Origin: Octopus vulgaris
Taxonomy: Eukaryota
Reading direction: 5' to 3'
NCBI GenBank assembly: GCA_951406725.2
Contig: OX597820.1
Span: forward strand, 16,864,001-16,928,000
Length of the DNA stretch: 64,000 nt
Positions within the stretch are counted from its first letter, which is position 1. Each line of letters opens with the position of its first letter. The notes under the pieces are model-generated. The model searched no databases. It was not told the DNA's origin and saw only the letters and a list, made by a program, of their open reading frames with translations. The translations under genes were made by a program, and so were the position numbers. Of the stretch, positions 1 through 64,000 are shown in pieces.

Positions 1-592
1 ACCCCAAAAATATCGAAGCATACACCACAATCATACAAAACATCAGTCTACTGTCAACAGAACCAAAAATGAAAAACATTATAAACACACACAAAATCCT
101 CAAATGTAAAAGGCAACACAAATTTAAAAAAAACTCTTGACAAATACCAAACTTCACACACCACATCCACCCCCAGCAGTTAAAAAATGTGCACGCCCAA
201 ACTGTGACACCTGCCCCTTCCTACTTGAAGGCTCTGAATTTATCTTCAAACAAGGAACGAAGTTTAAAATCAAGACCAACTTCTCCTGTTCCTCCGAGAA
301 CCTTATCTACGTTCTCACATGCGCCGGTTGCCAACATAATTATGTTGGACAAACGAGCCTCCCGTTATGTAAAAGATTAGCGGTGTATAAAGAACAAATA
401 AATCTCCCGGAATACCGGCAAATCCCACTGAGTGACCACATAGACTCATGCGCTAAAGACAAAAATCCCAAATTCTACATATTCCCCTTCTACGAATGTA
501 AAGACGGAATCAACACACAGGAGAGAATTAACAAGGAGAATCTCTTTATAGAAAAATTCAAAACGCATCTTAATATGCAAACTCCTCGTTGA
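1..592 (+). mobile_element. Penelope-like element, C-terminal GIY-YIG endonuclease fragment (ORF 137-592; upstream part runs off the window)
   Basis: Cys linker CARPNCDTC, then NLIYVLTC-x6-YVGQT-x6-R and C-terminal E/N (RINKENLFIEKFKTHLN), as in PLE GIY-YIG domains. Confidence 0.85.
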
Positions 593-699
593 TCATACTT
601 CTTTTTTCTACCTCATTCTTCATGGATAGACTAACACAAATATATAAGGATACCATGCAGTCATCACTTCAAGCTAAAACTTATATTCTTTAAATATCA

Positions 700-703
<4 letters not shown>

Positions 704-773
<70 letters not shown>
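704..773. repeat. (ATT)n microsatellite flanking the family D element
   Basis: Direct reading; a matching (ATT)n run lies at about 1484-1590. Confidence 0.95.
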
Positions 774-1588
<815 letters not shown>

Positions 1589-2304
1589 TTTATTATATAT
1601 GACATAACAATCTGAAATGTAATTATAAATTGATTTATGCAAATCTATATAATTAGAAAACAATATAAATAAAGTGTTAAAAATCTGAATGTAAAGTTAG
1701 CAAACAATTATATAAAAAAAAGATAATGCAAATGAAGCTAAAATGATAATTATATAATTTAAGGTTTACTAACACCCTTTATTACAAAAAAAAATTGATA
1801 AACACAAATTGAAGAGCTTAAAACCCATAGAGTTGTCTCCCCTTATTCACAGTACAGGAACTGGACTACTACTTCCTGTTTTGCCATTCACTTAAGAGAC
1901 ACCCTTAATTAAATTAAACAACACATGGATTTAATCCCATGGATCTCAATATTTCAAGGTAATTTTTTCGTGAACTATCATTAAACTCAAGATACACAAA
2001 GACTTTACAATGCATCGGAGTACCTATTTTTTAATTTTTGTATATATTTATTATTATTTTCTTGCAAAAAACAATGTAATTTTTTTTCCCCCGCCTCAAA
2101 TTAAAAAAAAAAATTTTTCTTTACAATTCTTGAAAAGTCACATTATGACGAAAACCGGTTTTAATTAATATATATATATTTTATCAATTTTTCAAAATTT
2201 CCCATACACCCATTTTCATTAAAATTTTCTTTCAATTTAGCATTCTGCCTTTTTACAATTTTTCCTTGCCTATCATTTCTCCACGTGCGGTCAACACAAC
2301 CCCA

Positions 2305-2358
<54 letters not shown>

Positions 2359-2380
2359 ATACACACACACATATATATTT

Positions 2381-2430
<50 letters not shown>

Positions 2431-2431
2431 T

Positions 2432-2672
2432 CAGGGTTGTCCAAAGGTCTCTCGTCAGTAACTCAAAATTCCATAAATACTTAATATTCAATTTCATTTA
2501 TTCATTCCATTTATGAATGTTTAATTATTGAATGCTGTGAGTTAAGAAAATCACCGTTTTGTTTTCAACATTTGCCTATTTATTAGCGAAGTCTCATATA
2601 AAATAATTTTTTGTCTTAATCTTGCAATTAAATGGGTTTATATATTCTGTCAGGCGATTTTGGCCAACCTTG
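2432..2672. mobile_element. Possible Tc1/mariner-type MITE
   Basis: Imperfect terminal inverted repeats CAGGGTTGTCCAAAG / TTTTGGCCAACCTTG, right end followed by TA. Confidence 0.35.
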
Positions 2673-2689
2673 TATATACATACATATAT

Positions 2690-2788
<99 letters not shown>

Positions 2789-3116
2789 TACATACGCACA
2801 TATATGTATATAATCAACTTGCACTCTCCCTTTAAACTGATGGCCTTGTGCCACAATTTGAAACCGTTTACTATATTACTGTTCAGTTGTTGTATATATA
2901 CATACGGTACAGTGTATGTCTAAAAATTGATATTTGCCTGCATAGACGTGGCTGTATTACATATTTTTAGAAAAACAAATTTTGCCTGAAAGTATCGAAA
3001 TTTATAGCACGAAAATCAATAGGAGAAATATCATTCGCTCCAGAATTGTGTGTTCTGGCAAGATTTTCAAGAACCCTGAATTCCGCAACGAGGGATCGGC
3101 AGGTATTGATAAAATG

Positions 3117-3117
<1 letters not shown>

Positions 3118-3178
<61 letters not shown>

Positions 3179-3343
3179 GTATATATATATGTATATATAT
3201 ACATGTATATATATGTATATATATGTATATATATATGCATTCATGTGTATGTATATAAATATAATATATATATATATGTATATATATATATACATATATA
3301 TATACATATGAATATATATATATACATATACACATGTATGCAC

Positions 3344-3386
<43 letters not shown>

Positions 3387-3441
3387 TATATCTACATTAA
3401 AAATACATGTATATTCATACACACACATATATATATTCGTG

Positions 3442-3478
<37 letters not shown>

Positions 3479-3544
3479 GTGTGTCTCTCTTTCTCCTTTC
3501 CCCATACTCTCTCTCCGTGTATACACACTCGCACGTATACTTCT

Positions 3545-3604
<60 letters not shown>

Positions 3605-3630
3605 ATATACACATATGTATCTATATATAT
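3118..3630. repeat. Compound (TA)n/(CA)n microsatellite block
   Basis: Direct reading. Confidence 0.95.
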
Positions 3631-4029
3631 CTCTGTATAAACATATACTTAAAACAAGTGTTTGAAAACATAAGCAACATTTAATATAATAAATAAACCC
3701 TGTAGCCGAGAGAGGTTTTATATCTAATTCGGGAATGTCATATCAAAACTCAGTATGATGTAAATTATTGCACATAAGGAAGAGATGCATGTTTTGTCCC
3801 CCAGCATGTGTTTATTTGTACCTTTTACGAAATTCTGTTGGTGTTTTTGCGCGTGCACGAGCGCGCGCGTGTTAATCAACCTTTGTGAAAACGAATTTAT
3901 ATAAACAGCTTAGCGCTATTTGTGTTAGCTTTTATTTAAGTTTTGTATATTAGATCAACCACCAAGAGTTTATTCCGCAGGGCAGTTTTGCAAATTTGTA
4001 ATTTCTATTCTGTATTTATATGCGCGTGA

Positions 4030-4113
<84 letters not shown>

Positions 4114-4366
4114 GTGTGCGCGTGTGTGTGAGGGTTCATATTTGTTTGTATACGTGTTGCTGTGTAAGTGGGTGTTGATGCGGGTGCATATGCATATGTC
4201 CGGATGTGAGAATGCTTCCGCATATCTGCATGGTTGGTGTGTTAGAGTTTCACATTTTCATGCTAATTAGTATGTGTGACTGAATAGATGCACTTGTATA
4301 CCTTTCCTTTTAGCCTGTGTTCTTAGGCATTACTGCTGGGGTTTATTATTATTATTATTATTATTA

Positions 4367-4411
<45 letters not shown>

Positions 4412-4663
4412 CATAGTCGTATTTTATTTGCAGTTTTCCACTGCACATCCGAGTGCAGATAGTGTGCTTTGAGGATATGCATCATTTTACATTGGGTTTA
4501 TATTTTATTTGGTATCAAGAGCATTTCACAGTTCATTATTTCTTGAGGAATCAGTACTAGTTCAGAATAGCATTCCGTATACGTTACTTAATGTGGATAT
4601 ACTATTGAAAGTCTCAAAACTACAGCCCTAATCTTGAGAAATTATCTCGTATAGACCTATAGT

Positions 4664-4920
4664 CTTTTACTCTTTTACTTGTTTCAGTTATTTGACTGTG
4701 GCCATGCTGGAGCACCGCCTTTAGTCGAGCAAATGGACTCCAGGACTTATTTTTTATAAGCCTAGTACTTATTCTATTGATCTCTTTTGCCGAACAGCTA
4801 TGTTACGTGGACGTAAACATACCAGCATCGGTTGTCAAGCAATGTTGGGAGAACAGACACAGACACACAAACATATGCACACACATTCATATATATATAT
4901 ACATATATATGACGGACTTC
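4664..4920 (-). mobile_element. SINE family A, 3' part
   Basis: Matches the 3' half of 35374-35849 (CTTGTTTCAGT...GGAGCACCGCCTTTAGTCGAGCAAA). Confidence 0.85.
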
Positions 4921-4943
4921 TTGTAAATTTGAGAAACTATGTA

Positions 4944-5177
4944 CATATTTCTTTATTGCCCACAAGGGGCTAAACACAGAGAGGACAAACAAGGTCAGAC
5001 GAAGGGATTAAGTCGATTATATCGACCCCAGTGCGTAACTGGTACTTATTTAATCGACCCCGAAAGGATGAAAGGCAAAGTCGACTTCGGCGGAATTTGA
5101 ACTCAGAACGTAACGGCAGACGAAATACCGCTAAGCATTTCGCCCGGCGCGCTAACGTGTTTGCCAGATCGCCGCCT
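4944..5177 (-). mobile_element. SINE family C, full length with 16-bp target-site duplication
   Basis: Head GGCGGCGATCTGGC, B-box-like GAGTTCAAATTCC, central GCCTTTCATCCTTTCGGGGTCGAT; TTTGAGAAACTATGTA at 4928-4943 and 5178-5193. Confidence 0.9.
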
Positions 5178-5427
5178 TTTGAGAAACTATGTATATCCTT
5201 TCAACTTAGTATTCGGAGTGTGGGGTAGGAAAGAGTTGCGATAGGTGAGGTCATTGTTACCTGAACGAAAATGGGCAGGTGTTTGGGAGGGAACAGATTA
5301 ATTAAACACATCGTATTAAGAACTAATTCTGCAAAGATATCATATTTCTTTCAGTTTGTTTTTTTACTTGATAGCTGTCTTACCATTAAGTAAAATTACA
5401 ATCTTATTTTCTGTAGAGTAGAGGGCA

Positions 5428-5470
5428 GACGTTGACATATGTTTCTGGTCCAACAGTCGTCATCAGCATC
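5428..5470 (-). ncRNA. Degenerate type I hammerhead-like motif
   Basis: gaug CUGAUGA cgacuguuggacca GAAA cauaug UC aacguc; palindromic stem III ACAUAUGU, but stems I and II are weak. Confidence 0.35.
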
Positions 5471-5676
5471 ACAGCCATCTTAACTTATTTCTATTCGACA
5501 AAGAACTAAGATTTATACGAAAAAGAGTAGAACACATTTTTTATGACGTTGGTAATTTGTTTAATTTAAACAGAGATGAAATACGAGAAACAACACGAAA
5601 AGGCCAGCGGCATGAATTTGGACAACACTGACAAACACAGGTATATCAAATACCATACAATATAGATTTTCCATTT

Positions 5677-5880
5677 ACTCTTTTACTTGTTTCAGTCATT
5701 TGACCGTGGCCATGCTGGAGTACCGCCTTTAGTCGAGCAAATCGACCCCAGGACTTATTCTATCGGTGTCTTTTGCCGAACCGCTAAGTTACGGGGACGT
5801 AAGCACACCAGCATCGGTTGTCAAGGGAACAAACACAGACACATAAACATATACACACACATACAAACACACACACACAT
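5677..5880 (-). mobile_element. SINE family A fragment
   Basis: Same 3' module as the other family A copies. Confidence 0.85.
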
Positions 5881-5940
5881 ATATATGTATGTATGTATAT
5901 GTATATATATATGTATATATATATGTATATATATATGTAT

Positions 5941-6510
5941 GTATGTATACATATATTTTATTTATTACACTATATATATATATATATATATATAGTGTAA
6001 TAAATAAAATATATGCATACATACAAACATATATGTACGTACCTACATCTACATGTATATATACATGCATATATAAATATATATACGTGAGTACAGGACA
6101 CTACAAATAGACGTATAACTCAACGAGAAACGAAAACGTAAAGACAAACATGGAAACGGACCTTTTTTTTTAACAATGAAAAAGCAGAGTACAGGACAAA
6201 CAACACAAGAATAATTCCCCTTCATCAGCTGTCCCTAGTACGACTCCATGCGTGTTTCGAAGGTGAGGACAGAACACGACTCGTCGAACTAGCCCTTCCT
6301 GCGAAAGAATTAAATAAAATTCCGTTGCAGAGGGGTAAAAACAAGGAAAGAAAAAAATGTGACAAAAACAGGACGTAAAAACGATACAAATAAAATTACA
6401 AAATAAAATACAAAATGAAAATACAATTACAAAAAAATACAGTACAAGAAATAAAGACAAACAAGAAAACAAACAATGAGGGTCTTTTTTGGCCTCGACG
6501 AAGAAAGATG
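5941..6510 (-). mobile_element. Family J non-autonomous PLE-like element, copy 1
   Basis: Homologous to about 56640-57085; inverted arms 5941-5970 and 5995-6024 around (TA)n; carries the permuted HHR. Confidence 0.7.
6217..6292 (-). ncRNA. Candidate non-circularly permuted hammerhead ribozyme, copy 1
   Basis: CUAGUUCGAC gagu CGUGU U CUGUCC uca CCUUC GAA ACACG caugga GUCGUACUAG GGACAG CUGAUGA a GGGG; stem III CGUGU/ACACG, stem I CUGUCC/GGACAG, stem II CUUC/GGGG. Confidence 0.7.
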
Positions 6511-6613
6511 TATATATATATATATGTATATATGTATGCATATATATATGTATATATATGTATACATATGTGTGTGTGTGTGTAAACATACATACATGTA
6601 TATATACATATAG

Positions 6614-6667
<54 letters not shown>

Positions 6668-6675
6668 CATACAAT

Positions 6676-6729
<54 letters not shown>

Positions 6730-7536
6730 TTGCGTAAGTATATCTGAAAAACGTCTATACAAAATTTTACACACATACGCACACATGCGCTCGCGTTCGG
6801 TTACACATGTCGATCGCTAGCCTTATAGTATCCTATAGCATACACCACATGTCTACATAATAAAGATAACGAAAGACCGGGTACAGAGTACAGAGATTCG
6901 ATTCTCCTCCGTATTAATCTAAAAGAGAAAAAAAATCTCATTCACACTTACACACGCAAACACACACACAACTACATACACACACACACAAACAAACAAA
7001 AATAAATACCGTAATTTTGGTCCGGAATTTTAGCATTGATTTTATGAGAGTCTTTCCATGATTTACACATTTATCATATACATTCACGATTCGCACAAGC
7101 TTGATTTAATTTCCCTATTGTTTCCAAACTGCTACTCATCACTTACGTTAATCTTACTGAGAAAGGTACGTAAATAAATGCCAATATTACTTCTGGAATT
7201 CTCCTAAATTCTTCCGATTTGTGCCAGAATAAGAAATCGATATGTTTGCAACAACTATTAACATTGTAAAAATGTCGTATCTATGATAATATAATGTCAA
7301 TGAATGTTCTCGTCCAACGTAAATTTTTCGGCAATTTAATTTCGGTTATTCTACCCTAAGACATTATCTCGGTTTGTTGTTTGGAATGGCGAAATATTTC
7401 AGTCCCTGAATTTATTAGCATTTTGAAAGTTCCTAGAATGTACGGCTCACAATAATTCGTTGTTTCCTTATCATAAATAATATTTGAATTAATTTGCTGA
7501 ATACATACAAATGGTTACTGAGTTTTATTCTATTAT

Positions 7537-7970
7537 TCTTTTACTTGCTTCAGTCATTGGAGTGTGGCCATGCTGGGGGTACCAACACGAAGAGTTTTGT
7601 AAATAAAATCCATCCTTGTACTTACCGGCAGTCACTGTTAACGAACCACTAAGTTACGGGAGCGTAAATAAACCAACATCGAGTAGGAGAACAAACACAT
7701 AAACATACATACATATATACATATATACACATGCACATGCACATGTATTTGTATGTATGTATGTATGTATGTATGTATGTATGTATATATGTATGTATGT
7801 GTATGTTGTGTTAGTATATATACGATGGGTTTTTATACAGTTCTCGGTTATCAAATTTCACCTACAAGGCATTGGTTGGTCAAAGGCTATAATATAAGAC
7901 ATTTGCCCAGGGTGCAGCGCAGTGGGGTTGAACCCAAAACCACGTGTCTGCAAACCAAACTTTTCACTAC
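7537..7970 (-). mobile_element. SINE family A, diverged copy
   Basis: Both modules recognisable around an internal (TACA)n tract. Confidence 0.75.
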
Positions 7971-9164
7971 CCTTATTTGTTTATAAACTCTCATCGTACC
8001 AAATGCTTTCAACATTTGCTTATTTCCTGGTGTAGCCGTTTGTTACTTTGACACACCTTAACAACAATAACCGGTAAAGTGATAATGAATTCTACTGAGA
8101 TAATTCCCCAGACCTGAACCTTACTAAGTAGAAGATCAAATCGTTCTCAGTAAACCAACAACTCTCCATTCCTTTGCCTGTCCTGTTCATCACAAGTGCC
8201 ATATTAGACATAATTCCGCGGCATCTATGCTTCATATGTTACACATTCTCAAACATTTTTTAACCCCCAGAGTAAGTTAGGGCTTATGAAAATATAGCTT
8301 TATATCACTTAGAACGCATGAAACAAGGATGAATGCCTAGGAAAAACTTATGAAAATGATTTTGAACAGACAAAGGGTTAATCGTTTCATCCTTCAAAAT
8401 TTCCGGATCCAATTTGGTTAATCTATACCCGTTTTTTCATTTGCGTCAAACTTCAGATTTTCTGTATCAGTAACCGATGGGCACTTCTGATATTTGTGCC
8501 GTGATATGTTCTAACATTAGGCAGAATTAAAATTTTGCAGAACGGTACATACTATATGAACTACATGAAGATGCAAAAAAGAAAAAAGAAAGGGAAAAAA
8601 TGCAATCATTCATTTTCATCTAGATCACGGCTTATGTAGATTTTAAAATATGTCACAGAATGCGAGAATCATGAGTGTGTAACACCAGTAAAAAAACTTA
8701 TAAGTTTATATAATTTGTTCTTAAGTAGATATGTATATTTATGTAAGTATGTATGTGTGTGTGTATGAGTGTGTGAGTATTTATATATATATATATATAT
8801 ATATAAACACATATGAGTTAGCGTAATGATAGCTTCGCTTGTTAAGAGAAGTCAATCTAGTATGTTGGGAAACCCATCAAAATAGTTTCCTTTCTTTATT
8901 GTTTCCTTGTTTTTATTTAGGATATAAGGCAGTGCCCATGACTTTTTACAATGCAAACGGATTGGTGGGAGAGAGAGATGAAGGCAAGTCTTTGTAAATT
9001 AGTGTCTCGACCCAGATGCTTGCAACTGAGTGGATTCTGCTAAAGTTACCCAAGATTGTGGTGGTGTTTAACCGGCCGACAAATTAAAACTTACACCCCA
9101 AAATGTTATATCTATCTGATATTCTTACAGTTCCACCAATCTATTCCCTTGGGTGGTAAATCTT

Positions 9165-9290
9165 ATGGACCCCGAAAAGATGAAAGGAAAACTGGCTTCG
9201 GTAGGATTTGAATTCAGAGTACAGAGAGCTGTAACAATTATCTCGAGGCTTTCTTCCCTTCGCCCTAATGTCTCTGTCAATTCACTGCCT
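9165..9290 (-). mobile_element. SINE family C, degenerate fragment
   Basis: GACCCCGAAAAGATGAAAGG...GGATTTGAATTCAGAG matches 5056-5110. Confidence 0.6.
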
Positions 9291-9309
9291 TGGAACATAG
9301 ATCGCTGCA

Positions 9310-10260
9310 CATTTGGGCAGGATGGTAAATGGTAGAAATTAGAGAGAACAATAGAACGATATAAACTAAATGTATGTTGTGCTGGAATTAGACATAGGAG
9401 AAAGTGATCAAATTATTATGACGGAAGGCAATATGTTTTTTGTCTCTGAAAGTGAAGATGATACGGGGTATGATGGAGCCCGCTTCATTCTGTATAAAAA
9501 GGCTACGCTTGCCTCCACCAAATGGAAACCATTTATTAATAACAGAATGTTTTTATTGTGTCTGGGGAGAGTCATTTTCTTTTTGGACCTTATAATGTAA
9601 CTTTGTGGAAATTTTACCGGTGAGCGTGTTACATTATAAGACGCAAAAAGAAAATTTACTCTTTCCAGACACAACAGAACATGCTTCAACACACGAACTC
9701 ATATAAAGAATCTTGCAAACCAAATCCCCAAACGAAATAGAATGTTTTTAAGGAAATGTAAAGCTAAGCATTGTAACAGCAGTTTTGTCGTTTGTTTCTC
9801 ACCAATAAATAATGCAACAAATGAAGAACAAGATTTTCCTGCCAGTTCTTGGAGGAAGGAATTGATATAATATCAGCAAGAGATATGAAAATTATTATTG
9901 GAGATCTAAATGGGAAAAGCTGACAATAGCTACTAAGGTATGGAAACAGAGGACGAGTATACGCAGGCTTGACATTGCTAAATGAATATAGTATAAGATT
10001 GATCGGCTTCTGTACTGTGCAGCCAACAATCTTATCATAAGAGATGTTTTGTTTAAACAGGAGGACAGTCATAAACACATTTGAACATCTAGAGATAAAA
10101 AAATAATGTAATCAAATAGATCTTATTTTGATAAATCGGCCATAAGATTTCTGTTTAATGTTAGAATATATCAAGGCGCAGATATAGGAAGTGCTCATCG
10201 GTTAGTGATACGGAAAAAATCGGTTTAATATTTGAAGCTAATAAAAAGGAAGAATAGATT
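9310..10260 (+). pseudogene. Decayed AP-endonuclease domain of an RTE-like LINE
   Basis: Ordered motifs across frameshifts: KIIIGDLNGK (~9890), CAANNLII (~10015), NQIDLILI (~10110), GADIGSAHRLVI (~10175; SDH motif). Confidence 0.7.
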
Positions 10261-11049
10261 AAACAGGCTGGTTCCTGAGAATTTGAAGGATGGTACAGTT
10301 TACCCTTTGCCTGTCCAAAGCATTTTTATAAGTTTGTTCCAAACGTCCATGCTTGTTTTCAAATGTTTAGTCAGACCTTGTTTCATACGTCCTGGGTAGT
10401 ACAACACTTTTTCTTACTCTAGTGGTTGAAAAAAAATTGGGAATGTATATTATGATGCAATAATGCCAAGAAAAGGTGTCCTGGGTATCAAATTCGATAT
10501 ACAAGTCAGGCAGAGTGTTAAGAATGAATTTGTAATTGAATGTCAGAATTGAAATGTAGTTGCTGAACTTCTAAAAGAAAACGCTGAGGACATCAATAGC
10601 TTATGGAAAAATGACGCCAAAGATAAAAAGAAAATAGATTTCGGATGAAACATAAGTTACTGAGGAACAAAAAGAAAAGGAAAGAATATAAATTATTGAA
10701 AGTTAGGAAGGGAATAATATAGGATATGAGACCGATTTGGTGTCAGTGATTCGACGCTTACTTATTTGACAGTCAGATACTGCACTGTTTCCCTCGTTCT
10801 ATTCTCACTTCCTCTTTTTATGAATATTTCTCTTTATGTATATGAGCAAAGGGAAAGTGTTTAATTAATTTGTAATTTCTGTCTCTCACTCCATCTCTTT
10901 CTCTCTCTCGCTATCTCCCTTTCCCTCTTTCTCTATCGCTATCTCCTCCTCTTTCTTTCTCGCTATCTCCCCCTATTTCTCTCTCGCTATCTTCCCCTCT
11001 TTCTGTCTTTCTGTCACCCTTTATTTCTGTATGTGTTCATGTGTGTCTA

Positions 11050-11430
11050 TGTCCTGGGCAAGTGTCTACTACTACAGACGTTAAGTTATGGAGAAACTTA
11101 CCTGAAGTGCCGCCGCTCCTCTTTGTTCCCACACCGTTTGACAATCAATGCTGATTGTTTACATTCTCATCATACGTATGTGTGTTTATATGTATGTGTA
11201 TGTGCGTGTGTGTGTGTGTGATGTGTGCAAGCCTTTGTTTGTTCCCATAACGCTTTACAACCGATGTCTGTTTGTTTACTTCAGCGTAATTTAGCGACTT
11301 AGCAAAAACGTCCGATAGAATGAGTGACAGGTTTTTAAAAAATGCTACGTTCTGGGGGTCGATTTGTCTTATTAAACACCTTGAAGGGGGTGCTCCAGCA
11401 TGGCCGCAGCCCAACAATTCAAACAAATGC
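11050..11430 (+). mobile_element. SINE family A, old diverged copy
   Basis: CTGGGCAAGTGTCT core and GGTGCTCCAGCATGGCCGCAG tail. Confidence 0.6.
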
Positions 11431-11759
11431 ATGATAAATAAAAATTATATCGTATGACTTTATTATAACATATGGCCACTTAATTCATCACATGATATCC
11501 CTTTAGAAATAGATATACTGAGCCACTGATACCGAGTGGTCAGAAACATGATGGCTGGAAGTGGGGACACAATGGTAGAAACTGAATCGATAATACCCCA
11601 GTTGTTAAGATCTTGGTGATTATGATGCTCCATTGTTACAACGGCCGTCGTTGTTTGATTGGTGCTAATTATTGATGCCATTATCCATTAGGATAGTTCA
11701 CTAATATCTCTGCTGCTTGATGCAAAATGAAGATATTCCCGGTTGCAATTTGCTAAGTT

Positions 11760-11970
11760 TGGTGAACTGGCGAAATCGTTAGCGTATCGGATAAAATGCT
11801 TAACTGCATTTCTCCTAGATCTTTACGTTCTGTGTTCAAATCCCGCTGAGGTTGGCGTTATCTTTCATCCTTTCAGAAGCGATAAAATAACTACCATTGA
11901 GCACTGGGTTCGATGTAATCGATCTACCAGTGGGTCTAAAATTGCTGGACTTGTACCAAACCTTGAAACA
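11760..11970 (+). mobile_element. SINE family C, diverged copy
   Basis: GAACTGGCGAAATCGTTAGC head, GTTCAAATCCC, CTTTCATCCTTTC. Confidence 0.65.
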
Positions 11971-13065
11971 ATTTCGAACAAATTTTACAAAACTGACGCA
12001 CCATTTAATTTTAGCCAACAATTTTCTTATAAATGAGAGCCTTTCAGTATTTTAAATCACATCCCTGTATCGAACAGACAATTCGATGTTGTTACACATC
12101 GCTGGTTAAAATGTTTCTCCAGTTCTTCCTTGATTGCGTTATTCTTTTCTATCTTGGCCCTAACCGTTTCACTAGATCGCCTTTCCATCGTTGACGAGGT
12201 CTCCCTAGCAGTTTTCTCCGATGTTTTAGATTCAACTCGGCAACTGCACGGATTCACCTATTGTCTGTAAACCTTGCAATAGGTAAAACATGTAGTTAAA
12301 GGTTAAAAGCATATTGTATTGCCAAAAACGAGAACAACACATAGCCGTGTTTGGCAGAAATGAATACATGAATGTAAATTGAATTAGTTAATACATATAT
12401 TATTACATTATTCACTCTCCAAGTTCTTATTTACCTATTCTTCATTAAATATCTTTGAAAAGACACAACGCTTACAATTTTGTGGACATTTACGAAATAT
12501 ATCGGTTACAATTTCACGTTGATACGCCAAGAAAAAACCGCATGCGCACATATATTTGTGAATATTCGCAACTGTGCGTCCGTTTTAGAATTTATATCTA
12601 CATATGAAAGTGTATACATGTTTACATGTATACGTATGCATGTGAACGTGTACACGTATGTGTGAGTGTCAGAGTATGTGGTGTGTCTGTGTATGTGTGT
12701 GTGTATGTGTGTGCGCATGCGTATGCGAAAGTATATCGATAATTTTGAAGATTCCTACGGAAGATTTGTTTTAGATGAAAGAACGATGAGAAAGCACATG
12801 CTGATAAAGTAAACAGGCAGCGAAGTGGATAGGAATTAGACAAATTTCCTGAAGCTTTAAAGACGCTGAGATGCTAAAGATAACGGCCGTAATTCTTCAG
12901 ACATCAAATGAAACATTTTTATAGCAACGCAGCGCAGTAAATCTTAAAATTCATGTGAAGAGCCGAACCAAGAATATACTCTGACACATACAAATACGCG
13001 TCTAAACAAACTCACGCCGTCCAGCGATATGTATACATATGTGTACGCACCTGCACTTGTGTTTA

Positions 13066-13310
13066 TGTATGTATGTATGTATGTATGTATGTATGTATGT
13101 ATGTATGTATGTATGTATGTATGTATGTATGTATCAAGAGATGCATTAATATAAATATATGTACTTGTAATCATATTCATATGTTCATATAAATTTATAC
13201 ATGTAGTGGTTCTTATCTTCGGATCCCACACATACACACACACACACATACACTCACACACACACACACACACAAGCATATGCATTCATATATATATATA
13301 TATGTACATG

Positions 13311-13344
<34 letters not shown>

Positions 13345-13481
13345 CGTATATTTATATATATATATATACATATATACATACATATACATATGTATACATT
13401 ATACATACATACACACACATACACACACACATATATGTATATAGCATATGACACTATCTCCATACTATTTTTGAAATATTC

Positions 13482-13525
<44 letters not shown>

Positions 13526-13880
13526 TAAAGACACACATGCATACTTACATACATATATATGTGTATATGTATATGAATATATATATATACATATACATAT
13601 ATGTATATATATATATGCATAGGTATACACATGTATGCATATATATGTATGGGTGTGTGTGTATGTGTATAAACGCATCACATACATATGCACATAATGT
13701 ATAAAGATATAGAAATATTGAGACACTATATACGTGTAATAAAACTAATATATATGTAACTATGTATATATGTGGATATATATTTACATATATATACGCA
13801 TGCATACGTACACACATTTTTTTTTTTATATATATATATATATATTTGTTTTATATATGATATATAGAAAATATATATAT

Positions 13881-13979
<99 letters not shown>

Positions 13980-14134
13980 ATGTATGTATATATGTAGGGT
14001 CATATATATGAATCTCTATATATATGCACAGAAATGTATATGTGTATAAAAATGTATATTTTTATTTCTATATATGTAGATATATAGACACATTTGCGCA
14101 CACACGTATACTTTTGTATGTATATGTATGTGTG

Positions 14135-14165
<31 letters not shown>

Positions 14166-14290
14166 ATATATATATTAATTTATTATTATTATTATCTTTA
14201 TTTATTATATATATATGTCTGTGTGTGTGTGTACATATGTATCTATTTGAATATGTGTATGAGTGTGCGCGTTTGTGTGTGTGTGTGTTA
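13066..14290. repeat. Long compound microsatellite / low-complexity block
   Basis: (TATG)n, (CA)n, (TA)n and (TG)n runs. Confidence 0.9.
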
Positions 14291-14729
14291 GTAGGTTATG
14301 TATCCTGTTGCTGCTGCACACATGTATGTCATGTTACGCAATATAAGCAGTAAGTTCCGAAAAGTTAAGAGGAAAGTGATAGATATGCTTACTTTATTGG
14401 CCACTTTCTGCAAAGAAACGCATAAATAATGAGATAATTAGATAATTAAATGATTAAATAAAGAAATAAATACTGAAATATTCCAGCATTTTAAACAATA
14501 ACAAATATACACGCATATACAAGCCGAATACAACGGATAGCTGCAACAGTGCAAAATCTTGCCCGTGAAATCAAAGGCTTCCCTTAAGAAAAAAAAATGG
14601 CGGACAATATCATAATGATGTATGGCTATCTCTTAGCGAGTTTCTTAATGTTTTTTTAGTAACTGCGAGTAATGCCGACTTTTAAAAGACCGTAATTAAA
14701 TTTGAATGAGAATTGCTTACAAAAATAAG

Positions 14730-14828
14730 CGTTTTAAATATTCATTTCTGTCTTTTTCGGTTCATTCTTTGTTTGTTTAGTTTTAAATATTCATTTCTGT
14801 CTTTTTCGGTTCATTCTTTGTTTGTTTA
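14730..14828. repeat. ~49-bp tandem duplication
   Basis: GTTTTAAATATTCATTTCTGTCTTTTTCGGTTCATTCTTTGTTTGTTTA occurs twice. Confidence 0.9.
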
Positions 14829-14967
14829 TTGTATTTGGTTCTGTTTTTTTTTTGCTTTTTGTTATTTGCTCGTTTTATTTCTCTTTTAAGATTGCCGTTT
14901 ATACCCGAGATGAAACATTGAAACATTTCGTATTTCACTATTTCTAATATATGCTTGTATTATTTGT

Positions 14968-15065
<98 letters not shown>

Positions 15066-15452
15066 ACACACGCACACACACACAGACGTATGTATATATA
15101 TATATATATATGCGAACGCACATGATCTCACACAGTAAAATTCAGTTGCAAACAGATATAATACAAATATCTGCGTTCAGCCATTTATCCAGGCAGAAAG
15201 CAACAGCTATACTCTTTATCAGTTATCTTCGCGCATTTTTAAAACGTAAATTGACACGCGCGTGGCTGTGTTGGTGAGCACGAATTTCTGCTGTGCGTAC
15301 TGGTATATACATGTCTCTGCGCATGTACAAACGACTGAAAAAAAAGAAAAAATAGAAACCTTGCATACGCTTCTAGGTTCCAGTTCTCCAACGTAGATTG
15401 TCATTGGTCTAATAAACTCCATTCAGAATAGCAAGCATTGCGTGTCATTATA

Positions 15453-15653
15453 GACCGAAATTTCTGTTTCGAAGGAATGTTTCTGCCCCGCCCCCCGTCT
15501 CTCTATTTTCGTAGCTTCGAAGTCCTTTGGTACGCAATTTTAATTTTTTAAATTATTATTTGCTGCCGAATGTAACTGCGCTTGCGCGGTGAATTTGAAA
15601 AATTAGAATGCATAAGTAAGCATAAACATTCCTTCGAAACCGAAATTTCGGTC
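15453..15653. mobile_element. MITE-like element with 30-bp terminal inverted repeats
   Basis: GACCGAAATTTCTGTTTCGAAGGAATGTTT (15453-15482) versus AAACATTCCTTCGAAACCGAAATTTCGGTC (15624-15653), one mismatch. Confidence 0.65.
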
Positions 15654-15656
15654 ATA

Positions 15657-15842
15657 GGCGCAGGAGTGGCTGTGTGGTAAGTAGCTTGCTTGCCAACCAC
15701 ATGGTTCCGGGTTCAGTCCCACTGTGTGGCACCTTGGGCAAGTGTCTTCTACTATAACCTTGGGCCGACCAAGGCCTTGTGGGTGGATTTAGTAGACGGA
15801 AACTGGAAAGAAGCCCGTCGTATGTATACACACACACACATA

Positions 15843-15878
<36 letters not shown>

Positions 15879-16127
15879 TGTATGTATGTATGTATGTATG
15901 TATGTACATGTTTGTGTGTCTGTGTTTCTCCCCCAAAATCGCTTGACAACAAATGCTGGTGTGTTTACGTCCCCGTAACTTAGCGGTTCGGCAAAAGAGA
16001 CCGATAGAGTAAGTACTAGGCTTCCAAAGAATAAGTCCTGGGGTCGATTTGCTCGACTAAAGGCGGTGCTCCAGTATGGCCGCAATCAAATGACTGAAAC
16101 AAGTAAAAGAATAAAAGAATAAAAGAG
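15657..16127 (+). mobile_element. SINE family A, full length
   Basis: tRNA-like head (A box TGGCTGTGTGG, B box GGTTCAGTCCC), CORE-like CCTTGGGCAAGT, internal microsatellite, (TAAAAGAA)n tail. Confidence 0.9.
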
Positions 16128-16172
16128 TATGCAGCACGTGTATTCTCTGTGCTGCATAAATATGCATTAATC

Positions 16173-16251
16173 TTAACGCTCTTACTGAAGAAGTACGGAT
16201 GGCAAATTAATTTATTTGCACATTAATGCAGAAACTCGAGTCTAGGGTTAA
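16173..16251 (+). ncRNA. Type I hammerhead ribozyme motif, family E (long stem II)
   Basis: ucuua CUGAAGA [a gua..aug gcaaau/auuugc acau..ugc a] GAAA cucgag UC uaggg; intact core, palindromic stem III ACUCGAGU, predicted cut after C16242. Confidence 0.75.
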
Positions 16252-16399
16252 CTATAGAAATATTTTTATTTTCATTCCCTTTGAAATTATTCTTATTCGT
16301 GGTTAGAGTTTTAATTGCCCTTTCTAGCATGTAAGGTGTCTTATTAAAGGTCACCTCTGTTGTCTATAAATAAGTACACTATTTTATATAAATTCTCTT

Positions 16400-16772
16400 A
16401 TTTGTCTCAGTCATTTGACTGCAGCTTTGCTGGAGCACCACCTTTAGTCGATCAAATCGACTCCAGGACTTATTTTGTGTAAGCTTAGTACTTATTTTGT
16501 CGGGTTCTTTTGCCAAATCCCTAAGTTACGGGGACGTGAACACATCAATATTAATTATCAAGTGAAGGCGGGGGGACAAACACAGACACACACACACGCA
16601 CACGCACACACACACATACACATATATATATACGAGGGCTTCTTTCAGTTTCCCTCTACCAAATCCACTCACAAGGCCTTGGTCGGCCCGAGGCTACTCT
16701 ACAAGACATGTACCCAAGGTGTCACGCAGTTGGACCGAACCTAGAACCATGTGGTTGGTATGCAAGCTACTT
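16400..16772 (-). mobile_element. SINE family A copy
   Basis: Inverted relative to 15657-16127; head truncated. Confidence 0.85.
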
Positions 16773-17288
16773 TATTTCATTTTATTTGCCATAAAGGCAG
16801 TATACAAAGTAGCTGCGGGCTGGACAAACGCATAAATGAGAGACGAAACCCAACACCCGCCGAATGGATTTTTCTCGAAAACATTTTATTTTTTTTTTTA
16901 AATCAGTATGAGGTTTCAAACCTCTTATAAAGAGGAGGCACTAAAATCTCTTACTTCACATGATTTTTTTAAAAAACACACAAATGAGGTTATAAACCAC
17001 TACAAATAATGCAATAAGATGAGGTTTCAAACCCTCTAACGAGGCTTTTTCACCTCCTACTCAGCGATATATACATCAACATATCCATCATTATCTCCAA
17101 TGCCGCTTGAGTTCCTGTATCCCGCCATTTCCCATGCCTCATTTATGTACGAGCCACCCAGCTATACGCGACATTCCTCTTTAAATCTTTACTCTTTACT
17201 CCGGTATACATCAATATGTGACCTCGTGAGTATCGCTGGTGATTTATTTTCCTCTGTCTTCCTTTCTCTGGATCTTTCCTTCTCCTAT

Positions 17289-17323
17289 GTTTCCGACGAA
17301 GCGCTCCGTTCGAAACGTTAAAC
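17289..17323 (+). ncRNA. Minimal hammerhead motif, family F (U4>C variant)
   Basis: guuu CCGACGA a gcgc ucc guuc GAAA cg UU aaac; downstream CCTGAGCGTC..TAATAC is shared with the 26819 copy. Confidence 0.55.
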
Positions 17324-17491
17324 CATCCTTCTTCCCTTCTTTCCTGAGCGTCCAATAATACTTTATTTGTTCCCCGTCCTCGCGTTGTTGTGTTTTTTTT
17401 TTGTGTTTTCTTGTTTGGATTAACTATATATATATATATATATATATAGAATCAATCAATCAATCAATCATATACATATATATTGTTATAT

Positions 17492-17530
<39 letters not shown>

Positions 17531-18013
17531 AAGGGATATTTGCTATCTTCTTTGTAAACTAATTTATGATTGTTTTGCAAGGCTGTGCATTCACAGAATA
17601 TCATATAAATGTTTGACGGCATTTACTTACTTCCCATTAGGTCCTGAGTTCAAATCGAATCAAGGCAGGCTTGACTTTTTTTTATCGTTTGGCTGTCGAC
17701 AAAATAAGTCGTAGTCCATTACGGATGAAATCGATCTAATCGGTTGTTCGCTTTCGCCGAAGTAGACAATAGAGCTAATCACTGGTTGATGAATGATTCT
17801 AATCAGTAATAGTTCAATCAATCGATTCTTATAAACCTCACCAGTACGTGGAATAAAGAAAATGGTAAATAACAATGATTGTTTCGTCAAATTAAAACGG
17901 GATATTCTATCTTAACATCAATCTAATTAATGCACATAAACGTCTGTGTAAATAATTCGGTAGAAAAGGACACACACACACACATCCACACATCCACGTG
18001 CACATTACCCACC

Positions 18014-18064
<51 letters not shown>

Positions 18065-18071
<7 letters not shown>

Positions 18072-18358
18072 ACCGACCAGACCATCAGACGTTGTTACAC
18101 ATCGCTGGTCACAATGCGTTCGCATTGTTTTAGCCTTCGAATGACGCCACCCCGCTGGCTAAGCGAGCAGGCCAACAGAAGAAAGAGTGGGAGAAAGAGT
18201 GGTGAAAGAGTACAGCAGGGATCACCACCCCCTGCCGGAGCCTCGTGGAGCTTTTAGGTGTTTTCGCTCAATAAACACTCACAACGCCCGGTCTGGGAAT
18301 CGAAACCGCGATCCTACGACCGCGAGTCCGCTGCTCTAACCACTTCGCCATTGCGCCT

Positions 18359-18360
<2 letters not shown>
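18065..18360 (-). mobile_element. SINE family B (tail type 1)
   Basis: tRNA-like head GGAGGCGCAATGGC..GTGGTTAG..GTTTCGATTCCC; near-identical to 30715-31018. Confidence 0.9.
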
Positions 18361-18410
<50 letters not shown>

Positions 18411-18890
18411 GTATATATACGTATATGTATGTATGTATATATAAAAGGCGCCTTGTTAGGGTGTCGCACTCACGATCATAAAATAGTGGTTTCGAATTCC
18501 GGACCCGGTAGTGTGTTATGTTCTGGAGCAAAATACTTCTTTTCTCGTTCCTCTGCGATCATTTTGGCATCCGATGTGTAGCAGGAAGTTCATTCACGTA
18601 GACATTGTCAATCTGATGCAGGAAATGAACACAAATATTCGATGAATAGCAATAAATGATCTGTTTAGGATGTTCAGCAAGAAGCTGCGGAATCCATCAT
18701 TGACTGTACTGCAATTTATATTTAATAAGAGCTTGCACATCATCGCTATGACTCTTAACTATAAAATGAAGAAATCCATAAGCAAGCAAGAACAAGATCT
18801 CCGGCTTTGCAATGAGGTGAGTGTTATTTCGGGGTTTATTTCTTATAGAGACTTGTCTGAATAGATTTGACTTCTCCTTTGCTTATATGA

Positions 18891-18950
<60 letters not shown>

Positions 18951-18951
18951 G

Positions 18952-18998
<47 letters not shown>

Positions 18999-19586
18999 GA
19001 GTGAGAGAGCAGTGCATGCCATCAAAGTGACACTTGGGTAAAATATACGAAGCATAGTATACCCATCATGACCGCCTATCTGATATGGGTACACCAGGCA
19101 CATGCATCACAACCATATGTGCGCAACATAGTGATCTCATATCAAGATAAACAGTACATGACCTTGCAGGTGGGGGTCAAGTTAGAATTTTCTTCTGGTC
19201 GAGTAGCCCATCTGGCTCAAAAGGTCTCTGAATAAGGGTTGTTTAAGGATGTTGAACGAAACACCCATGTTTCCAAAGGTGAATTATTCAAACCCCAAAG
19301 AATTCCTTTTAACACACAGCTATGATGCTCCCCCACTACTACTGCTCGTGATCATAGATGCACACATCGTCAGTCACTAAGGGACATGGTCAACTGGTAA
19401 AGGTCAAACGACTGACAAACAAATCTGAGGTATTGAGCAGAATATTTACTGTAACCCATCTTTTATACCAAGACAAAACAATGTACAGGATAACACTTGC
19501 AATCAGTTAAGATCAGAAGCCATGAGAGGCACTGTCAGGTACTGTATCAGGGCATGAGAGCCACTGTCAGGTATTGCATCAGGGCA
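18999..19586. mobile_element. Family D element (diverged copy)
   Basis: Homologous to 774-1480; (ATT)n on both sides; short terminal duplication at about 19521-19586. Confidence 0.85.
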
Positions 19587-19612
19587 TTATTATTATTATT
19601 ATTATTATTATT

Positions 19613-20167
19613 GAGTGAGAGAGCAGTTCATGCCATCAAAGTGACACTGGGGTAAAATATACGAAGCCCAATATACCCATCATGACTACCCGTCTGATAA
19701 AGGTACACCAGGCACATGCATCACAACCATATGTGCGCGACATGGTGATCTCATATCAAGATAAACAGCACATGACCTTGCAGGTGGGGCCCAGTTAGAA
19801 TTTTCTTCAGGTTGAGTAGCCCATCCCTGCTCAAAAGGTCCCTGAATAAGGGTTGCTTTAGGATGTTGAACGAAACACCTATGTTTCCAGAGGTGAATTA
19901 TTCAAACTCCAAAGAATCCCTCTCAACACATGGCCATGATGCTCCCCCACTACTTCTGCTCGTGATCAGAGATGCACGTATTGTCAGCCACTAAGGGACA
20001 TGCTCAACTGGTTAAGGTCAAACAACTGACAAGCAAATCTGTGGTATTGAGCAGAATATTTGCTGTAGCCCATCTTTTATACCAAGACAGAACAATGTAC
20101 ATGATACCACTTCCAATCAGTTAAGATCAGAAGCCATGAGAGCCTCTGCCTGGTACTGCATCAGGGC

Positions 20168-20168
<1 letters not shown>
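19613..20168. mobile_element. Family D element
   Basis: Near-identical to 774-1330; (ATT)n on both sides. Confidence 0.85.
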
Positions 20169-20231
<63 letters not shown>

Positions 20232-21365
20232 TGATGAAAAACACTCAGCTTATTTTAATGGGTATGATGGAAAGTGTCTGCTGTCCACAGCCACCAGACT
20301 ACGGTGACACTTGTTTACAGGTCATGCATCAAGAAACCTGCGAACAATTCTAGCAGTTCCAAGCAATGTTGATTTTTGTAGGTGTTCCACATTCACTCTT
20401 GCACCGATCTTTTTTAGCCATATTGGTAGTTTAGTGGTGATACTTCCAAGTGCATCAATTATTATTGGTATCACATCTACTCTCGTCATTAACCACAGCC
20501 TTCGTATTTCGCATTTCAAATCGTCGTAGTTGTTAAATTTTTCTTTTTGCTTCTCTTCGATACTGCTGTCATTGGGACATGCTATGTCGATTATCATGTA
20601 AGGTTTTTTTTTTCACTCTCTACAACAATATCTGGTTTCCGATGTTTGGTCAGGAGATTGCGCTGAATCATTGCATCCCATGGGATTTTGTAGTTTCATT
20701 CTCGCTGACTCCTGGGGTTTCCTCATACCACGTCTTTGCTCTTTGTAGGCCGTGATTTGTACAGAGCTCCCAATGGATCATTCTTGCTACATTGTCATAT
20801 TGTCTTTCGTATTCGTGTTGTGCCATTTACGGACATTCGCTAACGATGTGCCATACTGTTTCACCCTTTCACCACACATTTTGCATTTGTCGCTCTCATT
20901 AGTGTTGTCAATTCTGCACTCCTCCTCATTCACAGCCACCGGGCTTCTGTATCTGTCTTGACGTTCGTATTTCCTCAAACAGGTCGGACATCAGTTTCTC
21001 CTTCCATGCTGTTTCTTTTTTTTGAGTTCTTTTCCTCTAAGATTTTCTTTCTTTACACAATTATCAGTTTTAATGACACCGGACTTCTACACATGTTTCA
21101 ACAATGGTTCCACAGTACTCATTTTCTACATACTACCATAAGCTTGTTTTCCTCTGTTTCAATGGAAGGCTCTAATAGCTGCCAATATGTTTCTTGTCTT
21201 CGTATCCATGTTCTTCAGTTCTCCCTTTCACCAGTTTATGATTCCAGTTCAATACCGAAGTGATCATACCCCCCATGTATTAACTACTTGGATTTTATTC
21301 CATCCGGTCAATTTTGAGCGCCACACCAATCTTAGTCTTCGGAAATATTCCATCCTCTGTTGTTC

Positions 21366-21366
<1 letters not shown>
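20232..21366 (-). mobile_element. 5'-truncated, decayed R4/Dong-type LINE (post-RT region, CCHC knuckle, restriction-like endonuclease)
   Basis: EYFRRLRLVWRSKLTGWNKIQVVNTWG, then DKCKMCGE, then IIDIACPND..EK..Y.DL..EIRRLW..VIPIIIDALGS; flanked by (TAA)n on the sense strand, the known Dong target. Confidence 0.85.
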
Positions 21367-21464
<98 letters not shown>

Positions 21465-21495
21465 TGTTGTTGTTGCTGTTATTATTATTATTATT

Positions 21496-21530
<35 letters not shown>

Positions 21531-21710
21531 TCACTGTGCGGAGTTTATATTAAACCGACTAGATCTTACCTTGGAGTTGCGAAGTATTTCCCCTCTGTAT
21601 TAATCAGAGTCTTACCGATCTTGATTCGATTATTGGAATACTATGCTAGCCAGGATCTTGCATTATGTCCTGCGGAGACAATTACCAAGGATTATGATTA
21701 TCCCCACGAT

Positions 21711-21785
<75 letters not shown>

Positions 21786-21787
21786 TA

Positions 21788-21821
<34 letters not shown>

Positions 21822-23088
21822 CATATGTATGTATGAATGTATGTTTATATGCATGTATACATGTTTATATTCTTTGTCTTTCTTCAATCCATTACATGTA
21901 TATATATTGTTATGTTTGTTATTTTGTTCTACTTCCTGTTGTTGTAGTTGTTTTTAGTTACATTCTTCTGTTATTATTAGGTTCCCATTTTAGCTTTCGG
22001 TATAATGGGACAACACTCGCAGTTGCAAACTAGCTGACTCTTCTTATATTGCTATTAAAAACACACACCAACCAGTGTGGTCATTTTTATATGTAGTATC
22101 CAGAGAGACAATTATAGCGTCTAACTGATTGTAAGCTTCGATTTCTGTAACGTGTCGTTTATAATAACAACGTCACACTATATAAGACATGGCTGGTGCG
22201 ACAACGAATGTTTAGTTGTTGAAGCTATAATTAAGGTGAGATTTTGGCAAAAAAAAAATCAATGGGCCCTATCGATTTATCACCAAATCAAACGCTTTAT
22301 TCGATAACCAAATTATATATGAATTATATATGAACTTGCGTATGTCTGTGTATCTTTGGGTGCATTTGTGGAGAGAGGACGTATCGATTTATCGGTCTCT
22401 TGTTTAAGTTCAAAATTTTAATACTCGTTACTTAATATAATAACATAAATTAATGTAAAAAACACGTTATAAATCTTTGTATGTATTTGAATGGTTTTGT
22501 TATTGGAAGGTATGTTTGTAATGTAAGGTCAACCGAAACAAGTTGCTCTCCAACCGTAATTCTAATTTTGATTTTAAATTATATAGTATTTTTTAATCTC
22601 TGGACGTAGAATCTTTCAATGTAAAGTATTTATATGTAGATCTACAGATTTTGAATTCTTGATATTTTGGTCAATTTTCGTTTTCCTAATATTCCGGTGT
22701 GCATAAAATCAGAATTTCCTTTGTTTCTACGAATCTTTCCCGTCCTTAAAGGGTTTAGCTTTATGGCGTATCGTCAGACCCCAAAACCTGTTGGCCTAAG
22801 ATCTCTTCAAAATATGGCTTTTTGAATATCCTTTCCAGCAGCATGCGGATGTACAGTTCGTTGGATGGCGTGGGGATGTTTTTTTGTGGAGCAGCGAGGT
22901 CAAATCGTTCCATAATTATGAGAGACCCGTAGTTTCCGTAAATATGTAGAAGCGCAACTTACTGGTCAGCTATTTAACTAAAACCAGGTGATCTCTGTGA
23001 AAATCTCTGGCCAGGGAGCAAAAATGATCGTTTGTAGAAAACATAAATCCGAAGAAACTCACTCGATGATGTAAAACAATATATATTA

Positions 23089-23312
23089 AAAGTGAGAAAG
23101 GCCGGTTTATGGGATAATCCTGGGTTTCCCGTCCATAAAAGGTTTAACTTTATGGCGTATCGTAAGACCCCCAAAACCTGTTAGCCTAAGACTTCTTCAA
23201 AATATGAAGAGTTCTTGGGTCAATAGGGCTTGGGATCTGACGATACGTCATAATCTAAACCCTTTATGGAGGGAAACACAGGATGATCTCATAAACCGGC
23301 CTTCCCCACTTT
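23089..23312. repeat. Imperfect ~110-bp-arm fold-back in TA-rich flanks, each arm carrying a decayed HHR (family I)
   Basis: AAAGTGAGAAAGGCCGGTTTATG...TCTTCA aaata TGAAGA...CATAAACCGGCCTTCCCCACTTT; a third partial arm lies at about 22735-22815. Confidence 0.85.
23232..23290 (+). ncRNA. Degenerate type I hammerhead motif, family I (mirror copy 23111-23171 on minus)
   Basis: gggau CUGACGA uacgucauaa..uuauggagg GAAA cacagga UG aucuc; mirror is ggggu CUUACGA..ccauaaag/uuuuaugg..GAAA cccagga UU auccc. Confidence 0.5.
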
Positions 23313-23339
23313 ATATATATATATATATTATGTGTTATC

Positions 23340-23790
23340 TCTTGTTCCAGTCATTAGACTGCGGCCATGTTGGGACACCGCCTTCAGGGATTTTATCAAA
23401 TGAATCACCCTCAGTATTTACTTTTTAAGTTTGGTATTTATCCTATCGGTCTCTTATGCCGAACTGCAAAGTCACGGGGACGTAAACAAACCAATATCAG
23501 TTGTCAAGCGAGGAGTAAAGGACACACTTAAATACAAAGATACACACACACACACACACAATTACACTCACACACACACACAATTACACACTCACACACA
23601 CACACACACACACGCAGACACACACACACAACACACACGTATATATATATATATATATATGGCGGTCTTCCAGTTTCCAAGGCTTTAGTGGTCCTGGGAC
23701 TATAGCAGAAGATATTTGCTCAAGGTCTCATGCAGTGGAATTGAACCCGGAACCATGTGAATACAAGGCAAAATTCTGATTACAGAAGCA
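23340..23790 (-). mobile_element. SINE family A, diverged copy
   Basis: Both modules around (CA)n. Confidence 0.7.
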
Positions 23791-24264
23791 CTATTGCATG
23801 CGCATAGCGAGAGAGTGCGAGGGGAGAGAGGGATGGAGAGAGATCGGGAGAGATAGATAGATAGATAGATAGAGAGAGGATAGAGAAAAATAATCGGTTG
23901 TCCATAACATTGATAACTTATTTATATACGAACTACTTTCCTTCCCTCTACTGTGTATTGGTTTTCAATCTCATATTCTTTTATTCCTTTATTCTTTTAC
24001 GAATTGTGGTGGTCTTTTTCAGACACCGATTTCAAATGGCTTACTCGATTATATCGACTCTAATACTTTGTCTCGAGCATATTTTATCGTCATTGTAAGG
24101 TAGAATATCGAAACGGAGCTGCAGAAAGGCGAGTAACTTGATCGTTATTCAATACCACAAGGTATTCGTTGACGTGTCGATAATGCTATTCACATTCAAA
24201 TATATACATGCACACATATACACATAAACATATACATTCTTGTGTGTATGTATGTATCTATCGT

Positions 24265-24556
24265 GGAGGCGCAATGGCCCAGTGGTTAGGGCAGTGGAGT
24301 CGCGATCGTAGGATCGCGGTTTCGATTCCCAGACCGAGCGTTGTGGAGTTTATTAAGCGAGAACACCCAAAGCTCCACGTAGCTCCGTAGGGGGTGGTTG
24401 CAAACACTGCTGTACTTTTTCTCTCATTCTTTCTTCCTGATTGTGCTGTACCTGTATTTCAAAAGGCCAGCCTTGTCACACTCTGTGTCACGTGGAGTGC
24501 TCAGCCACTTGCATATTTAAGTTCACGAGCAGGCTGTTCCGTCGTAACCGACTGAA
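24265..24556 (+). mobile_element. SINE family B (tail type 2), diverged
   Basis: Family B head plus the tail shared with 38890-39280. Confidence 0.8.
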
Positions 24557-24602
24557 TGCCATCACCATCTCTCTATCTGTCTGTCTATCTATCTATCTAT
24601 CG

Positions 24603-24721
<119 letters not shown>

Positions 24722-24795
24722 CATACATACATATAATTGTAGATAGAGAGATAGGTATTGATATATATATATATATGCACATATATATATGTGTA

Positions 24796-24832
<37 letters not shown>

Positions 24833-24887
24833 GGAGAGAGAGAGAGAGAGAGAAAGAGGGAGAGATATATCTATTATACATATGTGC

Positions 24888-24939
<52 letters not shown>

Positions 24940-25481
24940 ACATATATGTATATACATATGTATGTATATATGTGCGTGTGTGTTTGTATATGTGTGCGTG
25001 TTCGCACGTATTCACGTAAATATATCTATGTATTGGACAGTGTTTTCTAAATGCCTATGTTAATTATTCTTAAAATCTTCATTATGCAAATGCTGAGAGA
25101 CAGGCACTCCGTTATGCATACACACAAACAACCAGCTGTTTCTGTCAACACTGATAAAGGATCACTTTAGGTGAGGAGTTGTTACTTGAACTTCCGACAA
25201 GAGATGCATGTTCAATGAGTTCCTAGATTCCAAAAATTGGGGTACAAATATTATTAATGCATATATTTTATTTTTTTGCTGTTCTTCGATTCACTTGTTT
25301 TTGTTTACTTAGTACATACACACGAACAGATATACACACTTATGCACATATATATAGATATATATTTATTATATTGTCACACATACACATATGCATATAT
25401 ATATATACATACACACATATACATCGTATATTTATACATATATATATATATATTTATATATATATATATGCATAGTATATT

Positions 25482-25533
<52 letters not shown>

Positions 25534-25539
25534 ATATAT

Positions 25540-25707
25540 GCGCAGGAGTGTCTGTGTGGTTAGTAGCTTCCTTACCAACCTCATGGTACCGGGTTCTGCC
25601 CCACTGCGTGGCACCTTGGGCAAGTGTCTTATACTATATACGACGGGCTTCTTTCAGTTTCCGTCTACGAAATCCACTCACAAGTCTTTGGTCTGAAAGA
25701 AGCCCGT

Positions 25708-25775
<68 letters not shown>

Positions 25776-25876
25776 TATAGGACGGGCTTCTTTCAATCTC
25801 CGTCTACCAAATCCACTCACAAGTCTTTGGTCGGGCCGAGGCTATAGTAGAAGACACCTGCCCAAGGTGCCACGCA
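25540..25876. mobile_element. Rearranged SINE family A pieces in both orientations
   Basis: Head on + at 25540-25637; minus-strand pieces at about 25640-25695 and 25781-25876. Confidence 0.75.
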
Positions 25877-26295
25877 AAGTTGGTTTAATCGCTCTTCATC
25901 GAACTCAACGGGACGGCCAGAACGGGGTGCGTCTTTGAGATCAAAATCTCCATTTTTGAACTTGGCATACCAATCAAGAGCGGTTTTTTCAGCTATGGCA
26001 ACCTCTCCATACACAGCGCAAATATTGCGAGCAGCTTTCGCGGCCTTGTAACCTTGATTAAAAGCAAAATAAAGGAGGTGTCGAAAATACTCGTTTTTCT
26101 TAACTTGACATTCCATTTTAATAATCTGAAAATAAACAAAAATTAACTAAAAATAACTATAAAAAAAAAAAAAGATTCCAAAATGCTTCAAAAATAGAAT
26201 TCTCTAAAACAAATAGATTCCAAAATTAAAAGAACGCAATAAATTCCAAAATAATAAAAAAAAACCCGTGGGAACTTAGTTGCCAACCCAATATA
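25877..26295 (-). mobile_element. Mariner transposon 5' end: TIR plus transposase N-terminal HTH (ATG at 26116), truncated
   Basis: FRHLLYFAFNQG..AAKAARNICAVYG..WYAKFKNGDFDLKDAPRSGRP is Mos1-like; TA-TATTGGGTTGGCAACTAAGTTCC TIR at about 26266-26295. Confidence 0.9.
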
Positions 26296-26354
26296 TAAAA
26301 AACCAAGGTAGCTATACGCAATATAAATGCAAAAAGGAAAATTTTAGTTGTCAC

Positions 26355-26548
26355 TAATTGTGACAGAGGGCGCCGGGTGGCACCTATAATGCTAGAAACT
26401 CTTAGAGATGCAACAAAGCACATTTTCATATACTGACAGAGGAGATAACTCTGTCAGTATATGAAAATGTGCTTTCTTGCGGCTCTGAGGGGTTATAACT
26501 CGTAGTTCTAGCATTATAGGTGCCACTCGGCACCCTCAGTCACAATTA
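26355..26548. repeat. ~195-bp fold-back (MITE-like), TA at both ends
   Basis: TAATTGTGACAGAGGGCGCCGGGTGGCACCTATAATGCTAGAA / TTCTAGCATTATAGGTGCCACTCGGCACCCTCAGTCACAATTA, with inner perfect arms AAAGCACATTTTCATATACTGACAGAG. Confidence 0.85.
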
Positions 26549-26818
26549 TATATATATATATACACATGCACACTGACACACACACACACATGTGCACAAA
26601 TAAACAAACAAAAAGAACGCAGCTCTGATCACGTACAGAATGAATGACTATTGAAAAGTTTGCAAGACGCAACGAAAATGTTTTCGAAAAAATAAATAAG
26701 TAAATGAGTGAAAATCGAACAGGTGAGAGTGTTAAGTAAAGGAGAATGACTCTCCCCAGACACAATAATATATATATATATTAGTATTAGCAGACGCTCA
26801 GGGAAGGAAAGAAAAGTG

Positions 26819-26853
26819 GTTTCACGTTTCGAGCAAAGCTCTTCTTCAGAAAC
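26819..26853 (-). ncRNA. Minimal hammerhead motif, family F (N17=G, probably inactive)
   Basis: guuu CUGAAGA a gagc uuu gcuc GAAA cg UG aaac. Confidence 0.65.
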
Positions 26854-27617
26854 AAGAGACGGAGGAAAGTCCAATAGAAAAGGAAGACGAAGGAAAAAAA
26901 AATCGCGAACGATACACTTGTGATTACGTGTTTCACACAGTTTCCGCCTACCAAAATTACTCACAAGGCGTTGGTCGGTTTGGATCAGTAGCAGAAGACA
27001 CTTGGCCAGGTGCCGTGCAGTGAGACTGAAACAAAAACAAAAAAGAAAGAAAAAGAAAGCGCGTTGTTACAAAGCAAGCATCTTACCAGTACAGCCATAT
27101 CAGTGGATCTAAAAGCAATACACAAAACACCCTCCACAAAACAAAAAGATTATAATAACGCTAAATGCCCGATATTTTTCCCCCAATTCAGCAGCTCTCC
27201 CAGAGAACCAATTTCGTCTATAATCTTTTAAACACATCAGTGTTGTTTTAGTATTAAATACTTATTATGTAATTAAGTGTATGAAGTACTCAACACTGTA
27301 AAGATTCGCCGGCTGTGTTCGTTTCTCCAATAAAATAACCATTATGCTTATTACTGCGTTTTCAACCAATTATTTACCATTATGTTAAACGATGTTATTT
27401 ATCGACTCCAATTAATGTCAATCCATTAATATTGTCTGGTATTTCAATACTATTGTGCAGTTCCGTTCGTTATCAGAGTAATTACGTGTTCACTTCTCTT
27501 GCATTTCATGTACATACATATATACATACATGCATGCATGCAAGCATACATACATACATATATACATACATACATACATACATATATACATACATATATA
27601 TATATATATATACACAC

Positions 27618-27671
<54 letters not shown>

Positions 27672-27672
<1 letters not shown>

Positions 27673-27912
27673 GAGGCGCGTGGTTTAGTGGCTAGGGTGT
27701 CAGCATCATGATCGTAAGATTGTGGTTTCGATTCTTGGACTGGGCGACGTGTTGTGTTCTTGAGCAAAACACTTCATTTTACGTTGCTACAGTCCAATCA
27801 GATGACAAAAATGAGTAACGCTGCGATGGACTGGCGTCCCCGTCCAGCTGGGGAACACATACGCCATAGAAACCGAGAAACCTGGCCCATGTGCCTGGCT
27901 TTAAAATGGCGC

Positions 27913-27915
<3 letters not shown>
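27672..27915 (+). mobile_element. tRNA-headed SINE related to family B
   Basis: GGAGGCGCGTGGTTTAGTGGCTAGGG..GGTTTCGATTC..TTGAGCAAAACACTT. Confidence 0.7.
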
Positions 27916-27952
<37 letters not shown>

Positions 27953-28049
27953 AGTATATATATATATTTACATTGGTTATGTTTAAAACGCCATCATATC
28001 AACCAAGAGGCAAAACTAAGTTCGTAGTTTGGAGAGTAACACATTGGAC

Positions 28050-29187
28050 ATACTGTGTACCATTGCCTCTCTCTCCTTCGTTCTCTCTCTCTCTCTCTAT
28101 CTCTCGTTCTCCCTCTCTCATTATCTCACACACACACACATGTGCGCGCTCACGCATTCACACACATATACATACAGGTACAATGTCGAATATTCCGGAA
28201 CCCTTGGTTCCAAAGCCAGTGCGGTTTATTTTGTATTATCCGAAAGAGTGGTGGTCACACTCTGAATTAAACAAATATTAAATTTCCTTAAATAATTAAA
28301 TGAGATATTGGTACCTGTACATTAGTATAAATGATACAAGTTCAGCAAAAACAACGGGAGCCTCCTCTATCCTGGGGAAATGTATTTAACCCATAGCTGT
28401 GACCCTGACGGGTTCTACCACTCCGGGCTGTGAAATTTTTTTCCCACGAGAGTTCCGGATCCCAGCAATAAACTCATTTGCATACAGCCAATGAGAGCTC
28501 ACCTTGACCTTGTTGTCAAGTTAACAAGCATACCCTACCAAGTAAACTCAAGATGAAGAAAGTGTTGTAAGTCAACCGTTCGCCAAGTTATGCCCGATTT
28601 TAGGAGACAAGTAATTAGATAGATTTGCATCTATGTCTATTATCGGATTTTGTTAGGGCCCCCCGTATGGTAAAGATGTGGATGGGAAAAATTTGGGTAG
28701 AGGGCGATGTGTTAGCAACCCTCTCTCCTTACTGTTTCACAAAGTAAATAACAACACAAATAACTACGCAGAGACAGCCATGGCTGGAACAAGAACAAGA
28801 AGCATTCTTAAAAGAGAAATGAAGCATGGCCATTCCTTACCCAAGTAACCTTATCTTATCATGCATCACTTGTTATGCGCTCATAAATTAGCTCTGATTG
28901 GCTGTATGCAAGCGAGTTCAAAATTGGGGTCCAGAACGCACGTGGGAAAAAAAATTCGCCTCCGGGCGAATGAAAAGTACTAGTATACTAGTCTGGCGGT
29001 CGAGGGAGTTTGAAGTTCCTGCTCGTAGATTAGGACGGATTATAGACTTACTGTGTACCTTGCCTCTCTCTCTCTCTCTCTCCCCCCTCTCTCTCTCTTT
29101 ATCTCCCACACACACGTGCGCGCTCACGCATTCACACACATATACATACAGGTACAATGCCAAATATTCCGGAACCCTTGATTCCAG
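28050..29187. repeat. ~150-bp direct repeats enclosing ~65-bp inverted repeats
   Basis: Direct: about 28050-28212 and 29049-29187; inverted: about 28434-28499 and 28890-28956. Confidence 0.75.
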
Positions 29188-29235
29188 TATCCAGAAATGT
29201 CAGTGCCATACGTGTGTATATATACAAATACACAC

Positions 29236-29368
<133 letters not shown>

Positions 29369-29482
29369 ATACTTCGGAATGGTCATTTTGCCAGTTTAGC
29401 CAATAAAATCACACGCACTATATATTTGGTGTTATTTTGCTTCAGTGTTATTTATTTTTTACATTAATCTTAATCTTATTTT

Positions 29483-29527
29483 GGCCAGAGTTCTTTCGTC
29501 ACACTCCTGTGACCGCATCAGTGGACC
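29483..29527 (-). ncRNA. Hammerhead variant, family H (A9>C plus one extra nucleotide)
   Basis: cca CUGAUGC g gucac aggagu gugac GAAA gaac UC ugg. Confidence 0.55.
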
Positions 29528-30002
29528 TTTGTTTTCTTCTTTCTTATTTGTGTCTCTCCTTACTAATCGTCAGCCATTTTGTATTTCTATTGTATGTCTT
29601 CATTTGCGCATGCTTATATCTCTATGTGCGTCCATGTTTATTTAGTGTGTGTGTGGAGGGGGGATGCCTGTAATATTTGTATCTTCTGTTTATATACGTT
29701 CATGTAATTTGTTTTTGTTGTTGTTGTTTTTGTTTATTCTTATTTTGTTCATGTGTTTACATCCACTTATTATTGTTATCATTACGTATGCTTGTATGTA
29801 TGTATGTATGTATAACAACAATACTAGTAATAATAATAATAGTAATAATAATAATAATAATAATAAATAAAAAAATCTTTTAAATTAAACCAAAAAAACT
29901 TATATAGTTATCTATTTCTATTTGTCTATTTTTCTGTGTATTTTATTTATTATGTTTTTGGTTTTGTTTATATTGTAACCAGCTTATGGGGATCCTCTAC
30001 CG

Positions 30003-30419
30003 TCATATGTTGTGGTGTGTGCTAGTGTTCCATTCCAGTTTCCTATTCAGGCTAGGTTTATCTTCTATTATGTTTGTAGCTTCTGTAATTTGTCTGATTG
30101 TTGCATCTGTTCTATGTGTGGACAATATTTTAATTTCTATGTTGTTGATTGATCCCTCGTGTTCCTGTTCGGCGTGTTGGTACAGAATCGATGAGCTTTT
30201 ACCATCCTTGAGTTCTCTCCAATTTTCATTTACCCGCTTTCCTATGCTTCTTGTCGTTTCCCCTACGTATGTCGTTGTCTTGTTATTGCATCGTCCCTCT
30301 ATACATCTTATACTATAGACTACATTTCTGGCTTTACAGTTTGTTTGTGGGCTAAATCTACATACAGTACAGTACTTATCTGTACAGGGGGTTCTACTAA
30401 ACTGGTGGTCGTTTCTGTC
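30003..30419 (-). pseudogene. Stop-free PLE GIY-YIG endonuclease frame with no start codon (absent from the ORF track)
   Basis: Manual translation: PCTDKYCTVC..NCKARNVVYSIRC..TYVGETTRSIGKRVNE..LYQHAEQEH..IRQITEATNIIEDKPSLNRKLEW. Confidence 0.85.
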
Positions 30420-30624
30420 TACGCATCCAAGTGCATTTAGAACATCTAATGCAGGGTTTCAAGCAACCACGATGGTGTCACGTGCGTAGGAACCAATACT
30501 GTAAACTCCTGTTTGTCTTAATTTCTTATATACATGCATACATGTGTATGTGTGCATGCAAAATGACCATTCCGAAGTATAACAATAAATGTTTCAACAC
30601 ACGACTTCGCATAAAAAATCTTGC

Positions 30625-30714
<90 letters not shown>

Positions 30715-30716
<2 letters not shown>

Positions 30717-31011
30717 AGGCGCAATGGCCTAGTGGTTAGGGCAGTGGACTCGCGGTCGCAGGATCGCGGTTTCGATTCCCAAACCGGGCGTTGTGAGTGT
30801 TTATTGAGCGAAAACACCTAAAAGCTCCACGAGGCTCCGGCAGGGGGTGGTGATCCCTGCTGTACTCTTTCACCACTCTTTCTCCCACTCTTTCTTCTGT
30901 TGGCCTGCTCGCTTAGCCAGTGGGGTGGCGTCATTCGAAGGCTAAAACAATGCGAACGCATTGTGACCAGCGATGTGTAACAACATCTGATGGTCTGGTC
31001 GGTCACGTGAT

Positions 31012-31018
<7 letters not shown>
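30715..31018 (+). mobile_element. SINE family B (tail type 1)
   Basis: A box TGGCCTAGTGG, B box GTTTCGATTCC; near-identical to 18065-18360. Confidence 0.9.
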
Positions 31019-31052
<34 letters not shown>

Positions 31053-31869
31053 CACGCATGCACACATACACATGTATGCATGTATATAAGAAATTAAGAC
31101 AAACAGGAGTTGTATTGGTTCCTACGCACGTGACACCATCATGGTTGCTTGAAACCCTGCATTAGATGTTCTAAATGCACTTGGATGCGTAGACAGAAAC
31201 GAACATCAGAGAACACTTTATTGCATTAAGCTACAAAGAATGTCGTGTCATTTTATAAATATTTTGATAAGGAAATAAGCAAAAGCACCTGGCATAGTAT
31301 TTGCCGCAGCACTGTGACCGAATGGCTAAATAATTCGCTTCGCAACCACAAGGATCTACGTTCGTTACCATTGCATGGCATCTTTTGCGAGTGTAATTTT
31401 CTATAGTCTCAAGTCGACGGAGACTATAGAACCCCGCCCGCTGGATTGTATTTCTAATTCGAGGTACAGCTTTGTCACACAATGTATCACGCTGATTGTA
31501 CGTGATGGCAACATGTGCCTTTAGGATTCTCGACTAGAGTTACCTTCAGGAGCAATTAAATTCTTACAGTTGATATTTCAAGAATAGTTACCTCTCAGTT
31601 AAATTCTTTATGAGACTAGTCATACAGTAAATGTATTCTTAACGTATCTGCTATCCACCTACAGATCTTGTCCAAACGAAACACTTACGCCGTAAAAACT
31701 TACAGACCATCACTGACTTGCGGACGATTGACGTGTTACGGTTTCCAGATCATATTTCTTCAGTACAGTGTCAATCATCTCCTTTTCCGATATACCACAG
31801 GGGTATCAAATGAAAAGGGGACATTACAAAGAGGAATTATACATAGTGCGGGAATTTTCTTAAACCCCA

Positions 31870-32096
31870 AAAACTTATATAGTTATTTATTTCTATTTGT
31901 TTATTTATCTGTGTATTTAATTTATTATGTTTTCGGTTTTGTTTATATTGTAACTAGTTTATGGGGTTCCTCTACCATCATATGTTGTGGTGTGTGCTAG
32001 TGTTCCATTCCAGTTTCCTATTCAGGCTAGGTTTATCTTCTATTATGTTTGTAGCTTCTGTAATTTGTCTGATTGTTGCATCTGTTCTATGTGTGG
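31870..32096 (-). mobile_element. Second fragment of the family H PLE (GIY-YIG C-terminus and start of UTR)
   Basis: Direct repeat of about 29895-30121. Confidence 0.85.
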
Positions 32097-32869
32097 AAAA
32101 AAGTAAGCTCAAAGGTATATATTGTATATATACATATACATTAATACACATATGGTTATTGTATATATACATATGCATTAATACACATATGGTTTTAGTT
32201 CTCTTGATATAAAAGGACTCCCAACTAGAGAAAACCACAGCTTCAAGATTAACTCTGACCACGAAAGGTAAGTGCTTTCTCTCAGCCGTTGTTCTCTGAC
32301 ATACAAGTGCAATGCTAAAAGTTGCTCCATCCACATTAACCATTCTCGCCACAAACACATTTGGCAAATTCACGGAAGGACACCGCTTCCCTCTTCAGCT
32401 CCCGTTAGGAATATGAGTCCTTGGATCATTTCGAAATGCTTGTCTTTACATAGAGTGTGGCTCAAAACCAGTACATGCACTTCGTTCTCTTCACATAAGG
32501 TTTCGCTCCCCTCGAATACTATGCATACCAATATCCAGCTTTGGTGGTACCCTCGGTATGATTACTTAAATGTTATTTGAGAATACGGGTGGTAAACCAC
32601 CTGTATTCTCAAATAAGTGGGGAAGAATGCAAAGTACTCGCTGCAGTAGGAGACTACTGAATATTGAACTGCGAAGCCTTTAGTATTAAATAGAACTTCA
32701 ACTCTACCAAGCTGTCATGATGTAGATACATGTTGAATGTCCTGTCATAGGTCGTGGAGGACCCTTAACTGGAACTTGAATAAAATCAGTGAAGACGTGC
32801 ATGAAGAAGACATACATAATATGTAGTTATCAGCGATGGACAAACGTTTTAGATTGATACAAATTGTTC

Positions 32870-33120
32870 ATTAGATTTAGACATGATCTACTGAACGATG
32901 TATCATATGAGGTTATGGTTGCTTTGTTTAAATCTCTCCGGCCTCGCACTTATATTTGAGACGCTGACAGCACTATCAGCAATAAATGTCAATCTCTTAG
33001 CGAGCACCGGAGCCAAAACTTTTAACTCTGCTCAGACATCGTATGGATCAGAAATTGTCTTTAACACACCACTCATCCGCCTTCATATCCTCCCGCATCG
33101 GAAGCAGTTGTACCATTTCT
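32870..33120 (-). pseudogene. Highly decayed L1/Tx1-like reverse transcriptase fragment
   Basis: ELKVLAPVLAKRLTF resembles the RT motif KILAKVLANRL; the remnant may extend further but is frameshifted. Confidence 0.4.
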
Positions 33121-33800
33121 CAGTTCAGCCCCGAGTCCTCTACCAGTTGCATGTCACAAAAAATTTAATGGAGATCATTATTTAGTACTGGACACTCTTG
33201 CAAAAACGAGCGTAGTGTCTGCTCTTTTGAGATCATGAAATGCCGTTTTTGCTTAAATTCACTGTAATTCGAAGCAAACCATCGAAGTGGGTATCAAACT
33301 TCCTCTATTCTGAGTCCGCTTCTCCTCTTCAACGTCCGCTTCTCCTCCAAAGTGATGCTAAGAAACCATACATATCTACCTTGAATTGAGTATCAAGCAT
33401 TCTCAACAAACCGCGAATATCAGATCGTGAAAGGGTTATCAAGTATTACTTATATTCGCTCATATTAGCTTCAATATATACCAACATAAAATTATGTACA
33501 TATGAATACACACACTCACACACACACATATATAAATATATCCATCTATCTATATATGCGTATATTATTGTGTACATACATGTATATATATATATATCCT
33601 ATATGTATGTATATAGATATCTGTGTGTATGTATATATACACACACACACATATATATACTTATTCATACATGCATATATATAGACACACATATATATAT
33701 ACATATATATATACATATATATATATGAATATATATATATACATATATATATACATATATATACATGCATATATATATATACACGCACATACACGCACTA

Positions 33801-33831
<31 letters not shown>

Positions 33832-35266
33832 CACATACATATATACGTATACACACACACACACATATATATATATACACGCACTCACACACGCTGAAAA
33901 CACATACGTATAATCAATGGTTAACTAAAATGGCTTCCAACCAAATGTCATCTAAGCAGTTCCTTCACTCCCCCTACCTCCCTTCTCCTCCCTCTATCCT
34001 TTCCTTTCTTTGTCTTACTTTTCATCTGTATGGATAATCTTTATCAACAATACCACTACGAACTAATATATAAGCATGCACAATAAAGAAAAGTACTCTA
34101 ATAGGTATGTTAAAGATATATATATCGTTATATTTATTCCCGAACTGAAAGAAAAGAAAAAAAAACAAACAACCCAGCCAAACCACATAAAGAACTAAAG
34201 AAAAAACAAAACAGGATCAAAACAAGCCAAGTCATGACCAGCTCATTTGCTTGCTATTTTCGTTAATCTTTGATAATCTTCTAGCAGCGAAAGAAGAAGA
34301 AGAAGAAATAGAAGAAAGACAGCAGCAAACAAAACACAATAAGGACAAATAGATCAAGAGAAAAATCGAAGAAAATGAAGCAGACAAATGAATATAGTTG
34401 AATCGATAAAAGTGATCAGGGTTATTTTTCCATTCGTCCCTTCAGTATTGTTTCAAGAACTGGTTTCTTTAATATGTTCTTCGTTGTTACTTTATGAACG
34501 TCTTTCGTTCAGATTCTGTGGGGATTACGTTGTTGCCCTGACTCAGATTAGTACAGTATATTTTGTATATTACACTGTCTTTAGATTTTTTTCTCAGTAT
34601 TTTTTTTTTTAGCTTATATTTGTTTTGTTTCGCTTTGGTTTATTTTTGTTTTGTTTCAACTATCCATGAAAGAACAGCGTACATACATCGATATAATCCG
34701 TTTTTTTTTTTTTTGATTACCAAGCGAACAATAAATGTGGAATAAGAAGGCGGCTGTCTTGACGGAAAACAACACGAGCAAACGAATGCAGAGAACGATT
34801 ACAAATAACGAAGGCAGACAGAGAGCTAGAAAGACATATAAACAACCAGATAGACAAAAAGATAGACGGATAGACAGCTAGATAGAAAGGCAGGCTGGTG
34901 GGTAGACAGACGTTTGACAGAACAAAAAGATTGATAAAACAGGAAGATAGACATGCAGCTATATTCTTTCAATGCTCGTGTACTCACTAATCCTCCTCCT
35001 CCTCCTCCTCCCCCTCGTCGTCATCGTCATCATCATCATCATCATCATTAGCAGCAGCAGCAACAGCATCATTGTCAGAGCTATCATCGTTGTGATTGCT
35101 ATTGGCATTATTATCGTGTTTTAAAAGAAATTATTGTTATTTTTATTATGTAAGGACAACGGCGTCTAGCATAAGTTTGCTTTTCAAACTGTAAACTATT
35201 TTCTCTTTATAAGAACTTTGTAAAATAATTTAATTTTAGCGTAGTTTACTTGCTTTGGGTTATGTC

Positions 35267-35307
35267 GTGCTGACGACTCTAAAGAAGGATGAAATGGCGC
35301 TATACAT
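35267..35307 (+). ncRNA. Degenerate type I hammerhead-like motif
   Basis: gug CUGACGA cucuaaagaaggau GAAA uggcgcua UA cau; near-palindromic stem III, weak stem II. Confidence 0.4.
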
Positions 35308-35373
35308 GGTTACCGACGACTGAAAATTTTAAGATCTTTGATATATGTATGTAGGAAAAGGAAATATTAAACA

Positions 35374-35593
35374 CTCTCTTTTAATCTCTTTTACTTGTTT
35401 CAGTCATTTGACTGTGGCCATGTTGGAGCACCGCCTTTAGTCGAGCAAATCGACCCCAGGACTTATTCTTTGTAAGCCTAGTACTTATTCTATCAGTCTC
35501 TTTTGCCGAACCGCTAAGTTTCGGGGACGTAAACACACCAGCATCGGTTGTCAAGCGATGTTGGGGGACAAACACAAACACACAAACATACAC

Positions 35594-35650
<57 letters not shown>

Positions 35651-35849
35651 TACACACACACACACACATATATATATACATATGTACGACGGGCTTCTTT
35701 CAGTTTCCGTCTACCAAATCCACTTACAAGGCTTTGGTCAGCCTGAGGCTATAGTAGAAGACACTTGCCCAAGGTGCCACGCAGTGGGGCTGAACCCGGA
35801 ACCATGTGGTTCGTAAGCAAGCTACTTACCACACAGCCACTCCTACGCC
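35374..35849 (-). mobile_element. SINE family A, full length; ~20 bp of the head duplicated at 35851-35868
   Basis: Complete match to 15657-16127 in reverse. Confidence 0.9.
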
Positions 35850-37040
35850 TTACCACACAGCCACTCCTATGTATGTTCTGTTCACCTTCTTTACTCTTGA
35901 TATGTACTTCAATCTTTCAAACGCGCCTCAACTTACTCTAGAAAGGATTGTCTCCTTTATGAAAGCAGATACCCAGGATTTCTCCACACCATATTCTTGT
36001 TGTCTATACAAAGTACTTTCAAATCTATAATTGTACCCTAAAGATGGAGGTGGACTTCCCGCTGCTTTTGGTTCCTGTCTGTTAAGGTTCACTCTTCATC
36101 TCTGGGATCGCCTTTCATTTTTATACCTTTGGATCTGCCAGTTTGGTCTTACCGCTGGTAGTCTATATTCTTTCCATTCTCTCGAGACGATGTGGGTGGT
36201 GGGGTTTCTGGTTGCTATTGCTGCTATGGCAGTGGGATGGGAGTGGTGGTCTGGTCGCTAGATTCTGAGACCGCGCACGAGATGGCTTACTCTACTATTT
36301 ATGGAACCGTAACCTGCGTGTAGTGCTACTTGGAGTAGGGTACGCCTGTCGTCCGTTTTCGGGATCGATAACGGGGTGGTTTTTCTGGACACTGTCAGAG
36401 TTGCAACAGGCTTACTATCGGCGATGTTGGAACAGCAGATTCCATGATCTACTGTTGCTGCTAGTGTCCATTGCTCCATTGCTCAACCTTAAAAAAATTT
36501 TTTTTTATCTCGTTCGAGCTACTCGGAGCAGAGAACTCTCAAGTGGCGTTGGCTTCTGCTTCCACCTGCGTAACAGCTGAGCTTCCTTTCCTGAATCATT
36601 ATTCTCGTAGCTGTTTCTTTCAAACACGCAACAAGCGAGAGATCTGCTATGATTCTGTAATTTTCAAGGAACGTTTGGGCTTATAAGTGTATTAAAATAT
36701 CAGGCAATCACATAATTTCTGGTAACAGCGGTCCTAACCATCTGTCTAATTTGTATCTCAAAGTTGTCGATGAACAAGAGATCAACCTCAGTGCCAGTAT
36801 GCTTATGATTCTTGTATTTCGCTGACCTAAGTTTTAAGGCATCAGTGTATAGGTGTGTGACATACCAATTCCTTATACGGCTTGGATCCATGCTTAGTTT
36901 TAAATTAAAAAGGCTAGTACACGATTCCAGGGCTCTTCCCTCTGGTGTAGACGAAATATCGATCCATATGTCAGCTACAGTTAGCTTCAGTTATTCCTCG
37001 ATGGCACGAGGAAATTTGCTCCGTTGTAAAGTATCCTTTG

Positions 37041-37409
37041 TGTGAAAAGTCTGGCTGCATACACGTTAGCATATTTCAGGTGCATACAATTGACAACACA
37101 GTTAATTAAGATTTATTCAGTGAGTTCTATTCAACACATGTTTACACGTGGAATTAGCAGAATCATTATTAACTTTGGCCGATAAAGTTGAACTGAAAAT
37201 CCCTACAACGAGGCATGAATTGCACGAAGCCGTCTTGTAGTCTTGGGAAGAGTTTTCTGAGCGGAAAATTCGTGGATGTATCCAACATCAAACTCGTGTT
37301 CGGCGTCAAATAGTTGACTGTCGTGGTGGTAACAGATTCGTGTAATAAATTTTGTGTTTATTTTTGTTTCATAATATATATTTTTTCGGATGCAGCCAGA
37401 CTTTTCACA
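37041..37409. mobile_element. MITE-like element with perfect 20-bp inverted ends
   Basis: TGTGAAAAGTCTGGCTGCAT / ATGCAGCCAGACTTTTCACA. Confidence 0.55.
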
Positions 37410-38269
37410 TATTTAATTTCGGGCATATAAGCATTTACGCTGGACTTCTACAACAAGTTCTTCGATTCTTCGTCTGTTACATGATTCTTTCAATTTTTGG
37501 TTTACCACGTATTACGTTCTTTCATATAAAACAGGATATATTAAAAATTTAGAAGTTTAAAAACAACATGCGATGTAGAGAAAACAAGTTATATAAAATT
37601 GCCTACATATGTAGGTGGTTTTCCATTTTCCTCTGTTGAATAAAAAAAAAATGTTTTTGGCTAAGATGCATTTGTTTTTGTCACAAAATGTTGCCTTGTC
37701 TTCTCGGCTTGTTTATTCATATTCAAGATATGTTCGTTCTTGCAAGCAAACGTGAAACTAATAGTTCGCTCACTGATTTCTTTATTTGGTTAAGAAAACA
37801 TTTGCGTGTGTGCATTGTTGTTGTTGTTGATGTTTAAAATGATAACAGTTATTATTATTATTATTATTATTAACATTATTATTGTTGCTGCTGCTGCTGT
37901 CGTTATTGTTAGTGGTGGTGGTGGTGGTGGTTGGTAGTGATCCTGGTGTTAGTGGAGTAGGGGAGGTGATGGTGGCGGTTGTAATAATAACACTGGTGTT
38001 CGCTTCCTGATCAATAACATCCGTGTTATATAAAATCACAGTTTTTCATCAAATCAATACCGAGCTAGATGTAACTCAAGAAAACAAAATGGTTTGTGCG
38101 TTCACCATATATTATTAGGTCCAAATGTCTTTGTTCACATTCACACGTGTGAGTGTGTGTGTGTGAGTGTGTGTATGTAGGTGCGCTTGTGTGGCGTTAT
38201 AATTTGCAATCATATGTTGAAGGAAACCCGTCGCTCCTACACATACGGTTACCTCTCTGTATATCTACT

Positions 38270-38642
38270 TCACACACACACACATATACATACGTACACA
38301 CACACGGTCACGCCACACTCACACATACGCACACACACACACACTCAAACACATACACACACATACTCAAACATACACATTACATACTCACGCCAAACAC
38401 ACACATACACACACGCACGCACAAACACACACATTACATACTCACGCCAACACACACACACACACACACGCAGACATGCACAAACACACACACGCACGCA
38501 CAAACACACACACGCACGCACAAACACACGCACGCACAAACACACACATACACACACGCACACTCAAACACACACATTACATACGCCAAACACACACGCA
38601 CACATACACTCACGCAGGCACAAACACACACACGCACACACA
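38270..38642. repeat. Degenerate (CA)-rich mini/microsatellite
   Basis: Direct reading. Confidence 0.9.
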
Positions 38643-38889
38643 ATTTACATATGAAGGGTCCTGAAAAATAATATCGCATTTCATATAACGAGTTAAAATC
38701 AGCATAAAACATCACAAATATATTCATTCATTCAAAATCTAATCGCCATCGTCAGCAATAATAATTTCCTATTTCGAAACAAAAGTTTTCTGATTCTCAG
38801 AGCAAAAAGTATCAGGTCGTTTAGAAGAGAAAGATGCTAGGAGTGTCGTTTCGACATCGTCCCGGCTTCTGAATATTTTTTCCACTGGT

Positions 38890-39280
38890 GTGTGGAAGCA
38901 CTCCGTCAGTTACGACGATGAGGGTTCCGGTTGATCCGAATCAAAGGAACAGCTTGCTCGTGAAATTAACGTGTAAGTGGCTGAGCACTCCACAGACACG
39001 TGCACCCTTAACGTAGTTCACGGGGATATTTAGCGTGACACAGAGAGTGACAAGGCCGGCCCCTTGAAATACAGGTACAACAGAAACAGGAAGTAAGAGT
39101 GAGAGAAAGTTGTGGTGAAAGAGTACAGCAAGGATCACCACCATACCCTGCTGGAGCCTCGTGGAGCTTTTTTAGGTGTTTTCCCTCAATAAACACTCAC
39201 AACGCCCGGTCTGGGAATCGAAACCGCGATCCTATGACCGCGAGTCCGCTGCCCTAACCACTGGGCCATTGCGCCTCCAC
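38890..39280 (-). mobile_element. SINE family B (tail type 2), full length with 11-bp TSD
   Basis: TTTCCACTGGT at 38879-38889 and 39281-39291; family B head. Confidence 0.9.
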
Positions 39281-39702
39281 TTTCCACTGGTAAAGTATCC
39301 AGTAAGAGAAAATATGACCGTACTAGAACTGATGAATGAGGAGGGTGTGGTAGGGCCCACCCAAGCCTGATGCATTTATCTTTTCTTGGGTTATGTTGTT
39401 GGCACGCTGATTTATTCTTGGAACATAGTTCATGAGTACCCTATTCCCTTCTTTTTACGCTTTCCCAATCTATTTCAGATGATCTTGCGCAATTAACCAA
39501 GATTTATTAAGCCTCTGAGATACGCCCCCGATATTTTGATATAGATTCTCTGAAATTCTCATTCCTCTCATATCCTTCATACGGTCACACCTGGAATACT
39601 GCCGCATCTTGTGGTTCCCCCACACTAAGCAAAATATTACGAGAATTGAGTCAACTCAGAGAACATGCACTAAAGAAGAAAAAAAATAAATATATAAAAA
39701 CA

Positions 39703-39865
39703 GGTGCAGGAGTGGCTGTGTGGTAAGTAGCTTGCTTACCAACCACATGGCTCCGGGTTCAGTCCCAGTGCGTGGCACCTTGGGCAAGTGTCTTCTACTA
39801 TAGCCTCGGGCCGACCAAAGCCTTGTGAGTGGATTTGGAAGACGGAAACTGAAAGAAGCCCGTCG

Positions 39866-39941
<76 letters not shown>

Positions 39942-40139
39942 CTTGTGTGTCTGTGTTTGTCCCCCCAACATCGCTTGACAACCGATGCTGGTGTGTTTAC
40001 GTCCTCGTCACTTAGCGGTTCGGCTAGAGAGACCGATAGAATAAGTACTAGGGTTACAAAGAATAAGTCCTGGGGTCGATTTTCTCGACTAAAGGCGGTG
40101 CTCCAACATGGCCGCAGTCAAATGACTGAAACAAATAAA
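39703..40139 (+). mobile_element. SINE family A, full length
   Basis: Matches 15657-16127. Confidence 0.9.
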
Positions 40140-40169
40140 TGGAAAATGCATGACTGAACTTTATTATTG

Positions 40170-40600
40170 GGACCACTTTTGAATCTTTGTTCTCTCCAAC
40201 GTCACCGACAGCGCTACATCATTTACACAATATGGAGAATATACTACCAGCATTGCCCAAACGACTTTAACATCATATTCTGAATTCATCCAAGGCTGTG
40301 GCCACGTTCTATACGCTCCCTAGACAATCCGGGCTCACAACACAGGAATTCACTGCAACACAATTTCTTTTGCTCAATTGGTCCTGCTGTATTTAACATT
40401 GTCCCAAAACAATTCAAAGAAGATAAAGATCCCATCTCCTTCAAACGAAACATGGACATTTCTTCAAGGGATACCCGATAAGCCACTCATACCTCGGTAC
40501 ATCCCAGTCAACAAATCCCTACTTGAATGGATCATGGTACAAACAAAACTTGACATAAAATACTTTACACATCCTATCAGGTGGTGCTATTAACTTAGAC
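40170..40600 (+). pseudogene. Decayed 3' end of a CR1/L2-group LINE ORF2
   Basis: NFFCSIGPAVFNIVPKQFKEDKDPISFKRNMD then FLQGIPDKP, resembling the post-RT C-terminus. Confidence 0.55.
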
Positions 40601-40654
40601 ATGGCCCTTAGTCGAAACATATTTCAGTTATATAAGTTCTTTAAGTTATCATTC

Positions 40655-40830
40655 GGATCGATATCCATCAAAGACATCAAAATCACCATTTTTGAATTTC
40701 TTTGACAAATTTTGGCATTTCCGAATACTCACTCCATCAGGTTATACTGTACATTAGTTTTCCTTTGTTGCCTTTACGAAATTCGTAAAGCATGCAATGC
40801 CGAATATGTTGCTTACTATATCCATTGTCT
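40655..40830 (-). pseudogene. Decayed mariner transposase N-terminus
   Basis: KQHIRHCMLYEFRKG ... IRKCQNLSKKFKNGDFDV. Confidence 0.7.
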
Positions 40831-41256
40831 TCTATGGGCTAGAAGATGGTGTATATGTATATACAACGTGTGCGAGCTGTTTGTTGTATGACACCAGACT
40901 ATTTGCATGAAAATACATTGCTTTCCGAAACCCCTAAAATACACAAACATGCATATACAAAGTACGTATATTATATATATATACGTATATATACAAATGT
41001 TTTATAATTATAAACAAAATTATAAAATATTTGTATAATTTTACCTATAAAGGTTATTTTAACGTACCGATCTACTTGGTGAAATTATTAATTAACTGAT
41101 TGATTAATTAATTAATTAATTTAATTGATAAATTTTACCCTTTTATGATTAATTTAAAATTATATGTATATATATGTGTATATATTTATGTATACATATA
41201 TGTATATATATATACATATATATGTGTGTGTATATATATATGTATACAAACATACA

Positions 41257-41346
<90 letters not shown>

Positions 41347-41419
41347 GATATAATCCTTTATGCGTAATAAAAATAGGTCTTGGACTTTTAAGGATAATTA
41401 CCCTAATAACAAGGTGTGG

Positions 41420-42080
41420 CCTAGTAAAATTGTTTGGCTGATCATTCCATATGATAAGCAGATGAAATCTAACCTCCCTTACTAGTTTCGTGAAGCTATA
41501 GATAAGAATTTTCCAAAACTTTCCAGATACCATTCCGAATAAGAATAAGTTTTTTAAAGATCAAAAATCTTTCACAAATCATTTCTTGTTAAATCATTTC
41601 GTGTTAAATACAAATCTACTTAATGAAAATAATAACAGTGATATTATTTATGCTAACCATTCTTTGAACAATTATAACAACAATATTAATATTTCTGATA
41701 TAAATTCGAATCTGTTTTGTTTCCTTAGCAGTAATTCTAAGATTAGAAACTTTGTTTTGTCAATGTAAAATTGCTTCCGGTTCCGATGCCTTTTTTTATA
41801 TATAGGTAGCTCATCGTCCCAGTTGTCGAAAAGAATATTTAATCAATACTCTAAATTTAGACATATCAATAAACGCAACAATACTGGGCTTAATAAATTA
41901 ATTTGGTCTCTAAAGGGACATAAGAAACAATTCGATTTGGAATGGAAAATTCTACTTAGATCCCTCCCATATGACAAAAGTAAATCTTTTTGTCCGCTCT
42001 ATAACGAAGAACAATTTTTCATCCTTTTCTCGGAGAATACTCTTGTCAGTACGTTTAAAGAACGCGTGTATCGTTGTAAC
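41420..42080 (+). pseudogene. Decayed PLE GIY-YIG region
   Basis: YIGSSSSQLSKRIFNQYSKF..TGLNKLIWSLK..WKILLRSLPY..FCPLYNEE. Confidence 0.7.
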
Positions 42081-42091
42081 GCGTTTATCGT

Positions 42092-42148
<57 letters not shown>

Positions 42149-42149
<1 letters not shown>

Positions 42150-42280
42150 CCGGAGTAAACACATAAATGTGAAACAAGGTGGAAAAAAGAGTACTCAAAT
42201 ACCAGTGGTAGAGTAATATGCTTTATTTAAAGCAGCAGAAAATTCAACAAAACCTGTTACTCTGAGTACTTTAAATAAAG
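42149..42280 (-). mobile_element. Family G element, internally deleted copy in (TA)n
   Basis: Matches 61643-61761, breaks at the HHR stem III sequence and keeps a 12-bp inverted end CTTTAAATAAAG. Confidence 0.8.
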
Positions 42281-42297
42281 TATATATATATATATAT

Positions 42298-42373
<76 letters not shown>

Positions 42374-42459
42374 ATATATGTATATATATATATGCCCGCA
42401 TGTGTCTCCTGTCGTGAGGTAGGTTCATATATATATATATATACATATGTATATATAAG

Positions 42460-42490
<31 letters not shown>

Positions 42491-42621
42491 ATATAAATGT
42501 GTATATGTACATATATGTATATATACATATATATATATGTACATATATATGTATATATATGTGAATATATATATGTATACATATATATATGTATATACAT
42601 ATATATATACACAAATATATG

Positions 42622-42661
<40 letters not shown>

Positions 42662-42681
42662 TATATTCATATATATGCATA

Positions 42682-43295
42682 TATTTGCTGAAGGCCAGTT
42701 TCTTCAGTGGGACAGCCTTAATAATCCTGACATACAGACTGCTAGATCCACATGTAGATCTAACAGTTTGTAAATCCTAACTTTTCAAACCACTGCGTAG
42801 ACGCAGATTATACCCGGCGACAGAGAGGATGCCGGTAAAAATTTCGAACAAATTTATCAAGCAATATTTAAACATAATAAAATAGGGTAATAAAATAAAT
42901 TATTATTACCAGTGGCCTAGCACAAAAAATGAATTAGTCATTAGACTATATATTATTCATATAGAAATACAATAAGAGGCTTCCAAATAGGAAAGCGTTG
43001 TGCTAGAACACAAAAATGGGATAAATTCACGAAAGGAATGAAAATTAAAAACATTTACCATCTCAACTATAACCCAGACAGACGGTTTCTAACTATTTCC
43101 AGCAAAAAAGCATTTGCCGAAGGCCAGTTTCTTCAGTGGGACGTTTGATAAATTTGTTCGAAATTTTTACCGGCATCCTCTCTGTCGCCGGGCATAATCT
43201 GCGTCTACGCAGTGGTTTGAAAAGTTAGGATTTACAAACCGTTAGATCTACATGTGGATCTAGCAGTCTGTATGTCAGGATTATTAGGGCTATCC
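42682..43295 (-). mobile_element. Family E non-autonomous PLE-like element with direct and inverted terminal repeats
   Basis: Direct repeat 42682-42712 / 43112-43142; ~150-bp inverted repeat 42708-42860 / 43145-43295. Confidence 0.8.
43073..43140 (-). ncRNA. Type I hammerhead ribozyme motif, family E
   Basis: ccca CUGAAGA aacu..uucggcaaa/uuugcugga..aguu a GAAA c cgucu g UC uggg; GUC triplet, intact core. Confidence 0.7.
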
Positions 43296-44492
43296 CTAAC
43301 ATGCCAAAATGTAAAGAATTTTACGTTTAAACTTTAAGTTGATCACGTCTTAGCAAAGTGGAAGAAATTATTATTTTATTAAGGTAAGTCGATGTTCATA
43401 AGATCGGATCCTATCCTTTCTACTTTTAATAAGCTTAAATGTGGCTAAAATGCACCTTAGTTTCTCTTTGATTTACACCTTATTTAATATTTGATTTAAT
43501 TTCAATCTTCGAAACCTACCTGAACTTAATCTAAATGAGATTGTCTCCTCAATGATAGCTGACAATCAAAGGTACAACACGTGTTTATTATGAGGACATT
43601 TTATCTTACAGGTACACAAATATTTTCCTTTTCCTTTATGTTACAAATACTTAGGTACATATTGATTAATGTCAGAAATGAAAGTATACTCCGAAAGAAA
43701 TGTTCACCTAGCATCTACAGAACTTGTTATCACAATTTCCAATAATTTATCTATGTCTAAACTTATAGATAATTTAGCCGCGTCTTTATATAAGCAAATG
43801 TATCTTGTTCAGGCTGAAAAGCTTTTAAATTGAAAGATTGCAATATTTCTAAGACACCACTAAAAGTTTTATTCAATAGCTTAAGATGTGAAACCTAATT
43901 TGTATTCTCCCGAGGAAGATTAAGTTACTAATTCTTTGTTGGTCGAATTTCACAACACTGGGGTATCGTTGCTGGTTTGATATTAGACATTTCATATGAA
44001 GTGAAGTACTTTGACAAGTTTTAAGACCAGCGAAAGTCTTCTGGAATGGATAATGGAACTTTATAAATTCCAGAAGATTTCCAGTGGTTTTTGATCTTCA
44101 TCATTTTCGTTTCACTCTTCCAGTTGTTACATTTGACCACATTTGTCGTTTAATTCTATTTTTTCCATTCCATTTCTTCCTCTTATCTACTTTCTATCGC
44201 GGTTGTAATTTATCCCCAACCGCCATATCATTCCAATATATCTGCATTTGTTTTACTGTTGGTCTATAAACAATAACCATGTTGTTTATGTATTAATGCC
44301 ACTCTAGAACATATTCGACTTTCTTTCCAGACATTGGTTCTGTTTGAAGAAATGCTTCAGTTATCTGAGCCGGTTCTTTTGGCATGTTTTTACCAGGAAT
44401 TTTTTCATCTACTTTCAATATACAATTATTTTTTTTCCTTTTCCCAATATTAGTATTTTTCTAGAATCTTGCTTGTAAAGCCTTAACGTCGT

Positions 44493-44636
<144 letters not shown>

Positions 44637-45519
44637 GTCTTCATTTCAGTCATGCCACGGCGGATTATGTGTATAAATCTTGGATATTGGCAATGGAACA
44701 TTTTCTTTATTTGAAAGCAGTTGTTTACATTTGCTCCTGACTTGTGTATATCAAAGAAGGAGGCGAAGATGTGCAAAATAACTATTGACTGTATAACAAT
44801 GCCTGTGATTTTTTTCTCGTTGTTTTTTTATGTATCTTTTCGGTTTCCCTCCTCTGCAGGTTTTCTTATAATGTGGTTCACCTCAAACTCTTTAACTCTT
44901 TTACTGGTTTTCCTCACTGGACTGTGACCATGCTGGGGCATCACCTTGAAGAAGTTTCGTCGGTTTAATAGACTCCCAGCACATACTTTATGTTTTTTTT
45001 TTAAATTTTATTCGCCTCTTTCTCTCGAACTGCTTCGATACGGGAACGTAAATAAACCAACATCGATTGTCAAACCGAAAAAATACAAGCGTAAACACAT
45101 ACACACATATGCACATGCACACATATGCACATACACACATATGCTCATATACACACATACGCATATATATGTCTATGTGTATAGGAGGGGATTCCTCATA
45201 GTTTCCATCTATCAGATTCTCTCACAATATACGAGTTTTTATGATTGCATATTTTTGTGCTATTTAGCCACGAGTTAACCATCAATCAAAGCCAGCCTAT
45301 CCTTGATCATCTCGTCTTTATTACATAATAGGCCTACATTTTGCGATGTATATTCATAAGACGATATGGTATAATTTTGGTGGGGAACTGCAGGCCATTT
45401 CTATAATTTCATTGAGGAATTAACATTTATAAGGGTTGTGTTAAACAACCTTACTCTTTTTCTAAAACCTTATTGATGAGTTCCAGTGGAAGAAATCACC
45501 ACTACCACCACCACTACCA

Positions 45520-45830
45520 CCTTGCCCACATTATGTCCCTTTCAATGCGTCGTTTCCATCACGGTTCTTTTGCTCCACCATTTTTTGTTCTCTTAAGTTG
45601 TAATTTCTCTTCAACAAGTAGCGCAATAGCCCGGAGAAGATTCCTTGTTTGCATTAAGTCCTTCGTCTGGATGTATGGTATGACAGTATTTATCCTTTGT
45701 GTCACTTTATTTATTGTACTCCTATCTACCCTTCTCATATTCATGGGGATTTTTCCTTCTGGAACATTCAAATCGGTGAGTCGTCTGAATTTCAAGCAAT
45801 TCATTATCTAGTTGGTTCATTTCCCCTGCA
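45520..45830 (-). pseudogene. R4/Dong-type LINE ORF N-terminal fragment
   Basis: TRNLLRAIA..KEP*WKRRIERDI resembles the pre-RT P-x-W-K-R-R motif. Confidence 0.5.
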
Positions 45831-46119
45831 TGTCCACCCACCACTTTATCAGGGTTCACTGTATAGCGTTCCTGTTCCTCATCCTTAACAGCCCCATCAC
45901 CCTGTTCCTCCTCTCTACTCTTTCCCCCCTGCTTTAAACTCCTACCTCTCTGTTTTCAACTACGACCATCCTTTGTAGCCCACCCGCATGGTCTCTCAGA
46001 CTCTTACTAATGCAAAATATTTCTACTCCAGTTAAGTACCCTTCCTCCGAATCACTCTCACTGGGTTCATTAGTTTATTTTCTCACATTGGACGCATGTC
46101 CTTTTCCATCCAAAATTTC

Positions 46120-46950
46120 AAGGTACGTCGGCCTACTCCGCGACTTCTTTCGAGCTTTGCTATTTCCAAGCAGTGCTGTTTTCTGCAAGTGCTCCACCCT
46201 TATTGCAGCCCCTATACTTCTCAAGATTTTCACTCACTGTTCCCAGGGATCCGACAATTATTGGTACTACTATCACCTTTTTCAGCGACCTCAACTGGTT
46301 AACCTCCCAAGCTAACCTGTCATATCTATCGACTTTTCTTTCTTCCTTATTGCATACCTTGTTGTCAGCTGGGCATGCTATATCTGTGATCCAGCATCGT
46401 TTACATTCTTTTTTAATTAACACTATGTCCGGCTTCCTATTCTCTAACCCATAGTCGCACTGAGTCATAAAGTTCCACAGGGTCTTTATATTATCATTTT
46501 CTATGACGCCTTCGGGTTTTTGTTCGTACCACCTTTTAGCTCTGTCAAGTCCATACTTACTGCAAAGTGTCCAATGGACAATCCTTGCTTTATTGTCATG
46601 ACGTCTCTTATATTCCTTCTGGGATAGTGGCGTACGTTGACTGGTAATGTGCCATACGGTTTCACCATTTTGTCCACAAATATTCTGCACTTATCACTTT
46701 CTGCTGTGTTGTCTATTCCGTATTTGATGTAATTGGCTCTTAGTGCTTGCTCTTGGGTAGCACAGATTAGAGCCTCCGTTTCCGGTTTTAAATCACTTTT
46801 AGTCATCCATAGCCATCTTTTTTCTCTGTCTGTTTTATCTTCAACGTTCCTATGAAATTGTCCATGCAGTTTTCTTTATCCACCTATTTTCAGTTTCATT
46901 CGTTTTCAATTTCTTGTATAGTGCTTTATCTTTGCAATCTTCCATCCTAC
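46120..46950 (-). pseudogene. R4/Dong-type LINE C-terminus (CCHC knuckle and restriction-like endonuclease), frameshifted
   Basis: DLKPETEALICATQEQAL, DKCR..CGQNGETVWHI, YKRRHD, RKPDIV, ITDIACPAD..K..Y..L, VVPIIVGSLG. Confidence 0.85.
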
Positions 46951-47609
46951 ACCAGCCCGAAAAGGATGAAAAACAAAATCGACGTTGGTGGAATATGAAC
47001 TCAGAACGTAAAGCCGAAAGAAATGGCGCTAGTATTTGAATTAATTTAATACTCGAGTTAATTAAGAAAGGATTCTCCATCGTGTTATACAGTGGTTCAA
47101 TTAAGAAATAGAATTAATCTATAATAAAGTACCTGGGGTACTTTGCTATAGAGTTCATTTCGTTATATGCAGGTGAGTTAATTAAGTGGTATCTCTGTGT
47201 GGAAATTTGAATATGGAAACTTTAGGAATGTTTTACTGAATAAACCAGAAGAGTAAATCAATAACTCGATACGTTTGTTAATTAGGTTGTAATTACAATT
47301 TAGTAGTTTAAATGTTTTTCCCAATTACAAAATGGTACCGCCCACCACAACCACTTGTACGGTAAATACTATCTATTATGAACCAGGAAAGTGATACTCG
47401 ATGGATTTAGCCAAGGAGGTATACTATTGTCTTCTTTACTATTTATTTTGCTTGCATAATCACATTAACGTTTATACTCTTACCCCCACACACTATATTC
47501 GTATGTATATTTATACACACACATATTTGTATATATATATGCATGTATAAGCATATACATATATATATGTATATGCTTATACATGCATACATATTAATAT
47601 GTACTTCAT

Positions 47610-47686
<77 letters not shown>

Positions 47687-47733
47687 CATATATCAAAGTT
47701 ACCAGAACAAAATTTTGCAAACCAATTTGAAAC

Positions 47734-47766
47734 TTCTGTCGAAGAGCACAGGCTCGAAACGTAAAA
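47734..47766 (+). ncRNA. Degenerate family F hammerhead motif
   Basis: uu CUGUCGA a gagc acag gcuc GAAA cg UA aa (A6>U). Confidence 0.5.
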
Positions 47767-47939
47767 AACTTTTTCACTTCCCGTGCGTTAAGCTAATACC
47801 TCTGTTTGTTGTTTACAACACTATGGAGTGGATTTCCTCTACAGACCAATCAAGTATTCTAAATGTTGCTATCAACACTGGTACTGCAAATGCATTGTGG
47901 CATATTGTTTTGTTGTAAGAGGAGAGTTCCGACTGCCAT

Positions 47940-48390
47940 ATTTTCCTAAGTCTGGTGCAATATTCTCGAGTCACTGTATCTTTATTCACGGTACCTTCAT
48001 ATGATAATTTTCATCTATGACTAAGTACTTGTAACATTCTTTGTGTGGAATAGGGAAGATAGACAGACCGTTGATGCACAAATTTTCGGTTTGGGGAACT
48101 GACTTTCCTCGTTCTATGACCAAATACGAACATTTCTTTTGGCCAAATTCCATGCCTATATCAGCTAAAAATGTTGTCATTAAGTCCAGTAATATTTTGG
48201 CATTGTTAATACTTTTAGCATAAATCTTCAGGTTGTCTAGAAAGAAATTATGAGTTACATTGATATTTCTAGCAGTTGAAAATCCTAGCATGTAACCATT
48301 TGTTTTCTGCAGTAGGAACGATAACGGATTCGGTGCCAAAACGAAATAAAGTACAGAAAGACTATCTCTCTGGAATATTCCCTTTGTATG
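47940..48390 (-). pseudogene. R4/Dong-type reverse transcriptase fragment
   Basis: KGIFQRDSLSVLYFVLAPNPLS, THNFFLDNLKIYAK (decayed DD motif), DIGMEFGQKKC, YKYL. Confidence 0.85.
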
Positions 48391-48570
48391 ATGTATGTAT
48401 GTATGTATGTATGTATGTATGTATGTATGTATGTATGTATGTATGTATGTATGTATGTATGTATGCATGTATGTATGTATGTATCTATCTATCTATCTAT
48501 GTTGTTTAAATGTATTGGCGTGTGTATGATTTGAGTATATATAAATATATATGTGTATGTATATATTTAG

Positions 48571-48632
<62 letters not shown>

Positions 48633-48747
48633 GCATATATATAATACAATAGTGCAAAGATATAACTAACAGGAAGACGAGGTAAAAAAACAAAAAAGAA
48701 GCAGAGTGTATTACGTTCAGGAAATAGAAGAAATCGGAAGGACAAGT

Positions 48748-48784
48748 CTTTTGTATTTCGGGCATACACTCTTCTTCTGAAGGA
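48748..48784 (-). ncRNA. Degenerate family F hammerhead motif
   Basis: ccuu CAGAAGA a gagu guau gccc GAAA ua CA aaag; several core changes. Confidence 0.4.
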
Positions 48785-50165
48785 ATAATCAAAGAGATAA
48801 AAAAAAATGAGTAAAAGGAACACATGTGCATGTAACGAATGATCACGGCTTGCTGAAGTAACCAGAGGCGGGTATATAGATCACCCTAAGCGTGGTAGCA
48901 AAGGAGCACGACTGTGAACGGGCAGTTGTGTGTGAGTGTGTGTGTGTGTTTGTGTGTGTGTATGTGTGTGCGTGCATGCACGAGTGTGTACATGAAGCTA
49001 TAGGATATGCGTGTCCAGTGTGTGTTTGTGCGTACGTGTTCTTGTGAATATGTGTGTCTTCCTTTTCTGTTTGATTATGCGTGTGTATGTGTGTGTGTGT
49101 ACGAGGCTATCTGGCATATATGTATGCGTGCCTGCGTGAGTGTGTGTATGAAGCAAATGAGTACGTACATGCTATGAGTGTTTGTATGAATATGTAGGTA
49201 CTCGTTCGTGCGTGCGTGTGTGTGTGTGTGTGTGTGTGCGTGTGCGGTTCTTTTCATGTGTGTGATTCTTTTCTTTTCATATATGTGCATGAGACTGTCA
49301 GGCATAAGCGCACGTTTGCATGAGTATGCGTGCGCTCATGTGAGTATTCTGCTATTGTGTGTATATGTGTTTGTGCGTGCCTGAGGCCATTTTGTGTGCC
49401 ATACTCGAAGGACGTATACGTGACATAGAGGTGACAAAAGTGTTGAGAAGCGCCTGTGTATTATAGACTGGTTACTATGAGTACGAAAAGCGTGCAGGAC
49501 TATAATGAAGGTGTGAGTGCTAGTGTGTGTATGAAGTAAGAAATGTGTGTGTGTGTATTTGTGTGTATGTGTATGTGAATACTGTTTAAATGTGTTGGAG
49601 TGTGTATGGTTTGAGTATATATAAATATATATGTATATGTATATATATGTAGATATATATATATACACACACGCAAACGCACCACACACATACACTCACA
49701 CACAAATACACCACACACACATACTCACACACACATATATACATATACATATGTATATAACTCAATCGTTATTCTGTCTCTTCTTCACACAGACACATAC
49801 TGACACACGTACACACTGACACACATACACAGACAAAACACTGGCATACACATACGGATATCCACCGTCACGCCCTGGTCCCTCTCCCCTAAATTTTCCT
49901 CTTCTTCGTCCTTATTACACGTCTCCCTTACATTTATCGAATCTACATTATTTTGAGAGAAATCCAATAGGTATCAGCTTCAAAACAGAATCATAATAAC
50001 GTCTTAATATTAATGACAAACATAGTCTCAGACTGAAATGACACCTAAATGATCTTTAGCCTTAAATTCACTATAATTGATTTTTTTTTTTTTAGTTACG
50101 ATAAAATATGTTTCTACTTTGAGTAATGGTTCCGTCTGACAAGCGTTGATTGCTCTGTAAAAGAC

Positions 50166-50790
50166 TGTTTATCCGGTTACAAGTCTTGGCTAAAGTATTT
50201 TCTTTTATAGCAATATGTGTATCATACTTCGTTTGCGAAATTCCTGATATGAATTCGTGTGTTGAAAGAGATCTTGTTTTATCTTGGGAAGGTCATTATG
50301 TCAATAATCATAAACACACGCACTGGTTTAATATCACTTCTTTATTCTTAGTCAGCCGACTAAATATCATGTGTTTATCCGGTTACAAGTCTTGGCTAAA
50401 GTATTTTCTTTTATAGCAATATGTGTATCATACTTCGTTTTAGTATTTGGTTTGCGAAATTCCTGATATGAATTCGTGTATTGAAACAAATCTTGTTTTA
50501 TCTCGGGAGGGTCATTATGCCAATAATCATGAACACACGCACTGGCTTCATATCACTTCTTTATTGTTAGTCAGCCGACTAAATATCTGGCCATCTAACA
50601 AATCGATGGTTTGTTTAATGCGTTTGGTTAAACAATTTATCGGTTGTTTGTCAAAATCCTTTCGGTGCTATTCGTGACCTCATCAAAGACATGCCCTCAT
50701 TCTTCAATGACTGCCTTGAGACGAAAGATCTTTACCAATTGATTAACAATAGAGAAGTGATAGTGAACCACTGCGTGTGCCCATTATTAC
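50166..50790. repeat. ~205-bp tandem duplication plus a partial inverted copy
   Basis: About 50166-50369 is repeated at 50372-50588; about 50740-50788 is an inverted partial copy. Confidence 0.8.
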
Positions 50791-52157
50791 TATGTATCAT
50801 ACTTAAAGCAAATACGTCGTTAAAACTGCTATCTCGCTGATAAACTGCGATGTAGCAGTTCTTATAAACATATAATGTTAAGAAACAGAAAAATTTGTAT
50901 AACAGACGAAAACCGTCCAACAATGGTAGTGAGATTGCCTTTACGCATTTTTGTCTCCTTAAGTTTCGTCAGCAGTAGGCATCCACAAGCAGCCGTGTGC
51001 TAAAACAAAATCAGTCGCTACTGATATAGTAAAGCAGTAATTGAAAATTACTGATATCGCAATAAGCCGGTGGGCTGAATTAAAATTCGTTATGAGCGAC
51101 AGAAGCAGTATTAGTTCAAAATAGCAATCTGTGCATCGTACTTAAAACAGATAGGTCATTGAAAGCCAAATAAACTGCTTCTGTCGCTCAAAAATCTACC
51201 TCCTCGATTTCATATACTTGAAATACTGAACACTGGTTTTCTTCAGTTTTCAATGTTTCAGGCTAAATTTATATTTATAGTAATCGCACATAATTTCGTT
51301 ATTCGTTTATTCCTTCATTCCCATATATTATCTATTAATTTCTCTTAATATTTATTCTTTTGTATTTTTTAGTTGTCTTTCATATAAATTTGCTTCATTT
51401 ATGTGTTTTTTTATGTGTGCGTGTGTATAGATGCATGTATATATGCACTGCATATATCTGTGTATACACACATTCACTCACATATATACATACATACATC
51501 CATAGACACACACACACACATAGATATACTCACATTTTTAATGCAGCTTTTTTACATCCGGTTTATACTTTCGTTTTAATTTGTGTGTGTATGTGTTTGT
51601 GCCTGCGTGTCTGTGTCTGTGAGTACGTATTACTGTGTGTGAGTGTGTTCGAAGTATTATATTTCAACAATAAAATAAGGTTTAACTTTTAAAGACCAGT
51701 TTGTAGGGTCGATAGGAAACGTATTCACCTTCGGATCAAAGTTTAGAAAAACAAAAATAAGAAGAAGGAAAAACAGAAGAAAAATGGCTAATGCACGGTC
51801 TCGTAAAACTACATCACAAAGGTGAGATATAAAAATATCACAAAGGTGAGATATATCTAACATAACAAAGGTGAGATATAAAAAGACAAAAAGAGCTATT
51901 TGAAGGTAACTGCAAATACTAACATCATGGAAAGAAAGGGATGTAGCGCCTTGCTTATACGGAAAAAGAAATGATATGGTTACTGTTCCAAAGTATAAGA
52001 CAGCTGATAAATGTGAAGAAACGCCATTACAATCAAACTATATTTGGAAGCTAAATTCTGAACGTTCTAAATGTGTGGTGCAACGATGTAATTATATGAA
52101 ATGTTTTCGCGTAACATACAATCATAAGTTTGAATTTAATTTTACACGCACACACGT

Positions 52158-52320
52158 ACGACGGGCTTTCAGTTTCCGTCAACTAAATTCACTCACAAAG
52201 TATTGGTCGATCCGAGGCTACAGTAGAAGACACTTGCTGAAAGTGCTGAGTATTGGGACTGAATCCACGACCCCATGGTTGGCAAGCAAGCTTCTCAACC
52301 ACACAGCTGCGTATGCGTCA
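52158..52320 (-). mobile_element. SINE family A, head half
   Basis: TACGACGGGCTTTCAGTTTCCGTC..GAAGACACTTGC..AACCACACAGC. Confidence 0.75.
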
Positions 52321-52796
52321 ATAAGTAAATACATTAATAAAATACACGCTTGTGTTTCAGTGACTGTTACGAGGGGGAAACAAATGTTTAAGAACAAGAA
52401 AGAAAAACAGAGGTATTGAGGATTATATTAATGTCCGCAATATTTCAGCATCTGAAGCGGTGTGAAAGATGCTGAGGTTGAAATGATATGGTTCATTTAG
52501 TAGGATAACAATATGTTTGTTTCAATGACAACGAAAACACGGAACACATCCACAGAAATCGTAAATTATGGATTTATGATTCCATGGATGACAGGTAAAC
52601 ATGAATCACCTGTAGCCTTCCAAGCGCATACTATTTGCTGTCCTGATTTCACAGAATATTATACGTGGGATAAAGCAAAAAGATGAGGAAGAAGAAAAAA
52701 AAAATAACACGAATTTGGATGTTTGTACTTTGTTATTCCAAAAGATGAGAAGAATTTCTGTGTGAAAGTTTGATTTCATCATATTTCAGAAGCAAC

Positions 52797-53120
52797 ATTC
52801 AGCCGACGTCGACTTTGCTTTTCATCCTTTCGGGCCGATGAAAGAAGTACCAGCTGCACACTGGGGTCGATATAATCGACTTGCCCTTCCCCCAATTTTT
52901 CAGCCTGTATACCCACAGTAGAAAGGATATTTCAGAAGCTGCCTCATTGTTTATTCTTTCCGATTTAGGCGCAAAGCCAGCAATTTTAAGGGGAGAGTGG
53001 GAAATCAATTACATTGATACCAGTACTTCACTGGTAGTTATTTTATCGACCCCGAAAGGATGAAAGGTAAAGCTGACTTCGGCTGCATTTGAACTCTAGA
53101 CGTCGGCAGACATTTTGCAC
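52797..53120. mobile_element. Two inverted SINE family C fragments
   Basis: TTTTCATCCTTTCGGG on + (~52820) and CCCGAAAGGATGAAAGG (~53050). Confidence 0.7.
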
Positions 53121-53655
53121 CAAAGTCTATATGAGAGTTTCTTTCAATGTATTTACAGCAGTAAAGTTTGTTGTAACTGAACGTCCACGTTTAAGTGGAG
53201 ATAAATAATATTACCCCTCGGTGTTAGTATTGCCCCCGTCGCTAATATATGTTTTTTTAACAAGAGTCAAAAAGCTATGCGTAATATTTGGGCTTTTGAA
53301 GGCCGTAAATCAGTCGAATTGCCCACTCGATGGAATAAATGCTGAACAGCCTTTCTTCTGGTTCTTTACGTTCTCTACGTTTCCGTAACTTAGCGGTCTT
53401 GTAAAGGAGATCGATAAAATAAGTGCCAGACTTTGAAATAACTACCGGGATCGCTTTGTTCAACGAAGCCCTTCAAAACGGTTGCCTCAGCATGGCTGCA
53501 GTCTAATGATTAAAACAGAAGATAAAATTTTACTCAAGTTTATACAAGGCTAGAATTTCGGAAGCAGAGTGAACAGTCGATGGTATGAACATGAAAAGCA
53601 AAGAAAGTTTCAGCGAAATTTGAACTTTGAATGTAAGAGATCGTAACTAAATACC

Positions 53656-53906
53656 TATTTCTTTATTACCCACAAGGGGCTAAACACAGAGGAGACAAAC
53701 AAGGACAGACATAGGTATTGAGTCGATTACATCGACCCCAGTGCGTAACTGGTACTTAATTTATCGACTCCGAAAGGATGAAAGGCAAAGTCGACCTCGG
53801 CGGAATTTGAACTCACAACGTAACGCAGACGAAATACCGCTAAGCATTTCGCCCGGCGTGCTAATGTTTCTGCCAGGTCGCCGCCTTAGATGCTCGCCGC
53901 CTTAGT
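53656..53906 (-). mobile_element. SINE family C, full length, nested in an older family C copy
   Basis: Near-identical to 4944-5177; TSD TCGTAACTA(A/G)ATACC at 53641-53655 and 53907-53921. Confidence 0.85.
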
Positions 53907-54396
53907 TCGTAACTAGATACCGTAACGCATTTTATCAGTTGCTCAGTGATTCTGCCAATCCAAAATATTGCGTATACTTGGAGAAACTCTGTCGACCAAC
54001 CAGGCTTGACTAATGGCTGACAGCCAACCAAGTCTGACTAATTTGTCTCTCTCGGTTCTGAATTAAATTTTTCTTGCGGCCGAGCTTTGTTTTCATTTCA
54101 CTGGTTTTCGATAAACAACTATCAGTAATATACTGTGTCAATTTAATCAACGAATTTTCGTGCCATCTTTATTTACAGTGTGTCTATAACAATACAATAT
54201 TCACTGCCAAAATCAAACGGAAAATGCTATAGAGACCTCTGAACAACTGCATAAAGATATTTACCTTGTATATTCTTGATCTCCTCGGTTTGTCATCAGA
54301 CGCCGTTGAAAGAAGATATATCTTTATACTTTGAATATTACAGACATTCAAGTAACACCATCTACTTCCGCCATTCTCTCTTTATCTCAGCATATT

Positions 54397-54496
<100 letters not shown>

Positions 54497-54501
54497 CCTA
54501 C

Positions 54502-54582
<81 letters not shown>

Positions 54583-54870
54583 AATATATATATAATGATA
54601 TATCATAATATTACACACATACACCCACACACACATAGATATAGGTGCCGTGGCTGTGCGGTAAGAAGCTTGCTTACCAACAACATTGCTCCGTGTTCAG
54701 TCTCAATGCGTGGAACCTTGGACAACTGCCTTCTACCTGTTAACACGCGAGCCTAATACGGATCCCTAGCTCCAGCCTCAGCTGTGAACTTCGAACCTAA
54801 CGGATGACCAATTATAACGCTTACTCAGCGTATCTAATCGTTTAGATCATCAGTGAACTAAACCCCTCAT

Positions 54871-54962
<92 letters not shown>

Positions 54963-55016
54963 CTCACTGTGCAAATTCACAATGTCATTAAACCAAAGAA
55001 GATTTCTGAACTACAA

Positions 55017-55380
55017 GACCTTGCAGGTAGGGCCCAGTTAAAATTTTCTTCAGATCGAGTAGCGTATCCCGCTCAAAAGGTCCCCGAATAAGGATTGTTT
55101 AAGGATGTTAAACGAACCACCCATGTTTCCAAAGATGAATTATACAAAACTCAAAGAATTCCTCTCCCTCACTACTTCTGCTCGTGGTCAGGGATGCACA
55201 TATCATCAGCCACGAAGGGACATGCTCAATTGGTTAAGGTCAAACAACTGAGAAGCAAATCTGTGGTATTGAACAGAATATTTGCTGTTGCCCATCTTTT
55301 ATACCAAGACAAAACAATGTACAGGATAACACTTCCAATCAGAAGCCATGAGAGTCACTGCCTGGGACTGCATTAAGCCA
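55017..55380. mobile_element. Family D partial, diverged copy followed by (CTT)n
   Basis: Matches 935-1330 with deletions. Confidence 0.8.
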
Positions 55381-55623
55381 TTTCTTCTTCTTCTTCTTCT
55401 TCTTCTTCTTCTTCTTCTTCTTCTTCTTCTTCTTCTTCTTCTTCTTCTTCTCCTCCTCCTCCTTCTTCTTCTTCTTCTTCTTCTTCTTCTCCTCCTCCGG
55501 CTCCTCCTCCTCCTTCTTCTTCTTCTTCTTCTTCTTCTACTTCTTCTTCTTCCTCTCTTTCTTCTTCTTCCTCTCTTTCTTCTTCTCCTCCGTCTCCTTC
55601 TCCTTCTGCTGCTGCTGCTGCTG

Positions 55624-55677
<54 letters not shown>

Positions 55678-55680
55678 ATA
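55381..55680. repeat. (CTT)n/(CTC)n/(CTG)n/(CTA)n compound triplet repeat
   Basis: Direct reading. Confidence 0.95.
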
Positions 55681-55736
55681 CTACTTTATTTATTCACTTA
55701 CGTATTTGCAGTCGTCAGTGTTTGGATGTCTCTAGG

Positions 55737-55830
<94 letters not shown>

Positions 55831-56585
55831 CTTATTTATAAATCTATGAGTAGTGATTTGTCCGTATGTGTGTGTGTGTGCAAATAGATATGCCCAAGGT
55901 GTAGTTAAAAACGTATCAGATGTTTTCGTCAGTACACCAGCATACATAAATTTGGGTAGGGTTTATAACGATATTGTTTTTCTCTCGATCCGCTTTTAAA
56001 CATATTTACTTTAACTAATTCTTGTTGTGCTCGTATTAGTGTGAAAGTGTCTGTCTACTGATAGATGTTCTAGATCAAAGGCGGTTTCCCAAATAAGCTT
56101 ATAACCAGAATTTAACCTTTATCTCATGCATTACATTGATTTACAACAATTTTTTTCATAGTGTTCTTGTTGAATACAAACATATATGTGTACAAGTTCA
56201 TATGCGGGAAGTAATACACATAATCGATAGAGTCGGTTTATCAACATATACGTTAATGGTTTTGAGTATATGACATATAAGAACCAGTAAATTTTAAAAC
56301 GCAAATAAACATTATATAACATGACGAAATAAGCACTTGATAAGAATATATGACGAAGATTATAAATACATGTATAGTTGTGGGTGTGCGCGTGTTTGTT
56401 TTGATATAGAATTATATGTAAAGTCAAATATTAATTGAAGCAATTAACTAGTGAATCATATTTATTTTCCTGCTACAAGGAATATATTGGTAGTGACTTC
56501 GAAACTTCGGTTTAGTTACCTTTGTCAGAATACATATACACCCACATGTACATGCATATATACATATATGTATATATAAAAACTT

Positions 56586-57501
56586 ACTTGGAGAAGAAGT
56601 AAAAAGAAAACGACGCGTGGCGTTCAATCATATAATAACAATTTAATAAATAAAACATATGCATACATACATACATACATATATGTACATACCTACATCT
56701 ATTTGTATATATACATGCATATATGAGTACAGGGTACCACAAATAAACGTAGAACACAACGAGAAACGAAAACATAAAATCAAACAAGGAAACGGACTTT
56801 TTTAACAACGAAAAAAACAGAGTACAAGACAAACAATACAAGGAATATTCCCCTTCATCAGCTGCCTCTGTTTCGACTCAATGCGTGTTTCGAAGGTAAG
56901 GGCAGAACACGATCCGGCCGAAACAGTCCTTCCTGCAAAATGAATTAAATAAAATTCTTTTGCCGAGGGGTAAAAAAAGTGACAAGAACAGGACGTAAAA
57001 GCAATACAAATGAAGAAAAAATACAGTACAAATAAAGAATAACAGGACAAGGAAACCAACAATAAGGGCTTTTTTAAAGCCTAGACGGTGGAAAAATTCG
57101 TTAGAACGCATTCTGAAGATCGGCTTGCGGAAGACAGAAAAGAAAACTGTGTTGACTTGTTGAAAGCAGCGGGCAGAAAGAAAGTTAGTAGTCCTCCTGT
57201 CAGCGGCCAGAGAGAGGAGGAGGAGTGAGAGAGAGAGAGAGGAAAAGAAACCAGAAAGGGTGAAAAATAAGAAGGAGAGAGACAGGTAGAGAGGAAGACA
57301 GACAGGCAGGGAGGAAAGGTCAAGTAAAGAGTTAAGAGTGCGCGTCATAATTATTATAATAAAAACTTGGAGAAGAAGAAAAAAGAAAACGACGCGTGGT
57401 GTTCAATCATATAATAACAATTTAATGCATACTTATATACATATAGATGTAGGTATCTACATATATGTATGTATGTATGCATGTTTTATTTATTAAATTG
57501 T

Positions 57502-57508
<7 letters not shown>
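56586..57508 (-). mobile_element. Family J non-autonomous PLE-like element, copy 2 (~780-bp unit, direct repeat plus inverted tail)
   Basis: Direct repeat 56586-56646 / 57365-57426; 57427-57508 is an inverted copy of about 56632-56720; flanked by TA-rich repeats. Confidence 0.75.
56850..56926 (-). ncRNA. Candidate non-circularly permuted hammerhead ribozyme, copy 2
   Basis: CUGUUUCGGC cggau CGUGU U CUGCCC uua CCUUC GAA ACACG cauuga GUCGAAACAG AGGCAG CUGAUGA a GGGG. Confidence 0.7.
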
Positions 57509-57567
<59 letters not shown>

Positions 57568-57583
57568 ACTTTATTTATATATG

Positions 57584-57656
<73 letters not shown>

Positions 57657-58189
57657 ATACACACAGACATGCAGGAAGTAAATAGACACCTTTTATTTTC
57701 AAAATCTTTTATTTGATATTAATTGGTTGAAGGAGAGGTTTTCTTCTAGCTGCTCGTCCATAATACCCTTCGCTTTTGAATTTACACAAACTTCATAAGC
57801 ATACATGCATGCATGCATGCATGCATGCATGCATACATACATACATACATACATACATACATACATACATACATACATACAGAGATCAGTCTCCAAGTGA
57901 GATTTGATATCTTTTACATTTTACTTGCTCCAGTCAGACAAATCTTATCCGTTTCTTATTTTTTAAGTCTAGTACTTATTATATCGATATATTTTTTTAA
58001 TAAAACGGCTAAGATAACGGGATGTAAGCAACATCTCTGTTGAAAAAAAAAATACAAACATATTATCCTATTTGTCTGAAATCTTATCAACTACCTGATA
58101 AGACAGAACGGAAATGTCTAAATTTAATCCACAAACTAGATTAATAATACACGGCAGAAACAAAAGAGTTTTGAAATTCTTGCTGTCAA

Positions 58190-58446
58190 TAATTAATGTG
58201 CAAGTGGTTGAGCACTCCACAGACACGTGTTCTCTCAATGTAGTTCTCAGGGAGATTCAGCGTGACACAAGATATGACGAGGCTGGCCCTTTGAATTACA
58301 GGCGCAGCTCATTTTTACCAGCTGACTGGACTTCAGCAATAAGAAATAAAGTCTTGCCAAAAGACACAACACGTTGCCTGGAATCGAACTCACAACCTTA
58401 CGATCTTAAGCAGAAGACCCCCTAACCACTAAGCCACGAACCTTCA
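58190..58446 (-). mobile_element. SINE sharing the family B type-2 tail, diverged
   Basis: GAGCACTCCACAGACACGTG..CAGCGTGACAC as at 38983-39040; head GGAATCGAAC..CCCTAACCACT. Confidence 0.7.
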
Positions 58447-59170
58447 CAATAATTAAATACAAGCGTATAAACTCTTGAACAAACTACTAACGACAAATGT
58501 AATTATAAATTCAGTTGCAAACATAAGTTTTAAACTTCACGACTCCAACTATTATTTTGGCCATAGAAATGCAACTTTCTTTTGACGACTTACCATGCAT
58601 TTTCAACAAGGAACAATTGCAATGCATTACACAACACAACACAAGGCAAAACTAAATAAGAAAACATATGCAGATTGCACGATTACACGTCCTTATATTA
58701 GATTACGGGATGTACTGAGGTAATTTATTAAACATTTATTTTTTTCAAATGAAAATTAACATTTTTGAAAAATTGAAGTTAAATATCTTAAGATTGTCAG
58801 ATAATAAACGGTTGAAATTGAAGCTACAACCGGTTTCACATCCAGATTAAAACAGCTGATTCTTAAACAAAGAATATTTTTTGAATATGACTGTTACAAT
58901 CGAAAATTTTAAAATGGAATGACATTTACAGCAATAACAGTTATACAAACATACAAACATGCATACATACAAACATGCATACATACATACATACATACAT
59001 ACATGCATACAAACATGCATACATAATACAAACATACATACAAACATGCATACATACATACATACATACATACATGCATGCATACATACATACAAACATG
59101 CATACATATATACTTACATACATACATGCATACATACATACATACATACATACATACATACATACATACA

Positions 59171-59203
<33 letters not shown>

Positions 59204-59300
59204 TTATACACTTTATAGAATTAAGGATAAAATCACTTTAATGGTTTTATCAAGTTGTCAGCGTGAAATAAAAACCTTGCAGATAATTTTATATACTAGA

Positions 59301-59453
59301 TGGCTGTGTAGTAAGCAGCTTGCTTACGAACCACATGGTTCCGGGTTCAGTCCCACTGCGTGGCACCTTGGGCAAGTATCTTCTACTATAGCCTTGGGCC
59401 GACCAAAGCGTTGTGAGTGGATTTGGTAGACGGAAACTGAAAGAATCCCGTCG

Positions 59454-59542
<89 letters not shown>

Positions 59543-59762
59543 TTGTGTGTGTATATGTTTGTGTGTGTGTGTTTGTCCCCTCCCAACATCGCTTGACAAC
59601 CGATGCTGGTGTGTAAACGTCCCCGTAACTTAGCGGTTCGGCAATAGAGACCGATAGAATAAGTAATAGGCTTACAAAGAATAAGTCCTGGGGTCGATTT
59701 GCTCGAATAAAGGCGGTGCTCCAGCATGGCCACAGTCAAATGACTGAAACAAGTAAAAGAGT
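59301..59762 (+). mobile_element. SINE family A, near full length
   Basis: Matches 15657-16127. Confidence 0.9.
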
Positions 59763-60528
59763 CTTCATGCATATGTATTGGTGTATGTGCAACGCTTCAG
59801 TAATCTAAAGATAGAAATTGCAGATGAATTAAAATCGTTAGAACTTCCCTTGTTTCAACGAAATACAGTTACGAAGATAAAACAGATCGACAGACTTACT
59901 TTCAGCAGCGAAGAAAAATGAACACACAAATTGAATCATTGTAGACACAGCATGGGGAACATGTGGCAACACATAGGAGCATGAAGATCAGCCAAGAGAA
60001 ACGAGTTAATCTATGCAATAGCTGCAATAGTCACAAAGGAAAACGTATATTTAATGAAAACGTCTCATACGAGGACATCTAATCCCAGGCAAAGAAGATA
60101 GAAAGCGAACATACAGAAAAGGGTAGAAAATGAAATATAGATCTCTTAATCCGTAATGAAATCAACAATGAAAATACACCAATGAGGCAAGAAAAGACAC
60201 AAATTCTTCAGAAATGTTGTATAAACACACACACACACACGATACACAAAAAAATATAAAAACAGAGGAGCGCTAAAGAATGATTCTCAATAAAGTGTAG
60301 ATAATCTTTCGTTATGAAAGAAACGAAAGTATTTCTTCGACTAAAACAAACACTCTTCAATCCGGTAGGATTTTGTCATGAGCTACGTTAAAAATGTAAA
60401 TGAAACTCACAACAGCACCTACAATGAAAAAAGTAATATATAAAAAGTAATATATTTTCGACGAGGCTGGACAGGAGAAATACTGCCGAAAATGAAAATG
60501 TTGGAAACAACGGATGTAGTATCTGAAC

Positions 60529-60828
60529 CAGTGTTTCTCAACCATTTTTTTTAACCAATGGACCCCTTTAACTCATATTTCACTCTTATAGACCCTTATA
60601 GACCCTTATAGACTCTTATAGACCCTTATAGCAATTCGATGTTCTAAAAAAGAAAAAAGAAAATCATGTTATATTTTTATCATTAAATACTATTAGGAAA
60701 TGCATAAAAAATTGTCAGAATATTTTGCGTATTGTAGAAGTAGGATTGATGTATTGCAAATAAATTTTAGCATCAAAAACCTTATATAGACCTCCAAGGA
60801 CCATATGAACCCCAATTAAGAACCAATG
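60529..60828. mobile_element. hAT (Charlie-like) MITE
   Basis: Ends CAGTGTTTCTCAA / TTAAGAACCAATG; 8-bp TSD ATCTGAAC / ATCTAAAC; internal GACCCTTATA tandem. Confidence 0.75.
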
Positions 60829-60883
60829 ATCTAAACAATAGTAGGAGAAATAACGACCCAACACATGTACGACCGACATTCAT

Positions 60884-61035
<152 letters not shown>

Positions 61036-61186
61036 ATACATATAAAATACAGTGTACATTTAAACACATGAAGAGGTTTCCATCATAGGAATCCCTTACG
61101 CTAGAAAGGACAGCTAAAGTACAAGCCACTAATTAGGGATAAATTCTCGAAGGGAAGAAAAAATAAAAACATTTACCATCTATTTC

Positions 61187-61252
61187 CTAGACCATGGTTT
61201 CTAACTTATTTTAGCAAAAAAATAATTTGCTCGGCGAAGTCTTCGTCAACAG
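61187..61252 (-). ncRNA. Family E hammerhead motif (C3>U)
   Basis: cug UUGACGA agacuu..agcaaa/uuugcu..aaguu a GAAA ccaugg UC uag; flank is homologous to 16252-16340 and 43000-43070. Confidence 0.55.
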
Positions 61253-61453
61253 TGTACATATATATATATATATGTTTGTATGTGCGTGCGTGCGTTAACG
61301 TTTGTTTTCATGTTGATTTTGCATTAATCTGATGGCTTACTTAAGTAGAGGACAAATTTATAAATGTTGACAGTGCAAACTTCGAAGTCACTTTCAATAA
61401 TATTCTTATTTAAGAATAATACACCCATACATATGCACATACGTCCATCCATC

Positions 61454-61541
<88 letters not shown>

Positions 61542-61577
61542 CATATATATATATACATACATACATACATACATACA

Positions 61578-61642
<65 letters not shown>

Positions 61643-61645
<3 letters not shown>

Positions 61646-61871
61646 GGAGTAAACACATAAATGTGAAACAAAGTGGAAAAAAGAGTACTCAAATACCAGT
61701 GGTAGAGTAATATGCTTTATTTTAAGCAGCAGAAAATTCAACAAAATCTGTTACTCTGAGTTTCTCGTTGCCGTTCATCAGACAGTTTTTGCTAGCAAAA
61801 ACTGTCTGATGAACGGCAACGAGAAACTCAGAGTAACAGATTTTGTTGAATTTTCTGCTGCTTAAAATAAA

Positions 61872-61872
<1 letters not shown>
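61643..61872. mobile_element. Family G element in (TA)n with a perfect 158-bp palindrome (61715-61872)
   Basis: Arms are exact reverse complements around GCTAGC (61791-61796). Confidence 0.9.
61802..61839 (+). ncRNA. Minimal type I hammerhead, family G (mirror copy 61748-61785 on minus)
   Basis: cugu CUGAUGA acg gcaa cga GAAA cuc a gag UA acag; predicted cut after A61835. Confidence 0.75.
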
Positions 61873-61914
<42 letters not shown>

Positions 61915-61918
<4 letters not shown>

Positions 61919-62302
61919 CGCCCGGCGTTGCTCGGGTTGTAAGGAAATAACTATATAAGCATTTTTAGAGAGTTATAGCCAAAAAATAGCAAAAAAATGC
62001 ATTAAAAATTGAAAAAAACTTAAGGTAAATTTTTTTTTAAATCGTTGACACATTGTAGATATTTTTAGAGAGTTACTTCCCTTATATAAAAGCGAAAAAA
62101 ATGCATTCAAATGGAAAAATATGATGGTAAATTTTTTTTAAATCGTAGACTCATCGTAGACGCACGCTAATACCCAGAAGGGCTCGATATGAATCACGAC
62201 TATAAATTACCCGCTTTTGGTTAAACTGCACCGCAAAATGTGGGAGTAGTTAGGAATCTAAATCGTAGGAGACAGACACACAACTTCACTCTTATATAAA
62301 GA
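61915..62302 (-). mobile_element. Non-autonomous Helitron-like element
   Basis: Minus strand starts A|TCTTTATATAAG with GTCTGTCT near the 5' end and ends in the hairpin CCCG-AGCAACGC-CGGG; terminal CTRR is lost into (TA)n. Confidence 0.6.
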
Positions 62303-63172
62303 TGCTTTTTTTTTCAGTCATAGAGTTAGATTTATGAAGGTCTTCAGTAGAAAATCCTTCGAATTCTGACTCGCTGCTTGATATAATGAAATTCGTATCC
62401 ATTTTTTGTCAGAATTACAAATTTTGAAAACACAATAGGAAATGAGTAAAATAAAAACCAATTTACCTTTTCTGTCCGTCCGTGTGTCTTTGCAAATGTG
62501 TTGGAATGATAAGTGAGTTGTGATTTGGCGCCTTTTTTACTAATAACAAACACACACGTGTTTGTATGTAGTTGTATGTGTATGTAGTTGTATGTAGTTG
62601 TATATGTATGTGTATGCGTGTGTGTGAGGAATGACACACACACACTCACGCACGCACACATGTACATCAATGCTTTCGGAGTGATATGTTAAAATATTGA
62701 GTTTTCTCGAATTTTGTCTTAATTGGTGGTAAAATTGAAAGAAATTTTTTATGGCATCACCCACTGAAGTACTCTGAAAAATCTTAGGTAAACTCTAATT
62801 GAAGAAATTGTGTATTTATTTGTTTCTGTTTGCTGTGTTATTTTATTTTTTGAGTAGTGGTTTAAATACTTTCACTTTAGTCTTCCTCAAATCACTCTGT
62901 CGCTATTTACTTTCATTTTATTCGTCGCACACTGTGTGTGTGCGTTTGCGTGTGGTGTAAACCAGACTAAGAAAAGCATTTGACACACACACCAGAATGT
63001 GAGTTTTCTGTAAATTTTGCTTAATTGGAGTTAAAATTTTAAAAACTGGACCTGGCATGACGCGATGCATTGTACTCTTAAAAATGCTAGGTAAATTGTA
63101 ATTGAAGAAATCCTATATTGTAGATTTGTATAACTCCCAAAGGGAGGCAGATAAAATCTGCCTTTTATAATA

Positions 63173-63242
<70 letters not shown>

Positions 63243-63368
63243 TATATATATATACATATACATATATATGGATCAAAAGAATTTATTTTCAAATTCGTTG
63301 GTACTCTTGAGTTTCAAGCGTGATGCTAGCCGTCAGCCATTGTGAATCTGAGCTTCAGTATGTCTATG

Positions 63369-63452
<84 letters not shown>

Positions 63453-63464
63453 GTACGTTTAAAT

Positions 63465-64000
63465 ATTTGTTGTGCAAGATTTTTTATGTGAAGTCGTGTG
63501 TTGAAACAGATATTGTTATATTTCGGAATGGTCATATTGCCAGTTTAGCCAATAAAAGCACACGCACTATATATTTGGTGTTATTTTGCTTCAGTGATAT
63601 TTATTTTCTACATTAATCTTAATCTTATTTCGGCCAGAGTTCTTTCGTCACACTCCTGTGACCACATCAGTGGTCCTTTGTTTTCTTCTTTCGTATTTGT
63701 GTCTCTCCTTACTAACCGTCAGCCATTTTGTATTTCTATTCCATGTCTTCATTTGCGCATGCTTATATCTCTATGTGCGTCTATGTTTATTTAGTGTGTG
63801 TGTGGGGGGAATGCCTGTAATATTTGTATCTTCTGTTTATATACATTCATGTAATTTGTATTTTGTTTTTGTTGTTGCTTTTGTTCTAATTTTGTTCATG
63901 TGTTTACATCCACCCATTATTATCATTACATATGCTTGTATGTATGTATAACAACAATATTAGTAATAATAATAATAAATCTAATCGAAAAAAAAAAATA
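63465..64000 (-). mobile_element. Family H PLE 3' UTR copy with HHR variant at 63632-63676
   Basis: Homologous to 29362-29870; cca CUGAUGU g gucac aggagu gugac GAAA gaac UC ugg. Confidence 0.8.

Follow-up and report, generated by a model that had tools for sequence, protein, structure and literature searches.

The motif that occurs in two copies in the window (the whole stretch of 64,000 nucleotides analysed here) is probably a rearranged hammerhead carried by a non-coding Penelope-like element, with predicted self-cleavage between positions 56906 and 56905, a stem II that is likely completed by a short 5' leader, and an opening between A9 and G10.1. With slightly less assurance, sequence comparison leads us to favour a broader reading, in which the motif would be an active ribozyme and the seventh natural wiring of the hammerhead. 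Its chain would open within the catalytic junction, between A9 and G10.1, and it would occur in more than 10,000 copies in an octopus-like genome and also in an ostracod Naiad.

Layout of the motif and its host element

Both copies lie on the minus strand, and their parts are given here in the 5' to 3' order of the RNA. Copy 2 begins with the leader GAAGG (56928..56932, G10.1 being 56932), the proposed 10.x strand of stem II, which has five Watson-Crick pairs to 56892-56896. The 5' strand of a clamp helix (56917..56926) adjoins the leader and pairs with 56868-56877. Block S (56900..56911), for which covariation is seen, comprises the 16.x strand of stem III (56911-56907), H17 as a U at 56906 and the 1.x strand of stem I (56905-56900), with the predicted cut, 56906/56905, inside it. 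A crossover of 3 nt from stem I to stem II (56897..56899), visible in the sequence and the mark of a non-circular permutation, leads to block G (56884..56896), in which the 11.x strand CCUUC (56896-56892) and GAAA (56891-56888) are followed by the 15.x strand of stem III. The 3' strand of the clamp (56868..56877), again with covariation data, adjoins stem I, and the final segment (56855..56867) contains the 2.x strand of stem I (56867-56862, the A at 56867 being a private change) and the core CUGAUGA (56861-56855). Directly after A9 there is a small hairpin (56841..56854) of five pairs with a variable 4-nt loop, whose GGGG doubles as a rival stem II strand; across 20 representatives 94% of its cells are paired, with no double change. 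Copy 1 (6217..6298) has the same parts, with the leader at 6298-6294, the clamp at 6292-6283 and 6244-6235, GAAA at 6258-6255, the core at 6228-6222 and a predicted cut at 6273/6272. The 12-mer CTGATGAAGGGG has two exact matches within the window, one in each copy.

A preliminary description had compared the two copies (minus strand, 56926 to 56850 against 6292 to 6217), and all of the pair differences that it listed are present in the sequence, as are its invariant segments and variable linkers. Two of its three compensatory changes are fixed differences between subfamilies: stem I pair 4 changes from U-A (31/31 in the subfamily of copy 1) to C-G (38/41 in that of copy 2), and outer pair 3 from A-U (30/31) to G-C (39/41). 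The third, outer pair 4 from G-C to U-A, is not fixed: the 41 copies of copy 2's subfamily have C-A 18, U-A 8, U-C 7, C-C 6 and C-G 2 here, a mismatch in 31, and the U-A of copy 2 is thus a minority state at a mostly unpaired position. The change at outer pair 9 from A-U to G-U is as claimed, and that at pair 6 from U-U to U-A is also present, but the U-U is itself polymorphic in copy 1's subfamily (20 U-U and 11 U-A, n=31). The distal stem I pair is indeed lost in copy 2, by private decay (C-G in 38/41), and the cut between 56906 and 56905 follows from the GUU triplet, with U16.1 at 56907 and U17 at 56906. The pseudoknotted hammerhead fold that was proposed is retained here, but it was incomplete: the 5' leader most likely supplies a strand of stem II, the motif reaches 6 nt further 5' than was described, to the leader at 56932-56928, and the outer helix is better read as a clamp between stems I and II.

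The repeat that carries both copies, referred to below as family W, is Penelope-like, dispersed through the genome and non-coding, with a unit of about 780 bp. The copy 2 element occupies 56577..57424 on the minus strand, corresponds to about 1.09 units and ends in (TA)n; beyond it, an inverted 5' piece derived from the element's 3' end and then a (TA)n tract lie at 57425..57498 on the plus strand, an arrangement typical of Penelope-like elements (PMC8557442). The copy 1 element, as read from the sequence, is 5'-truncated and lies on the minus strand between (TA)n tracts at 5993..6498 (ends approximate). A sequence resembling a splice donor, GTAAGT, occurs near the start of the unit, in the tail region (window 56581-56588, minus strand), and is also found in family Q, described below. 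Penelope elements have introns in their 5' UTRs.

In the host genome (2.8 Gb, 227 contigs, rich in microsatellites) three exact W patterns gave 1,108, 3,590 and 1,714 matches, compared with 0, 19 and 0 for the reversed patterns. The last two of these differ at N7, hence W has at least about 5,000 copies. Among 41 copies of copy 2's subfamily, 5' ends start between -44 and more than 660 nt upstream of the cut, 10 copies carry an inverted 5' piece, and near +270 the sequence runs into (TA)n in 25 and carries a short tail instead in 9. Tandem spacings in W are mostly 770-840 bp; most copies are monomers, with a few dimers. The traits of W, namely 5' truncation, partial tandems, inverted 5' pieces and microsatellite targets, are those given for Penelope-like insertions in PMC8557442, and together with the 3' tail they identify W as a non-autonomous Penelope-like element.

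The W unit does not continue into an open reading frame at any of 30 loci, and in two loci (L091 and L147) TA tracts lie between W and the reading frames beside it. No autonomous partner encoding a reverse transcriptase and endonuclease was found for W, or for family Q, in the genome loci searched. A young Penelope-like element with a C-terminal endonuclease, present at locus L091, was considered as a partner and rejected, having a different 3' UTR in the 30 loci read. The 3' part of this young element is found at window 3-586 and at L091:2705-4963; its 150 scored hits at 99-100% identity, many with open frames of about 753 codons, make recent activity likely, and its 3' UTR is without the split motif.

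Four further families carry the motif in this genome. Family N (529 exact matches) has it approximately 950-1,400 nt downstream of a Naiad reverse transcriptase, on the same strand, in 6 of 30 reverse transcriptase hits, and is the only family found as an RT-bearing, autonomous Penelope-like element. Family Q is a second non-coding element, with a 769-bp unit and 5,421 exact matches (control 0); an example is L349:697-790 (oriented). Families Q and R and the single T copy were met by chance in fetched loci; R rests on two copies and T on one (plus strand, L179 near 2247, L269 near 131 and L307 near 2999), and the helix sequences at these sites differ from those of the other families.

The strand that forms stem II

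The CCUUC before GAAA in W is fully complementary to the GAAGG leader, which lies one base 5' of the clamp helix. Corresponding leader and 11.x strands were found in all five families: GAAGG/CCUUC in W, GACACC/GGUGUC in N, GGCUGG/YCAGCC in Q, GAGCA/UGCUC in R and GUGCC/GGCAC in T. These helices differ in sequence among the families but are still complementary, and in each the leader supplies the closing pair G10.1-C11.1 next to G12. Five Watson-Crick pairs were present in the leader window in 159/202 W, 15/26 N and 20/32 Q copies. In control windows such pairing was found in 0-2 copies for four windows further 5' and in none for four windows 3' of the core, the figure for W being 0-1 copies. 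A scan of 963 kb of loci for the whole motif gave 262 occurrences; the same sequences reversed gave none.

The covariation of the leader helix lies between families, with almost none inside W. The W helix is nearly invariant, with one double change, found at three duplicated copies (L258, L263 and L268, contig C31) that represent a single event in a segmental duplication. A search for other stem II sequences inside W gave 73 hits, almost all of them single private changes. A sixth leader pair is C-G in 26 and A-U in 10 W copies, belonging to separate subfamilies, and is open in most others.

The main competitor for the 11.x strand is the sequence after CUGAnGA. One reading takes W as a classical type SGC hammerhead, in which the GGGG that follows an unpaired A pairs with CUUC and the leader instead splints the downstream UUCCUU. 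The four pairs, G-C, G-U, G-U and G-C, are all possible in 195-209 of 220 W copies, and an unpaired base after A9 followed by G10.1-C11.1 is both the Penelope-type pattern (PMC4209133) and a feature of the SGC constructs of Eckert (PMC10085705); in addition, the duplex of the leader with the downstream strand has a computed stability of -5.3 to -9.6 kcal/mol in the six W sequences shown. However, two tandem G-U pairs are required, the GGGG helix reaches only -3.1 to -4.5 kcal/mol and the leader helix -5.7 to -6.5, the fourth G of GGGG is replaced in several copies, and subfamilies differ in the downstream CC but not in the leader GG. This reading is also impossible for the ostracod Naiad and for families Q and T. 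In Q the strand after CUGAnGA makes the first-position pair in 1 of 34 copies, and in both Q and T it cannot pair with 11.x; in N it makes only two pairs, the third position failing in 25 of 28 copies and pairing in 3. N and R retain the G-G after the extra base, and in R, as in W, a 10.x pairing by the post-core strand is possible but weak. Overall we regard the classical SGC fold of W as rather unlikely. Since the W leader helix is nearly invariant and GGGG can also pair, the choice of strand in W rests on the other families, and Q, where the post-core strand cannot pair, is the clearest case of a split fold.

Alternatively, stem II could be composite or switchable, the leader and the post-core strand competing for 11.x in such a way that cleavage is delayed or gated during transcription. 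In W both pairings and both sinks (the hairpin after A9, and the leader with UUCCUU) are conserved with similar computed stability, and the many copies that extend across the cut site require some uncleaved or re-joined template. Yet Q, T and the ostracod Naiad are without a second partner for 11.x, and no covariation links the two states, which makes a switch, in our estimate, a still less probable account than the classical fold.

We return to the leader as the 10.x strand. If CUGAnGA is joined on paper to the leader, type CSG results and the outer helix becomes its stem I-II clamp. The clamp adjoins both stem I and the leader helix in 13/13 examples compared. Unless the 10.x strand is the leader, however, this helix cannot be the one that connects stems I and II at their free sides; in W the outer helix does not touch the post-core strand. 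The motif is therefore most likely, on the present comparison, a type-CSG hammerhead opened between A9 and G10.1. Its linear order is not C, S, G, which arises only as a circle opened at 9/10.1, and no unsplit CSG motif was found in 1.45 Mb of fetched loci. The strands run 5' to 3' as 10.x leader, clamp strand, cleavage block, 3-nt crossover, 11.x-GAAA-15.x, clamp partner, stem I and CUGAnGA, which would make the motif a circular permutation of CSG at a position thought unbreakable. The scheme of PMC10085705, with its six described hammerhead arrangements, assumes that the CUGAnGA block cannot be split, and according to that paper the alignments known contain at most two inserted bases there. 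An extra base is nonetheless commonly tolerated at the 9/10.1 point (PMC4209133), which would make a break there plausible.

Two other pairings were tried and rejected. A type I hammerhead formed across tandem units does not fit, as rotating C-G-S cannot give S-G-C and the post-core hairpin is not followed by GAAA. The downstream UUGUCC, considered as a partner for stem I, does not change with stem I.

Catalytic hallmarks, copy ends and selection

In both window copies the CUGAnGA and GAAA core is intact, with a GUU triplet and a 3-nt crossover; across examples from five families the block order is S-G-C and the crossover measures 1-5 nt. U16.1 is present in 163/164 copies and the U16.1-A15.1 pair is fixed. 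H17 is U in 125, C in 25, A in 14 and G in none of the copies scored (164 of 169 leader-bearing copies), with G in 1/220 under a looser filter, and in family Q each of the four bases occurs at N7 (A22 U6 G5 C1, n=34). Rfam hammerhead models gave no match in the region, with two weak unrelated hits in 56760-57100, as is expected for a permuted block order; in a scan of the whole window the 150 hits listed of 387 were all driven by repeats. In nested folds only, both window copies extend stem III across the cut site, with z-scores of -0.16 and 0.07, so that the GUU triplet may be drawn, by this modelling, into an overlong, misfolded stem III. Single copies in the genome, among them copy 2, are undergoing decay and are not necessarily active.

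Reverse transcription of cleaved RNA should give copies that start at the cut or shortly after it. The 5' ends of genomic copies were therefore mapped for the first 70 Q and 70 W matches listed, of 2,430 and 832 respectively, using patterns downstream of the cut. In these two unrelated families 47/140 ends fall at 0 to +37 and 11/140 at -38 to -1, and the interval from -4 to +9 holds 21 of the 67 ends found between -100 and +30 (binomial p 4e-6 relative to a uniform spread), with the proviso that some mapped ends are internal deletions or twin copies. An earlier GAAA-anchored set, comprising partly the same loci, placed 19/119 ends at -4 to +12 and 10 at -45 to -5. Several copies start within 3 nt of the cut, in three families. 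The pile-up peaks at about +7 to +12 and could derive partly from stalling of reverse transcriptase at the structure; lying just downstream, it indirectly supports the predicted position of the cut. In about half of the copies the sequence continues for over 100 nt beyond the cut, hence uncleaved, circular or jumped templates are also used.

It is very doubtful that the motif is a catalytically dead or very slow structure derived from a hammerhead and kept as a signal for reverse transcriptase binding or pausing. A break at 9/10.1 is without precedent in the literature examined, metazoan Penelope hammerheads cleave poorly in vitro (PMC4209133), and stalling could itself yield clustered 5' ends. 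However, the conservation obeys catalytic rules, H17 avoiding G, N7 being free and U16.1-A15.1 fixed, and the copies that begin within 3 nt of the cut come from three families.

For a cleaving ribozyme with the leader as its 10.x strand, we infer the tertiary fold, the catalysis and the role in transposition as follows. Stems I and II would be kept parallel by the crossover together with the clamp, replacing the usual loop-loop contact. Standard hammerhead chemistry would then cut after H17, with G12 as the base and the 2'-OH of G8 as the acid (PMC11300833). Cleavage would set the 5' end of the element RNAs, which a Penelope-like reverse transcriptase-endonuclease acting in trans may copy into (TA)n sites.

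Selection on the source elements for the pseudoknotted fold, as had been suggested from the two copies alone, holds in a larger sample of genomic copies: stems I and III covary. Of 220 W-class records, 183 had the leader and flanks; they form 20 clusters of two or more and 17 singletons. Where a cluster has at least three members, its departures from the commonest pair comprise 78 breaks, 69 one-sided changes and 1 double change, representing ordinary decay after insertion. A tree of 14 clusters was built from the flanks only (identity 0.56-0.97), with clusters of two and the cluster of three duplicated copies excluded. On this tree parsimony gives five events in stem I pairs 1-5, all double changes, and five in stem III pairs 1-4, none of them breaking. 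As 10/10 branch events keep pairing and changes within subfamilies mostly break it or leave wobbles, selection in the source elements is supported. In 20 representatives 93.2% of cells pair, compared with 83.5% in shuffled sets, and 16 pairs are changed on both sides, compared with 10.9; 0/500 shuffles reach either value, a result that is not a probability because related sequences inflate it. Slid controls paired in 42-49% of cells. Stem I pair 4, read by eye in the first 100 of 687 matches, is U-A in 66, C-G in 32, C-A in 2 and U-G in none. The clamp, or outer helix, is the loosest of the helices and tolerates mismatches (88% paired). The comparison thus supports a motif that is real and was selected in the source elements. 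That the double changes arose by chance in a repeat whose RNA has no functional structure, from common descent or from decay without selection, is scarcely credible: the relatedness of subfamilies does make shuffles overstate significance, and outer pair 4 is indeed unconstrained, but 0/10 branch events break stems I or III, compared with 78/148 private deviations, and five families of different sequence share all four helices.

Other hammerhead-like sequences were also seen. At window 61719-61872 two arms form a perfect inverted repeat, head to head, and contain CUGAUGA...GAAA in the canonical order, like a minimal type I Penelope hammerhead. Motifs of canonical order from other repeats (L248, L146, L169, L333 and others) comprise 16 distinct strings, some of them loose, and the reversed controls gave no such strings in the fetched loci. 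A metagenome scan returned five matches, none with a cleavage block and all judged to be chance, and viral contigs gave no matches. Among sequencing runs, 20 entries under 4 organism labels contain part of the stretch, none of them listed as RNA, and the four compared with it consist of contigs.

Naiads and comparison with known systems

Naiads are described as lacking a canonical hammerhead, although eight consensus sequences are marked 'HHR_half_core', with no fold given (PMC8557442). We read the 3' ends of the Naiad consensus sequences by eye (PMC8557442 supplement, File S5; some record names were inferred from file order). One motif family of this genome matches published octopus Naiad consensus ends almost exactly. 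Naiad_Ovul and the ostracod Naiad-4_Dst have the split form with 6-bp leader helices, and in Naiad-4_Dst the post-core strand is unable to pair. The squid Naiad_Esco has the split form with 4/5 leader pairs. Naiad_Obim, from a second octopus and unflagged in the publication, also has the split form. Complete, unsplit CSG folds were seen in Naiad_Parc, Naiad-3_Nbra, Naiad_Hpol and Naiad_Smim, from three nematodes and a spider. No motif was found in the part of the Naiad-3_Dst consensus examined, and no split form was seen by eye in the Omin, Adux and Skow-1 Naiads. Naiads have the fold and the (TA)n target in common with W and Q; the W flanks have no clear similarity to Naiad-type loci.

To our knowledge, the non-circular hammerhead permutations described so far come from environmental sequence, apart from a single doubtful case in bacteria. 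In the openly accessible literature searched we found no report of a hammerhead split at 9/10.1, nor of permuted hammerheads in Naiads or cephalopods; the term 'type-SGC' occurred there in PMC10085705 only, and the available part of one preprint (bioRxiv 10.64898/2026.07.22.740005) makes no mention of octopus or pseudoknot. A split form with covariation across families would mean that the best-studied ribozyme can be opened at a further point, of use in designing multi-strand or switchable versions. The 'half-core' motifs of Naiads would then be explained, the view that these elements are without hammerheads would need revision, and thousands of ribozymes in invertebrate genomes would be escaping descriptor searches. 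On the question of whether Penelope hammerheads cut in vivo, the step in 5' ends near the predicted site would be genomic evidence. If true, and together with the nematode and spider CSG folds, this Penelope clade would be using non-circularly permuted hammerheads across phyla to set the 5' ends of its RNAs.

Among known systems, the Penelope pLTR type I hammerheads (PMC4209133) resemble W in placing a hammerhead within a Penelope-like terminal repeat, and the non-LTR retrozymes (bioRxiv 10.64898/2026.07.22.740005) in being non-autonomous units in partial tandems. Type I motifs of both kinds are circular in order, have a tiny stem III and need dimers (PMC4209133; bioRxiv 10.64898/2026.07.22.740005). 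In contrast, the W motif has a stem III of 4-6 bp, a non-circular order and mostly monomeric units, and W lacks the tandem type I units that mark non-LTR retrozymes. In the pseudoknot (PK) hammerhead of PDB 8YDC (PMC11300833) the helix II region is likewise a pseudoknot and the core is kept, but G10.1-C11.1 follows A9 on the same strand and the block order is circular.

With the 'half-core' system of Naiads (Craig et al. 2021, PMC8557442) the octopus motif shares the split architecture, seen in the 3' UTRs of Naiad_Ovul, Naiad_Obim and Naiad-4_Dst. Stem I of Naiad_Ovul is identical to that of copy 2's subfamily and both target (TA)n; unlike Naiads, W has no open reading frame. Type-SGC, or HRIMA-1 (Eckert et al. 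2023, PMC10085705), has in common with the octopus motif the block order S-G-C, a short crossover, for which the 3 nt of copy 2 is the typical linker length, and the full core, as well as a helix joining the other sides of stems I and II. They differ in that its 10.x strand comes directly after CUGAnGA, that of the octopus motif coming most likely from the 5' end, and in that it is described from metatranscriptomes only and from no genome of a known organism, whereas the octopus motif belongs to a high-copy animal retroelement. Type-CSG, of which two metagenomic examples are given and both cleave (PMC10085705), has the same circular connectivity and the same clamp position once the ends of the octopus motif are joined at 9/10.1; it opens at the end of a helix, whereas the octopus motif most likely opens between A9 and G10.1.
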